A DNA stretch of 64,000 nucleotides, from NCBI GenBank assembly GCA_963843575.1, contig CAWJKZ010000019.1, positions 128,001 to 192,000 on the forward strand, written 5' to 3'. The DNA comes from an uncultured Acidobacteriota bacterium. GTDB lineage: Bacteria; Acidobacteriota; UBA6911. Both the position numbers and the translations under genes were made by a program. Below are positions 1-64,000 of this stretch, one piece after another (position 1 is the stretch's first letter; every line of letters starts with the position of its first letter). The notes under the pieces are model-generated. The model saw only the letters and a program-made list of their open reading frames with translations. It did not search any database and was not told where the DNA came from.

Positions 1-137
1 CTACCGCGCGGGACCGCCTCGCTCCGATCGGCGGCGGCCGTGACGGCGAGTTACAACTGGTTTACAATCTAGGACATTGTGGTGACAACCAGCCGGTGGG
101 AGTCCCCTATACTCCCGCCGCATTATCGGGGAGACCT

Positions 138-1739
138 ATGCACCTTTTCGGGATCACCGGCATCGGCTTATGAGAAGTTTCTCAGGACGGGGAACATCTC
201 CTACCTGTACCAGATGGATCGCTTTCGACGTCGGCGATCGTGACGGCCTACTTTGTGATCCTGGCGATCCTCAGCTTCTACGGGATGCATCGGTACATCA
301 TGGTGTTCCTCTTCCACCGCCACCGGCAAGAACGTGGCGCGACCGCGAAGGCGCAGTTTCGAGGAACTGCCACGGGTTACGGTTCAGCTCCCCTCCTACA
401 ACGAGATGTACGTCATGGAGCGGGTGATCGACGCCGTCTGCTCCTTCGATTATCCCGAGGATCGGCTCGATATCCAGGTGCTGGATGACTCGACGGATGA
501 GACCCACGGTGATTGCGCCCGCGCGCCGTGGAACGATGGCGCAGCCTGGGGTTGGACATCCATTACATCCATCGGGAGGATCGCAGGGATTCAAGGCGGG
601 CGCCCTGGAGAACGGGCTGAAGACGGCCAAGGGCGAGTTCATCGCGATTTTCGATGCGGATTTCGTTCCCGAGCCGGATTTTCTGCAAAAGGCCATCCAC
701 CACTTCACCGACCCGCGCGTCGGTATGGTGCAGGGGCGGTGGGAGCACCTCAACCGCGAGTACTCGTTTCTGACCCGGACCCAGGCCATTTTCCTCGACG
801 GCCACTTCATGCTCGAGAGCTTCACCCGCTTTCTCGAGCGGACGCTTTTTCAACTTCAACGGGACCGCCGGAATCCTGCGGCGCGACGACGATCGAAGAC
901 GCCGGCGGGTGGCAGCACGACACCCTGACGGAAGACCTCGACCTCAGCTACCGCGCCCAGATGAAGGGCTGGAAGTTCGTTTTCCTGCCGGACTGCGCGT
1001 GCCCGCCGAACTGCCCGTCGAGATGAATTCATTCAAGTCGCAGCAGTGCCGCTGGGCCAAAGGGTGCGATGCAGACCTGCAAGAAGTTGCTGCCGACGCT
1101 GCTGCGCGGCGATTTCCGCGCGGCGGAGAAGATGGAGGCCTGGTACCACCTGACGGGCAACATCTCGTATCCGCTCATGGTCGTCCTCTCCGTTGTCCTC
1201 TTCCCCGCGCTGGTGATCCGGTTTAACCAGGGGTGGTTCGAGCTGCTGCTCATCGACCTGCCGCTTTTCATCCTCTCCTTCAGCAGCGTGACGACGTTCT
1301 ACATCGTCTCCCAGCGCGCGTTGCACAAGGACTGGCGCCGGCGGCTGCGTACCTGCCCGGGCTCATGGCCGTCGGCATCGGGCTGACCGTAAGCGGCGCA
1401 AAAGCGGTCCTGGAGGGCGCCTTCGGGATTCAGACGCCGTTTGTGCGCACGCCCAAGTTCTCGGTGGAAGGGAACAGGGGCGATTGGAAGCGCAAGAAAT
1501 ACCGCGGCAAGGTCGGGTTGCTCGCCTTCATTGAGTTGACCCTCGGCCTCTACTTCACCGCTCGTCACGTTGTATGCCTGGGATCTGGGCATCTACGGCG
1601 TCATCCCGTTTCTGCTCTGTTCCAATTCGGCTTCCTCTACACCGGGTTCTTTTCGCTTTCCCAGGGGCTGAAGCACATCAGTTGGCCCGCCCCCATCGCC
1701 CGGCTCCACGCGCTGGTCGTCCGCCCCGACGCCCAGTAG
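138..1739 (+). CDS. Membrane glycosyltransferase family 2 (cellulose synthase-like), split by several single-base frameshifts
   Basis: Stitching ORFs 240-488, 334-1026, 485-928, 909-1226, 1069-1386 and 1233-1739 gives [46 protein letters not shown] (QxxRW) and FVRTPK. GGAG precedes ATG at 138. Confidence 0.85.
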
Positions 1740-1887
1740 GGCGCCCGCACCCTTCGAAGTACGGAATGCGGTGTGCGGCGCCTCGGCGTCGCTTCTGCCT
1801 GCACCGCTGGAACCTCGGCCCGTGGCGGTTGTTCAAAGGGGCGTGTTTCCAGCATCGACCTTTGGACAGCCTCTTCAGCGCGGGTCC

Positions 1888-2496
1888 CTAGAACGGGCGG
1901 TTGCGCAGGCGCTGGAGGAGCGCCTCGAATTCCGCAGGGGTGTCGATGTCCTCGACCGTTCCGGGATCGTCCGTCTCCAGGAAGGCCGTGTCTTTTTCAT
2001 AGCTCCGGATCAGCTCCTTGGGGCTATGGTCTACCGGCAGGGCCAGCAGCTCCTGGCACAGGCGGGTGCCGAACAGCGCAGGGTGTCCCCGTTTCCCCCG
2101 GCACCGAGGCATGGCGGCGGCGGCCCCGCTGTCGTCGAACAGCCCGATCAGCCGGCGAACGGTCTCCTCGCGGATTGCCGGTTGGTCGACCGGCCAGACG
2201 AGGCACGCGCGAAATGTCCCGGCGTTTCTGAGGGCGAGCTGCAGCGAGGATATCTGCCCCTGCTCCGGGTGCGGATTGAGCGCGACGCGCAGGTCGCGGC
2301 CGACGAGGTGCGGTTGGATCAGGGTGGCGTGCTTCCCCACGATCACGACCGGGCGGGCGAGCGGCAGCCTTCCTATCCCGTCAAGAATGACGTCGACGAA
2401 CGTCGCGGGCCCGAGGCGCAGCAGCGCTTTCGGAAACCCCATGCGGCGCGAATCCCCGGCCGCCAGCACCAGCGGAACAATCGGCAGTTCCGGCAA
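1888..2496 (-). CDS. Nucleotidyltransferase family protein (MocA/YgfJ-like, molybdenum cofactor cytidylyltransferase type)
   Basis: Motifs VLAAGDSRRMGFPKALL, GQISSL, PVDQP, GKRGHP and EDIDTPAE. Probable TTG start at 2496. Confidence 0.85.
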   Translation of the reverse strand: MPELPIVPLVLAAGDSRRMGFPKALLRLGPATFVDVILDGIGRLPLARPVVIVGKHATLIQPHLVGRDLRVALNPHPEQGQISSLQLALRNAGTFRACLVWPVDQPAIREETVRRLIGLFDDSGAAAAMPRCRGKRGHPALFGTRLCQELLALPVDHSPKELIRSYEKDTAFLETDDPGTVEDIDTPAEFEALLQRLRNRPF

Positions 2497-2568
2497 TCGT
2501 CCCCCCTTCTGCGCGCGGCCTCTCATTCTGGGTGCGCGCCGCCGGCCCCTGTGCTTAAATCAGCGGGC

Positions 2569-4071
2569 ATGAAGCGATTCTACCCCGTAGCCATCCTTTT
2601 ACTCGCTGTTTGTTCGATCGGGCCATCGACCGGCTGCGCCGCCCGTCCGCCGGCGCGCCCGGTGGCGCCGGCGCAGGCCGTGGACGCGCTGGGGCAACTG
2701 CGCCAGGACCTGGCGCGCGTGTTCGACGACGTCAGTTTCGGCAACGCGCAGTGGGGGGTCGAGATAGCCTCGCTCGACAACGGCCAGGTGCTTTTCGAAC
2801 GCCACAGCGCCCGGCTCTACATGCCTGCTTCCAACAACAAGCTCCTGACGGGCGCTGCCGCGCTGGTCCGGCTGGGCCCCGACTTCCGGTTCCAGACGCG
2901 CATCATGACCGACGGAACCGCTTCCGGCGGAGTGTTGCGGGGCAACCTCGTCGTGGTCGGCGCCGGCGATCCCGCCACCGCCCCGCGGTTTCACGGGGGC
3001 GACCCGTTCCGGGTCTTTCGCGACTGGGCGGGGCAATTGAAGCAGAGAGGCATCTCGCGCATCGAGGGGAAGCTCGTCGGCGACGACGGAGCCTTCGCAG
3101 AACCGCCGGTCGGCCGCGCTTGGGCTTGGGACGACCTGGCCTACGGTTACGCGGCCCCGGTCACCGCCCTCCAGTTCAACGAAAACCTGCTGACCCTCGA
3201 GGTCACCCCGGGACCCGCCCCCGGGACACCGGCCGGCGTCAGGGTCCTGCCTGTGCCGGATTTCCTGAACGTGGAGGCCTCCGTCACGACCGCGGCGGCC
3301 GGCACCCTCCCCAACCTCGATCTGCTCCGCGGCGAGGGCGAAACCGTGCGGGTGGCCGGCACGGTGCCCGCAGGCGGCGCGCCCGTCGAACGCACGGTCG
3401 CGGTCCGCTCGCCTGCGCATCTCTACCTGACGGCGTTGCGCCGCGTCCTCGATGAGGAGGGCATAGCGGTTGCCGACGGCATCTCGGCGACGCGCAACTC
3501 GGATCTTTCTCACCTCACGATGCTGTGGAGCCACGCGTCGCCCCCCCTTGCCGAGATCCTCAAGCCCCTCCTCAAGGTCAGCCAGAACCTCTACGCCGAA
3601 ACCATGGCCCGGACCATGGGTCTGGAGGCCTCGGGGTCGGGGAGTTTCGCAAAGGGCCGGGAAGTCGTCGAACAGGTGCTCGGGCTCATGGGGATAGAGC
3701 GGGGCGGCTACGCCTATGCCGACGGTTCCGGTCTGTCGCGGCTGAACCTGGTCAGCGCGGACCTGGTCGTCCGGCTTCTGAAATACATGCATCGTCACCC
3801 CTCTTTCCCGCAGTTCTACGACGCCCTCCCGGTCGCCGGGGTGGACGGCACCATCGCCGAGAGAATGAAAGGCACTCGTGCGGCAAATAACGTCCGGGCC
3901 AAGACCGGCACCCTCGCGTACGTGCGCTCATTGTCCGGATATGTGGAGACGGCCGACGGCGAGACGCTCGCTTTTTCGATGATCGCGAACAATTTCCTGG
4001 TTTCCTCGGCGTCGGCGGAGTACGTCCAGGATACGGCGCTGCAGCGGTTGGCCACGTTCAGCCGGAAATGA
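2569..4071 (+). CDS. dacB: D-alanyl-D-alanine carboxypeptidase/endopeptidase (PBP4, peptidase S13)
   Basis: Signal peptide MKRFYPVAILLLAVC; PASNNK (SxxK), SQN (SxN), DGSGLSR and AKTGT (KTG). Confidence 0.93.
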   Translation: MKRFYPVAILLLAVCSIGPSTGCAARPPARPVAPAQAVDALGQLRQDLARVFDDVSFGNAQWGVEIASLDNGQVLFERHSARLYMPASNNKLLTGAAALVRLGPDFRFQTRIMTDGTASGGVLRGNLVVVGAGDPATAPRFHGGDPFRVFRDWAGQLKQRGISRIEGKLVGDDGAFAEPPVGRAWAWDDLAYGYAAPVTALQFNENLLTLEVTPGPAPGTPAGVRVLPVPDFLNVEASVTTAAAGTLPNLDLLRGEGETVRVAGTVPAGGAPVERTVAVRSPAHLYLTALRRVLDEEGIAVADGISATRNSDLSHLTMLWSHASPPLAEILKPLLKVSQNLYAETMARTMGLEASGSGSFAKGREVVEQVLGLMGIERGGYAYADGSGLSRLNLVSADLVVRLLKYMHRHPSFPQFYDALPVAGVDGTIAERMKGTRAANNVRAKTGTLAYVRSLSGYVETADGETLAFSMIANNFLVSSASAEYVQDTALQRLATFSRK

Positions 4072-4202
4072 AAGGGGCGTCCCGGCGTTGCCGGCAGGAA
4101 AACAAAAAAATTTTCGTGGAGGACACGGGAAACACTGGATTCAATCAGCCGTGCTCTCGTTTGCGGTGGACGCCAGGCTGGCTCCTTCCGTGTCGCGACG
4201 GG

Positions 4203-5995
4203 TCAGAAGATCCTGCCGTGCCTTTCCTGCACGGGGCGGCTCAAGTCGAGGACCACGCCGCCGAGCACTACCCGAACCGGCCTGCAGCGGGCCAAGTCCG
4301 GCGGGGTGGGCCCGTCCGAGTCCACGGTCCAGATGACGAGGTCCGCGGCGGCGCCGGGCGCAATCGCGCCTCGCCCTGGGATCCGGAACCGGCGGGCAGC
4401 CTCGGACGTCCACCGCGGCAGCGTCTCGGCCGGGTCGCCCGACAGCTCCGCCGGGGCGCGGTACCGTTCGGCTTCGGCGCGGGTGAAGGTGTCCATGCCG
4501 AACCAGCGGGGGATCTTGATGGAGCGGGCCGGGTCGGCGGTTCCCGGGCCCAGCACCCAGCCCCTGGCGCCGGCGGCGAACCACTCGGCAAGCAGCAGCT
4601 CCCAGTCGGGGCCCGCGCCCGGAGAAGCCCCGGTCACGACGAAGCCCGAGTTCACCATTCCAGCCGTCGAGTGCAGGCGGACTGCAGCCGGGGACCGCGC
4701 CGGGAGGTTGTCCCCGGGAATGCTGCGCAGGACGGTCAGGACGCCGCGCCTCAGGTAGGCTTCGTCCGCGGCCGGGTCGTTTGCCCCCGTCGTTGCAGGA
4801 TCCCAGGCGATCAGCCCGGGGGTGATCAGGGTGCCGGCGCAGTCCATCGACTGGTGTGCGGTGTAGACCCCCAGGTCCCCGATGTCGGCGATGATCGCCG
4901 CGCCCCGCGCTCCCCGGCGCGCATCTCCCCGTATGGCGATGTCACCCTTGAACACGGGTGCCGCGCCGGTGTAAATCCACGCGTTCCTCAGCAGCAGGTC
5001 GAATATCGGGGTGTCGCTGTTCAATTTCAGGGCGTCGAACACCGCGGGGTTCGCCTGTCCGATGCGCCCGGTGGCCAGCGAATCGAGCACCGCGAGGATC
5101 CCGACGAAGTTCAGCTTCACCGGGAAACCGGGGCCTTGTTCGAACGAGTATCCACCGCTTTCGATCAGGACGACCGGGGTTCCCCACTGGGTGAGGTTGT
5201 CGCCGAATGCGCGCGGGTTGTACGACTCGTCGTAACGCGAGATGTGACCGTAGGCGAATGGCGACAGCGCGTCGTAGAGCACGGCCGCGACCCTCCGGGT
5301 CAACAGGGAATCACCGTCCCCGGGTGCGGCGCCGGCCCCGACCGCCAGCAGCGCGATGGTGGCCACCTGGCCCGTGTCCCCTACGGTCGTGAGGCTGTTC
5401 TGGTCGTGCAGGTTGAAGCCGAGGAACGGAAGATATCGGTCGCGTACGGATTTGAGCACCCGCCCCTCGGGAGTCTGCAGGGCGCGCGCATCCCGGTTGA
5501 TGTCGATCTCCTGGGCGTTGCGCCGCTGGCTGAGCTCCGCGCCGTCCGGGTTCAACATCGGGATGCAGAGCAGCGTGTACTTCCCGAGGATTGCTTCGAC
5601 CCAGGGCTCGCCGCGGTGGCGGCACAGGAAATGGAAGAGGTCCAGCAGGGAACTGGTCGCGGTGGCTTCGTCGCCGTGCATTTGGGACCAAAGGAGGATC
5701 TTGTCCGCCCCGGTACCCATCGTCACCAGGTAGAGTTCCCGGCCACGCACCGACTTCCCCGGCCTCCTCGAGACGGGCGCTCCCGGGGGAACTCCGCGAC
5801 CAGCGCCTGGAGCCTCGCGCTCGGTCCACGTGGGTCAGCGGAGCACGGATCGTCCGGCGAGACACGCTCCTTTTCCCGCAGGGCTGCCAGCCGTCTCGCC
5901 CTCGACCTCGTAAAGGTCCCCCGCCGGGAGGGATCGGCAGCCGCCAGCAAAGCGGATCCGAAAGCGAAACCCGCGAACCACGTCGATGCGTCCAT
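4203..5995 (-). CDS. M14 zinc carboxypeptidase fused to a degenerate amidohydrolase-like C-terminal region; frameshift near 5755
   Basis: WSQMHGDE, NPDG, DINRD and LHDQ are M14 motifs. The C-terminus has DLLLRNAWIYTG, ITPGLI and RGAIAPGAAADLVIW. The N-terminal signal-like part is in ORF 5723-5995. Confidence 0.75.
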
Positions 5996-6085
5996 CTCGT
6001 CCCTCGCATTCGCTGTTCCGGACTGCTATGGTATCAGAACGGGCCGGCCGCCACGGCAATTTGCATCCCGGCCTCCCCTTTGTCT

Positions 6086-6656
6086 ATGATGAAAACACTA
6101 ATCCTATCCATGATCTGGCTGGCGCAGCTGCCCCCAAAACCAATCGCGCCCCCGCCGCCCGCCGCGAACCGCGCGCCGCTGGACAAGAGCGCCTACTTCG
6201 CTTTCGTGGACCGCGAGTACATCTTCACCATCGAGATGGTCAAGCCGGGCGTACCCCTGTTCAACTTCATCTCGATGACCGACGCCGAACAGCTGCTCCC
6301 CGCGAAAGAGGTCCGGCTGACGCTCGACGGCCGGAAAGCCCCCGGCAAGTTCTTCCTGGTCGACACGGGCAATCCCAAGGAGCCCGTGATCATCCCGTCG
6401 GTCCGGCTGCGACCGAAGTCCTCGTTTGGCGTGCGGCTGCAGGGGGAATTCGGCGACACCCGGGAGTTGCTCGGCGTCACCGTGCGCTGCGGTCCGGACG
6501 ATTTTCCCCTCGTGCCCCTGTCGAGTTTCGGACTTCGAGAACCTGGCCCTCAAGGTCAACCGTCTCAACCTCGGATCCCCGGACCTGCGGGACGATTGGC
6601 GGGTCCTCAAACTCGAGGCGATGGGGACCAGGGCGCCGGCCGGCCGGCGCCGCTGA
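6086..6656 (+). CDS. Hypothetical, probably exported protein; frameshift near 6530
   Basis: MMKTLILSMIWLAQ followed by a Pro-rich linker and a globular region; continues in the frame of ORF 6426-6656 (DFENLALKVNRLNL). Confidence 0.6.
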
Positions 6657-6727
6657 ACTGCGTTTTCCCTGCCACAGGACGATCCGGGCTTTCAGCCTGG
6701 ACGGAGTTTGCGGTGCTGAAGTACTCT

Positions 6728-6880
6728 GGAGTGCGGCGCCTCGGCGCCGCTTTCCGCTCGTCCTGCGGCAGGAATGCTCGGCGCCTCGGCGCCACGCCGG
6801 AATGCGAGGTTGCAGCCCTGCGACTTACAGCCTGAGGCGGCGCCGAGGCACCGCCAAAGCGGCGTCGAGCCGCCGCACTC
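6728..6880. repeat. Repeat family B (GGAGTGCGGCGGCTCGACGCCGCTTT REP-like doublet)
   Basis: Inverted termini ggagtgcggcgcctcggcgccgcttt and ccaaagcggcgtcgagccgccgcactc, with related copies elsewhere in the window. Confidence 0.85.
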
Positions 6881-7039
6881 GACGATAAACGTTGGACAGC
6901 CCCTTTCAGCCCGGAGATTTTCTGCGGTCGCCCTGCCAAGCCCGCGGCGACGGTCGAAAGAGAGCCGGGGAATAGATGCTATCTCTGGGGCCGCGTCGAG
7001 CCGACGCGGCCCACTTTCTTGGACAGTGGTTCGTGAGGG

Positions 7040-8855
7040 TCAGTCGGCCAGGAAGATGCGGTTGCCCCCTTGCCCCTTGGCCCTGTACATGGCGAGGTCG
7101 GCCTTCTCGATGAGCTGTTCCGCCTCGGTGGTGGGGGCGAACTCGGCGATGCCGACGCTGGCGGTGATCTGCCCGCTGAAGGTGCTGGCTCAAGTGCGAG
7201 AGTATCCGCTCGGTGACGATGCGAGCCTCGCCGCTAGTGGTTTCCGGCATCATGATGGTGAACTCGTCCCCGCCGTAACGAAAACACATGTCGACACTCG
7301 CACGCACGAGGCTGCGGATCAGGGTGGCGGTCTCGCGCAGTGCCTGGTCGCCCCGCACGTGTCCGCGGCTGTCGTTGTACTGCTTGAGGCCGTCCAGGTC
7401 GAAGAAGCAGAGCGAGAAGGTGCGGTTGAACCTCCGGCTGCGCTCGATTTCGCTTGCGAGCGCCGAGAAGAAGCGGCGCTGGTTGAACAGACCCGTGAGG
7501 TCGTCGGTGATCGACAGGGCTTCGAGCCGCTGGTGCAGCAGGACGGTCTCGGTGACGTCGCGTACGAGGCAGAGGAACCCGACAGGGTCGTTGTCCGAGT
7601 TGTACACCCGCTGGATCGTCACGTCGAGGTAGGCCTGACCCGTGCTGGTGGCGTGGTAGAGACGGCTTCTCTCCAGCAGGGAAGACACGGGATCGGAGAT
7701 GAACGCGGACAGTTCCTCCTGGAACCGCGAGTTGGCGAAGAGAGTCAGGATGTCCTTGCCGACGATCTGCTGGCGCGGCATGTGAAAGATCTGTTGGGCG
7801 CCGATCGAAACCGTGATGATGTAGCCGTGCAGGTCGGTGGAAATGATGGCGGCGTCTTTGGCGGACTGCAGGATGGCCTGCATGTACTCGTTGGACTGGT
7901 GCGCGTGCTGGAACTGGCGCAGGTTTTCAAACGCCGAGGCGATCAGCGACGCCAGCCCTTCCATGGTGTTCAGGTCCTCGGGCGGAAAGGCGTCGAGCCG
8001 GCTGCTCTCGAAGGACAAAACGCCGAGCAGGTTTCCGCGCACCCTCAAAGGGACGACCAGGTGGCTCCCCCGGGCCTGCCCCTTGCCGTCCTCGCCGACG
8101 AGGTTGTTGTTGTAGAGCATCTTCTCCTGCCGCAGGCACTCCTCGACCATCGTGGGGGCGGCGTCCGGGGGGGCGGCTTTGCCCCCCTTGCAGGCGTGGC
8201 CCACGAGCTGGAGCGGTTCCTGCTTCGGCCCGAGGCGCCACATCTGCACCCGGTCGTAGTCGAATCCCCTGCGCAGCAGTTCGGCGGTGCAGCGCAGGAA
8301 CTCGCCCACGTCCTCGACCAGGACCGCCTGCTTGGCGATTTCGCTGACGATCTCCAGCTGGCGGCCGTGTCGCCGCTCCATGTAGTGGGTGTCGGAGTTC
8401 TCGACCGCGAGGGCGAGGTGCGTCGCCAGGTGGCGCACAAATCGATGTTCGGCGGAGGAAAACTCCCGGGCGACGGCGAGCCCCACGACGAGCACGCCCT
8501 TGCGCTTGCCCTGCCAGTTCAGCGGCAGATAGGCGGCCGCCAGGTCATCCGGCCCCAGGAGATACGCCCGTTCCGCGCCGTCCTGGCGGCTCGACTCCCC
8601 GAAAACGGCGGCGACCTGCCGCTGCTCGGCAAGCGAGGTGCGCAGCCGTGAGTCCTCCAGCGGGACGATCTTCGGCCCGATCAGGGGGGCATCCGGATCG
8701 GTTTCCACCGAGTAGAGCGTGACCGTGATCTCGCTGGCCCGCTGCTGCACGAGGGTAAGCCGCCCGACGGCAAGCCGCTCCTCCAACATCCCGCGGCAGT
8801 TGCGCAGGATGTCCTCCAGGACGAGCGATCCGTACACCGAGGTTGCCAGCCGCAT
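7040..8855 (-). CDS. Sensor diguanylate cyclase (GAF-GAF-PAS-GGDEF); frameshift near 7180
   Basis: TDDLTGLFN, DLDGLKQYNDSRGHVRGD and RYGGDEF. The shifted frame gives TASVGIA...ADLAMYRAKGQGGNR with stop at 7040-7042. Confidence 0.9.
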
Positions 8856-8908
8856 TTGTCCGCGCTTCCCGCGGCGCTGCCGGCGAACGCGCGCCGACGG
8901 ATTCTCCG

Positions 8909-10147
8909 CTACCGACAGGGACTGCCCGCCTTCAACCGTTCCCGCGCCTGGAGCGCGGTTCTGAACGCGGCCGCGACTGTCTCGATCCAATCATTTAGGG
9001 CTGCCTCCTCGATTCCGCCGGCCTGCGCAAACTCAGGTCGGCCACCGCCTCTGCCGCCCAGCCTGGAGGCGGCATCCTTCACCCAGGAACCGGCGCTCCC
9101 GGGTGTGCCGGCGGCCCGGGCGACGACCACCTGGCCGCTGCCGGCCACGACCGTTCCCAGGATAGCCACGACACCGGCCCGCGCCGACGCCTTCTGCGCC
9201 AGCAGCTTTACCGCTTCCACCGGGCGCCCCGGATACACGCGTTTGATGAGGAATACCTCACCGTACTTATCGGCAACCTGCAGCAGATTAGACGCTTCAA
9301 AATCGAGGAGCTGCTCCTGGAGCTGCGCGTTGGCGCGCCTGAGGGACGCTTGCTCCGCCAGCAGCTTCTCGCCCAGCCTGGGGAGTTCGTCGGGGTGCGC
9401 GGAGAATTGCCGCCCGAGCTGCTTCAGCGTGCCATGCTCGTGCCGAAACAGCCGGAACGCCCGCAGGCCGCACACGAATTCGATGCGCGTCCCCCCTTTG
9501 TACCGCTCCGACCCCAGGACCGAAACGACGCCGATTTCCCCGGTGCGCCGCACGTGCGTGCCGCCGCACGGGGAGCGGTCGAATCCCTGCACGTCGACGA
9601 CCCGGATCAACCCCTCGCGCTGCGATTCCTTGCGCACCCCGAGCGCCGACAGCTCGCTGCGGTCGACCGAGATCGTGGTGACCGGGCGGTCCTCCATCGC
9701 GATCCGGGTGGCCAGCTCCTCCGCCGCGCGGATCGCGTCGGGATCGGGTTGGGGCATCTCGACGTCGATGGTCGACGTTTCGGGGCCGAGGTGGAACGAA
9801 ACCGTGGCGGCCCGGGCTGCCCGGACGAACGCCTGGGAAAGGATGTGCTGCCCGGTGTGCTGCTGCATGTGGTCGAACCGGCGGTCCCAGTCGATGCGCC
9901 CCTCCACCGGGCCCTGCGTCAACGGCGCATCGAGGGTGTGGACGATCCGTCCGGCGGCGTCTTCCTCTACCGAGACGACCCGCGCGGGCCCGAGCGCCCC
10001 CCGGTCGTGAGGCTGTCCGCCGGAGGTGGGGTAAAACGCCGTCCGGTCGAGCACGACGGCGGGCGATCCGCCGACCGAGAGCTGCTCGATGACCGTGGCG
10101 CCGAAGGATGTGAGGTACGGGTCCTCGTGGTAGAGATGCTCGGTCAA
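8909..10147 (-). CDS. Alanyl-tRNA editing protein (AlaX-L type, with DHHA1 domain)
   Basis: TAFYPTSGGQPHD, HMQQHTGQHILS, SPCGGTHV and GRGGGRPEFAQAG. Confidence 0.9.
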   Translation of the reverse strand: MTEHLYHEDPYLTSFGATVIEQLSVGGSPAVVLDRTAFYPTSGGQPHDRGALGPARVVSVEEDAAGRIVHTLDAPLTQGPVEGRIDWDRRFDHMQQHTGQHILSQAFVRAARAATVSFHLGPETSTIDVEMPQPDPDAIRAAEELATRIAMEDRPVTTISVDRSELSALGVRKESQREGLIRVVDVQGFDRSPCGGTHVRRTGEIGVVSVLGSERYKGGTRIEFVCGLRAFRLFRHEHGTLKQLGRQFSAHPDELPRLGEKLLAEQASLRRANAQLQEQLLDFEASNLLQVADKYGEVFLIKRVYPGRPVEAVKLLAQKASARAGVVAILGTVVAGSGQVVVARAAGTPGSAGSWVKDAASRLGGRGGGRPEFAQAGGIEEAALNDWIETVAAAFRTALQARERLKAGSPCR

Positions 10148-10175
10148 GGGTCCTGCCCCCGGTCTGGTTTGCAGC

Positions 10176-11343
10176 TCAGTTGAGAAGTTCGGGATACTTC
10201 AGCCCGGTCCCCGTGTTGAACAGGACCACCACTTCGTCTGGGCCCAGCCAGTTGTCGCGCACGAGCCGCCGGAGCGCGGGAATGCATGCGGCCCCCTCGG
10301 GGCACAGGAACAACCCCTCGAGCCGGCCGCAGAGTCTCATCGCGGCGACGATCTCGTCGTCGTCGACGGCGACCGCGGTGCCGCCGCTTTGGCGCAGCGC
10401 GTCGAGGATCAGGAAATCACCCGAGCGCGCGCGGCACCCGGAGACCGGAGGCGATCGTGCGGGCGTTCTGCCAGGTCTCCGCCGACGGAGGCGCCCGCGG
10501 CAAAGGCCCGGACGATGGGCGCGCACCCCGAGGACTGGACCGTCACCATGCGCGGGCGGCGCGAGTCCAACCAGCCCAGCGTTTCCATCTCCGAGAACGC
10601 CTTCCACATGCCGATCAGCCCGGTACCTCCGCCCGTCGGATAGAGCACCACGTCCGGCAGATGCCAGTCGAACTGCTCCGCCAGTTCGTACCCCATCGTT
10701 TTCTTGCCTTCGATCCGGTACGGTTCCTTGAGGGTTGAGACATCGTACCACCCTTCGGCTCTGTTTGCGCTCGGCAACAATGCGGCCGCAGTCGGTGATC
10801 AGGCCGTCGACGAGCTCCACGCGGGCGCCGAAGACCTGCGCCTCGACGACGTTGGCCCTGGGAGTGTCGGCGGGCATGAAGATGAAGGACTCCAGGCCGG
10901 CGTGCGCGCCATAGGCGGCCATGGCCCCGGCCGCGTTGCCGGCCGACGGGATGGCCAGCTTGCGGACGCCCAGTTCCGCTGGCCATGCTCACGGCCGCGC
11001 ACAGCCCGCGCGCCTTGAACGAGCCGGTCGGGTTACCGGCCTCCTCCTTGATGTAGAGGCGCGACAGGCCGAGTTCGCGTCCCAGGCGCGGGACGTGCAC
11101 CAGCGGCGTGAACCCTTCCCCGAGCGACACCACGTGGGCAGGATCCTGTACCGGCAGGAGCTCGGCGTAGCGCCACATCGTCGGTGGCCTGTCGCGCAGG
11201 CACTCGCGCGTGAACGACGCCCGCGCCCGCTGCAGATCGTAACGCGCGAGCAGGGGCGACCCGCAGCTGCACAGGGTGTGCGGCAGGCCCTTCGGGTATG
11301 CGCGGGCACATTTGGGACAATCGAGCCGGTCGAGGAAAGTCAT
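10176..11343 (-). CDS. thrC: Threonine synthase (PLP-dependent), several frameshifts
   Basis: MWRYAELLP, SLGEGFTP, NPTGSFKARG, EPYRIEGKKTMGYE, YPTGGGTG and FNTGTGLKY spread across three frames. Confidence 0.85.
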
Positions 11344-11360
11344 TCTTCTGTCCTTTCGGG

Positions 11361-11630
11361 TTATGCCTTGAACCAGGTCCACACTCCTATGGCGACAAAC
11401 AGGACGGCGGCGGCCTTCGCAAGCAATCGCTGCGGCACGAAGCGGTCGACGACCCCACCCAGCAGTACGCCAAGCGCCGTGACGAGCGTGAGGGCTGCGG
11501 CGCCACCCAGGAAAACCGGCAGTGGCTTGCGGGACGACGCCGTCATCGTGACGATCGCCAGCTGGGTTTTGTCCCCCATCTCCGCCAGGAATATCGCCGA
11601 AAACGTCGTCAGTGCCAGTCTCCAATCCAT
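11361..11630 (-). CDS. TMEM165/GDT1 (UPF0016) family cation transporter, single-domain form
   Basis: [11 protein letters not shown] signature and three hydrophobic segments. Confidence 0.9.
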
Positions 11631-11729
11631 CCCGTCCCCCTTTTCGCCGCCCGGCGGTCCGGACTCGAGCGGTGCTCGTTTGCGGTCGAGTGCGACGCCA
11701 GTTCCGGCCGCTGGACTCGATACGTGCCG

Positions 11730-11759
11730 TTGACACTGCTTTTGCCCGGTGTCTATACT
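11730..11759 (+). promoter_or_regulatory. Near-consensus sigma70 promoter of hslVU
   Basis: TTGACA(11730)-18 nt-TATACT(11754); ATG lies 8 nt downstream with no Shine-Dalgarno. Confidence 0.7.
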
Positions 11760-11767
11760 CCCCGTCT

Positions 11768-12313
11768 ATGGGTTCATCCAGCGCAGTCTATCACGGGACT
11801 ACCATCCTGCTCGTCAAACGCGGCGCGCATACCGCGATTGCCGGGGATGGGCAGGTCACGCTCGGCGACGCGATCATAAAACAGACCGCGCGCAAGATCC
11901 GGCGGCTGCACAACGATACGGTCCTGGTCGGTTTCGCAGGGGCTACCGCCGATGCCTTCGCCCTGTTCGCCCGTCTCGAGGCGAAGCTGGACCAGTTCCA
12001 GGGCAAGCTGAGCCGGGCCGCGGTCGAGCTGGCGCAGGAGTGGCGGACCGACCGCGCGCTGCGGCACCTCGAGGCGCTTCTGCTGGCCACCGACGGCGAA
12101 TCGACCTACCTGGTTTCGGGCACCGGAGACGTGATCGAACCGGACGACGGGATCCTGGCGGTCGGTTCGGGAGGAAATTACGCTCTGGCCGCGGCGCGTG
12201 CGTTGCTGCGCCACACCAAGATGAGCGCCAGCCAGATTGCGCTCGAGAGCCTCAAGATCGCAGGCGAGATATGCATTTTCACGAATTCCGAGATCGTCGT
12301 CGAAGAGCTGTGA
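11768..12313 (+). CDS. hslV: ATP-dependent protease peptidase subunit HslV
   Basis: HGTTIL propeptide and catalytic Thr, [16 protein letters not shown] and GSGGNYA. Confidence 0.97.
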
Positions 12314-12374
12314 TCGGACCGAAGCTCACCCGCAACGGCCGCCGCGCCGCCGCCACCCGTGACACAGAGAACTG

Positions 12375-13763
12375 ATGCCCCAGAAAACCAGGAGACCGGC
12401 TGCGCGCCGTCGCGGTTTGGACGAGATGACGCCGCGCGAGATCGTGGCCGAGCTCGACAAGTACGTCGTAGGGCAGCACGAGGCCAAAAAGGCCGTCGCC
12501 ATAGCCCTGCGCAACCGCATCCGCCGCCAGAAGCTCGACGAGGAGATGGCCGAGGAGGTCGCTCCGAAAAACATCATCATGATCGGGCCGACGGGCGTCG
12601 GAAAGACCGAGATCGCGCGGCGCCTCGCCCGCCTCGCCAACTCGCCGTTCCTCAAGATCGAGGCCACCAAGTTCACCGAGATCGGATACGTCGGCCGCGA
12701 CGTCGAATCGATGGTCCGAGACCTGGTCGAGATCGCCGTGGACATGGTCCGGCTGGAGAAGATCGGCGAAATCGAGGAGAAGGCGGAGCAGAACGCGGAG
12801 GAACGGCTGCTCGACATCCTCCTGCCCAACCTGCAGCAGGGATCCGACGAAAAGGTGATGACCGATCTGCCCCGCCTCGAACGCGTGCGCGAGAAGCTGC
12901 GGCGCGAACTGCGCGCCGGCCGCCTCGATCACCGCATGATCGAACTCGAGGTCCGCGAGCACCTGTCCAGCCCCCTCTCCCTCCAGGTCTTCGAGGGCTC
13001 CAACATGGAGGAGCTGCAGTTCAACATGCGGGACCTCCTGTCGGGTCTGACGGAAGGGAAGCCCAAGCGGCGGCGCATGCGGGTCGAAGAAGCCGCCGAG
13101 TACATCATGCAGGAGGAAGAGCAGAAGCTGGTCGACATGGAACAGGTGGCTCGTCTGGCGCTCGAGCGGGTGGAGCAGGGGGGCATCATCTTCCTCGATG
13201 AGATCGACAAAATTGCGGGGCGGGAAAGCGGGCACGGCCCCGACGTGAGCCGAGAAGGGGTGCAGCGCGACATCCTGCCGATCGTCGAAGGGACAAACGT
13301 CAATACCCGCTACGGCATGCTTCGCACCGACCACATCTTGTTCATCGCCGCCGGCGCCTTTCACGTCTCCAAGCCCGCCGACCTGATCCCCGAGATCCAG
13401 GGGCGGTTCCCCATACGGGTCGAGATGAATCCGCTCGGCGCCGAGGATTTTGTCCGCATCCTCAAAGAGCCCAAGAACGCGCTGGTGAAGCAGTATACGG
13501 CCCTGATGGCCACCGAAGGGGTAAGGCTGCGGTTTACCGACGACGCCATCCGCGAGCTGTCTAAGGTCGCCCACGCCGTGAACGAGGCCACCGAGAACAT
13601 CGGGGCCCGCCGCCTCCACACCATCATGGAGGCCCTGCTCGACGAGATTTCGTTCAGCGGCACCGAGCTGAGGAACAAGACCGTCACCATCAACGCCAAT
13701 TACGTGCAGAAGAAGCTCGGCGACATCGTGCGGGACAAGGATGTGAGCCGGTACATTCTCTGA
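12375..13763 (+). CDS. hslU: ATP-dependent protease ATPase subunit HslU
   Basis: GPTGVGKT, EATKFTEIGYVGRDVES, DEIDK and NIGARRL. Confidence 0.98.
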   Translation: MPQKTRRPAARRRGLDEMTPREIVAELDKYVVGQHEAKKAVAIALRNRIRRQKLDEEMAEEVAPKNIIMIGPTGVGKTEIARRLARLANSPFLKIEATKFTEIGYVGRDVESMVRDLVEIAVDMVRLEKIGEIEEKAEQNAEERLLDILLPNLQQGSDEKVMTDLPRLERVREKLRRELRAGRLDHRMIELEVREHLSSPLSLQVFEGSNMEELQFNMRDLLSGLTEGKPKRRRMRVEEAAEYIMQEEEQKLVDMEQVARLALERVEQGGIIFLDEIDKIAGRESGHGPDVSREGVQRDILPIVEGTNVNTRYGMLRTDHILFIAAGAFHVSKPADLIPEIQGRFPIRVEMNPLGAEDFVRILKEPKNALVKQYTALMATEGVRLRFTDDAIRELSKVAHAVNEATENIGARRLHTIMEALLDEISFSGTELRNKTVTINANYVQKKLGDIVRDKDVSRYIL

Positions 13764-14869
13764 TGCGCAAAACCGAACGCGCCGCCAGACGGGTCGATCG
13801 CTTTCCGGTTGTTGCCGCGGCGCTCCTGTGCCTGCTCGCCTCGGGTTGCGCCAAGATCGGCGACCCGCAGCCCCCGGTCGTGAACGTCCTGAGGCCCCCG
13901 GGCGATCTCGAAGCCCGTCAGTACGCGGCCCGTGTCGTTCTCAGCGTCACGCTGCCAACCCAATACACGACGGGCGCCTCCGCAACCCACTCGGATGCGG
14001 CCCAGGTGCTGCGAGTCGTCGACCCCGATCGCACCGCGTCGGGGCCGTTGCCGGAGCAAGACTTCCTTGAGAAGGCGACCCCCCTGGCGACCCTGGACCC
14101 GTCCGCCGTGGCCAGGGAAGCAAAAAACGGCCGGCTGGTGGTAGAGGACCGGCTGAATCTCCCCGACCCCGCGGATGTCTACACCCGCGCGTTCCGCTAC
14201 GCGGTCAGGTTCATCAACTCCGGGAACGAAACGGCAGGCCTGTCAAACCAGGTGGTCGTCGCCCCGATTCCCGTGCCCGCCCCGCCCGCCCAGGTCCGTT
14301 TCGATCTCGGCCAGGACCGGATCCGACTGGCTTGGGACCCGCCGTCGAAAAACGTCGACGGGTCTCAGCCGCCCAATGTCGCGGGGTACAACGTCTACCG
14401 CTCGGAGTCCCCCGAAGCCTTCGGCGGCGCGCCGCGCAACGCCAGCCCGCTCCCGGGTCCGGAGTTCGAGGACCGTGAGTTCGAGTGGGACAAGACCTAT
14501 TACTACAAAGTCAGCATCGTGGGGCGAACGGCCGCGCCCTACGCCGAAACGGACGCTTCACCGGCCCTGCAGGTCGAGGCACGCGACACCTTCCCCCCGA
14601 GTGCGCCCGTCAACCTCAACGCGGTCGTGGAATCCGGAGTCGTCTTCCTCCTGTGGTCCGCCCCGCCGCAGGCCGACGTCGCCGGTTATCGGGTGTACCG
14701 AATCCCCGAAGGGGGTACGCGCGAACAGCTCGGGACCGAGCTGGTCAAAGAGCCAAGCTACCGCGACGCGGGTACCCAGGCGGGACGGAAATGCGTCTAC
14801 TTCGTCCACGCCGTGGACACCCACGGCAACGAAGGCCCCGGCGCGGAGACGGCGGTCGCCATCCCCTGA
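13763..14869 (+). CDS. Fibronectin type III domain lipoprotein
   Basis: Lipobox LASGC followed by AKIGDPQPP; FN3 motifs LAWDPP, GYNVYR, DTFPPSAP and AVDTHGNEG. Confidence 0.8.
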   Translation: MRKTERAARRVDRFPVVAAALLCLLASGCAKIGDPQPPVVNVLRPPGDLEARQYAARVVLSVTLPTQYTTGASATHSDAAQVLRVVDPDRTASGPLPEQDFLEKATPLATLDPSAVAREAKNGRLVVEDRLNLPDPADVYTRAFRYAVRFINSGNETAGLSNQVVVAPIPVPAPPAQVRFDLGQDRIRLAWDPPSKNVDGSQPPNVAGYNVYRSESPEAFGGAPRNASPLPGPEFEDREFEWDKTYYYKVSIVGRTAAPYAETDASPALQVEARDTFPPSAPVNLNAVVESGVVFLLWSAPPQADVAGYRVYRIPEGGTREQLGTELVKEPSYRDAGTQAGRKCVYFVHAVDTHGNEGPGAETAVAIP

Positions 14870-14907
14870 ACGCGCGCAGTTGCAGCTCACCCGAGCTAGA
14901 TACAAAA

Positions 14908-15014
14908 CAAGTGGGTCCGGGCTTTAGCCCGGACGTCTTTTGATCGGTGCTATATAGCGACGCCCCCCTATAGTGACCACAAACAGCGTCCGGGCTGAAG
15001 CCCGGACCCACTTG
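14908..15014. repeat. Repeat family A, REP doublet (GTGG-GTCCGGGC-TTCA-GCCCGGAC), copy 1
   Basis: Two inverted palindromic REP units about 100 bp apart; inner spacer related to the copies at 19572 and 24849. Confidence 0.9.
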
Positions 15015-15188
15015 AACTCAGGGAAGGCGCCAATCGTCGGGCAACCTCTTCAGCCTCACAATGAGTTCCTCACCTGGGACGTGTCCGGGCTTGAAGGCCG
15101 GATCCACCTGAAGGCCCCCGCCCGGCACCGCCCCGCACCGTGTGATAGTATGGATATCAAGGATGTATCGGGAAGGGGGGCACCTACA

Positions 15189-15845
15189 ATGAAGTTCTTT
15201 CTGGATACCGCCAACATTGACGAGATCAGGGACGCGGTCGACTACGGGCTCATCGACGGGGTGACGACTAACCCGTCGCTGGTCGCCAAGGAAGGACGCG
15301 ATTTCAAGGACATCCTGCGCGAGATCGCCTCGATCGTCGACGGCCCGATCAGCGCCGAGGTCGTGTCCACCAACAGCGCCGGGATGCTGAGCGAGGCGTA
15401 CGACCTCGCCAAGGTGCACAAGAACATCGTCGTGAAGCTCCCCATGCTCAAGGAGGGGATGAAGGCGCTGAAACAGCTGTCGCGCGACGGCATCCGCACC
15501 AACGTGACGCTGGTCTTCAATCCCAACCAGGCGCTGGTGGCCGCCAAACTGGGCGCCACCTACGTGTCGCCATTCGTCGGCCGGCTCGACGACGTCAGTG
15601 AAGTCGGGATGGGTCTGGTCGCCGACTTGGTCAAGATTTTCCACAACTACAGTTTACCGACCCGGATCCTGGTCGCGAGCTGTCGGCACCCGCTACACGT
15701 CCGCGAAGCGGCCCTCCTGGGCGCAGACGTGGCGACGATGCCCTACAAGGTGCTCGAGCAGCTGCTGAAGCATCCGTTGACCGATGTCGGGCTGGAGCGC
15801 TTCCTCAAGGATTGGGAGAAAGTGCGCCAGCCGACCCACGCATAA
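15189..15845 (+). CDS. fsa: Transaldolase / fructose-6-phosphate aldolase
   Basis: [33 protein letters not shown] and HPLTDVGL. Confidence 0.95.
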
Positions 15846-15888
15846 AACCCAGGCAGGCGGGCAGCTTCCATGCCCGGCGAGTGCCCCG

Positions 15889-17439
15889 ATGGACATAACG
15901 GAGAAACTCAAGCAGCTGGAAGACCTTCATCGACGCGCCGAACTCGGGGGCGGCCCCGAGCGCCTGCGGCGGCAACACGAGGCCTCGAAGATGACCGCCC
16001 GCGAGCGCATCCACCTGCTGCTCGACGAAGACAGCTTTGAGGAGACGGACAAGTTCGTCGAGCACCGCTGCAGCGACTTCGGCATGGCCGGGCAGCGGAT
16101 CCCCGGCGATGGCGTCGTGACGGGCTACGGCCGGATCGACGGCCGGCCCCTGTACGTCTATGCCCAGGATTTCACCGTCTTCGGCGGGAGCCTCAGCGAA
16201 GCCTACGCGGAGAAGATCTGCAAGGTGATGGACATGGCGATGAAGGTGGGGGTCCCCGTCGTCGGCCTGAACGATTCCGGCGGCGCCCGCATCCAGGAGG
16301 GCGTCGTGAGCCTCGGCGGCTACGCCGACATCTTTCTCCGCAACACGCTCGCCAGCGGCGTCGTCCCTCAGATTTCGGCCATCATGGGACCGTGTGCCGG
16401 CGGAGCGGTCTACTCCCCCGCCATTACAGACTTCATCCTGATGGTCAAAAAGACGAGCTACATGTTCGTGACGGGCCCGGACGTGATCCGGACCGTCACC
16501 CACGAGGAGGTCTCGATGGATGACCTGGGCGGGGCCCTGACCCACAACGCGACCAGCGGGGTGGCCCACTTCGCCGTCGCCGACGACCGCGAGTGCCTCG
16601 CTACCATCCGCCAGCTTCTCGGCTATCTCCCGGCCAACAACATGGAAGACCCGCCGGCGCGCCCGTGCGCGGATCCGTGGGACCGGGAAGACGAGCGGCT
16701 CAACACCCTGGTGCCGACGGACCCGAACCAGCCCTACGACGTGAAGGAGATCATCCGCACCGTCGCCGACGCCGGCAGTTTCCTCGAGGTACACAGGGAT
16801 TTCGCCAGGAACATCGTCGTGGGTTTCGCGCGGCTCGATGGCCGGCCGGTCGGGATGGTCGCCAACCAGCCCGCGCACCTCGCCGGCACGCTGGACATCT
16901 CCGCCTCGGTCAAGGCCGCGCGCTTCGTCCGCTTCTGCGACTGTTTCAACATCCCGCTGATCACGTTCGAAGACGTCCCCGGATTCCTGCCGGGCACGGC
17001 GCAGGAGTTCGGCGGCGTCATCAAGCACGGGGCCAAGCTGCTGTATGCCTTCGCCGAGGCGACCGTGCCTAAAATAACCGTGATCACGCGCAAGGCCTAC
17101 GGCGGCGCCTACTGCGTGATGGCGTCCAAGCACATCCGCACCGATTTGAACTTCGCCTACCCCACCGCCGAAATTGCCGTCATGGGGCCCGAGGGGGCCG
17201 TCAACATCCTCTACCGCAACGAGCTGAAGGCTTCGCCCGATCCGGCGAAGTTCCGGGCGAAGAAAGTCGAGGAATTCCGCAGCAAGTTCGCCTCGCCCTA
17301 CATCGCCGCGCAGCGCGGCTTCATCGACGAGGTCATCGAACCCCGGCTGACGAGGCGGAAGCTGATCACGGGGCTGCGCATCCTGGAAACCAAGCGGGAC
17401 ACGAACCCGCCCAGAAAGCACGGGAACATCCCGCTGTAG
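15889..17439 (+). CDS. pccB: Acyl-CoA (propionyl/methylmalonyl-CoA) carboxylase, carboxyltransferase beta subunit
   Basis: [40 protein letters not shown] and RKHGNIPL. Confidence 0.9.
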
Positions 17440-17505
17440 ACGACTGGGGCTGCCCCACTCCCGCGGCAACTCGTTGGGTGCGGCGATGCCGGAAAACGGA
17501 GCTCG

Positions 17506-19020
17506 ATGTTTCGAAAAGTGCTGGTCGCCAACCGCGGCGAAATCGCGGTGCGGATTGTCCGCGCGTGCCGGGACCTGGGGATCTCACCCGTAGCCGTGTA
17601 CTCCGAGGCCGACCGTGCGGCCCTGCACGTGCGTCTCGCCGACGAGGCCTACCCGATCGGGCCGGCCCCCTCCTCCGAGAGTTACCTGGTCGTCGACAAG
17701 ATCGTGCAGGCCGCGCTGCGCAGCGGGTGCGACGCGGTCCACCCGGGGTACGGCTTTCTCTCGGAGAATCCGCGCCTGGCCGAGGCCTGCCGCGAGGCGG
17801 GCATCGTGATGGTCGGGCCCGGGGCCGCCTCGATGAGGCTGATGGCGACGAAGACCGGGGCCCGCTCGGTGCTGCTGAAGTCCGGCGTCCCCGTCGTTCC
17901 GGGGACCTATCGCTCGCTGAGCTCACTCCCGGAAGCCGTCGCGGAAGCCGGCCGCATCGGCTACCCCGTCATGCTCAAGGCCGTCGCGGGCGGGGGAGGC
18001 AAGGGGATGCGTCTCGTGCGCGACGAGTCGCGGTTGGCAGAGGACTTCGTAGCGGCCAGCTCGGAGGCGTCCAACGCCTTCGGGGACGCTTCCGTTTACC
18101 TCGAGAAGTACATCGCCCGGCCCCGCCATGTGGAAATCCAGGTCCTGGTGGACCGCTTCGGGGACGCCGTGCACCTCGGCGAGCGCGAGTGCAGCCTCCA
18201 GCGGCGCCACCAGAAGGTGCTCGAGGAAAGCCCGAGCCCGTTCCTCGACCCCGAGCTGCGCGAACGCATGGGCTCGGCCGCGCTCGAGGTCGCCCGGGCC
18301 GCCAACTACGAGAATGCGGGGACCGTCGAGTTCCTCATGGACGACGACCGGAACTTCTACTTCCTCGAGATGAACACCCGCCTCCAGGTGGAACATCCCG
18401 TAACGGAAGCGGTCACCGGGCTGGATCTCGTCTGCGAGCAGTTCCGGATCGCTGCCGGCGAACCGCTGTCGGTCCGGCAGGGCGATGTCCGGCACAGGGG
18501 ATGGGCCCTGGAGTGCCGAATCTACGCCGAGGATCCCGAGCGCAATTTCCTCCCGTCCCCCGGCAGGATCGCGCGCCTGGTCGAACCGCAGGGCCCGGGC
18601 GTCCGGGTGGATTCGGGCGTCTACGAAGGGTGGGAAGTCCCGATCCACTACGATCCACTGATCGCCAAGCTCGTGGCGCACGGCGCGGACCGGCCGCAGG
18701 CGATCGCGCGCATGAAGCGGGCCATCGGGGAGTACCGGATCGACGGGATACGAACGACACTCGGCCTCTTCTCCGAACTGCTGCAGGACCCCAGATTCGT
18801 GGCCGGCGACGTCTCGACCGGTTTCATCGAGGAGTTCCTCGGCAGGCGGCCGCTGCGTGCCGCAGGCCGCGCGGTCCCGATCGAGGCGCTCGCAGTGGCC
18901 GCGGCCCTTGCCTACCGGGATGCCGCGAGCGCCCCGGCGCCGGCCAACGGCGCGCAGCGGGAGAGCGCGTGGAAATTCAGTCTGCGGCCGGGTTTGCACC
19001 CGGGCCGCAGACGCGGGTAG
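17506..19020 (+). CDS. accC: Biotin carboxylase subunit
   Basis: ANRGEIA, HPGYGFLSEN, GGGGKGMR, ERECSLQRRHQK and EMNTRLQVEH. Confidence 0.93.
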   Translation: MFRKVLVANRGEIAVRIVRACRDLGISPVAVYSEADRAALHVRLADEAYPIGPAPSSESYLVVDKIVQAALRSGCDAVHPGYGFLSENPRLAEACREAGIVMVGPGAASMRLMATKTGARSVLLKSGVPVVPGTYRSLSSLPEAVAEAGRIGYPVMLKAVAGGGGKGMRLVRDESRLAEDFVAASSEASNAFGDASVYLEKYIARPRHVEIQVLVDRFGDAVHLGERECSLQRRHQKVLEESPSPFLDPELRERMGSAALEVARAANYENAGTVEFLMDDDRNFYFLEMNTRLQVEHPVTEAVTGLDLVCEQFRIAAGEPLSVRQGDVRHRGWALECRIYAEDPERNFLPSPGRIARLVEPQGPGVRVDSGVYEGWEVPIHYDPLIAKLVAHGADRPQAIARMKRAIGEYRIDGIRTTLGLFSELLQDPRFVAGDVSTGFIEEFLGRRPLRAAGRAVPIEALAVAAALAYRDAASAPAPANGAQRESAWKFSLRPGLHPGRRRG

Positions 19021-19034
19021 GAGTCGGAGGGACC

Positions 19035-19532
19035 GTGCACATCGAGATCAGCGCCGGGGAGAGGAGCGTACGGGTGGAGATCCCGCCCCGCGGGCGGACC
19101 GGGCCGGTCCGCATAGGCGACGCCGAGGTCCCCTGCGACTGCGTCCGGCTGCCCGACGGCAGCTACTCGCTCATCTTGGACGGGCACGTCTACGACCTGT
19201 CGGTCGCGGTCGATTCCGATTCCTGTTCCGTGTCCGGCGCGTCGGGCGAGTACAGGGTGCGTCTGGCCGACCCGCGCCGGACCGCCGTGGGAACGCGCCC
19301 CGAAGAGTCCCAGGCAGGAGTCCAGCGGATTCGGGCCGACATGCCGGGGAAGGTGATCCGGATCCTGGTGAAACCGGGGGAACGGGTGGAGTGCGACCAG
19401 GGACTGCTCGTCCTGGAAGCGATGAAAATGCAGAACGAGATCCGCGCCCCCAAAGGCGGGATCGTCAGAGAACTCGGCGTGAGGGCAGGGGGAACCGTCG
19501 GCTCCGGCGACTTTCTCGTCAGCCTCGAGTAG
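19035..19532 (+). CDS. Biotin carboxyl carrier protein
   Basis: GTG start after GGAGG; MPGKV and the biotinylation motif EAMKMQNE. Confidence 0.9.
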   Translation: MHIEISAGERSVRVEIPPRGRTGPVRIGDAEVPCDCVRLPDGSYSLILDGHVYDLSVAVDSDSCSVSGASGEYRVRLADPRRTAVGTRPEESQAGVQRIRADMPGKVIRILVKPGERVECDQGLLVLEAMKMQNEIRAPKGGIVRELGVRAGGTVGSGDFLVSLE

Positions 19533-19539
19533 CCAACAG

Positions 19540-19790
19540 GTGGGTCCGGGCCCGATCCAAACAAGATACACGTGGGTCCGGGCTTCAGCCCGGACGCTTT
19601 TTGCGGTCGCTATAACGTGCGCCCGTCGCGAGATCAGATCAAAAGACGTCCGGGCTGAAGCCCGGACCCACTTGTTTTACGGGCAGGGCGGGTGGTTCAA
19701 CCGTTGGACAGCTTCTTCAGTCCGGACGCCGTTTGCGGTCGCTGTTTTTTGCGGAAACCGTGTCGGACGGCCCTGCAGCCCCGGACTAAG
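19540..19790. repeat. Repeat family A cluster: half-REP at 19540, full doublet 19572-19671, degenerate hybrid copy about 19704-19786
   Basis: gtgggtccgggcttcagcccggacg ... cgtccgggctgaagcccggacccac, followed by ttcagtccggacgccgtttgcggtcgct. Confidence 0.88.
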
Positions 19791-19857
19791 ATTTCGCGAC
19801 GTTCCCAGGGCATCCCGATGCTAAACTGCCGGCACAAACCGGTGCGTGGAGTCCGTC

Positions 19858-22800
19858 ATGAAGAGTCCGGGCGTCCTTTCGCGGCTGGCCAAGTTCGAGG
19901 CCGGCGAATTCACGACCGCCGCCATGATGCTCGCCTACTCGTTCTTCGCGATGGCGAGCTACAACGTCATCAAGCCGGTCACGCGCAGCAAGGTCATCGA
20001 CAACCTGGGTTCGATCAACATCCCGTTCATCCAGCTGGCTGCCGGGATTCTGATCGGTTTCATCATGATCGGCTACGGGTGGTTGATCGGGCGCCTGCCC
20101 CGGCGCTGGGGCCTGCCGATCACCCAGTTCGGCATCGTGGGTCTGCTGATCCTGTTCTGGTTCATGTTCCAGCTGGAGGGCAACTGGGTGTCGGTCGCCT
20201 TCTATCTCCTCGGGACCACCGTCGGGATCCTGCTGATCAGCCAGTTCTGGATCTTCGCCAACCTCATCTACGACCCGCGCCAGGCGAAGCGGTTGTTCGG
20301 TTTCATCGGGGCCGGCGCTCCTCTGGGCGGCTTTGTGGGCTACGCGATCACCGGCCGGTACGCCAAGTCCCTCGGGAGCACGAACCTGCTCCCGATCAGC
20401 GCCGCTTGCATGGCCGTGTGCGCCCTGATCGTCGTGGCGATCATCCGGCGCGAGGGAGTCAGCGGCTTTGCGCCGGTGCGCGCGAAGAAAGGCGTAGGGG
20501 GCAATCATGCGATCGAGCTGCTGCGCGAATCCAAGCACCTGCAGATCATCGCGCTGGTGATCAGCTTCGCGTCGATCGGCGCAGCGGTCGTCGAGCAGCA
20601 GGTCAACATGGCCGCCGAGGCAACCGCCGGGTCCGAGAGCGCCATCGCCGGGTTCCTCGGGACCCTGGGGGCCTGGACCTCCGCGATAGGCTTTGTTATC
20701 CAGATCCTGCTGACCAGCCAGATCCACCGCTTTCTCGGCATCGGATTCGCCCTGATGATCCTGCCGGTCACCCTGGGCACCACCGGGTTTGTGATCTTGC
20801 TGAATGCCGCGCTCTGGGCGCCGGGCCTGGCGCGGGTGCTTGACCAGTCGCTGCGCTACACGGTGGACAAGACGACCCGTGAAATCCTCTTCATGCCCCT
20901 CCCGGCCGAAATCAAGATGCAGGCCAAGCCCTTCGTCGACGTCACGGTCGATCGAGTCGCCAAGGGGGTGAGCGCGCTCCTGCTGCTGGTGCTGGTACAG
21001 CCCTGGGGGCTGCACCTGTCGTGGCAGAAGCTGAGTTATGCCAGCCTTACCCTGACCGTTTTGTGGATCTTCATGGCGGTGCGGGCGCGGCGCGGCTACC
21101 TGGAAGCCTTCCGGCGCAGCATCGAAGCGCACGAGGTCAGACCGGCGGAAATCCGCCTGGCGGTCGCCGACCTCCAGACTGTCGAGATGCTGGTCGAGGA
21201 GCTGTCGGGCACCGAGCCGCGCAGGGTGCTCTACGCCATGGAGATCCTGGAGTCGCTCGGCAAGAATAACCTCGTCACCCCGTTGCTGCTCTATCACGAG
21301 TCGCCCGAGATCCGGGTGCGCGCCCTGTCCATGCTGGGAGGCGCGACCCCGGAGGCCGCGCTGCGGTGGCTGCCGGGCATCCGGCGCCTGCTGAAGGATC
21401 CCGAACCCGAGGTGCGGATGGCTGCCGTCGTGGCGCTGGCTGGCATCGAATCGGTGGACGTGACGGAGATCGTGCGGCCGCTGCTGCGCGAAACGAACTC
21501 GCGCATCGCCATGACGGCCGCCATGATCCTGTCGCGCAGCCGGCGGCCGGAGGACGTGGCCGAGGCCGAACAGGTGCTGCGGGGGCTGGCCGGCGATCCG
21601 CGCGACTCTGCCGTCGAGACCCGCAAGGAGCTCGCGGCTGCCCTGCGGCAAGAACGCACTCCGCGCTTCCGCCGCCTGCTCGTGCCGCTGCTCATGGACA
21701 ACAGCATCGAGGTCGCCCAGGAAGCGCTGCGCAGCGTGCGCCGGATGAGCGACGACGACTGCATCTTCGTGCCGACCCTCGTCGCCCTCTTGCGGAACCC
21801 CCGTCTGAAGGGGGGCGCGCGGGATCTGCTGGTCGACTGCGGCGAGGGCGTGATCGACATCCTCGGGAGTTTCCTGCGCGAGCAGGAGGAAGACCTCGCC
21901 GTGCGCGTGGCCATACCCGGGACGATCGCCCGGATACCGTCTCCCCGGTCGGCGGACGTCCTGCTCGACGCGCTCGGGTATGCCGGCGAGCCGCTGCGGC
22001 GGAGCGTGATCGCCGGCTTGGAGACCCTGAGGCGCCGCAACCCGGACCTGACCTTCAGGCGGGACCCCGTCGCGCAACTCGTCCTCCAGGAGTGCGAGGC
22101 GGCTTCGCGGTACGCCCGTTACGCGGCCTGCTGCGGGCACGACGGCCCCGCCGCGCGGTTGCTCGCCCGAGCCCTCAGGGAAAAGGCGGAACGCAGCGCC
22201 GAACAGGTCTGCCGCCTGCTCGGCCTGGTCTACCCCTGGAAAGACATCGCTGCCGCACGGGTGGCGATCGACAGGGGTGGCGCTTCCAAGGCCCGCGCCC
22301 TCGAGTACCTCGACAACCTCATGCCCTCCGCGCTGCGCCGCCACGTACTTCCGGTGCTTGAAAAATCCTGGGTTGCGGCGGCTCCGACGGACCAGGAGAA
22401 ACGCGCCCAGGTCATGGGCGAGCTGATCCTGGACCCCGATCCGGTGGTTTCCTCGGCCGCGGCCGACTGGGTCTGGTCGGCGCGCTCGGCCGTTCACCGG
22501 CGCGAGCTGGAGCAGGTGCGCTCGGAACAAGGCACGCGAGGCTGGGAGCCGGTCGAAGCGGCGTCGTGGGTGCTCAGGGCCCTGCAGTTGCCCGAGGAGC
22601 GCGTGCACGAACTCTGGGTCGAGCCCTTCCCCACAGTGGAGATCGCCGCCCGGCTGAGCGCGCTCCCTGTCTTTGCCGCAGTCCCGGTGGAGGATCTGTT
22701 CCACATCGCGCGCACCGGGAGGCAGGTGCGCCACGCGCCCGGCTCGACGGTCTACGCCGATGGTGCGGTCGCCGACGAGATTCAGTTCCTGCTCAAAGGG

Positions 22801-23520
22801 ACGGTGTCTGCCTCCGCGCAACCCGGCACTGCCGGGGAAATCGACGCTCCGGCCCCGCTGGCGTTTGAAGCGGCCCTCGAGGCCCGAACAGTCGCCGGCG
22901 CGATACGCGCCAGGACCGCCTGCGTCTGCCTGGCGTTGACCTTCCAGGAGTTTCGGGACCTGATGGCCGGCAGCACGAGCCTCGTCGAGGGGTTCCTGCG
23001 CCTGTTGTGCGCGACCGGCACGGTCGACGTCGGGGCCCCCGTCGTGCGAGGCGACCCCGGCACCGCGCTGGCCGCTTCCGCGCTGGCCGCCGTCGACAAG
23101 GCGGTCCTCCTGGAATCCCTCCCCCCGTTTGCCGGGATCTCCCGGGAAGAGATGCTCGCCGCCGCAGCGGTGGTCGTGCCTCGGCGGTTCGCCGCCGGAG
23201 ACCGCATCGCCGGCGAGATGGATCCGCCCGTTCTGCACGTCGTCGTGTCCGGGTTGGTGCGCCTTGAGCCGAACGGCACCGACGGATCGGTCGACGCCGC
23301 TCCCGGGGACGCGATCGGCTTGTACCAGATGATCGCGGGCATACCGCTCGTGCGCGAGCTCCGCGCGGTCGAATCCTCGTTGACTCTCGTGCTGGAACGC
23401 GAAGACTACCTCGATCTGCTGACACAACGGCCGGAGTTCCTGCGTCAGACGTTGGCGCGGCTGTTCGTTCCGGACGCCGGCCAGGCGGCTCCCGCCGCGC
23501 AGAGCGGCGCTGCCTTGTGA
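19858..23520 (+). CDS. Npt1/Npt2 (TLC/NTT) family nucleotide transporter fused to HEAT repeats and cyclic-nucleotide-binding-like domains
   Basis: About 12 TM N-terminus with SQFWIFANLIYDPRQAKRLFG and SLRYTVDKTTREILF; HEAT repeats (LLKDPEPEVRMAAV); two C-terminal cNMP-like segments (LSALPVFA, LESLPPFA). Confidence 0.88.
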   Translation: MKSPGVLSRLAKFEAGEFTTAAMMLAYSFFAMASYNVIKPVTRSKVIDNLGSINIPFIQLAAGILIGFIMIGYGWLIGRLPRRWGLPITQFGIVGLLILFWFMFQLEGNWVSVAFYLLGTTVGILLISQFWIFANLIYDPRQAKRLFGFIGAGAPLGGFVGYAITGRYAKSLGSTNLLPISAACMAVCALIVVAIIRREGVSGFAPVRAKKGVGGNHAIELLRESKHLQIIALVISFASIGAAVVEQQVNMAAEATAGSESAIAGFLGTLGAWTSAIGFVIQILLTSQIHRFLGIGFALMILPVTLGTTGFVILLNAALWAPGLARVLDQSLRYTVDKTTREILFMPLPAEIKMQAKPFVDVTVDRVAKGVSALLLLVLVQPWGLHLSWQKLSYASLTLTVLWIFMAVRARRGYLEAFRRSIEAHEVRPAEIRLAVADLQTVEMLVEELSGTEPRRVLYAMEILESLGKNNLVTPLLLYHESPEIRVRALSMLGGATPEAALRWLPGIRRLLKDPEPEVRMAAVVALAGIESVDVTEIVRPLLRETNSRIAMTAAMILSRSRRPEDVAEAEQVLRGLAGDPRDSAVETRKELAAALRQERTPRFRRLLVPLLMDNSIEVAQEALRSVRRMSDDDCIFVPTLVALLRNPRLKGGARDLLVDCGEGVIDILGSFLREQEEDLAVRVAIPGTIARIPSPRSADVLLDALGYAGEPLRRSVIAGLETLRRRNPDLTFRRDPVAQLVLQECEAASRYARYAACCGHDGPAARLLARALREKAERSAEQVCRLLGLVYPWKDIAAARVAIDRGGASKARALEYLDNLMPSALRRHVLPVLEKSWVAAAPTDQEKRAQVMGELILDPDPVVSSAAADWVWSARSAVHRRELEQVRSEQGTRGWEPVEAASWVLRALQLPEERVHELWVEPFPTVEIAARLSALPVFAAVPVEDLFHIARTGRQVRHAPGSTVYADGAVADEIQFLLKGTVSASAQPGTAGEIDAPAPLAFEAALEARTVAGAIRARTACVCLALTFQEFRDLMAGSTSLVEGFLRLLCATGTVDVGAPVVRGDPGTALAASALAAVDKAVLLESLPPFAGISREEMLAAAAVVVPRRFAAGDRIAGEMDPPVLHVVVSGLVRLEPNGTDGSVDAAPGDAIGLYQMIAGIPLVRELRAVESSLTLVLEREDYLDLLTQRPEFLRQTLARLFVPDAGQAAPAAQSGAAL

Positions 23521-23554
23521 TCCGGGAGGTCGCGTCCCGGCGGAGAGTGTGGAT

Positions 23555-23920
23555 ATGAAGACAGCGGAGTCTCCTGCCGAGACGAGGCGAAGCCGGAACC
23601 CGTTCCGGTTTTTCGCCACCGGGGCCGACGGGCCGCCTCTCACCGATCCTGACCAGATCGCGCGGATGTACGCGCGCTACCGCTTGTCGATCATGGTGGC
23701 CATCACGGTCGGCTACGGCGTCTCCTACACCTGCCGGCTCGGCCTCTCGGTCGTCAAAAAGCCGCTGATCGACGGCGGCATCTTCACCGCCGACGACCTT
23801 GGATTGATCGGCTCCGGGATCTTCTACGGCTACGCGTTTGGCAAACTCGTCAACGGGTTTCTCGCCGATCACGCCAACGTCCGCAAGTTCCTGACCGCGG
23901 GGGTTCTGCTGTCGGCGCTC
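23555..23920 (+). pseudogene. 5' fragment of a GlpT/UhpC-type MFS organophosphate transporter
   Basis: GYGVSYTCRLGLSVVKKPL and YAFGKLVNGFLADHANVRKF; similarity stops at the stop codon of the convergent PfkB gene, after about 120 of roughly 440 expected residues. Confidence 0.8.
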
Positions 23921-24815
23921 AGAGTTGCCGGTACTGCTCGCGGATCAGCTTCTCCACGTCCGCCACCGGCCTCCTGATCGGGCCCTCCGCTTCCATCTTG
24001 AGGCTGGTGACGGCGGCGGCCCAGACCGTGGCTTCATCCGGCGACGCGGTCAGGCGTTTGGCGACGTAGGACCCTATGCAGGTGTCGCCCCTCCCGCTGC
24101 GCCCGACCAGCGCGCGCGGCCGGAACGGCGCTTCGTGGAACTTTCCTTCCGCCAATACAAGCACGCCGTCACGGTGGGTCAGAACGACCTCGCGCGGACC
24201 CCAGCCGGCGATCTGCCGGGCCGCCGCCCTGATGTCGCCCTCCCCGGTCAGCATCTCCGCCTCCACCGCGTCGGTTTTCAGGATGTCGATGTGCGAGAGG
24301 AACTCCTGCTTCTCCGGCCACGGGTCGTACGTCAGGTTGCCGTCGGGCGCAATGGTCCGGATGAACCCCTGCACGTCCGCGGCAATCAGCGATCCCGGCC
24401 GCTTCAATTCCAGAATAACCGCAAGACCCACCTCGCCATGGGTGGAGGCGTTGATGAGGAATGCGCGGGCGCTCAGACCCTTCACCTCCTCGGGCCCAAA
24501 GCAACCGGCGGTCCGCGTCACGGTCAGAACACGCTGATCCGGGTCGGAGGTTGGGTAGTACAGGAGCAGCGTCGTCGAATCCGGCGTGAAAGTCGGGAAG
24601 ACGTCCACCCCGAGCTTCTCGAGCGCCTGGACGACGCGGATGTCGTCACGGGACAGGCGGGTCACCGCGGCGGTCTTCAGCCCCATCATGGATGCGACGT
24701 GCGCCCCATAGTTGAAACCGCCCCCGTCGACCAGCCGGGTGCCCGAAGCGGAGACGATCGTGTCCTTGGTGTAGTTGCCGATGATGACGATGTCGTAGAC
24801 CCGCCCTTCGCTCAT
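23919..24815 (-). CDS. PfkB family carbohydrate kinase
   Basis: GNYTKD, GGG, DVQGFIR and GRSGRGDT (anion hole); strong GGAGGA RBS. Confidence 0.88.
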   Translation of the reverse strand: MSEGRVYDIVIIGNYTKDTIVSASGTRLVDGGGFNYGAHVASMMGLKTAAVTRLSRDDIRVVQALEKLGVDVFPTFTPDSTTLLLYYPTSDPDQRVLTVTRTAGCFGPEEVKGLSARAFLINASTHGEVGLAVILELKRPGSLIAADVQGFIRTIAPDGNLTYDPWPEKQEFLSHIDILKTDAVEAEMLTGEGDIRAAARQIAGWGPREVVLTHRDGVLVLAEGKFHEAPFRPRALVGRSGRGDTCIGSYVAKRLTASPDEATVWAAAVTSLKMEAEGPIRRPVADVEKLIREQYRQL

Positions 24816-24848
24816 GATGCTTCCTCCTCCCGCATTTCAGCATTACAC

Positions 24849-24952
24849 GTGGGTCCGGGCTTCAGCCCGGACGCTGTTTGCGGTCGCTGTACGGTGCGCC
24901 TGTTGCTACATAGCTCGGGTCAAAAGACGTCCGGGCTGAAGCCCGGACCCAC
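24849..24952. repeat. Repeat family A REP doublet, copy 3, overlapping the folC 3' end
   Basis: Inverted units gtgggtccgggcttcagcccggacg and cgtccgggctgaagcccggacccac. Confidence 0.9.
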
Positions 24953-26230
24953 GTGGGGTAGCAGCTCACCCACCAGATAGAGCGATCCGGTGACGACGAC
25001 CAGGCCCCCGCGGGGGCATTCCCCCCAGGCGGCTTCGAGCGCTTCCCGGGAGTTCGCATGCGTGCGGATGCGCTTCCGAGAGCGCGGGTGGAGGGCCGCA
25101 ATGTCGGCGGGTTCAGCGGTCCGGGTGTTCGACATGCGGGTGAGGTGGATGGTCTCGGCCAGGGGGAAAATGGCGCGGCCCATCGCGGCGATGTCCTTGT
25201 CCCGCACGGCTCCGAACACTAGGTGTATCCTGGTTTCGCCCTCCTCGATCAGGTAGTCCCGCAGCAATCGTGCGCCCTCGACGTTGTGCGCTCCGTCCAG
25301 GAGGGTGCGGCGGCGCGCCGGGTACTCGTCCAGGCGTCCCGGCCAACGCGTGCGGGCCAGCCCGGCGCGCACGGACCGGAGGTCAGCGGGCGATCCCATG
25401 CACTCGAGTGCCGCGACGGCGAGCGCCGCGTTTCGGCTCTGGTGCCTGCCGGCCAGGGACAGGCGGAGGCCCGGGTAAAGGCCTTTCGGCGTTGCGAGGT
25501 CGAAGGTGCAGCGTCCGCGCCGGATGCCGCGGATCTCCAGCCAGCAGTCGCGGTCGGCATCGAGCAGGGGGGCGCCTACCTCGCGGGCTTTCCTGCGCAG
25601 GACGCTCCGCGCCTCGACCGGCTGGCGGCCTATCGCGACGGGCACGCCGGGCTTGATGATGCCGGCCTTCTCGGCGGCGATCTCGGCCAGGGTCTCGCCG
25701 AGCAGCCACTGGTGATCGTACGAGATCCCCGTGATCGCACACGTCGACGGCTGGACGATGTTGGTGGCGTCGTGCAACCCCCCAAGCCCGACTTCGAGCA
25801 CGGCCACGTCGATCTTGTCGCGGGCGAACTGCAGGAACGCGCACGCGGTGACGAACTCGAAATACGTGAGCGGCCGCCCCAGGGAACCGCTGCGCAGCAG
25901 CCGCGCCTCGTGCCGCCGCACGTCGGAGGCCACTTCCCCGAACGCCTGTGCCGAAACGGGTTCGCCGGCGATGCGAATACGTTCCTCCAGCCGGACCAGG
26001 TGAGGTGATGTGTACAGGCCCGTCCTGCGCCCGGCGTGGCGCAGGATCGACTCCGTCATTGCCGCGACGCTTCCCTTGCCGTTGGTCCCGGCGATGTGGA
26101 GAGAAGGGTAGTCCTGCTGCGGGTCGCCCAACGCCCGCATGACGGTGGCGATGCGGTCGAGCCCGAGGTCGATGTTCTGGACCTCGTTGCCACGGCGCCG
26201 CAATTCATCGAGGAGTTCGCCGTAATTCAA
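24920..26230 (-). CDS. folC: Bifunctional folylpolyglutamate synthase/dihydrofolate synthase
   Basis: HIAGTNGKGS, YTSPHL, EVGLGG, WPGR, LDGAHN and VTGSLYLVGE. Confidence 0.95.
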   Translation of the reverse strand: MNYGELLDELRRRGNEVQNIDLGLDRIATVMRALGDPQQDYPSLHIAGTNGKGSVAAMTESILRHAGRRTGLYTSPHLVRLEERIRIAGEPVSAQAFGEVASDVRRHEARLLRSGSLGRPLTYFEFVTACAFLQFARDKIDVAVLEVGLGGLHDATNIVQPSTCAITGISYDHQWLLGETLAEIAAEKAGIIKPGVPVAIGRQPVEARSVLRRKAREVGAPLLDADRDCWLEIRGIRRGRCTFDLATPKGLYPGLRLSLAGRHQSRNAALAVAALECMGSPADLRSVRAGLARTRWPGRLDEYPARRRTLLDGAHNVEGARLLRDYLIEEGETRIHLVFGAVRDKDIAAMGRAIFPLAETIHLTRMSNTRTAEPADIAALHPRSRKRIRTHANSREALEAAWGECPRGGLVVVTGSLYLVGELLPHVGPGFSPDVF

Positions 26231-26236
26231 GGACGC

Positions 26237-27085
26237 TCAGGCGACGAAGAAGTTCAATGCGTTGATGAGGTAGTTGCGCAGCGCGCGACGGTCCACGATC
26301 GCGTCGATCATGCCGTGCTCGAGCAGGAACTCGGACCGCTGGAATCCCTTCGGCAGCTTCTGGCGAATGGTCTGCTCGATCACGCGGGGCCCGGCGAAGC
26401 CGATCAGGGCTCCGGGTTCGGCGATGTTCAGATCCCCGAGCATGGCGAAACTCGCCGTGACCCCGCCCGTCGTGGGATCCGTCAGGACCGATATGTAGGG
26501 GACGCGGGCGTCGTCGAGCCGGCTCAGCGCGGCGCTGACCTTCGCCATCTGCATCAGCGACAGGACGCCCTCGTGCATCCGAGCTCCACCCGAGGCGGAC
26601 ACGATGATCAGCGGCAGCCTGTCGTGCGCCGCCTTTTCGATCGCGAGAGTCACCATTTCGCCGACCACCGACCCCATCGAGCCGCCGATGAAGTGGTATT
26701 CCATCGCGCAGATCAGGGTGTCGCGACCCCCGAATTTCCCCACGGCGTTCACGACGGCGTCATTCAGCCCGGTGGCTTTGCGGGCAGACTGCAGCTTGGC
26801 CGAGTAGGGCTGCCGGTCTATGAATTTGAGCGGGTCGTTTGAGAACAGGTCGGTGTTCAGCGTCTGAAACGCCCCGTCGTCGAACAGCATCCGGAGCCGA
26901 TCCAGGGCGTGGATCTTGAAATGGTGAGTGCACTTGGGGCAGACCATGTTGTTGGCGTCGAGGTCCTTCTTCCAGATGATCGCCCGGCAGCCGTTGCACT
27001 TGATCCACAGCCCCTCCGTGCGTACGGTCTTGTCCTCCTCTTTGGTGGAGGGAATGGGGCCTTTTTCCTTCTTGAACCAGCTCAT
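26237..27085 (-). CDS. accD: Acetyl-CoA carboxylase carboxyltransferase beta subunit
   Basis: GLWIKC zinc finger, GGSMGSVVGE, SGGARMHEG and PTTGGVTASFA. Confidence 0.97.
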   Translation of the reverse strand: MSWFKKEKGPIPSTKEEDKTVRTEGLWIKCNGCRAIIWKKDLDANNMVCPKCTHHFKIHALDRLRMLFDDGAFQTLNTDLFSNDPLKFIDRQPYSAKLQSARKATGLNDAVVNAVGKFGGRDTLICAMEYHFIGGSMGSVVGEMVTLAIEKAAHDRLPLIIVSASGGARMHEGVLSLMQMAKVSAALSRLDDARVPYISVLTDPTTGGVTASFAMLGDLNIAEPGALIGFAGPRVIEQTIRQKLPKGFQRSEFLLEHGMIDAIVDRRALRNYLINALNFFVA

Positions 27086-27095
27086 ATTTCGAGGA

Positions 27096-27545
27096 TCAGC
27101 CGCGCCCACGCCGCGGCGTCGAGTTTGGCGGTGTGTCCGACATTTTTCGCAACAGGTGTACCAGCCCCCAGCGTTCCTCCTCGGTCAGCTTCCCCTCGAA
27201 AGGCGGCATCGCGGGCTTGTCTCCCCTGGTCACAACCCAGTAGATCTGGCCGTCGGTTAGTGCGGACAGGACGGAGGGATCGCTCAGATCCGCAGGCCGG
27301 TCCCTCAGCATTCCCGCTGTCGCGCCGTCCCCCCTGCCCGTGCGGCCGTGGCACTCGGAGCAGCTTTGGTCGTAAGTCGACCTGGCCTTCGCCAGCACCG
27401 ACTCCGTCAAGGCAACAGGGTTCGCCCGTCCGACGAGTCCCTCGGGCGGGGGTTCCTCCGGCCCGGAACAGCGCAGGCCCCCGGCCGCCAGCACCAGAAC
27501 CGCGGCGACGAAGGCCCCGCCCGCGGGTTGTATCCTCCGAACCAC
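27096..27545 (-). CDS. Monoheme c-type cytochrome, possible lipoprotein
   Basis: CSECHGRTGRGDG (CxxCH), axial Met in AMPPF, hydrophobic N-terminus ending GLRC. Start codon uncertain. Confidence 0.8.
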   Translation of the reverse strand: MVRRIQPAGGAFVAAVLVLAAGGLRCSGPEEPPPEGLVGRANPVALTESVLAKARSTYDQSCSECHGRTGRGDGATAGMLRDRPADLSDPSVLSALTDGQIYWVVTRGDKPAMPPFEGKLTEEERWGLVHLLRKMSDTPPNSTPRRGRG

Positions 27546-27820
27546 ATTCGACAAAAAGCACCCGTCCAAGATCTGCTGCCTTATGCCCGCGCCGGTCGGA
27601 GCCGATATCTTATCACAGTTGCAGGGCGAGGAACTGTCGTTAGCGGACTGCCGGAAGCGCAAAACCGTCGCCCCGCCCGATCGGATCCCGGTTCCCCCGA
27701 TTGAATTCGATGGGGATGTTGACCTAAACTATGACCGTCGGTTCTGAACTGCGGGGCATGTCCGCCCCACTCCTTGGTGGCAAGATCCGGGTGCTCGCCC
27801 ATCTCAACGGAGAACCACAA

Positions 27821-28786
27821 ATGAAACGTCGTAAACTGATTCTGTTTTGCCTGCTGTCGGTTCTTGCCGGCAGCATCAGCGGCAACGCCGCAGACGCGAA
27901 GAAGAGAGTCGCGCTGTTGGACTTTGATTTTGCGACCGTGCAGCATTGGTGGTCGGGGAACTGGGATATTGGCAAGGGTATCGCCGATCTGATCGTCACC
28001 AACCTCGTCAAGGACGGCACCCTTTCGGTGATCGAGCGCAAGAAGCTGGATTCCATCCTGCAGGAGCAGAACTTCTCGAACTCGGACCGCGCCAACCCCA
28101 CGAGCGCTGCCAAGGTCGGCAAAGTCCTCGGGGTGAACGCGATCGTCGTCGGCTCCATCACACAGTTCGGGCTCGAAGACAAGTCCATGAATCTCGGCGG
28201 GATTGGGGGCAGACTCGGTTCCTGGGGCGCCGGCAGGGTCGGCAAGAAAGAAGGCAAGGCCTCGGTCGCCATCGACGCGCGGCTCGTAGACGTCAACACC
28301 GGGGAAGTGCTTGCGGTCGCCAGTGGCAAGGGGAGCTCGAAACGTTCCGGCATGCTGCTCGGCGGCGGCGGCGGCGGAGGAGGAGGGTTCGGTGCCGGGG
28401 GCATCGACATGGGCAGCAGCAACTTCCAGGACACGATCCTCGGCGAGGCCACCCGCACCGCGGTTGAAGACCTCACCGCCCAGCTGATTGCACAGGCGGG
28501 GAAAGTGGAAGCGAGCACCGTGACGATAGATGGCATGATAGCCGACGCCACCGGCGGCACCATCATCCTGAATGTCGGCAAGGCCTCAGGCGTTTCCGTC
28601 GGGATGAAGCTGGCCGTCGAGAGAGTCGGACGCGAGGTGAAAGACCCCGCGACCGGCAAGGTGCTGCGCAAGATTACCTCCCCGGTCGGCGAAGTCGAGG
28701 TCACCGAGGTCGACGAGGGTTCCGCTGTCGCGAGAGTCGTCTCGGGATCCGGATTCAAGGTCGGCGACTTGGTGAAGTCCAAATAG
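27821..28786 (+). CDS. CsgG/HfaB family exported protein with FlgT-like C-terminus
   Basis: Signal peptide; KKRVALLDFD, VIERKKLDSILQEQ, GSITQFG and ARLVDVNTGEV; C-terminal REVKDPATGKVL. Confidence 0.82.
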   Translation: MKRRKLILFCLLSVLAGSISGNAADAKKRVALLDFDFATVQHWWSGNWDIGKGIADLIVTNLVKDGTLSVIERKKLDSILQEQNFSNSDRANPTSAAKVGKVLGVNAIVVGSITQFGLEDKSMNLGGIGGRLGSWGAGRVGKKEGKASVAIDARLVDVNTGEVLAVASGKGSSKRSGMLLGGGGGGGGGFGAGGIDMGSSNFQDTILGEATRTAVEDLTAQLIAQAGKVEASTVTIDGMIADATGGTIILNVGKASGVSVGMKLAVERVGREVKDPATGKVLRKITSPVGEVEVTEVDEGSAVARVVSGSGFKVGDLVKSK

Positions 28787-28845
28787 ACAGGCGCAGCGGC
28801 GCATCTCGATCAAGGCGGCCTGGACTCTCAACCGGATTGCAGGGT

Positions 28846-28903
28846 GGGCGCTGCAATGTCGCGATTTCGGGATGGCGCCGGGGTGCCGGAGCGCCGCACT
28901 TCG
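28846..28903. repeat. Degenerate internal segment of repeat family B
   Basis: gggcgctgcaatgtcgcgatttcgggatggcgccggggtgccggagcgccgcacttc resembles 38411-38458 and the reverse complement of 6770-6820. Confidence 0.55.
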
Positions 28904-29602
28904 GATTTACTCCTGCCGGAAATGGTACTGCTCGCGGGCGGGACATTTCTGATGGGCAGCGCCTCAGGTCGGGAGGATGAAGCTCCACCGCACACGGTGG
29001 AGCTTCATTCGTTTTGGATTGCCCGATTCGCGGTGACCAACCGCGAATACGGCGTTTACGCTCAAGACAACCCGATCACGCTACCCGAGACCTGGCACGA
29101 CCCGGCCTTCAACGCCCCCCGCCAGCCGGTGGTGGCTGTCTCGTGGCAGGACGCCGCGTGCTATTGCGCTTGGCTGTGCAGCGTCTCCGGGCTGGGCTAC
29201 CGGCTGCCGAGCGAAGCGGAAAGGGAGTACGCCTGCCGCGCAGGGAGCTCCACCGCCTATCCCTGGGGCGACAACCCCTCCCGGGATGCAGGGGAGTACG
29301 GCCGCGGCTGGGACGCGGGAAGGCCCGAAGAGGCCGGCGGCCCTCCCAACGCTTTCGGCCTGTGCAATATGGCGGACAACGTCCACGAGTGGTGCGCGGA
29401 CTGGTATGGCCGGGATTACTATCGGGTCAGCCCGGGGCTGGACCCGCAAGGCCCGGAGGGCGGGGTGCGCAAAGTGTCGCGCGGCGGGTCGTGGCGTCAC
29501 AAAGTCAAGGTGACCCGCAGTTCGGCGCGCAGCTCGCTCCCCCCTGAGTACCGCTACTCGGATTTCGGGTTCCGGGTGGCGCGCTCACTCGAAATTCTCT
29601 GA
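28856..29602 (+). CDS. Formylglycine-generating enzyme (SUMF1/EgtB/PvdO) family protein lacking the FGE catalytic cysteines
   Basis: [42 protein letters not shown] and GFRVA. Start codon uncertain. Confidence 0.85.
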
Positions 29603-29612
29603 GCCTCCGCCC

Positions 29613-31675
<2,063 letters not shown>

Positions 31676-31691
31676 GCTGTAAGCTTAACAG

Positions 31692-31885
31692 CAGGAGCCG
31701 GAAGCCCCAAGGCGGAAGCCGGAAGCCCGAAGCCGGACCAGCCGGGCATCGAGGCTCAGGGCTCCCGTGCGCGCCGATCCCCCGGGCCCGCGCGCATCAC
31801 GCGTGGATCGGAATCCCCGAGCCGGCAGTTCAAGTTCGGCTTCGGGGCTCCCGGCTTCCGTCTCCCGGCTTCCGTCTCCCGATTT
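31692..31885. repeat. Inverted arrays of imperfect heptamer repeats (CGGAAGC)n / (GGCTTCC, GTCTCCC)n
   Basis: cggaagc cccaagg cggaagc cggaagc ccgaagc within 31692-31740; complementary array at 31836-31885. Confidence 0.75.
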
Positions 31886-32256
31886 TTGGCTGCTTCGACG
31901 ATGCTGCGGAGGCCTCCCCGCGGGGTAAACTCGCCACGCACCTTCATTTCCACGGGCTGGCAGGCGTCGACGAGGTCCCTCAGGATGCGGTTGACGGCGT
32001 TTTCGTAAAAGATCCCGACGTTGCGGTAGGCGTTGATGTATTCCTTGAGGGACTTCAGTTCGAGGCACCACCGGTCGGGGATGTAGGTCACGGTCAGGGT
32101 GCCGAAATCCGGCAGGCCTGTTTTCGGGCAGATGGCGGTGTATTCGGGAATCACGATCTGTATTTCGTATGACGGGAACTGGTTTTCCCAGCATTCGATG
32201 CGGGGCAACGGCGTCTCCAGGCCCGCGCGCGCATGCTCCTCCGTGTATCGCCTCAT
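31756..32256 (-). CDS. queF: preQ1 synthase (7-cyano-7-deazaguanine reductase, short type)
   Basis: PEYTAICPKTGLPDFG, ELKSLKEY and FTPRGG. The last ~40 aa run through the heptamer repeat. Confidence 0.93.
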   Translation of the reverse strand: MRRYTEEHARAGLETPLPRIECWENQFPSYEIQIVIPEYTAICPKTGLPDFGTLTVTYIPDRWCLELKSLKEYINAYRNVGIFYENAVNRILRDLVDACQPVEMKVRGEFTPRGGLRSIVEAAKNRETEAGRRKPGAPKPNLNCRLGDSDPRVMRAGPGDRRAREP

Positions 32257-32398
32257 GCGGCTAAGTTAACACACCCGCCGACGGAATTCCTGTGCCCCGC
32301 CGTGGGTATTTGCCTGCGATAAAGAAATCCCCCATCCCCGCCGATGAGTTTGACGTGCTCCGTCCTGTTGTGCACCCACATCCGATCGAGTGAGACCC

Positions 32399-33091
32399 AT
32401 GCGAACGAAGGGCCCGAACACCCTGTTTATCGCTGCCCCGAAGCTGAACCAGCTCAATCTGCTGAAGGAGCTTGCGCTGGATCCACACCTGACGCAGGCG
32501 GAACTGGCGCGGCGCTGCGACCTGTCGGTGTCGATGGTCAACAACTACATGAAGGAGTTCTGCACGCTCGGTTGGCTGCAATACCATCGCAAGACCACCA
32601 AGACGGTCTCCTACCACGTCACGGCGGCCGGCGACAGCCGGCTCAAGTCCGTGCAGCACGAACTCATCAACGAGGTCGCCGACCTGGTCGCCCGGGCCAA
32701 GGAGCGCATCCTGGCCGTGATCCTGGAAAGCACCCACGAGAGACCCCGCCGGGTCATCCTCTACGGCAGCGGCGTCCTCGCCGAGATGACCTTCCACGCC
32801 CTGGAGTCGGCGGGCATCGCCGTGGTCGGGATCTGCGACGACGATCCGGCAAAACTCGGCGACGACTGGCTGGGCAGGGAGATTCTCAACCCACTGCAGA
32901 TCCGTTTCCTGGACCCGGACGCGGTCATCTTCGCCTCGGAAGGCGGGTCGACCGCGTGCGACGTCGAGGGTACGCTGCGTCACATCGAAGAACGTGGCAT
33001 CGACTTGGTTCGCCTCGGCCGGGCCACGGGCCAGGGGGTTTCCCCAGGCCTCGCCGCCGAGGACCGTCTCCAGTCCCTCACCATCGGCTAG
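32399..33091 (+). CDS. Winged-helix (MarR/AsnC-like) transcription regulator with a C-terminal Rossmann-like domain
   Basis: TQAELARRCDLSVSMVNNY helix-turn-helix and YHVTAAG wing; VILYGSG...VVGICDD Rossmann-like motif. Confidence 0.75.
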   Translation: MRTKGPNTLFIAAPKLNQLNLLKELALDPHLTQAELARRCDLSVSMVNNYMKEFCTLGWLQYHRKTTKTVSYHVTAAGDSRLKSVQHELINEVADLVARAKERILAVILESTHERPRRVILYGSGVLAEMTFHALESAGIAVVGICDDDPAKLGDDWLGREILNPLQIRFLDPDAVIFASEGGSTACDVEGTLRHIEERGIDLVRLGRATGQGVSPGLAAEDRLQSLTIG

Positions 33092-33124
33092 CGTCCACAC
33101 ACGTAGGGTCAATTGCAGGAGCAA

Positions 33125-33350
33125 AGACGTTCTTTCGGACGCTGACCCACGGAGATCAAAGACAAAGGCATTGGTGACAGGCCGCGGCAGTCCTGTGTGC
33201 CCGAGGCAGCCCTCGTGGCGGAATGCCGGGCGCCGCCGATCCGCGTGAACCCGTCCAATCCGTGAAAATCCGCGTTCTGCTTTTGCTCCTGTCTTCCTTG
33301 ACCGGTCCAGACGCAGATGAACACCGATCACCGCCGCGCTTCGAGAGCTT
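33125..33350. repeat. Repeat family D (MITE-like, 9-nt periodic ATCCGCGTG core), copy 1
   Basis: 33209-33307 aligns directly with 36150-36248 and inversely with about 36385-36445. Confidence 0.75.
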
Positions 33351-33391
33351 TTGTTTTGCGGCGGCCGACCGCACCGTGATAAACATGAACC

Positions 33392-34740
33392 GTGGACCTG
33401 TTCGAGCAGCGCAAGATCTACTCCGTCTTCGAAATCACGTCCGAGATCAAGAGGACCCTGGACCGCATGGGAGTCCTGTGGATCAAGGGAGAGATATCGA
33501 ACTTCAAACACCACTCCTCCGGCCACATGTACTTCTGCCTGAAGGACGAGCGCGCGCAGGTGAAGGCGGCGTGTTTTCGAGGCAGCAACGCCTACCTCAA
33601 ATTCCGCCCCGAAGACGGGCTTGAAGTGCTGGCACGCGGGCGCCTGAGCGTCTACGAGCCGCGCGGCGACTACCAGGTGCTCGTCGATTACATGGAGCCG
33701 GTGGGTCTGGGTTCGCTCCAGCTCGCATTCGACCAGTTGAAGGAGAGGCTCCGCCGGGAAGGCCTGTTCGACGAGGCCCACAAGGTGGCCCTGCCCCTGC
33801 TGCCGGGCAAGGTCGGGATCGTCACATCGCCCACCGGCGCCGCCATCCGCGACATCCTGCGCATCCTCAAGAGGCGGAACGCCTCGCTTCACGTCCTGCT
33901 CTACCCGGTCAAGGTGCAGGGCGCGGGCGCCCGCGACGAGATCGCCGCCGCGATCCGCTACTTCAACCAGCGCTCCGACATCGACGTGATCATCGCCGGC
34001 CGCGGCGGCGGATCGATCGAGGACCTCTGGGCATTTAACGAGGAGGTCGTCGCGCGCGCGATCTACGCCTCGGACGATCCCGGTCATCTCGGCGGTGGGC
34101 CACGAAGTGGACTTCACGATCGCCGATTTCGTCGCCGACCTGCGCGCCCCCACGCCCTCGGCGGCGGCCGAGATGGTGTCGGGTGCGCGCGAAGACCTGC
34201 GGGCGACCGTGACGTCCTTGCAGGGGAGGCTGTCGCAGGCGATGATGCTCGGCTTCGAGAGGCGCCGCTCGGCGCTGGATCGACTCTCCCGCAACCGCGC
34301 CTTCATCACCGCACCCAACCGCGTCAAGGAACTGCAGCAGAGGTTCGACGAAGCGGCGCTGCGCATGAACCAGGCGATGGAGCGCTACCTCACGAGGCTC
34401 GGGCGCCGGCGCGAAATCGCCCAGACGCGCCTCGTCAGGCTCGACCTGCGGAAGGCGATCGCCCATCGGCGCGAAGTTCTCGCGCGCAACCACCAGGGGT
34501 TGACCGCCTGCATGCGGGCCCGGCTGCGCCAGGAGCGCGCCCGTCTCGCGCTGGCCGCCGGCCGCCTGGACGCGCTCAGCCCGCTGGCCATCCTGCAGCG
34601 CGGCTACGCCATCTGTCGCGACGAAAACGGGGCAATTCTGCGGGACGCTGCCGCCACACAGCCGGGCCGCCAGGTCGGAATCAATCTGGCCCGCGGGAGT
34701 ACTCCGCTGCCGGGTCGAAGATGTGGTCGAGTCCCCTTGA
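33392..34740 (+). CDS. xseA: Exodeoxyribonuclease VII large subunit, frameshifts near 34078 and 34696
   Basis: [61 protein letters not shown] and [11 protein letters not shown]. Confidence 0.93.
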
Positions 34741-34829
34741 TATTGTTCGGGTCCCCGGCGCCTTCGAGGTGACGAGTTCCTTGACCGGATCGAAGGGCCC
34801 CGAGGTTCGAACATTGGAGCGTAGTTATC

Positions 34830-35072
34830 ATGGATCTGAAGGTAAAGGATTTCGAATCCGCGCTGAAGTCGCTCGAGGATATCGTCGTTCAACTCGAAAA
34901 CGGCGACCTCCCCCTCGATCGGGCCCTCGAATTGTTCGAGGAAGGGGTGCGCATCAGCCGCTTCTGCAGCGGCAAGCTGGAAGAAGCGGAACGCAAGGTG
35001 GAGATGCTGATGCGCAACGCCGACGGCTCGGTCAAGGAAGTCCCGTTCGCCGATGACGTCGAAGAAACCTAG
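34830..35072 (+). CDS. xseB: Exodeoxyribonuclease VII small subunit
   Basis: FESALKSLEDIVVQLENGDLPLDRALELFEEG. Confidence 0.95.
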   Translation: MDLKVKDFESALKSLEDIVVQLENGDLPLDRALELFEEGVRISRFCSGKLEEAERKVEMLMRNADGSVKEVPFADDVEET

Positions 35073-35186
35073 GGACATTGCGCCGTCTTGGTTCGCCGTC
35101 GGGCGCCGCCGCGACCCGCAAGCCGCGAACCGGGACTGCCAAGTCATGCTGTGAACCCACACAGCGAACTCGCACTGCGGATCGTG

Positions 35187-36071
35187 ATGGACATTGACCG
35201 TTATCTCTCGCTGATCAAGCACGAGGTCGAGACCTGCCTCGACACGCTCCTGCCGCCGGAAGAGGCGGAACCGCCGACGATCCACCGCGCGATGCGCTAC
35301 TCCATTTTCGCGGGCGGAAAGCGCATCCGGCCGGCGCTGGTGGTCGCGTCCGGGGAAGGGGTCGGAGGCGACCGCGGCACGCTCGTGCACCTGGGCGCCG
35401 CGATCGAAATGATCCACACCTACTCGCTGATTCACGATGACCTGCCCGCGCTCGACAACGACGATCTGCGACGCGGCAGGCCGACCTGCCACAAGGTGTT
35501 CGGCGAGGCCATGGCGATCCTGGCGGGGGACGCCCTGATGACCTGCAGCTACCAGGCGCTGGGCCGCCTGCCCGACGTCTCCGACCGGGCGCGGCTCGCC
35601 GTTATCCGCGAGATCGCCTCCGCCACCGGCACCCGCGACGGCATGATCGGCGGGCAGGTCGTCGACCTCGAGTCGGAAGGCAAGACGATCGGCCCGGAGG
35701 TCCTGGATTACATCCACCGCTCCAAGACCGGCGCCCTGCTGACGGCCTGCGCGCGCTGTGGAGCGCTCGCGGCGGGCGCGGGTCCGGGTGAGCTCGAGTC
35801 CCTGACCCGCTACGGCCGCAACGTCGGGCTCGCGTTCCAGGTCGTGGACGACATCCTCGACATCACCGCCAGCAGCGAGCGGCTCGGGAAGACGGCGGGC
35901 AAGGATCAGAAGGTGAAGAAGGCCACCTATCCCGCCCTTTACGGGATCGATGCGTCCAACGCCAAGGCGCGCGAGCTGGTGGCATCGGCACTCGAGGACG
36001 TCCGGGACCTCGGGGAAACCGCCGCACCGCTCAGGATGATCGCGCGCTTCATCCTGAGCCGCACGACCTAG
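35187..36071 (+). CDS. ispA: Farnesyl/geranylgeranyl diphosphate synthase
   Basis: GGKRIRP, SLIHDDLPALDNDDLRRG, KTG and FQVVDDILD. Confidence 0.93.
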   Translation: MDIDRYLSLIKHEVETCLDTLLPPEEAEPPTIHRAMRYSIFAGGKRIRPALVVASGEGVGGDRGTLVHLGAAIEMIHTYSLIHDDLPALDNDDLRRGRPTCHKVFGEAMAILAGDALMTCSYQALGRLPDVSDRARLAVIREIASATGTRDGMIGGQVVDLESEGKTIGPEVLDYIHRSKTGALLTACARCGALAAGAGPGELESLTRYGRNVGLAFQVVDDILDITASSERLGKTAGKDQKVKKATYPALYGIDASNAKARELVASALEDVRDLGETAAPLRMIARFILSRTT

Positions 36072-36533
36072 TGGTCAGTTTCATAAACCTGGTGACGTGT
36101 TTTTTCGGACGCGGATTGACGAGGGCCGGCGCTTCGCGCCGACCGGTCGGCCCTCGTGGCGGAATGCCGGACGCGGCCGATCCGCGTGAATCGGCAAAAT
36201 CCACGAACATCCGCGTTCCGCTTTCGACTTTGTCATTCCTGACCGGTCAAGGCCGGACAACGTCGACTACCGCCGTGTTCATCCGTGCCCTGAGATCACG
36301 TCACCGCAATTATGAAATCGCGCACTACACAGTCTCATAAGTACGCTGACGTATTTTTCAGGACGCAGACCAACACGGGCGATGAAAGACAAAAGCCAAA
36401 ACAGAACGCAGATTCCGCGGATCCAAGAGATTCACGCGGATCGACCGCGGCCTGTCGCCAGGTCGATCTGTGGGGATCCGCGCGCATCTGCGTCCTGACA
36501 AATACGTTGGCGTATTGGTGAACATCAGTACTA
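36069..36533. mobile_element. Two adjacent MITE-like family D elements with imperfect terminal inverted repeats
   Basis: Element about 36069-36328 has ends tagtg..tttcataa..ggtgacgtg and cacgtcacc..ttatgaaa..cacta. Element about 36340-36513 has ends agtacgctgacgtatttttcaggacgcaga and tctgcgtcctgacaaatacgttggcgtatt. No transposase ORF. Confidence 0.65.
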
Positions 36534-36552
36534 AGCCCGCCGGAGGTCACGC

Positions 36553-37335
36553 TTGAGCCCGCAAAAACGGCGCATCGACGTGCTGCTCCTCGAGCACGGT
36601 TTCACGGAGAGCCGCCACAAGGCCCAGGCCCTGCTGCTCGCGGGGAAGGTCCTGGTCGATGGGCAGAAAGTGGAAAAACCGGGGCAACTGGTCCGCCCGG
36701 ACGCCGATGTCCGTCTTCTTGGACAGGAGCGCTTCGTCAGCCGCGCCGGCGCCAAGCTGCAGGCGGCGCTCGACGCGTTCGCCCTCCAGGTCGCCGGCCG
36801 AGTCTGCGCCGATCTCGGAGCCTCGACCGGCGGGTTTACCGACTGCCTGCTGCAGAACGGCGCCGCCGCCGTGCACGCCTACGACGTCGGCCTCGGGCAA
36901 CTGGACTGGAGGCTGCGCTCCGATCCCCGGGTCGTCGTGCACGACGGCTTCAACGTCCGCCACCTTACCGGCAGGGACCTCCCGGACGGTCTCTCCGTGG
37001 TCTGCGCCGACCTCTCGTTCATATCCCTGACGAAGGTCCTCGCGCCGCTGCGCGACGCCCTGCTGGAGCAGCCCCCGCACGGCGGGCCCGGCGTGGTCGA
37101 CGTCGTTCTGCTCGTCAAGCCGCAGTTTGAGGTCGGCAAGGGCCAGGTGGGCAAGGGGGGCATCGTGCGCAGTCCCGAGAAAAGAGCCGAAGCCGTCGAA
37201 GCGGTGACGGCCTTCTCACGGGGCGCCGGGTACCAGCCGCGCGGCAGCATCCCTTCACCCATCGCGGGCGCGAAAGGGAATCAGGAGTTTTTGTTGTACC
37301 TCCAACTCCCACCTGATCTATCATCCCCCGCATGA
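36553..37335 (+). CDS. tlyA: TlyA family rRNA 2'-O-methyltransferase
   Basis: S4-like RIDVLL, FVSRAGAKL, DLGASTGGFTDCLLQ, DLSFISL, VKPQFE and GAKGNQEF. Confidence 0.93.
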   Translation: MSPQKRRIDVLLLEHGFTESRHKAQALLLAGKVLVDGQKVEKPGQLVRPDADVRLLGQERFVSRAGAKLQAALDAFALQVAGRVCADLGASTGGFTDCLLQNGAAAVHAYDVGLGQLDWRLRSDPRVVVHDGFNVRHLTGRDLPDGLSVVCADLSFISLTKVLAPLRDALLEQPPHGGPGVVDVVLLVKPQFEVGKGQVGKGGIVRSPEKRAEAVEAVTAFSRGAGYQPRGSIPSPIAGAKGNQEFLLYLQLPPDLSSPA

Positions 37336-38186
37336 ATTTGCCCGTCGCCAGAGTGGGGCTGGTTCTCAAGCGTCACGATCCCCGCGTCCCCGCAATTGCC
37401 GCCGAAATCATCCCATGGCTGCAGGCGAAAGGGGTCGAGGTCTTCCTGGACCATGAGTCCGCGCGCCTGTACCCGAACTGCACCATCGCGGCCCCGGAAG
37501 ACTTGGCCGGCCGAGTCGACGTGGTCGCCGTCTTCGGCGGGGACGGAACCCTCCTTTATGCGGCGCGCCTGGTCGCGCCAAGCGGCATCCCGATCCTCGG
37601 CGTGAACCTGGGCTCGCTCGGATTTCTCACCGAGGTCAAGATCGAGGAGATGCGGCAGGCGTTCTCCAGGCTGCTCTCGGGGGAGTATCTGCTGGAAAGC
37701 CGGATGCTGCTCGAGGTGGAGGTGTACCACGGAGGGCGCTGCGACCGGTATCTCGCCTTGAACGACGCGGTTATAAACAAGGGGGCGCTCGCCCGGATCA
37801 TCGAGCTCGAGGTTACCGCAAACGAGGACCCGGTTATGCTGATCCGTGCCGACGGGCTGATTATTTCGACCCCGACCGGCTCTACTGCTTACTCGCTGTC
37901 GGCGGGCGGACCCATCCTCTATCCGACCCTGGAAGCGTTCATCATCACGCCGATCTGCCCGCACACGCTGACCAACAGGCCTGTCGTGGTCCCCGACGGC
38001 ATGGTCATCGGCGTCTGCCTGCGCCACGGCGCCGACGTGATGCTCACGGTCGACGGCCAGGTCGGGGTGCCGCTCGGAGCCAACGACCTGCTGAAGATAC
38101 GGAAGGCCGTTCCTTTTGTCCGACTTGTGCAGGCCACCGGCACGAGTTTCTTCCGTCTGTTGCGTGAAAAGCTGAAATGGGGTTGA
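37332..38186 (+). CDS. nadK: NAD kinase
   Basis: GGDGT, GVNLGSLGFL, ALND and DGLIISTPTGSTAYSLSAGGP. Confidence 0.96.
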   Translation: MNLPVARVGLVLKRHDPRVPAIAAEIIPWLQAKGVEVFLDHESARLYPNCTIAAPEDLAGRVDVVAVFGGDGTLLYAARLVAPSGIPILGVNLGSLGFLTEVKIEEMRQAFSRLLSGEYLLESRMLLEVEVYHGGRCDRYLALNDAVINKGALARIIELEVTANEDPVMLIRADGLIISTPTGSTAYSLSAGGPILYPTLEAFIITPICPHTLTNRPVVVPDGMVIGVCLRHGADVMLTVDGQVGVPLGANDLLKIRKAVPFVRLVQATGTSFFRLLREKLKWG

Positions 38187-38198
38187 TCGGGGGTTAGC

Positions 38199-38375
38199 GT
38201 GGAAGACGCCAAAGAACAGCATCCAGATGCGCCCGGCCGGGAGGCTCCCGGCGACAAAGCCAGGAAGCGCCTGCGGCGCACCTGGCGCTGGGCGTTGGGC
38301 GCTGTGTCCATCGCCGCCGTCGGGGCCGGCATCTTCTTTGTCTCGAAGAAGGGTGCCATCCGCCGCCACCCCTAA
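38199..38375 (+). CDS. Putative 58-aa small membrane protein, not in the ORF track
   Basis: GTG..TAA frame: MEDAKEQHPDAPGREAPGDKARKRLRRTWRWALGAVSIAAVGAGIFFVSKKGAIRRHP, a basic stretch followed by one TM helix. Confidence 0.45.
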   Translation: MEDAKEQHPDAPGREAPGDKARKRLRRTWRWALGAVSIAAVGAGIFFVSKKGAIRRHP

Positions 38376-38377
38376 AT

Positions 38378-38458
38378 GTGGAGTGCGGCGGCTCGACGCC
38401 GCCAGAGACCGGGGCTGCAAGGTCGCAATCCGGTGTGGCACCGAGCCGCCGCACTTCC
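38378..38458. repeat. Repeat family B copy
   Basis: gtggagtgcggcggctcgacgccgc ... ccgagccgccgcacttcc. Confidence 0.8.
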
Positions 38459-38460
38459 TA

Positions 38461-38551
38461 ACCGGAAAAGGTCGATTCCCAGCGCGCGGCACATCTTGTC
38501 GAAGAGGGCTACGGGAAGCCCACGATGTTGAAGTAGCAGCGCCTTCGATGA
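38461..38551 (-). pseudogene. Diverged duplicate of the maf 3' end
   Basis: Direct repeat of about 38580-38668; with small indels it encodes CYFNIVGF/PVALFDKMCRALGIDLFR versus CYFNIVGFPVALFDRMCRRMGIDLFR in maf. Confidence 0.8.
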
Positions 38552-38577
38552 ATGCGGCGCCGAGGCGCAGCACACCA

Positions 38578-39171
38578 TTACCGGAAGAGGTCGATCCCCA
38601 TCCTGCGGCACATCCGGTCGAAGAGGGCTACGGGGAAGCCCACGATGTTGAAGTAGCATCCCTCGATGCGGTCGATGAACAGGGCTGCGAACCCCTGGAC
38701 CGCGTATCCCCCCGCCTTGTCGCGGTACTCGCCCGTCGCGGTGTACCAGCGGATTTCGCGGTCGCTCAGGCGCCGGAAGTGCACGCGCGAGCGGCTGAAC
38801 CCGGACCTGAGCCGGCCGGAGGCGCAATCCAGCAGCGCGAGCCCGGTAATGACCTCGTGCCAGCGTCCGCTCAGCGCGCGCAGCATCGCGGTAGCCTCGT
38901 CCCGGGATCCGGGTTTTCCCAGCACGGTCTTTCCCGCGACCACTATGGTGTCCGCCCCGACGACGAGCCCCGAGCGGCGGCTGCCGGCGACTTCGCGCAC
39001 CTTGATGCGCGCCACGCGGACCGCATACGCCGAGGCCGTCTCGCCCCGCCGCGGCGGCGGTTCGGGAAGCGAACTCGGCTCGACCGCAAAACCGAGTCCC
39101 AACCCGTGGAAGATCTCCTCGCGCCGCGGCGAGGCGGACGCCAGCACCCAACGGCTGCTGCTTGTTGTCAT
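38578..39171 (-). CDS. maf: Maf/YhdE nucleoside triphosphate pyrophosphatase
   Basis: VLASASPRR, GADTIV, LGKP, DKAGGYAVQG and NIVGFP. Confidence 0.95.
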   Translation of the reverse strand: MTTSSSRWVLASASPRREEIFHGLGLGFAVEPSSLPEPPPRRGETASAYAVRVARIKVREVAGSRRSGLVVGADTIVVAGKTVLGKPGSRDEATAMLRALSGRWHEVITGLALLDCASGRLRSGFSRSRVHFRRLSDREIRWYTATGEYRDKAGGYAVQGFAALFIDRIEGCYFNIVGFPVALFDRMCRRMGIDLFR

Positions 39172-39244
39172 CAGGGTATCTCTCTGCTAAGTTAGGATCG
39201 CCGTCACGGCTCGGTCCCGCGCGCGGCCATTTTTCGACCCGTTC

Positions 39245-40277
39245 ATGAAACAGACACTCGGCATTGCCGCCCTGTCGTTCCTGCTCGTTGCCCGGTTCTG
39301 CACCGCATCCGGCCCCGCGCGGCCGCAGGCGACAGCACCGGCGGCACCGGCCACGACGTTCCCGGAAAAGCTACTGGAGGGGGAGCCCGATTTCAACCTC
39401 GCTTTCCTCATCCAGGGCGACCTGCGCGGGAACTACGGGCCGTGCGGCTGACCGATCAACCCGATGGGCGGTTTCGCCCGCAGGACAAGCTACTGGAACG
39501 CCTTCGCCAGGAAATACCCGGAGCGGCCCCTGCTTGCGGCTCGACGGAGGCTCGTTCTTCACCCTCGGAGTAGCCGAGGCTGCCTCAATCAACCGCTGGA
39601 TGCTCGAGGGGACATACCGGTCGCGCCTGGATGCGCTCAACCTCACGGCTTGGGACCTCCCCGCGTGGCAGGAGATGTGGGACCTGGCCGCCGCAGGTCA
39701 GCTGCCGCGCCAGTTCCTCGACCTGCCGCTCGTCTCCGCGAACGTGAAGGCGAAGGCACCGAACTTTCCGGCTCTCCGGAAGTTTGTCTTCAAGGAGCTC
39801 GTCGTCGACCCCAAGTCCGGGACGAAGCTGCGCGTCGGGATCAGCGGCGTGCTGTTCGACCCGGAAGAGCGCATCTCCCGCGAGGAGTTCAACGTCAAGG
39901 ACCCGCAGGAAGCCGTCCGGCAGGTCGTTGCCGAGATGGAGCCCGGCAGCGACTACCGGATTATCATGATCGACGCGGGCGTGGGCAAAGCCATCAGCCT
40001 GGCCGCCGTTGTCCCGGGCATTAACCTCATCATCGTCGCCCACAACTACGAGGAGATCCTGGAACCACAGCAGGTCGGCGACACCCTGATCTCGGTGCCC
40101 GCCAACGAAGGCCGCCTGATCAGCGAGGTCCGGGTGTCGTTTCAGCAGGGATCCCAAAGCCTCGGCGTGCACACCCGTTTCGTCCCCCTGGACCGCTCCG
40201 TCCCGGACGACCCGGAGATGAGCGCCCTGATTCGCAAGGCCCAGGCGGACGTCGACGAATTCAAGCGAGCCCGGTGA
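39245..40277 (+). CDS. Exported UshA-like (5'-nucleotidase/metallophosphoesterase fold) candidate selenoprotein with a C-G-U motif; one frameshift near 39533
   Basis: Signal peptide, then GDLRGNYGPCG-TGA(39449-39451)-PINPMGGFARR in the same frame. After the shift: LDGGSFF, DALNL, PLVSANV, INLIIVAH, NEGRL and VPDDPEM. Confidence 0.8.
39465..39480 (+). promoter_or_regulatory. Bacterial SECIS-like hairpin
   Basis: Stem (t)gggcg/cgccc(g) with loop GTTT beginning 19 nt after the in-frame TGA; the loop starts with GU. Confidence 0.7.
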
Positions 40278-40570
40278 GCGCCCGTATGCAACCCGTCTCT
40301 TCCGTAATCTACTCGCTGTTCCGCGGTTCCCCCCGGCACGACGAGTGGGTCGTCGCCTGTCTCGAGGGGGCTTGGACGGGGCTTCTGGGCGAGAGGCTGG
40401 CTACCGCGTGCAAGCCCGTCCGATTCGAGCGCTCCAGCCTTCTGGTCGAGGTGCTGGACGAAGCCTGGATCGAACCCCTCCGCTCATGTTCGGCGGAACT
40501 GCTCGCCAGGATCCGCACCGCCACAGGCGGCGAGGTTCAGTGCGTTGATTTCAGGCTCCGGCCCTACTAA
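40274..40570 (+). CDS. DUF721 / DciA family protein
   Basis: AWTGLLGERLATACKPVRFERSSLLVEV..AW..L pattern; GTGA overlap with the upstream stop. Confidence 0.7.
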   Translation: MSARMQPVSSVIYSLFRGSPRHDEWVVACLEGAWTGLLGERLATACKPVRFERSSLLVEVLDEAWIEPLRSCSAELLARIRTATGGEVQCVDFRLRPY

Positions 40571-40580
40571 ATGGTTCATT

Positions 40581-40630
40581 CTGGAGTGCGGCGGCTCGAC
40601 GCCGCTTTGGCGTCGGCGCCTGGGCGCCGC
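40581..40630. repeat. Repeat family B single unit
   Basis: ctggagtgcggcggctcgacgccgctttggcgtcggcgcctgggcgccg. Confidence 0.85.
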
Positions 40631-40765
40631 ACAACTATGGGTTTTGACGACACCGCCTCCCCCCGATGCGCCGATGATTACCCAGCCCCCTCTCCCCAAG
40701 CGTTGTCTCTAATGCTATTATCAAACCGGCCCGCAATTTTAACGCTTGCAGTTCTGGAGAACAGG

Positions 40766-43297
40766 ATGCTTCAAAGGTACGGTAACCCCGCACGATACTG
40801 TTTATTGCTCTGCCTCCTGGTGACGGAACTTTCGGCACAAACAAGGATCCGTGTACGCGTCGAACCCAACGCCGGGGATGTGACCGACAAGCTTGTTTTC
40901 GACACCAACCTGGACACGACCGACAACATCGCCCCCAACATAATCTTCACGGCGGACTCCAGCCGCGGGTTTGTCGCTTATCCGGGCTCCGGAACCGTTG
41001 CGGTTTTTTCCGTGCAGAGCGGCGCCGTGCTGAACCGGATCCCCACGGGCGGCAAGCCGTACTGGGGACTGCTGCTGCCTGACGGCCACACGATCGCGTA
41101 TACCTCGGTCCTGTCGAACGAGCTGTTTCTCGTCGACGAAAGCAGCGCGCTGCAAGTCGGCGTCTGGTCGTTCGCCGGTGCGCAATTCGGTTTCGGCAGC
41201 ATACCAGTCCTGTCGCCCGACGGAGTGTACGGCTACATCTCTTCCACCGGCACGGGCGAGGTCATCAAGTTCCGCGTCGCGGACGGCAGGGAGGAGGGGC
41301 GCCTCAAGGGAGTCCCCACGCCCGCCCAGCTGGCCGTCTCCAGCGACGGCGCCACCCTCGTAGTGGTGGAAACCACCAACGAGGAGATCCTTTTCGTCGA
41401 CACCGCAGCGCTTACAACAAAGGCCACCATAAAGCCGCCGTCAGACAGGGCCATTAATTTCACGATCTTCAACCGCCCGGTGCTTGCACCGGACGGCGTC
41501 ACGGGTATCATCGCCAGCCGCGACAACAACGGGATCCTCGGATCCGACTCCGTCTACCTGTTCAAGACGGCCACGGGCGAACTCCTGGATACTGCCAGCA
41601 TCGGGTCCGAACCCGGTTTCACGGGCCTCACGCCCGACGACCGGTACTGGGCCGTCTTCTGCGAGTTTACCATCTCGCTGATTTCCACCGCGGACTTCAA
41701 GACGCGCCGCGAACTCTCGCTGTCTCACGGCGAGCCGATCGGTTCGGCCAACATCGTCTTCAGCCCGGACTCGAAGCTGGCCTACTACGCGTCTTCGGCC
41801 GACGACCTCGTCTACGAGCACCAGATCGACAACGACGCCATCCTCGGGCAGTTGCTGGTCGGCGACAACCCCGACACGGTCCTGGAGCAGCCCTCCGCGA
41901 TGGCCATGACCCCCGACGGGAAGACGCTCGCCGTGCTCGAGTTCGCCAGCAACAACATCGACCTGCTGACCCCGGTCTGGACCCTCGACACCCCCAAGTA
42001 CATCAACTCGCCCGGCCTCTTCACCGGTCTGACCCTCATCAACCTCTCCGACACGGCCAACAAGTTCACCGTGTACGCGCTCGACAACTACGGCCAGCTC
42101 TTGAACGAGACCGGCGTGACCAACCCCGTCACCTACGTCCTGGAGCCCAACGCCCAGGTCTCGAAAACCGTGGCGCAGATGTTCACGCTCGACAGCACAA
42201 AGGAAACGACCGGCTGGATTTCCGTCTTCAGCGAACAGCCGCGGGCGACCGGGTATCTCTCGATCGGGGACAACAGCCTGAACCGGCTCGATGCCGTTCC
42301 CCTGTTCGCGTCCACCTCGTCGACCGACTGGGTCATCCCGGAAGTGGCCAGGCACGAGGGGACCCTGCTCGAACTCAACTACGTCAACCCCACCTACACC
42401 CAATCCCTGTTCAACACCACGCGCTATGCCGTCGACGGCACCGTGCTGGCCTCGAGCACCGGCAACGTCGGCTACCCCACCAACCGACAGACCCAGTATT
42501 TCGGCGACCTGTTCCCGGACCCGGCCGAGGTCAGCGACGGGTACGTGCGGGTCACTTCCAACAAGGGGATGATCTTCACCGAATTCCTGACCACGGCCAA
42601 CACTGCGACCGAGCTGAACGGCATCGATGTCAACCGCTACAGCGGCATCTACACCCTCTACTCCCCGCAGTTCGCGGTCACGCCGGCGTTCAACACGATT
42701 CTCAACGTGATCAACGCTAGCCCCGAAGACGCCGACATCACGGTCACACTCCACGCGGCCGACGGCTCCCCCGTGGGGCAGCCCTATCACACGCGACTGG
42801 TCAAGGGCGCGCAGCTGAAGCGGAACCTCGCTATCCTCTTCCAGGGCGACCCTGCCGTGGCAGACATCACCGGCTGGCTGGAAGTGGCTAGCACCAAGGA
42901 CCGTGTTCTGGGCACCATCACCTTCACAAACGAACAGGCCTCGTTTGCGACGACCTTCGAACTCCTGGGCACCCCGCAGGGGAATTTCCTGTTCCCGGTT
43001 CTCGCCCAGGACGACGTGTATCAAATGGGCCTCGCGCTCCTGAACCCCGGCGCCGAACCCGCCCGGCTGACCCTCGAAGTCCGGGGAGAGGGCGGGGCCG
43101 TCGACGCGACCACTGAGCTAACCCTGCCGGCGAGACACCGGACCGCCCTGTACCTGCCGAGTTTTTTCCCGAACATCGGGCCGCGGCTGACCGGTCACGT
43201 GGGGGTGCGTTCGGACAAGCCTCTACTCGGCTTCTCCCTCATCCACGACGCGGGCTTCACGTTCATGACCGCGATCCCCGCCATCCCCATCCCGTGA
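40766..43297 (+). CDS. Large exported protein: YVTN/YncE-like beta-propeller followed by repeated beta-sandwich modules
   Basis: Signal peptide; repeated SPDG/TPDG blade motifs; C-terminal modules [18 protein letters not shown] and MGLALLNPG with GWISV/GYVRVTS/GWLEVAS. Confidence 0.7.
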
Positions 43298-43342
43298 CGC
43301 TTCGGGCCCTGCGCGGCGAGCCGGACCCGATATGTTTTATTT

Positions 43343-43371
43343 TTGCAGAAAGCCGGATCCTGTGGTATCCT
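43343..43371 (+). promoter_or_regulatory. sigma70 promoter of rpsO-pnp
   Basis: AT-rich tract, then TTGCAG-17 nt-TATCCT with a TG extended -10. Confidence 0.6.
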
Positions 43372-43412
43372 TAGCGTTTGTCATATCCAGGTTTGCTTGT
43401 TCGGAGGAAGCC

Positions 43413-43682
43413 TTGGCGCTTACGAGAGACAGAATGATTCAGCTGGTGGACGCTTATCGAACCCATGAGACCGACACGGGCTCGCCCGAGGTGCAGATCG
43501 CGATTCTGAGTGAGAAGATCACCTATCTGACCGACCATTTCAAGACTCACGCCAAGGATCACCATTCCCGCAGGGGCCTGTTGAAGATGGTCGGCAAGAG
43601 GCGCCGGCTTCTGGATTACCTCAAAGCCACCGATGTGACCCGCTATCGGACGATCATCGACAGGCTCGGGATCCGGAAATAG
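43413..43682 (+). CDS. rpsO: 30S ribosomal protein S15
   Basis: [10 protein letters not shown] and [23 protein letters not shown]; TTG start after GGAGGA. Confidence 0.98.
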
Positions 43683-43696
43683 CTGCAAACCACAGC

Positions 43697-43769
43697 CCCT
43701 CCTGCCCGTGGCGGGAGGGTGTCCCCATCCGATCGGATTCGCCCTCCTCACCCGCGCAATCCGGTTTTT
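43697..43769 (+). terminator. Hairpins downstream of rpsO, the second followed by a T-run
   Basis: ccctcctgcc-cgt-ggcgggaggg, then cggatt...aatccgg-ttttt. Confidence 0.5.
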
Positions 43770-43836
43770 CCAGCCATTGGAGCCTGGAAGTGCCCTGAGA
43801 AGACGTGGGAACGCGAACGTTCCCAAACACAACCGC

Positions 43837-43988
43837 GAACGGCAGGGAGCCTGCAGGGTCTATGAATTATGAGTTATGAGTTAAGGGCTAGTCCGTGAAC
43901 CCCCTCGGACTTCGCCGGATAGCCTTTAACTCAGGGCTCATAATCATAATTCCTGCTTTGCCAGATCCCGCTCGGCACCCGCCCGTTC
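43837..43988 (+). promoter_or_regulatory. Long pnp leader hairpin containing inverted heptamer arrays (candidate RNase III site)
   Basis: Outer arms gaacggcagggagcc / ggcacccgcccgttc; inner tatgaat-tatgagt-tatgagt-taagggcta pairs with tagcctttaactcagggctcataatcataattc. Confidence 0.6.
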
Positions 43989-44010
43989 AGAATAATCCAT
44001 GGAGGATTAC

Positions 44011-46221
<2,211 letters not shown>

Positions 46222-46233
46222 CCAACCTTCTGC

Positions 46234-46275
46234 CGCCCGCAGCCCGCAGCCGTTTTCGGTTGCGGGCCGCGGGCG
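46234..46275. terminator. GC-rich hairpin after pnp built from gcccgca units
   Basis: cgcccgcagcccgcagccg-tttt-cggttgcgggccgcgggcg; no T-tail. Confidence 0.5.
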
Positions 46276-46296
46276 ACAGCCACATCGGGGTCGGCG

Positions 46297-47049
46297 ATGA
46301 ATCGTCAGAACATCCTCGAGTTGCTTGAGCGGGTGAGGGCGGGCGCCGTCAGCCCCTCCGAGGGGGTCGAGCGGCTGCGCAACCTGCCGTACGAAGACCT
46401 CGGCTTTGCGCGCGTCGACCACCACCGCACCCTCAGGCTCGGGTTTCCCGAGGTGATCTTCGGGCTCGGAAAAAAACCCGACCATGTGGTCCGCATCGTC
46501 CGCAGCCTGCTGCCCCAGAAGTGCAACATCCTAGTTACCCGGTGCTCGCCCGAAACCTACGCCCGCCTCCGCCGCTCCGTCCGGAAGGCCCGGTTTCACG
46601 ACGACGCGCAGGCCGCCAGCGTCCTCCAGGACCCCACCGTCTACGGAGACGGCACGATCCACATCGTGTGCGCCGGCACCTCCGACATCCCCGTCGCCGA
46701 GGAGGCTGCCCTCACCGCCGAACTCATGGGCAATGTCGTCGAGCGGACCTTCGACGCCGGCGTCGCCGGCATCCACCGGCTGCTTAGCGCCCGCGAGGCG
46801 CTGGTGCGCGCGCGCGTGGTGATCGTCGTGGCGGGCATGGAAGGCGCGCTCCCCAGCGTCGTCGGCGGTCTGGTCAGCGTCCCGGTCATCGCCGTGCCGA
46901 CCAGCGTCGGGTACGGCAGCGCCTTCGGCGGCATGACGGCCCTCCTGGCCATGCTCAACAGCTGCGCCTCGAACGTCTCGGTCGTCAACATCGACAACGG
47001 CTTCGGCGCCGGCTACGTCGCCAGCCTCATCAACCGCAAGCGCCCCTGA
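46297..47049 (+). CDS. larB: Nickel pincer cofactor biosynthesis protein LarB
   Basis: [50 protein letters not shown] and VNIDNGFGA. Confidence 0.95.
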
Positions 47050-47153
47050 GAGTCCAACAGGAAACCCCGGGCGTGAGTTGTGGGTGCACTGTGGCCTGAG
47101 ACAAAAAGGGCGACAGTCGTGTCAACGTGTCCGTACCGAGGCCAGCCAGCCCT

Positions 47154-47206
47154 GGGTCGGCGCCGAGGCGCCGACCCCAAAGCGGCGTCGAGCCGCCGCA
47201 CTCCAG
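47154..47206. repeat. Repeat family B unit with adjacent hairpin
   Basis: gggtcggcgccgaggcgccgacccc-aaagcggcgtcgagccgccgcactccag. Confidence 0.85.
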
Positions 47207-47276
47207 ACCGCAAATCGGCATTCTTCGGGGCGCGTGAATTTGGTATTATTCCGGCACTCAAATCCAGGCGAGTGGT

Positions 47277-49054
47277 ATGCCCCTGTACTCTGACGGTGTG
47301 CTAGACGAAGTGCGGAATTCCGTCAACATCGTGTCGCTCGTCTCCGAATATGTCGCGCTCAAAAAGCGCGGCCGGAATCACGTCGCCCGGTGCCCTTTCC
47401 ACACCGAGAAGACCCCGTCGTTCAACGTCAACGAAGAAAAGCAGATCTTCATGTGCTTCGGCTGCGGCGTCGGCGGCGACGTCTTCAAATTCGTCATGCA
47501 GGTCGAACACCTGACCTTTCCCGAGTCCGTGCGCTTCATCGCAGAACGCTACGGGGTCGCGCTGCCCCAGACCGCCGCTCCGGCCGAGGACGGCGGGGGC
47601 AGCCGAGCCGCTGCGCAGGGCCATGGCGGAGGCGTGCAGCTTCTTCCACCGCCTGCTGCTCGAATCGGAGGAGGGGCGCCCGGCGCTGAAGTACCTGGAA
47701 GGGAGAGGGGTGACGCGGGCAACGATCGACCGCTTCGCCCTGGGTTACTCGCCGGCCGACGGCAATGGGCTCACCCAGGGCCTGTCGAAGCTCGGCATCG
47801 ATGCGGCCTTGCTCGAGCAGTGCGGCCTCACCAAGCGCTCCGAGGACGGGAAACGCCTCTACGATGTGTTTCGGGGGAGGGTCATGTTCCCCATCACCGA
47901 CGTGCGCGGCAGGGTGATCGCCTTCGGCGGCCGGGCCATGGGTGACAGGCAACCGAAGTATTTGAATTCCCCGGAGACGAGGCTCTATAATAAAAGTCGC
48001 AACCTTTTCGGCTTGTATTTCTCCCGGGAGGGAATCAAGCGTCTGGACTTCGCCGTGCTGGTCGAAGGCTACATGGATTTCGTGGTGCCCTTTCCAGCAC
48101 GGGATCGAGAACCTGGTTGCTTCGCTGGGAACGAGTCTGACTCCCCAACAGGTCCAACTGCTCGGTCGGTACACTCGCGAGGTCGTGGTGAGTTACGACC
48201 CTGATTCTGCGGGCCTTGCCGCGACGCAGAGGTCGCTCGATCTTTTTTTGGAGGAGGATTTTCGAGTCAGGGTACTTCGCCTGCCTGACGGTCAGGATCC
48301 CGACGCCTTTATAAGGAAGACAGGGGCGGCCGAATACCGGGACCGATTGCGCGCGTCCACACCCTACCTGGACTTCGTGCTCGATGCGGCAATTCACAGC
48401 CAGGGCAGTCTGGATAACCCCAGGAATAAAATACAGGTCATAAATGCGGTTCTGCCGTACCTGGCCAAGTTGCCGAACGCTGTGGAGCGATCCGACTACG
48501 TATTCCGGTTCGCCCGCAGACTGCGCATCGAGGACCAGCAGTTGCTGGCGGAAGTGAAGCGTGCCGCCCAGCAGAAACGAACCCGGCTTACCGAGGCCCC
48601 GCTGGCGTCCCTCGGGGCCATGAAGTTCGCGGAAAAGCGACTCCTCCAGGTGCTGCTGGGCAATACGTGCGCTCCAGTCGGAGATCCTGCCACTGTGCTC
48701 CGAGCGGGTTTTCGACGGGTTGGCGACCGAGAAGATTTTCGCCGTGATCACTGGAGGAGCTCCGCAGCAGCCGGATTTGCACGTTCGACCTTCTACAGAG
48801 CCGCTTCGCGGGTCAGCCCGAGCAGGCGCTCGCCGCGCAGCTGCAGATGGAGGAAGTCCCGGAGGACCTGTCGCGCGACGCCGCGGAGAGCTGCTACAGC
48901 GCGCTGCTCGCGCTCCGGCTCGCGCACGACAAGCAGGAGATCCTCAGCCAAGATCGACGACGCGGTGCAGCGCAAGGACGACGAGATGCTCAACCGCCTC
49001 ATCGAGCAGCGCGTGCTCGTCGATCGCGAACTGGTCAGCCTGTCCAGGAAATAG
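47277..49054 (+). CDS. dnaG: DNA primase, several frameshifts (likely sequencing errors)
   Basis: [11 protein letters not shown] and CFGCG zinc finger, [30 protein letters not shown] and GQDPD. Confidence 0.95.
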
Positions 49055-49074
49055 CAGGAAAGGAGACATCGGTT

Positions 49075-50766
49075 TTGTCTATCGAAGAAAAGTACGATGA
49101 AGTGAAAGAGCTGATCCTCATGGGGAAAGAGCGGGGATACCTGCTCTACGACGAGGTCAACGACCTCCTCCCCGAGGGGATCTGCTCTTCGGACGAGCTC
49201 GACAGCATCTTCTCTCTTTTCGGCTCCGCCGGCATCGAGGTCATCGATTCCGAGCAGAAGTTCCAGGACGAGGGGAAGAAAGACGAAAAGGGTGCCGACG
49301 CCGGCGAGGAAGGCGAGTTCGACTTCGGGGCGATCACGCTGGACAAGACCAACGACCCCGTCCGTATGTACCTGCGCGAGATGGGGACTGTTCCGCTGCT
49401 CAGCCGGGATGGCGAGGTGGAGATCGCCAAGCGGATCGAGCACGGGCAGAAGGTCGTCCTGAAGGCGCTCTCCCGTTCCCCTCTGGTCGTCCAGGAGATC
49501 CTGATCCTCGGCGACAAGCTAAAAAAGGGCCTCGCCAGCATCCGCGACGTCGTCTCGTTCACCGAGGACGAGATCACCGAGGAGCGTCTGGAAGAGAAGA
49601 AGGCCGCGGTCCTGGATATCATCGAGAGCATCCGGAAGGACGAGCGCACCGCCGACCGGATCGAAGGGAAGTTCACGGGGTTGCGCAAGGCGTCCCTGCA
49701 GCACAAGAAGCTGGCCCTGAAGCTCGCCCGCTTCCGGGTGCACATCATCCAGAAGGTCCGGGCGCTTGAACTCAACTCCCCACAGCACGACCATCTCGTG
49801 CAGGTCATCAAGAAGACCGTCGACGACGTGCTCGAGGTCGAACGCGAGAGGTCGAAGCTCAAGAAGAGCCTTGAGACCCCCAGACGGCTCGAGGACGCCA
49901 AGTCGATCAAGAAGCGGATCAAGTTCCTCGAGGCCCGCATCCGTGAAATCGAGAGCACGGCGTCCGCCGGGGTCACCGATCTGAAGCGCACCCTCGCCAC
50001 CATCAAGTCCGGCGAGCTCGAGGCCGACATCGCCAAGAAGGAACTCGTCGAGGCCAACCTCCGCCTCGTCGTCTCTATCGCGAAGAAGTACACCAACCGC
50101 GGCTTGCAGTTCCTGGACCTGATCCAGGAGGGGAACATCGGACTCATGAAGGCGGTCGACAAGTTCGAGTATCGCCGCGGGTACAAGTTTTCCACCTATG
50201 CCACCTGGTGGATCCGCCAGGCCATCACCCGCGCCATCGCCGATCAGGCCCGCACCATCCGCATCCCCGTCCACATGATCGAGACCATCAACAAGCTGAT
50301 CCGCACCTCCCGCAGCCTGGTCCAGGAGTACGGCCGGGAACCCACCAGCGAGGAAATCGCCAAGAAGATGGATTTCCCGGTGAGCAAGGTGCGCAAGATC
50401 CTCAAGATCGCCCAGGAACCGATCAGCCTCGAAACGCCCATCGGTGAGGAGGAGGACAGCCACCTCGGCGACTTCATCGAGGACCGCGGCGTCATTTCGC
50501 CGGCCGAGGCGGTCATCAACATCAATCTCAAAGAACAGACGGAATCGGTCCTGAAGACGCTCACGCCACGCGAGGAACAGGTCATCAAGATGCGGTTCGG
50601 ACTCGGCGACGGCAGCGAGCACACGCTCGAGGAGGTCGGGCAGCGCTTCTCGGTCACCCGGGAGCGCATCCGCCAGATCGAGGCCAAGGCCCTGCGCAAG
50701 CTGCGTCACCCCTCGCGCAGCCGCATGCTGAAGGCGTTCCTGGAAGGCGCCGCCGTCAGAGACTAG
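49075..50766 (+). CDS. rpoD: RNA polymerase primary sigma factor
   Basis: [41 protein letters not shown] and [17 protein letters not shown]; TTG start after AGGAG. Confidence 0.99.
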
Positions 50767-50784
50767 GTGGTGCTACAACGTACT

Positions 50785-50846
50785 GTGGCGGCGCCGAGGC
50801 GCCGCCACCAAAGCGGCGTCGAGCCCGTCGAGCCGCCGCACTCCAC
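50785..50846. repeat. Repeat family B unit with an internal 9-bp duplication
   Basis: gtggcggcgccgaggcgccgccac-caaagcgg-cgtcgagcc-cgtcgagcc-gccgcactcca. Confidence 0.85.
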
Positions 50847-50868
50847 AACGAAGCAAAGCGGAAGTCCT

Positions 50869-50898
50869 TTGACAAACAACCCCGGTCTACACTAGCCT
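50869..50898 (+). promoter_or_regulatory. Candidate sigma70 promoter for the ECF sigma/CHAT operon
   Basis: TTGACA-18 nt-TAGCCT. Confidence 0.45.
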
Positions 50899-51006
50899 GA
50901 TTTCCGTCGCGAAGAAAAGCAAGCGGGCCCGTCCCCAGCCGTCGTCCAGGGTGGCCCCACTTGGCTTTTTTTCCTGTAGAAACCAGCCTGGTGAACCGGA
51001 CCTGTC

Positions 51007-51705
51007 GTGGCGACTGATCCTGCGCAACTCGAGTCGGTGGAACTGCTGTTCTCGTGCGCCGAGAACAGGGACGATACCGAGCTCTGGTCGGAATTCCTCC
51101 GGCGCTTCGCACCAAAAATCAAGATCTTCATTCGAGGGACGATCCGGCAGGAAGGCAACCGGTCGTGTTCAGGCACTGCCGGGTTGCCGGACGAGGTGCA
51201 GGGAAGCGACCTGTTCCAGAACACGATCGTCCGGCTCATAGAGAACGACTGCGCCGCGATTAAGCGGTTTTCGGGCGATACGGAATCCGAGCTGCTGGCC
51301 TATCTGGCCGTCATCACCCGTTCCGTGGTCCGGGACTACCTGCGCTGGACCCGGGCGCTGAAACGCGTCCCCGTATCCAGCACCACGACGACGGATGCCG
51401 ACAACACGGCCCGATTTCTGCAGGGCCCGGCCGCACCCGGTCCCGCCATCGAACGCGGCATTCTGATCCGCGAGCTGAACGAAATCAGCGTCGACGCCAT
51501 AAGAAACAACTCCGGCCCATACTCGGCGCGCGACCTGATGATCTTCAAGCTCTACTTCGACCGGGACCTGTCGATCGCCCAGATCGCCGGTTGCAAGGGC
51601 CTCAAGCTGTCCAAGACGGGAGTCGAGAAGGTGCTCAATCGCCTGAAAAACAGGATCCGGAGCGTCGCAGCGAGCTCGGCAGCTGGAGCGGTGGAACTTC
51701 GATGA
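51007..51705 (+). CDS. ECF-type sigma-70 factor
   Basis: Region 2: WSEFLRRF, DLFQNTIVRL, AYLAVITRSVVRDYLR. Region 4: IFKLYFDRDLSIAQIA...VEKVLNRLKNRIR. No regions 1.1 or 3. Confidence 0.82.
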   Translation: MATDPAQLESVELLFSCAENRDDTELWSEFLRRFAPKIKIFIRGTIRQEGNRSCSGTAGLPDEVQGSDLFQNTIVRLIENDCAAIKRFSGDTESELLAYLAVITRSVVRDYLRWTRALKRVPVSSTTTTDADNTARFLQGPAAPGPAIERGILIRELNEISVDAIRNNSGPYSARDLMIFKLYFDRDLSIAQIAGCKGLKLSKTGVEKVLNRLKNRIRSVAASSAAGAVELR

Positions 51706-54700
51706 CATCCAAAGCCAGGACAACCGACAGCGCCTGCCTCGACGACAACGATCTCTACGGCTACGTGACCGGGTCCCCAGGGACGCGGCCGGCCGAGGAG
51801 CTCGAATTGCACCTCGCGAGCTGCGCGGTGTGCCGCGAAGAGTTGGCCGGGCTGCTCGAACTGCTTCACCCGGAAGCCGACGACGCGCCCGAGGCGGAGC
51901 CCGGCTGCCCTTCTCAAGAAATGCGGAACACCCTCGAGCTCATCCGCCAGACCTCGGGGCCACGGGCCGGAAACAGTTCCGGGCGCCGCTGGTATCAGTG
52001 GGGCGCTGCCGCCGCTGCTGCCGTGTTCGTCCTCGGCGTTCTGGCCCTGGCCGCACTTCGCCTGTACGAGGGCGCGAAGGCCGGGGCGCTCTCGGCCCAG
52101 GCGCGCGCGGCCCTGCAACACGCCTACGCGCCCCGGAGCCCGAACGACCTCCGGCTCGATCTTCCCTTCGCGTCCGACGAGTCGCAGCGAAGCCCCGAGC
52201 CCGCCGGCAGCCTGGAAAGCGCCGAGGCGTTCTACCACGGGGCTCTGGGTGTCAGGGATGGCCTGCGGGAACCCCTCCTCGGCCTGGGATACATCTACCT
52301 GCGGCAAAACCGAACCCCCCAGGCCCTCGAGCAGTTTCAACGCATACTCGACTCGAGCGCCGCTGACATCCAGGCGTTGCTGGGCCGCGGGGTTGCGCGG
52401 TACGAGAGCGCCATGGCCGCCACCGATCCGACCGAGCGGAGCGGCGCCCTGGACGCCGCGCTGGGCGACTTCGACGCCGTACTCGCGCTCAAGCCGGATT
52501 CGCACGAGGCTTCGTTCAATAAGGCCCGCACGTTGTTCGAGCTGGGGCGCCACCAGCAGGCCGTACGCGAGATCGAGTCGTACCTCGGCCGGGACCCCGA
52601 CTCCATCTGGGGCAAGAAACTCCAGGAACTCAAAACCCGGATCCTCATGAACCGCTCGGAGCTGTTGGACCGCGAGGTCCAGCGCGCCGCGAGGGCCAGG
52701 GACGCACCCGCGCTGGAGCGCCTCGCCCGCATCGTCCCCGAGAAAATCCCTCCAATAATCCGCAGCCTCCTCCTCGAATCGCTGACCGTCGCAGACAATA
52801 CCGATCCATCCGGCCTGTCGTGGGCCGCCGGCGTCCTGGAAGCGTCGCGCCGCGCCGCCACGGGCGACGCCAGCGGCGCCGTGCTGTTGAAACAGTACCG
52901 CAGTTTTTCCCAATCCCAGCGCCGTGCCCGGCGCGAGCTGAACGCGCGCCTCGAACGACTCATCGCGTCGTTTTCCGGCGGGGGCATGCTGCCGGCCCTG
53001 AAAGGAAGCGACGGACTCGCCGTCGCGCTGGAGCGGTGGCGGGACCACTGGCAACTGGTCCGACTGTACCAGTTGCGGGGCACCGCGCGGTTTTATGGCC
53101 TCTCCGATTTCGCCGGCGCCACCGCCGAGTACCGGAAGATGCTGCGCTGCGCCGAGCTGTCCACCGATCCTGACCTGGTCGCGCGCTCGCTGGCCGCGTT
53201 GAGTTCGTCCTACGGCGAGGAGGCCCGCTACGACGAAGCCCTGACCGCGCTTTCCCGCCTCAAACAAGTCGCGCGTAACTCCGGGCTGCGCTCGTGGACG
53301 CTTTTTGCGTGCAACTCCCTCGGGGCCGTCTATCTGAAGCTCAACCAGCTGCAGGAGAGCCTGCGGGAGTACTCGTCCGCCCTCACCCAGGCGTACCGGG
53401 CGATGGATCACGAGTCTCTCGTCCTCGCGCTCGAGAACCTCGGGGTCGTCATGGAACGGCTGGACCGGTATCCGGAGGCGCGCCGGTTCTACGCCGAGGC
53501 CGGCCGCATGCAGGCCTCCCTGCTGTCGGACGGCATCCTGCAACCGACGCCGGACACGGAGGCGCGCCGACGCAACCTGCTGGCCAAGGAGGGATCGCTC
53601 GCCCTCCGGTTGAAGGACTTCCCCGTAGCCCGGGCCCGTTTCGAGGAGTCGCTGCCGCATCCACCCACGGGCGTGACGGAGTTGGAGGCCAGAGACCGTA
53701 TCGGCCTTGCCCAGGTGTGCATCGAGGAGGGGAAGCTCTCCGAGGCGGAGGGCGAGGTGAGACGAGTCCTGGAGATCGCCTCGGCCAACGCGCTCCCGGA
53801 GGCAACCTGGCAGGCCCACAGTCTGGCCGGCTTTATTCGGGGACGCGCGGGAGACGACGAGGAGGCGCTTCGGCACTTCGATGCCGCCACCCAGGTCCTG
53901 GAACGGATGAGAACGCGGATCTCCTCGCCCGACCAGCAACGGTCTTTCCTGGCCCCGCGTTTCGATCCGTACCGCGAGCCGATTCCCTTGCTGTTCCGCC
54001 TGCACAAGGCGCCGGACGAAATCCTCGCCGCCGTCGATCGGGCCAAGTCGATGACCCTGCGGGAGTCGTTGCGTTCGCGTTCCGGCGCGCCGGATGTCGC
54101 GGGCTCGTCCTGGGCTTCCGGCCCGGCCGCTGCTCGACTGCCGCCCGGCACCGCCGTCGTGGACTATTTCCTCTGCTCCGATCAGGTCTTTGCGTTTGTT
54201 TCGGGCGAGCGTGGGAGCGACGCCGTCCGCCTCGGCGTGGCGCCGGATGAGCTTGAAGCCTCCGCCTCCGAGTACGTCGAGAGCATCCGGACCGGCAATT
54301 ACGAATCGTTCTCGAGCCTGTCTCGAACTCTCCACGAGGCCCTGATCGATCCCATCCTGCCGGCGATCGCGGAGCCGTCGGTGCGCGCCCTGATCATCCT
54401 GCCGGACGGCCCGCTCCACCTCGTGCCGTTCGCCGGCCTCACGGACCCCGCTGGACGCTGCCTGCTCGAGCGGTATGCGCTGTCGTTCGCGCCTTCCCGA
54501 AGCGTCCTCAGCCACTGCCTGGCGGCCGGCAAGGCCGGAGGCTTCACGCGGAGCTCGACGGTGCTGCTGATGGACGGCAGCGCCAATCTCCCGGGGTCGG
54601 CGCGCGAGCTGGGTCGCATCGGTGCGCTGTTTGAGCGAAACAGCCGGATGGCGACCTTCGCCGACCTTGGGGCCCTGGACTCCTCCCTTGGGACGTTTGA

Positions 54701-55133
54701 GATCATTCACTTCTCCGGGCACGCGGAGATGCGCGGCGGCAAACCCGCGCTGGTGTTCGGATCGCGCCCGCGCGAGGCGTACCTGGAAGGTCCGTCGATC
54801 CAGGGGTGGAGGCTGACCCGGAACCGGCTGGTTACCCTGGCAGGCTGCGATACCGGGCTGGGACCCATATCCGGCGGCGAGATGCCCTGGGGCCTTGTCC
54901 CGGCATTTCTGAGCGCCGGCGCCCCCGCCGTCCTGGCCACCGTTCTTCCTGCCGAAGATGCCGACACGTTCCGGCTCACGGCGCGCTTCTACGAGCTGCT
55001 GGCGCGAGGCGGCATCTCGAAAGCGGGTGCATTGCGGGAAGCACAGCTGAACGTTGTTCGCTCCACTCCCGGCCCGTGGCCCGGCCGCCCGATCGCCTGG
55101 GCACCCTTCGTCCTGGTGGGTGACCCCAGATAG
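51702..55133 (+). CDS. zf-HC2 anti-sigma domain - TM helix - TPR array - CHAT (caspase-like) protease
   Basis: ATGA overlap with the sigma gene; HLASCAVC; TM WGAAAAAAVFVLGVLALAAL; TPR repeats; ILPDGPLHLVPFAGL, IIHFSGHA, LVTLAGCDTG, AFLSAGA, ALREAQL and WAPFVLVG. Confidence 0.9.
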   Translation: MTSKARTTDSACLDDNDLYGYVTGSPGTRPAEELELHLASCAVCREELAGLLELLHPEADDAPEAEPGCPSQEMRNTLELIRQTSGPRAGNSSGRRWYQWGAAAAAAVFVLGVLALAALRLYEGAKAGALSAQARAALQHAYAPRSPNDLRLDLPFASDESQRSPEPAGSLESAEAFYHGALGVRDGLREPLLGLGYIYLRQNRTPQALEQFQRILDSSAADIQALLGRGVARYESAMAATDPTERSGALDAALGDFDAVLALKPDSHEASFNKARTLFELGRHQQAVREIESYLGRDPDSIWGKKLQELKTRILMNRSELLDREVQRAARARDAPALERLARIVPEKIPPIIRSLLLESLTVADNTDPSGLSWAAGVLEASRRAATGDASGAVLLKQYRSFSQSQRRARRELNARLERLIASFSGGGMLPALKGSDGLAVALERWRDHWQLVRLYQLRGTARFYGLSDFAGATAEYRKMLRCAELSTDPDLVARSLAALSSSYGEEARYDEALTALSRLKQVARNSGLRSWTLFACNSLGAVYLKLNQLQESLREYSSALTQAYRAMDHESLVLALENLGVVMERLDRYPEARRFYAEAGRMQASLLSDGILQPTPDTEARRRNLLAKEGSLALRLKDFPVARARFEESLPHPPTGVTELEARDRIGLAQVCIEEGKLSEAEGEVRRVLEIASANALPEATWQAHSLAGFIRGRAGDDEEALRHFDAATQVLERMRTRISSPDQQRSFLAPRFDPYREPIPLLFRLHKAPDEILAAVDRAKSMTLRESLRSRSGAPDVAGSSWASGPAAARLPPGTAVVDYFLCSDQVFAFVSGERGSDAVRLGVAPDELEASASEYVESIRTGNYESFSSLSRTLHEALIDPILPAIAEPSVRALIILPDGPLHLVPFAGLTDPAGRCLLERYALSFAPSRSVLSHCLAAGKAGGFTRSSTVLLMDGSANLPGSARELGRIGALFERNSRMATFADLGALDSSLGTFEIIHFSGHAEMRGGKPALVFGSRPREAYLEGPSIQGWRLTRNRLVTLAGCDTGLGPISGGEMPWGLVPAFLSAGAPAVLATVLPAEDADTFRLTARFYELLARGGISKAGALREAQLNVVRSTPGPWPGRPIAWAPFVLVGDPR

Positions 55134-55173
55134 CCGCATTTTCCCCGGCCAGTTCTCACCTTAATTCAAATCT

Positions 55174-55206
55174 CCGGTAGGCGAAACGCCCTGGTTTTCG
55201 TTCTTG
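55174..55206 (+). promoter_or_regulatory. ECF-like promoter motif, copy 1
   Basis: CCGGT-AGGCGAA-N13-CGTTCTTG, same spacing as the copy at 56998-57030 on the minus strand. Confidence 0.6.
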
Positions 55207-55326
55207 ATAGATGTAGGCCAAATGAATGGCCACGAGACGGCACCGGGATGTCTGGCCGGCGCCGATGACACTACCTTCCCGGCACGGAGACGACTCCGCT
55301 GCCGGGATCTTCCCCGGGAGTCCGAT

Positions 55327-55839
55327 ATGCGTAGTCCCAAGTCCCTGCTTCTGCTGGCCCTGTTCGTCGTCCTGATCCCAGTCGCGCTGTCGGCGCAAGA
55401 CAATCCGCCGCCGAAGTGCTGCCCGCGTGCGCCCGAGCCGATCACCACCCCCACCGAAGGGACTCCGGTCCAGCCACCGGTGCAGGGCGAGCTCGTCGTT
55501 CCGCGGGCCGTCCTGCACCGCCAGGGGATCACCCCGGCCGAATTCATCGATCGTCTGTCCGACGGTATTTTGCCGGGAAGGCGGATCACGATCGTGACCT
55601 TCTCTGAAAATGTGATCGACCTGGCGGACGAGAGTGCCCGGCCGGCAGCCGCAGCGGATGACGAGGGGCTGATTGCGGTGCGTGAGACGCGTGTGTTCCG
55701 GCAACCTCGCGCCCGGTTCACGCCCCAACAACTGGACCAGTTGAACCTGCTCTGGATCACCGACGGTGAAATCTACCTGAAGGTCACCTTTGTCGACAGC
55801 GCGTCGCCGGTAGACCTGCTCTCGATTCAGCGGCCGTAA
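55327..55839 (+). CDS. Hypothetical secreted protein (170 aa)
   Basis: GGGAG RBS; signal peptide MRSPKSLLLLALFVVLIPVALSA-Q; Pro-rich N-terminus with CC. Confidence 0.75.
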   Translation: MRSPKSLLLLALFVVLIPVALSAQDNPPPKCCPRAPEPITTPTEGTPVQPPVQGELVVPRAVLHRQGITPAEFIDRLSDGILPGRRITIVTFSENVIDLADESARPAAAADDEGLIAVRETRVFRQPRARFTPQQLDQLNLLWITDGEIYLKVTFVDSASPVDLLSIQRP

Positions 55840-55863
55840 TGCCAGGAGGCGGATGGAAAACGT

Positions 55864-56079
55864 ATGCATGAACCCGAGCCCTCAGCGTGTGTGCAGATAG
55901 CCCTCGACTTGATCTGTTACGAGATGCACTGCGGCAGGTTGAGCCAGGAGATGATCGAAATTCTGGAGGAGCATGCTGCGGATTGCCCGTTCTGCAGCCG
56001 GCACATCAGGCAGTTCAAGGAGATGGTCCGCTCGGGCGAGTATGACACCTCCGGCTGGCGGGGCCATTCCATCCAGTGA
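55864..56079 (+). CDS. Small stand-alone zf-HC2 (zinc anti-sigma-like) protein
   Basis: AGGAGG upstream; C..ALDLI...GRLS...LEEHAADCPFC (HxxxCxxC); no TM segment. Confidence 0.7.
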   Translation: MHEPEPSACVQIALDLICYEMHCGRLSQEMIEILEEHAADCPFCSRHIRQFKEMVRSGEYDTSGWRGHSIQ

Positions 56080-56273
56080 AGTGGAGTGGTTCCGTCAGCC
56101 GGAGGTCCATACGCGGCTGACGGAAGAAATCGAAGGGCAGGGGAAGGAACAAGCCTGGCTCTTCGAGATTCAACGAGTTCCTGGAGCCTGGAGGTGAGTT
56201 CATCGACTCACCTCCAAGGCCCCGGGTGTCTCAAAGAGCGCGCAGCCCGCCTGGAGGCTTCGGCCACGCCGCA

Positions 56274-56972
56274 TTACCCGGTAGAGACCGCCTTCAACGC
56301 GGCCGCGATCCTTTCGAGTGCGGGGGGCGGGTGAACCGTTTCGTTCTTGACGATGCCGGCGAACATCAGTCCATAGCGATGACCGGCACGGCGCCGAACT
56401 TCGGCAGGAAGGGTCACCTCATCCTCCCCGAGCCGTAGCCCCACTTCGACCATCGTGCCTAACTGTAGCTCCGGATCTTCTTCGGGGCCGAACTCGAGCA
56501 GTATCCCGGTCAAACTCAGATCGAGCGGGATGGCGTGCAGTGTCCCCTCCCGTCGGACCAGGGAGACCCGGGCCGACAGACCCTTGCTGCTGTCGACGGG
56601 CACACGTAAGGCTCGCCTCGCTTCATGCCCGAAGAGCTCCGAGGGCATCCTCAGTGCCAGTTGGGCGCCAACCGAGGATGTTTCCAGACGGTGATCCACG
56701 AGCGTCGAGAAGAAGGCGCGGGATTCCCCGCGGTAGGAAAAAAATACCAGAGCGCTGGTGCCCACGCGCAGTTCCTGGGTCGGTTCGAAGACGTGTATCC
56801 TGATCATGTGCCCCGACATCAGGACGAGGCGCGCGTGGCGATACGCGGCCACGTCCTCCTCGAACAGGATTACGGCATGGGCGTGTTGTCTGCAGGCTTC
56901 GGCCAAGGCTTCCGAGGGATCCTGGTCGATGGGGCGCAAGTGATATTTTTCGTGAGCGATCGACAGATCCAC
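56274..56972 (-). CDS. PilZ domain-containing (YcgR-like) protein
   Basis: EARRALRV (RxxxR) and DLSLTG (DxSxxG), C-terminal YGLMF; GGAGG-8 nt-GTG at 56972. Confidence 0.85.
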   Translation of the reverse strand: MDLSIAHEKYHLRPIDQDPSEALAEACRQHAHAVILFEEDVAAYRHARLVLMSGHMIRIHVFEPTQELRVGTSALVFFSYRGESRAFFSTLVDHRLETSSVGAQLALRMPSELFGHEARRALRVPVDSSKGLSARVSLVRREGTLHAIPLDLSLTGILLEFGPEEDPELQLGTMVEVGLRLGEDEVTLPAEVRRRAGHRYGLMFAGIVKNETVHPPPALERIAAALKAVSTG

Positions 56973-56997
56973 GACGAGATCCTCCACATCCTACTTA

Positions 56998-57030
56998 CAA
57001 GAACGTAAGCAACGGGGATTCGTCCACCGG
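56998..57030 (-). promoter_or_regulatory. ECF-like promoter motif, copy 2
   Basis: Minus strand reads CCGGT-GGACGAA-N13-CGTTCTTG, preceded by an A8 tract and just upstream of the PilZ gene RBS. Confidence 0.6.
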
Positions 57031-57143
57031 GGGGACCGGATTTTTTTTCGCGTCACGCGCGCCCGGGTGAATCGCCATTCTCTCGGCCTCCCGGCGCGCA
57101 TAGTGGGTTGCGCCCCGTGCCCCGTCCGGATTAATCTTGGCCA

Positions 57144-59234
57144 GTGTATGGCTTGACCCTGTTCGTGAGCGCCTTCCTGCTCTTCTGGATTCAGCCCCTG
57201 CTGGGAAAGCGACTCCTCCCCTGGTTTGGCGGAAGCCCGGCCGTCTGGACCTCCTGCATGCTGTTTTTTCAGGTTCTCCTCCTTGCGGGGTACGGGTACG
57301 CGCACCTGATTGCCGGCCGCGCGCGCAGGACGCAGGCGGTGCTGCACGGGTCACTTCTGGCCCTCTCGCTGGCGACCCTTCCCCTGCTCGCTCCCTCGGC
57401 ATGGAAGCCGGCGGCCGATGGACGGCCCCTGCTCCGCATCCTGGGTCTCCTCGCTGCCGGCGTCGGGTTTCCCTGTTTCGTGCTCTCTGCGACGAGCCCG
57501 CTGCTGCAGGCTTGGTTCGGCCGGAGCCGGCCGGGCGAGTCTCCCTACCGGCTTTATGCACTTTCGAACGCGGGCTCGCTGCTGGCGCTTCTGGCGTTCC
57601 CGTTTCTGATCGAGCCGTCCCTTCCGCTCCGGAACCAGACCGGGATTTGGGCGGCGGCCTACGTCGCGTTCGCGGCCCTCTGCGGCTGGTGCGCCCTCGC
57701 CGGACTGGGTGCACCCAGCGGCGCCGTCGAGGGCGGCGGCCCCGCTACACCCTCCGTCGAACAGGAACCGGGCGCGGTGCGGCGGACTCTTTGGCTGGCA
57801 CTGCCCGCGTGCAGCTCTCTCATGCTGCTGTCCGCGACCAACCAGATGTGCCTGGATGTCGCCGCCATCCCGCTCCTGTGGGTTTTACCGCTCGCGATTT
57901 ACCTGCTCTCGTTCGTCGTGTGCTTTCACAGGCCGGAGTGGTATGTCCGCCCCATTTTCGGGATCCTGCTGGCTGCAGCCCTCGCCTGGTCCTGCGACGT
58001 GCTGGTCGACGGCGTGTTCGCCCCGCTGGGGCGGCAGATCGCCTCTGGCTCGCTGACCCTCTTCGCCGTGTGTATGGTCTGCCACGGCGAACTGGTCCGG
58101 ATCAAGCCCGGCACACGACACCTTACGGCCTACTACGGGATGATCGCCGCGGGGAGCGCAGTGGGGGCGCTTTTCGTCTCGCTCCTGGCGCCAGTGCTGT
58201 TCACGGGGTACTGGGAGTACCCCGTCGCCCTGATGGCTGCCGGCCTCGTGGTCGTCGTGCTGACCTTCGTGGAAGGGGCGAGGTTCGCCTACCGCGGCAA
58301 GTCCGTCCGAGCCTGGATCGTGCTTTGCGTGCCGCTGGCGGTCCTGGGGTTGGTCCTGGGATCCCACCTCGAGCTTGCCATGACTGGCAACCTGGAGATG
58401 GCGCGGAGTTTCTATGGGGTCCTGCGCGTTTTCGAGAACAACCGCGGCGACCCGCGCCTGCACCGCGTCACCCTGATGCACGGCCGGGTCCAGCACGGGT
58501 TTCAGTACCAGTCCCCGTTCCGACGCAACTGGCCTACCTCCTACTACGGGCCCGCGAGCGGCATCGGCCTCGCCCTGCGCTATCATCCGAAACGGAACGA
58601 GGGTCCGAAGACTCTGAGGATCGGCGTCGTCGGGCTGGGGACTGGGACACTCGCGAGCTACGGCCAGCCGGGCGACACCATGCGCTTCTACGAGCTCAAC
58701 CCCGACGTCGTGCGCCTCTGCCGGAAGTATTTCTCGTACCTGAGCAACAGCGCCGCCCAGGTGGCCGTCGTCCCGGGAGACGCGCGGATCGCGATGCAAC
58801 AGGAGAATGCGCGCGGGGAGGACTGCCGTTTCGACGTGCTTGCCGTCGACGCGTTCAGCGGCGACGCCATCCCCATGCACCTGCTGACACGGGAGTGCGC
58901 CGAGATCTACTGGTCCCACCTGCAGCCGGACGGCATCCTGGCGCTCCACGTCAGCAGCAGGTACTTCGATCTGACCCCGGTCGCGCGGGGCTTGGTCTCC
59001 GTGCTGCCCGGGGAGGGGACCGAGGCGTCGCTGGTTGCCAGTCCGCGCCGCACCGACGAGGGAATCGAAGCATCCGACTGGGTTCTGCTCACGGCCAACG
59101 CGGAGTTCTTGAGGACGGGCGCCGTCCGGCGGGCGATCCGGCCGTGGACGGAAGACGACCTGCCGCCGGTGCTCTGGACCGACGACTACAGCAACCTCTT
59201 TCGCCTGCTCCGGCGCGGCTCCCACCTGTTCTAG
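57144..59234 (+). CDS. Fused membrane domain / spermidine synthase-like SAM-dependent methyltransferase
   Basis: SAFLLFWIQP, FGGSPAVW, PYRLYALSNAGS, CHGEL, VVGLGTG, YELNP, GDAR, DAFSGDAIPMHLLT and WTDDYSNL. Confidence 0.9.
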   Translation: MYGLTLFVSAFLLFWIQPLLGKRLLPWFGGSPAVWTSCMLFFQVLLLAGYGYAHLIAGRARRTQAVLHGSLLALSLATLPLLAPSAWKPAADGRPLLRILGLLAAGVGFPCFVLSATSPLLQAWFGRSRPGESPYRLYALSNAGSLLALLAFPFLIEPSLPLRNQTGIWAAAYVAFAALCGWCALAGLGAPSGAVEGGGPATPSVEQEPGAVRRTLWLALPACSSLMLLSATNQMCLDVAAIPLLWVLPLAIYLLSFVVCFHRPEWYVRPIFGILLAAALAWSCDVLVDGVFAPLGRQIASGSLTLFAVCMVCHGELVRIKPGTRHLTAYYGMIAAGSAVGALFVSLLAPVLFTGYWEYPVALMAAGLVVVVLTFVEGARFAYRGKSVRAWIVLCVPLAVLGLVLGSHLELAMTGNLEMARSFYGVLRVFENNRGDPRLHRVTLMHGRVQHGFQYQSPFRRNWPTSYYGPASGIGLALRYHPKRNEGPKTLRIGVVGLGTGTLASYGQPGDTMRFYELNPDVVRLCRKYFSYLSNSAAQVAVVPGDARIAMQQENARGEDCRFDVLAVDAFSGDAIPMHLLTRECAEIYWSHLQPDGILALHVSSRYFDLTPVARGLVSVLPGEGTEASLVASPRRTDEGIEASDWVLLTANAEFLRTGAVRRAIRPWTEDDLPPVLWTDDYSNLFRLLRRGSHLF

Positions 59235-59286
59235 GGCCCGGCCCCGAGTCTCTTCAGCTTGTCGTTCTTGCAGTATTTCCTCGACG

Positions 59287-59478
59287 GTGATCAACCAGAT
59301 CGATCGGGCGGACAGGGCGTTCCAGTTCGTGGATTGGCTGTTCGACGGGGACGACATCATCGCCGTGAGCCGAACCGCGTGGGATGGGGCTCGCAGGCCC
59401 CACGACGCAAACTACATGACGTTTCACCGGATCAGGGACTTTCGCCGCCGCGGCCTGCACGACCCGCCGCTATTCTAA
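59287..59478 (+). pseudogene. C-terminal remnant of a sialidase/BNR-like protein
   Basis: FQFVDWLFDGDDIIAVSRTA...HDANYMTFHRIRDFR resembles the C-terminal blade of exo-alpha-sialidase-annotated proteins (recalled similarity). No N-terminal part present. Confidence 0.55.
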
Positions 59479-59539
59479 TTCGGCGCTGGGGCAAGCCGGT
59501 TCCGAACCCCGATGACCGGTTGTCCTCGCGGTATCGTGA

Positions 59540-60034
59540 TCAGATAAACACGCCCGCTGGCGGGCGGCCGATCGCTCGCCTCCACGCCGCGAGCTGCCCC
59601 GCGTGGAACGCCGCGTGAGCCGCGACGACCTGGAGTACGGCGTCGCCCGTCGTCGGGAATGTGCGGCGAGCGTCGACGTCGGGCACTGGCGCCGCCAATC
59701 CGGCTTCGCCCGCCGCGAGAAGGGCGGTGCGGAGCCGCCGGCTTGCATCGCTCAACGCGGCGAGCAGGGCGTCCTTGCCCAGTTGCTGCGACGCCGTCTT
59801 TTCGGGGGCGGTGCCGTACCCGAAGCGTGACTCCCACTCCCCACCGAGCCATGGCGCGTCCCCCAGCTCGCACGCGATTGCCTGGAAACTGAAGACGAGG
59901 TGTCCGAGCGTCCAGGCGGCGTGATTGGGGACCCCCTGCGGTTGAACGATCATCTCATCATCGGACAGGTCCGCCACGAGTTCGTGCACGAAGGCCACCG
60001 TCCGGTCCAGACAGCTCACGAGTTCCGGAACCAT
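59540..60034 (-). CDS. DinB family protein
   Basis: NHAAWTLGHL and AHAAFHAGQL His triad; C-terminal WRRAIG. Confidence 0.88.
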   Translation of the reverse strand: MVPELVSCLDRTVAFVHELVADLSDDEMIVQPQGVPNHAAWTLGHLVFSFQAIACELGDAPWLGGEWESRFGYGTAPEKTASQQLGKDALLAALSDASRRLRTALLAAGEAGLAAPVPDVDARRTFPTTGDAVLQVVAAHAAFHAGQLAAWRRAIGRPPAGVFI

Positions 60035-60304
60035 CTCGCTCCTTGGGCTGGTTGCCGGGCGCTGCACTTCCCTGCGTGGGCCCGGCGAACCTTCGGTCTC
60101 TGCAGCATCGTCCTGAGAGTACACCCTTTTGCGTTTTCGGAGCGGCGTCGTGCTTGGGCCGTAAACCGCTCCGAGTTGAGGAGAGGTCCCCGGCTGGCCC
60201 GGTTTCTTGCCCCGAGGGATCCCGAACAACCGCGGCGAACTGCCTTTACCCGCCGCCAGCAGGCATGCTACCCTACGCGACGTTGCTGCGCGCTCCCGCC
60301 GCAC

Positions 60305-60381
60305 GGGCCCATAGCTCAGTTGGTTAGAGCAGCTGACTCATAATCAGCGGGTCGCAGGTTCGAGTCCTGCTGGGCCCACCA
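60305..60381 (+). tRNA. tRNA with CAT anticodon, most likely tRNA-Ile2 (lysidine)
   Basis: GGGCCCA acceptor stem, TAGCTCAGTTGGTTAGAGC D arm, CTGAC-TCATAA-TCAG anticodon arm, GGTTCGAGTCC T loop, encoded CCA. Paired G1-C72 excludes the initiator; sequence resembles E. coli ileX. Confidence 0.93.
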
Positions 60382-60460
60382 GTGATCTCAACTACTTACA
60401 GCTGGCATCGAATAGCCCAGAATCACGAAAATCGCTCTAGGGTAACACCGGGGTAACAGC
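60382..60460 (+). other. Probable island junction with integrase arm-type repeats
   Basis: tcaactacttac directly after the tRNA, direct repeat gggtaaca at 60440 and 60451, and lower GC downstream. Confidence 0.45.
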
Positions 60461-60544
60461 CGGCTGGATTTCCTATGCTTGCCTTTGGCGATTTGGAGTC
60501 GGGCTCCATTTAGGATATGCTCGGGATCCAAAGCGAGAGGCTGG

Positions 60545-60829
60545 ATGCCTACCATACTTTTCGTCCTGGGCTGGAGGTTCTTCTTTTACAGCAATGAGGG
60601 AAACGAGCCCCCGCACGTGCATGCCCGCAAGGGAGACGCCGAGTGCAAGTACTGGCTGAAACCTGATCTTTTTGAGATCGAGGAGGCATGGTCGTACAAC
60701 CTGACGCCGCGACTGCGGCGCGAGGTGCGCAAGATCATTTTTGACCACTTCGAACTGATCATGGGAGAATGGGAGAAAGCTTTTGGGGGGAAACGTAATG
60801 AAAGCGACCGAACCGCTGACGGCGAGTGA
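60545..60829 (+). CDS. DUF4160 domain protein (putative toxin)
   Basis: MPTILFVLGWRFFFYSNEGNEPPHVH and KYWL. Confidence 0.88.
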   Translation: MPTILFVLGWRFFFYSNEGNEPPHVHARKGDAECKYWLKPDLFEIEEAWSYNLTPRLRREVRKIIFDHFELIMGEWEKAFGGKRNESDRTADGE

Positions 60830-61040
60830 AATCGAGGCGACGCTCGAGGCCCTCGTCCTTGTGGTGGGCGGTCGCAATTTCCGTGTGCCTTGGGAGAAGT
60901 GTTCCAGCCGGCTCGCGGTCGCGACGGAGCACGAACGTCTTCACGCCGAGCTTTCGCCAGGCGGTTACGGCATCCACTGGCCTTTGATCGACGAGGACCT
61001 GTCCGTCAGCGGACTTCTGCGGGATCTACACGGGGCCTGA
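60798..61040 (+). CDS. DUF2442 domain protein (putative antitoxin)
   Basis: VPW...RLAVAT...ELSPGGYGIHWPLIDEDLSVSGLL; overlaps the DUF4160 gene. Confidence 0.88.
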   Translation: MKATEPLTASEIEATLEALVLVVGGRNFRVPWEKCSSRLAVATEHERLHAELSPGGYGIHWPLIDEDLSVSGLLRDLHGA

Positions 61041-61340
61041 CGGCGTCATCGCAAAAACCCGACGCGCGTTTGAAGCATGTCGATCCCGGGCACCGCAACT
61101 AACTCCTTTCGTCCTGTTCCGACCTCGAATCGGCTTGGACGGAGCCGCAGCTCCAGGGAATCCTCGCGTGCCGTTAGCAAATACGCACCCAGCCGAAGTC
61201 TCAGTGTCGGAACACCCGATGCAAACTGCGCAGCCAGCCGGTGGCCTTCGTGAAGAGGGAAGTCTCGCGCGGAAAGATCCTGGTGCGGCTGGGCCTTTCG
61301 CCGGATGCGGCTGTTCAGGCCGCGGTGAGCGGGTACGAAA

Positions 61341-62498
61341 GTGAGTAGCGTCGACCAGCAGGCGATCTACCCCGGCTTGCGCTGGTCCGAGGTCGGCTTG
61401 GAGGGCCCGGTCACCGACGCCATCCAACCCGTGGAATTCCAGGTTCCTCCGTCGCCTACCTGCGCTGGTTCTGGTTCCAACTCGAGCCGGAGCGCGGGAA
61501 GTACCGCTGGGAGATCCTCGACTCTGCGCTCGACGAAGCGCGCAAGCACGGCCAGGTGCTCAGTATCAGGCTCATGCCTTACGACCAGGGCAACCCGATG
61601 CCGCGAGGCGCCCGCCGTGCGAACAAACCGGAAGACGAGGACGGGACGTGGTCGCCCGATGCGGACGACCTTTCTTACGTGAAGTACTGGCGCACCCTCA
61701 TCCTCGAAGCCGGCCGCCGCTACGACGGGCACCCGTATCTCGACACAGTCGATATTTCCACGGTCGGGTACTGTGCGGCGAAGACTGGGGGCCGTACCTG
61801 CCGTCGTGGGCCGTGCTGCAGGGGCTGGTCGACCTCTATTTCGAGGCTTTCACGCGCACGCCGCTGCCGATGAATTTCGACGAGCCCATGGCCCTCGTCT
61901 ACAGGTGCGAGGTTCGACATGTACCCACAGCGGATTGCGCGGGGAGGCCTCCAGGACATCTGTTGGAGTTCGCCCGTGTTGCTCGAGACGTGCGGCACCC
62001 CGGGTTCCTGGAAGAACATGAAGTACGAGCTGAAACGGATCCTGGACCAGGCGCTAGGGTGGCACGCTTCGACCATCAACGAGAAGGCGACGAAGATTCC
62101 CGACGAGTCAAAGAAGGATTTCGAGGAGTTTCAAAAGCAGATCGGGTACAGGTACATGCTGCGCCGCTGAGTACCCGCCTAAAATCAAGGCCAACCGCAT
62201 GCTCCCTGTAAAGATGTGGCGGTTCAACGCGGGTGTGACGCCGGTTTACCGGGAGTACCGGCTGATGCTGCGTATGGGCAGCTCGCAGATCGAGGTGCCG
62301 GTGGACGTACGTAAGTGGCTGCCGGGCGGTGCGGTCTAAGAAGGCTCGCTCTACGTCGACGGGGCGCTCCCGCCGGGACAGTATAAGATCGCGGTGGCGA
62401 TGGTGGATCCGAGAACGGGTCAGCCCGTCATCCGGCTCGCGATGGAGGGCCGCCAACCCGATCGCTGGTACGACCTCGGCACCTTGGCGATCCGGTAA
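61341..62498 (+). pseudogene. Degraded DUF4832-type glycoside hydrolase-like gene
   Basis: Fragments YLRWFW..LEP..GKYRWE, LSIRLMPYD, GRRYDGHP, QIGYRYMLRR, NAGVTPVY and WLPG, broken by shifts, apparent deletions and an in-frame TAA near 62337. Confidence 0.65.
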
Positions 62499-62599
62499 GG
62501 CTCATGTGCTGTTTGGTAGCTGAAAGCCAAGGAATTACGACGTGCTTGCTGCGGTGCCGCCTTTGGCCTGGAGTATTCCACTCGATGTCGCCGGACCCG

Positions 62600-62890
62600 C
62601 GGACGATATATTCCATCACCCGCATCGTCCGCTCCGGGTGGCCATTTCCTTCAGCCTGAAATACCCGGCCGCACCACGTTGTTCCCTGCCGCGAGTGCGC
62701 TGATCGTAGGAACGAATCTCGAATTCGTGATTCCGATGCGGAGCCTGCAGGCGCCTTGCCCGGCGGCAGAGACGCTCGCCTCGCCGAAGCTCATGTGCGG
62801 CATATGGTCCGCCTAGTATAGCGTGCGCGTCAGATTGCGGTGGCACAGCTCCTCATTCTTGAACCTGGGCGGCACGCGTCGCTGCTGTCG
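62600..62890 (-). pseudogene. Fragment of an M14-type peptidase C-terminal region
   Basis: Minus frame RRVPPRFKNEELCHRNLTRTLY*ADHMP...ITNSRFVPTISALAAGNNVVRP with an internal stop; family assignment is from recalled similarity only. Confidence 0.4.
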
Positions 62891-62949
62891 TAACGTGTTG
62901 CTCAGGGTCTGCTCGACGATGTAGTTCTGGCCGCTCTGCAAAAAGCCGG

Positions 62950-64000
62950 ATGGCCGACACTGCGGCGCATCTCGTCGACCGTGTTTTCCCGGAAGCCCCT
63001 GTCCGCCAATGGGTACTGTCGCTTCCTTTTTCGCTGCGCTACCTTCTGGCCTGCAACGCAGGCCTGGTCAGGGAAGTTCTGCAGATATTCGTGCGTGCAG
63101 TGTTCGCGTCGATCCGCCGCCGGGCGGGTTTCCCCGCTTCGAGCCGGAGAGCGAGGTGCGGCGCCGTCACCTTCGTGCAGCGGTTTGGGGATGCCCTTAA
63201 CCTCAATGTTCATTTCCATACTCTCGCCCTCGATGGGATCTACGTTGCCGACAATGATGGCAAGCTGGCCTTCCGCCGGGTTGGGCCTCCGGGCGATGCA
63301 GAAGTGGCGCGAGTGGCGGAACGCGTCTCACGCCGCGTGCGCCGGCTTCTCGAACGCCGCGGCCTGGGCCCGCACTCGAGCGCGGAAGAAGACGACCTGC
63401 CCTCTCAGACCCAGCCGATGCTTGCAGAACTCTGCGGTGCTTCCATCATCGGCCGCGTCGCAGCCGGGGCTCGGGCGGGCGAGCGCCTCGCGAAGGTCGG
63501 TGACGCGGTGGAGGTGGAAGACCTGCCTGTAACCGGCGGCCGGAGCTGCGCTGCGGTTTGCGGCTACAACGTTCATGCGGGCGTGTGCGTCGCCGCCCGC
63601 GACCGGCTGCGCCTCGAGCATCTGTGTCGTTATGCCGGTTCGTCCTCCGCTTGCCGCCGAGCGTTTGAGGACCTTGCCTGACGGCAGGCTTCTGTACCGT
63701 CTCAGGCACCGCTGGCGCGACGGAACCACTCACGTCATTTTCGAACCGCCGGATCTGGTTGCGAGAGTCGCGGCCCTTGTGCCGCCGCCGCGGTTCAACG
63801 TTGTGAGATATCACGGAATCCTGGCGCCCTGCGCGGCTCTCAGGCCGATGGTCGTCCCCGAACCTGCGTCACACGAACCATTTGAGAAAAGACGGCATCC
63901 AGGCTGTTCGAATGCAGATGACGACTTCGCCGATAATTCCGAACGCTCCGCAAGCAAAAGGCGATGCCATCCCCGGAATTACACATGGGCCGAGCTCATG
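62950..64000 (+). mobile_element. IS91/ISCR-like HUH transposase, N-terminally truncated, frameshift near 63640, runs off the window
   Basis: MADTAAHLVDRVFP, RQWVLSLP, QRFGDALNLNVHFH (HUH) and LEHLCRY; shifted frame WRDGTTHVIFEP, LVPPPRFNVVRYHG and WAELM. Confidence 0.88.

Follow-up and report, generated by a model that had tools for sequence, protein, structure and literature searches.

The question raised by this locus is whether positions 39245-40277 of the window, i.e. the whole 64,000-nucleotide stretch of DNA from an uncultured Acidobacteriota bacterium that was analysed in the present study, carry two short genes or a single gene with an internal TGA that is read through. The open reading frame 39245-39451 starts at ATG 39245, reads MKQTLGIAALSFLLVARFCTASG...FPEKLLEGEPDFNLAFLIQGDLRGNYGPCG and ends at GNYGPCG-TGA. 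The same frame continues beyond this codon, giving GDLRGNYGPCG-TGA-PINPMGGFARR, and at approximately 39534 the coding sense shifts to another frame, which reads LRLDGGSFFTLGVAEAAS...DEFKRAR. As the joint best explanation of the observations described below, we consider it likely, with considerable confidence, that 39245-40277 is a single gene whose predicted product, about 343 residues long, is a secreted selenoprotein. The features of the locus and of its neighbours are as follows.

37317-38183, + strand: nadK (window gene order)
38581-39186, - strand: maf, lying before the selenoprotein gene (window gene order)
39245-39313, + strand: start codon and N-terminal signal peptide, MKQTLGIAALSFLLVARFCTASG (translation; cleavage site judged by eye)
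39314-39448, + strand: mature N-terminus, FPEKLLEG...FNLAFLIQGDLRGNYGPCG, with the first beta-strand and the Cys of the C-G-U motif (protein-level conservation in 42 of 43 loci)
39449-39451, + strand: in-frame TGA, predicted to be read as selenocysteine (column kept in 42 of 43 loci)
39452-39529, + strand: first-frame continuation past the TGA, PINPMGGFARRTSYWNAFARKYPERP (translation, family alignment)
39461-39484, + strand: SECIS-like hairpin, CC..UGGGCG-GUUU-CGCCCG..GG (RNAfold, conservation)
39530-39533, + strand: frame break, four bases (ctgc) against one codon in the family (23-row alignment)
39534-40274, + strand: remainder of the gene, read in the second frame as LRLDGGSFF...DEFKRAR and forming the main part of the metallophosphoesterase-like domain (translation; 49-67% identity to 87 public protein clusters)
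40275-40277, + strand: stop codon TGA, overlapping the GTG start (40274) of a dciA-like gene
40274-40567, + strand: dciA (DciA, PF05258), whose start overlaps the stop of the selenoprotein gene

The in-frame TGA was compared across 43 related loci, one from a sampled genome of the phylum, nine from a species-genome collection (all labelled as Acidobacteria, Acidobacteriota or Terriglobia MAGs) and 33 from metagenomes; this set includes near-duplicates, and 32 distinct 90-nt contexts were obtained. The motif GDxRG[NS]xGPCG-TGA-[PS]xxPxGGFARR was observed in frame at 42 of the 43 loci, consistent with the preliminary description, which had proposed an in-frame UGA within a C-G-U motif, and in all 42 it is preceded by FPxxLLxGxxxF[ND]hAh and a signal-peptide-like N-terminus. 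At the single exception, L053, the TGA immediately precedes MGGFARR and the upstream frame is unrelated. In the five codons before the TGA the residues F-G-P-C-G are kept while the third bases vary (for Gly, C in 15, G in 9, T in 4 and A in 4 of 32), showing that the upstream part is under protein-level selection. In addition, the residue preceding GGFARR is Leu, Ser or Thr instead of Met in four of the 32 distinct sequences, so that no translational restart is possible there.

Protein databases revealed the same pattern from the other side of the codon. A search with the second piece of the gene returned 88 protein clusters (49-67% identity, the window's own included) among 1303 candidates, of which 56 begin at MGGFARR, 6 at MNP[ML]GGFARR and 23 further in, and 3 include the upstream part. 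That 62 of the 88 begin just behind the TGA is the pattern expected when gene callers stop at a selenocysteine codon, and the anticipated splitting of the gene by such programs was thus borne out; as a result of callers stopping at the UGA, the signal peptide, the first strand and the active-site loop are all missing from 85 of the 88 public clusters. The proposed occurrence of Cys at the aligned position was also found, since a full-length orthologue (P0081) reads GPCDC, with Cys at the selenocysteine column. Two long homologues read GPGGG and GPGGW at the motif, showing neither Cys nor an evident selenocysteine. An exhaustive profile search yielded 4099 proteins at E<=0.001, 893 at E<=1e-10 and 42 at E<=1e-30, and a simple motif rule placed GGxARR in 56 of the best 150 matches, the other 94 being left unplaced. 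Among these 56 representatives, 40 carry CxC, 13 start no more than 8 residues from the motif, and 3 carry C-G-W, the latter probably reflecting a TGA translated as Trp by a caller. TGA is not reassigned in this organism; it is otherwise the commonest stop in the window, ending 20 of the 34 Pfam-supported open reading frames, this gene included. Moreover, an independent 210-nt contig from a soil metagenome (X2 record 7), which covers 39262-39471, keeps the TGA and differs from the window at one position only (39435 A>T, Tyr to Phe). The TGA at 39449-39451 is very probably a selenocysteine codon, as predicted from the sequence.

A selenoprotein implies the presence of selA, selB, selC and selD elsewhere in the genome, and all four were detected in the assembly (6.68 Mb, 27 contigs, 88% complete), with selA and selD frame-broken. 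The tRNA-Sec scored 74.6 bits, with the anticodon tca assigned using ARAGORN, and SelB scored 373 bits against a cut-off of 242. SelD was observed in two frames (192 and 134 bits, above the cut-off) and itself contains an in-frame TGA, reading SCAG-U. SelA lies on a 17-kb contig in five or more frame pieces, each below the cut-off, with the FSADKLLGG stretch intact. Furthermore, a second gene with the C-G-U motif is located on contig C25, where GDLKGNLDPCG-TGA-TQPAMGGVARR is followed by four CxxCH motifs (241.9 bits on the NCBIfam model NF041198). These results indicate that the lineage of this Acidobacteriota MAG uses selenium.

By the criteria of bSECISearch, a bacterial SECIS element is a stem-loop that follows closely on the 3' side of the UGA and whose apical loop, suitably spaced from that codon, contains G (and U). 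In the window, the arms GGGCG (39466-39470) and CGCCC (39475-39479) enclose the loop GTTT (39471-39474), 19 nt after the UGA, as the preliminary description had noted, and RNAfold extends the stem to 39461-39484, adding a U-G pair and two outer C-G pairs. The hairpin therefore occupies 10-33 nt past the UGA and lies on the codons of the conserved P-M-G-G-F-A-R-R. Across relatives the apical loop reads GKUU at the same 19 nt from the UGA. For the eight pairs in 30 distinct sequences, 99.6% of the 240 cells are paired, and sliding the partners by 1-3 columns lowers this share to 38-50%; three of the pairs vary to wobble only, four are invariant, and no compensatory double change was observed at any pair in these 30 sequences. 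The folding energy of the window hairpin (-13.2 kcal/mol) gave a z of -0.42, with 67 of 200 shuffles equally good, so that this energy alone is not above chance, and an Rfam scan of 39380-39580 with E up to 10 returned no match. The codon usage within the stem is near-fixed (n=32 for each residue), with Gly GGC in 30 and GGT in 2, Phe TTC in 32, Ala GCC in 30 and GCT in 2, and Arg AGG in 29, whereas the third base of the next Gly codon, which lies in the loop, varies (G in 21, T in 9, A in 1 and C in 1). At other places in this stretch the same residues are encoded by more than one codon, Ala +17 by GCG in 13, GCC in 8, GCT in 5 and GCA in 4, and Phe +18 by TTT in 18 and TTC in 13. This constraint at synonymous sites is stronger evidence for the hairpin than the pairing counts. 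The GGxARR peptide is also conserved where Cys replaces selenocysteine and in true 5'-nucleotidases (2z1a has GGVARR), so that the RNA element is built on a conserved peptide and not the reverse.

The second irregularity of the locus is the frame break. In the 23-row family alignment (A3), the two window pieces leave one column between ...ERP (end 39529) and LRLDGGS (start 39534), so that four bases stand at 39530-39533 where three belong; the indel that had been suspected near 39533 is thus real, as an excess of one base by family alignment, and dropping one base of the adjoining C run 39527-39530 would be an equivalent repair. The break was observed in none of the 43 related loci. In the same window, dnaG is distributed over three frames (Zn ribbon 47238-47942, DNAG_N 47515-48201, Toprim and DnaB_bind 47966-48799) and xseA over two, split at position 104 of the Exonuc_VII_L profile. 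Because dnaG, xseA, selA and selD are also frame-broken, the extra base is probably an assembly indel. An independent 151-nt contig (X3 record 12) matches 39533-39679 without difference, and this match ends at 39533, four letters before the end of the contig, which would fit a base difference at 39532. Among the sequencing runs listed, none contains more than 0.13 of the sampled words and none is an RNA run. Four runs were aligned and give scattered cover; none of them spans 39472-39532 or bridges 39530-39533, and 40016-40527 is uncovered, so that these reads speak neither for nor against the extra base. The window consensus carries several single-base indels, and a gene found split in this assembly should therefore not be taken for a pseudogene.

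Three other explanations of the locus must be weighed against a living selenoprotein gene. Although the assembly is frame-broken at this site, with no bridging among the four runs, and the closest relative (L060, 82% identity) is also frame-broken in its own copy, at a different site, it is unlikely that the gene is a selenoprotein gene by descent only, dead in this strain, in which the extra base is real and an N-terminal fragment of about 110 residues is made at most. Each half resembles the family over its whole length without gaps and contains no additional stop or indel; the essential dnaG has at least two breaks in the same window, which together with the broken xseA, selA and selD points to consensus errors; and X3 record 12 ceases to match exactly at the break. 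The gene-caller annotation, in which 56 of the 88 clusters begin at MGGFARR, would agree with an ordinary stop at the TGA that separates a gene for a small secreted peptide (39245-39451) from a second gene, for a cytoplasmic protein, beginning at ATG 39464. However, the first strand of the fold, together with motif I, is encoded before the TGA, this upstream part is conserved as protein at 42 of 43 loci, the supposed start codon is replaced by Leu, Ser or Thr in the four distinct sequences mentioned above, and a single-chain Cys form exists (P0081), making two genes highly improbable. A base-calling error for TGC or TGT might be suspected in an error-prone assembly, but the errors seen are indels and not substitutions, and the TGA is present at 42 of 43 independent loci as well as in the contig from a near-identical population, which leaves this explanation with a practically negligible probability.

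Given a single selenoprotein gene, the family and fold of its product were considered. The best NCBIfam match is NF041198 (UshA_like_PCGU), on which the two window pieces score 22.8 and 64.4 bits, the second over profile positions 133-271, while the score is 96.4 bits for the orthologue L062 at full length (profile positions 22-271) and about 84 bits each for P0081 and P0015, the cut-off being 275. On NF049981 the window piece scores 13.6 and L062 29.4 bits against a cut-off of 140, and TIGR04486 (SoxB) gave 48 bits against a cut-off of 550. Pfam returned no family, PF00149 (Metallophos) included, for the two window pieces and full-length L062, and the clusters returned by ESM Atlas for the second piece, about 220-230 aa long, were all of the 'hypothetical protein' type, without names. 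The orthologue L062, 61% identical to the second piece of the window, was used as fold representative, with the 23-row alignment supplied to AF2; L060 was set aside because its own copy is frame-broken. The L062 model (pLDDT 83.6, pTM 0.82; pLDDT <50 in the CGU loop, residues 64-71) begins with a helix followed by a disordered linker, and in all orthologues the N-terminus is basic and then hydrophobic, with varying sequence. Foldseek matched this model to UshA, CD73, SoxB and YfkN (E 1e-16 to 1e-14, TMq 0.61-0.68, TMt 0.41-0.50), covering the N-terminal domain of the targets only. The modelled fold is that of the UshA/SoxB metallophosphoesterase N-terminal domain, without the C-terminal substrate domain.

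The first strand (residues 53-58 in the model of L062) corresponds in the alignment to motif I, HTNDTHAHL, of the Thermus 5'-nucleotidase 2z1a. In the HMM alignment to this structure, HTNDTHAHL is matched by LQGDLRGNF, with the Asp kept and the His changed to Arg (D-x-H to D-x-R); LDAGDVF is matched by LDGGSIF, with Asp changed to Ser (G-D to G-S); and GGHSH is matched by VAHNY, with the first His kept (G-H-x-H to A-H-N-Y), while GGFARR aligns with GGVARR. D60, H265 and N167 (L062 numbering) are near-invariant in A3, and at least 90% of its rows have R62 in place of the His of motif I. By this alignment, most of the dimetal-ligand motifs are replaced. The preliminary description had suggested specifically that the canonical GNHE motif is replaced by LTAWD. 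The loss itself was confirmed, GNH being absent from all 23 rows of A3 and from the 56 motif-placed superfamily representatives, with most of the other metal motifs replaced as well; by an ungapped reading from the shared D-A anchor, the UshA GNHE motif would correspond to the (S/T)AWD stretch, and LTAWD is thus its putative counterpart. A canonical UshA paralogue in the same genome was sought for the GNHE alignment, and the further NF041198 matches were multihaem cytochromes, covering the C-terminus of the profile only. From the lost metal motifs we infer an altered chemistry, as was originally proposed.

Herein, we propose a mechanism for the formation and action of this protein. SelB and Sec-tRNA would decode the UGA at 39449 through the hairpin, the living organism would make the full protein if the extra base is an assembly indel, and the selenoprotein would be exported. 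The C-G-U loop after strand 1, placed by sequence alignment at UshA motif I of the dimetal site, may then be the catalytic centre, alternating between a selenenylsulfide and a reduced state, and the protein could be an enzyme of the periplasm that acts in redox or chalcogen-transfer reactions and not as a phosphoesterase. In the long paralogues, one of which is encoded in the same genome, the same domain is joined to a four-haem cytochrome that would feed electrons, and the short form would depend on a separate partner; fusions of this kind speak for electron transfer. For the superfamily as a whole, we put forward only tentatively, as a possibility somewhat short of even, that a Cys-x-Sec/Cys pair took over from the dimetal centre and converted a phosphoesterase scaffold into a periplasmic selenium/thiol redox or chalcogen-transfer enzyme, with the long forms wired to a four-haem cytochrome and the short form served by a separate partner.

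A different role for the same residues also deserves consideration. Metal binding is known for CxC and CxU motifs, and selenocysteine coordinates a metal in both formate dehydrogenase and [NiFeSe] hydrogenase. With these precedents, and with D60, H265 and N167 near-invariant while the other ligand positions are replaced, Sec and Cys might instead join the retained motif-I Asp and motif-V His in coordinating one metal at a remodelled site, and not form a metal-free selenenylsulfide pair. The presence of R62 where motif I has its His, in at least 90% of rows, speaks against such a site, which we regard as doubtful, though conceivable. The fusion of the paralogues to four-haem cytochromes is compatible with the redox and the metal-ligand readings alike.

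The genomic context and distribution were also considered. A scan of 13 related loci covered 45 of 75 candidate open reading frames, the other 30 being mostly antisense or short; 11 of these loci have Maf, 9 have NAD kinase and 7 have DciA. The neighbours nadK, maf and dciA are housekeeping synteny and name no partner. Within 401 sampled genomes of the phylum, 33 contain a match at E<=1e-10, but orthologue level (at least 56% identity) is reached only in the window's own genome and in G210, with the rest no more than 34% identical; this tally of 33 and the motif scan of 28 distant loci both include genome G049 (L036), on which no conclusion depends by itself. In the latter scan, which used a crude longest-frame rule and missed several genes, C-G-U forms with and without four CxxCH motifs occurred across the phylum, and four CxxCH motifs are present in the C25 paralogue and many relatives.

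The present results add a predicted secreted selenoprotein to Acidobacteriota, which are common soil bacteria. A phosphoesterase fold apparently stripped of most of its metal ligands and carrying an invariant C-G-U motif is a candidate for new selenium chemistry. If the proposed mechanism is true, a catalytic centre would have been swapped from metal to selenium inside one fold, and this would offer a first clue to the function of a family of selenoproteins which, in the available text of the reports, has been listed without a function since at least 2008.

Comparison with known systems places the gene more precisely. CxU selenoproteins resembling UshA have been reported before, as the preliminary description had stated: the consulted portion of PMC2398784 includes 'COG0737 UshA-like, CxU' among the selenoprotein families of an ocean metagenome, and that of PMC13188914 lists 'UshA-like protein NF041198 CxU' and, in a table, a second family of UshA-like selenoproteins (family 2, with CxxU; NF049981). 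In these portions of PMC2398784 and PMC13188914, no function is given for the UshA-like CxU family. In the literature on Acidobacteriota selenoproteins and nucleotidases and on selenocysteine metallophosphoesterases, the branch was found undescribed, although selenoproteome supplements may list it, and the curated NCBIfam models for UshA-like selenoproteins miss it. The window protein has in common with NF041198 the domain, the P-C-G-U...GGxARR signature, the loss of metal motifs and the Sec/Cys pairs, but it lacks profile positions 348-519, which correspond to the four-haem cytochrome domain in the C25 paralogue, and ends at KRAR, with dciA as the next gene. NF049981 is likewise a short UshA-like selenoprotein and gives a weak match at the selenocysteine loop (profile positions 2-57); however, the window protein has CxU where family 2 has CxxU, and the score is far under the cut-off. 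The 5'-nucleotidases E. coli UshA and human CD73 and the thiosulfohydrolase SoxB of Thermus (1ush, 4h1s, 2wdc, 2z1a) share with it the N-terminal calcineurin-like fold, the GGxARR helix start, the LD-G-G and SAN motifs and secretion, whereas the window protein is without a Metallophos match, GNH, the dimetal motifs and the C-terminal substrate-binding domain. Thus, among the UshA-like CxU selenoproteins already published, the gene represents a short branch that carries no cytochrome and is not covered by a model, the member being new and the family known.

The closest relative's orthologue of the window's selenoprotein gene (L060:2201-3532, 82% identical), found in the nearest metagenome-assembled genome (MAG), retains GPCG-TGA-PFNPMGGFARR. 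This orthologue drops out of frame past ...DPQEAV, with the remainder in ORF 2889-3239, and its frame break differs from that of the window's gene. An unusual arrangement was also observed in a curated Acidobacteria MAG (L053:2423), in which TGA lies immediately 5' of MGGFARR, after an unrelated upstream frame; this was the sole such locus (1 of 43), and a deletion or an assembly error at this site is the probable cause.

Broken reading frames were also observed in two other genes of the window, as follows:

33389-34769, + strand, xseA (exonuclease VII large subunit), divided over two frames
47238-48799, + strand, dnaG (primase), coding sequence spread over three reading frames
47238-47942, + strand, Zn_ribbon_DnaG domain match of dnaG
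47515-48201, + strand, DNAG_N domain match of dnaG
47966-48799, + strand, Toprim and DnaB_bind domain matches of dnaG

The domain matches of dnaG, distributed over three frames, reveal at least two frame breaks, and because these fall in an essential gene, the sequence points to consensus indels of the assembly. In xseA, the switch of frame, near 34060-34075, coincides exactly with position 104 of the Exonuc_VII_L profile. In the genome holding the window, the following genes were observed:

C13:704799-705723, + strand, selD, with an in-frame TGA and one frame break
C8:2469-3523, - strand, selA, in at least five frame pieces
C25:146086-147339, - strand (also L010:961-2379, - strand), second UshA-like selenoprotein gene

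The selD TGA context reads SCAG-U-ASKL in frame, and the contig bearing the broken selA is 17 kb.

A GC-rich 23-nt word occurs in five intergenic copies on both strands of the window (6728-6750, 6859-6881, 38380-38402, 40583-40605 and 47182-47204; chance expectation 0), three of them exact and two with one or two mismatches. One copy lies directly 3' of dciA, overlapping the start of a 908-aa ORF at 40571, and contigs from three unrelated metagenome runs stack at approximately 40579-40632 with loose ends on either side. This word is probably a short dispersed repeat common to many soil bacteria.

The second UshA-like gene carries the motif GDLKGNLDPCG-TGA-TQPAMGGVARR, encodes four CxxCH motifs in the C-terminal domain and terminates at ...WPKIAH-TGA; its score against NF041198, the NCBIfam model for UshA-like (seleno)proteins, is 241.9 bits, below the curated cut-off of 275. 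In the public translations P0008, P0015, P0137, P0153 and P0162, the position aligned with the window's selenocysteine codon is given as GPGG-G, GPGG-W or PCG-W. Judging from these translations, the W may represent TGA translated by the gene caller under code 4 or 25, and perhaps the G likewise. If TGA underlies these readings, P0008 and P0015 would be selenocysteine forms lacking the partner cysteine.
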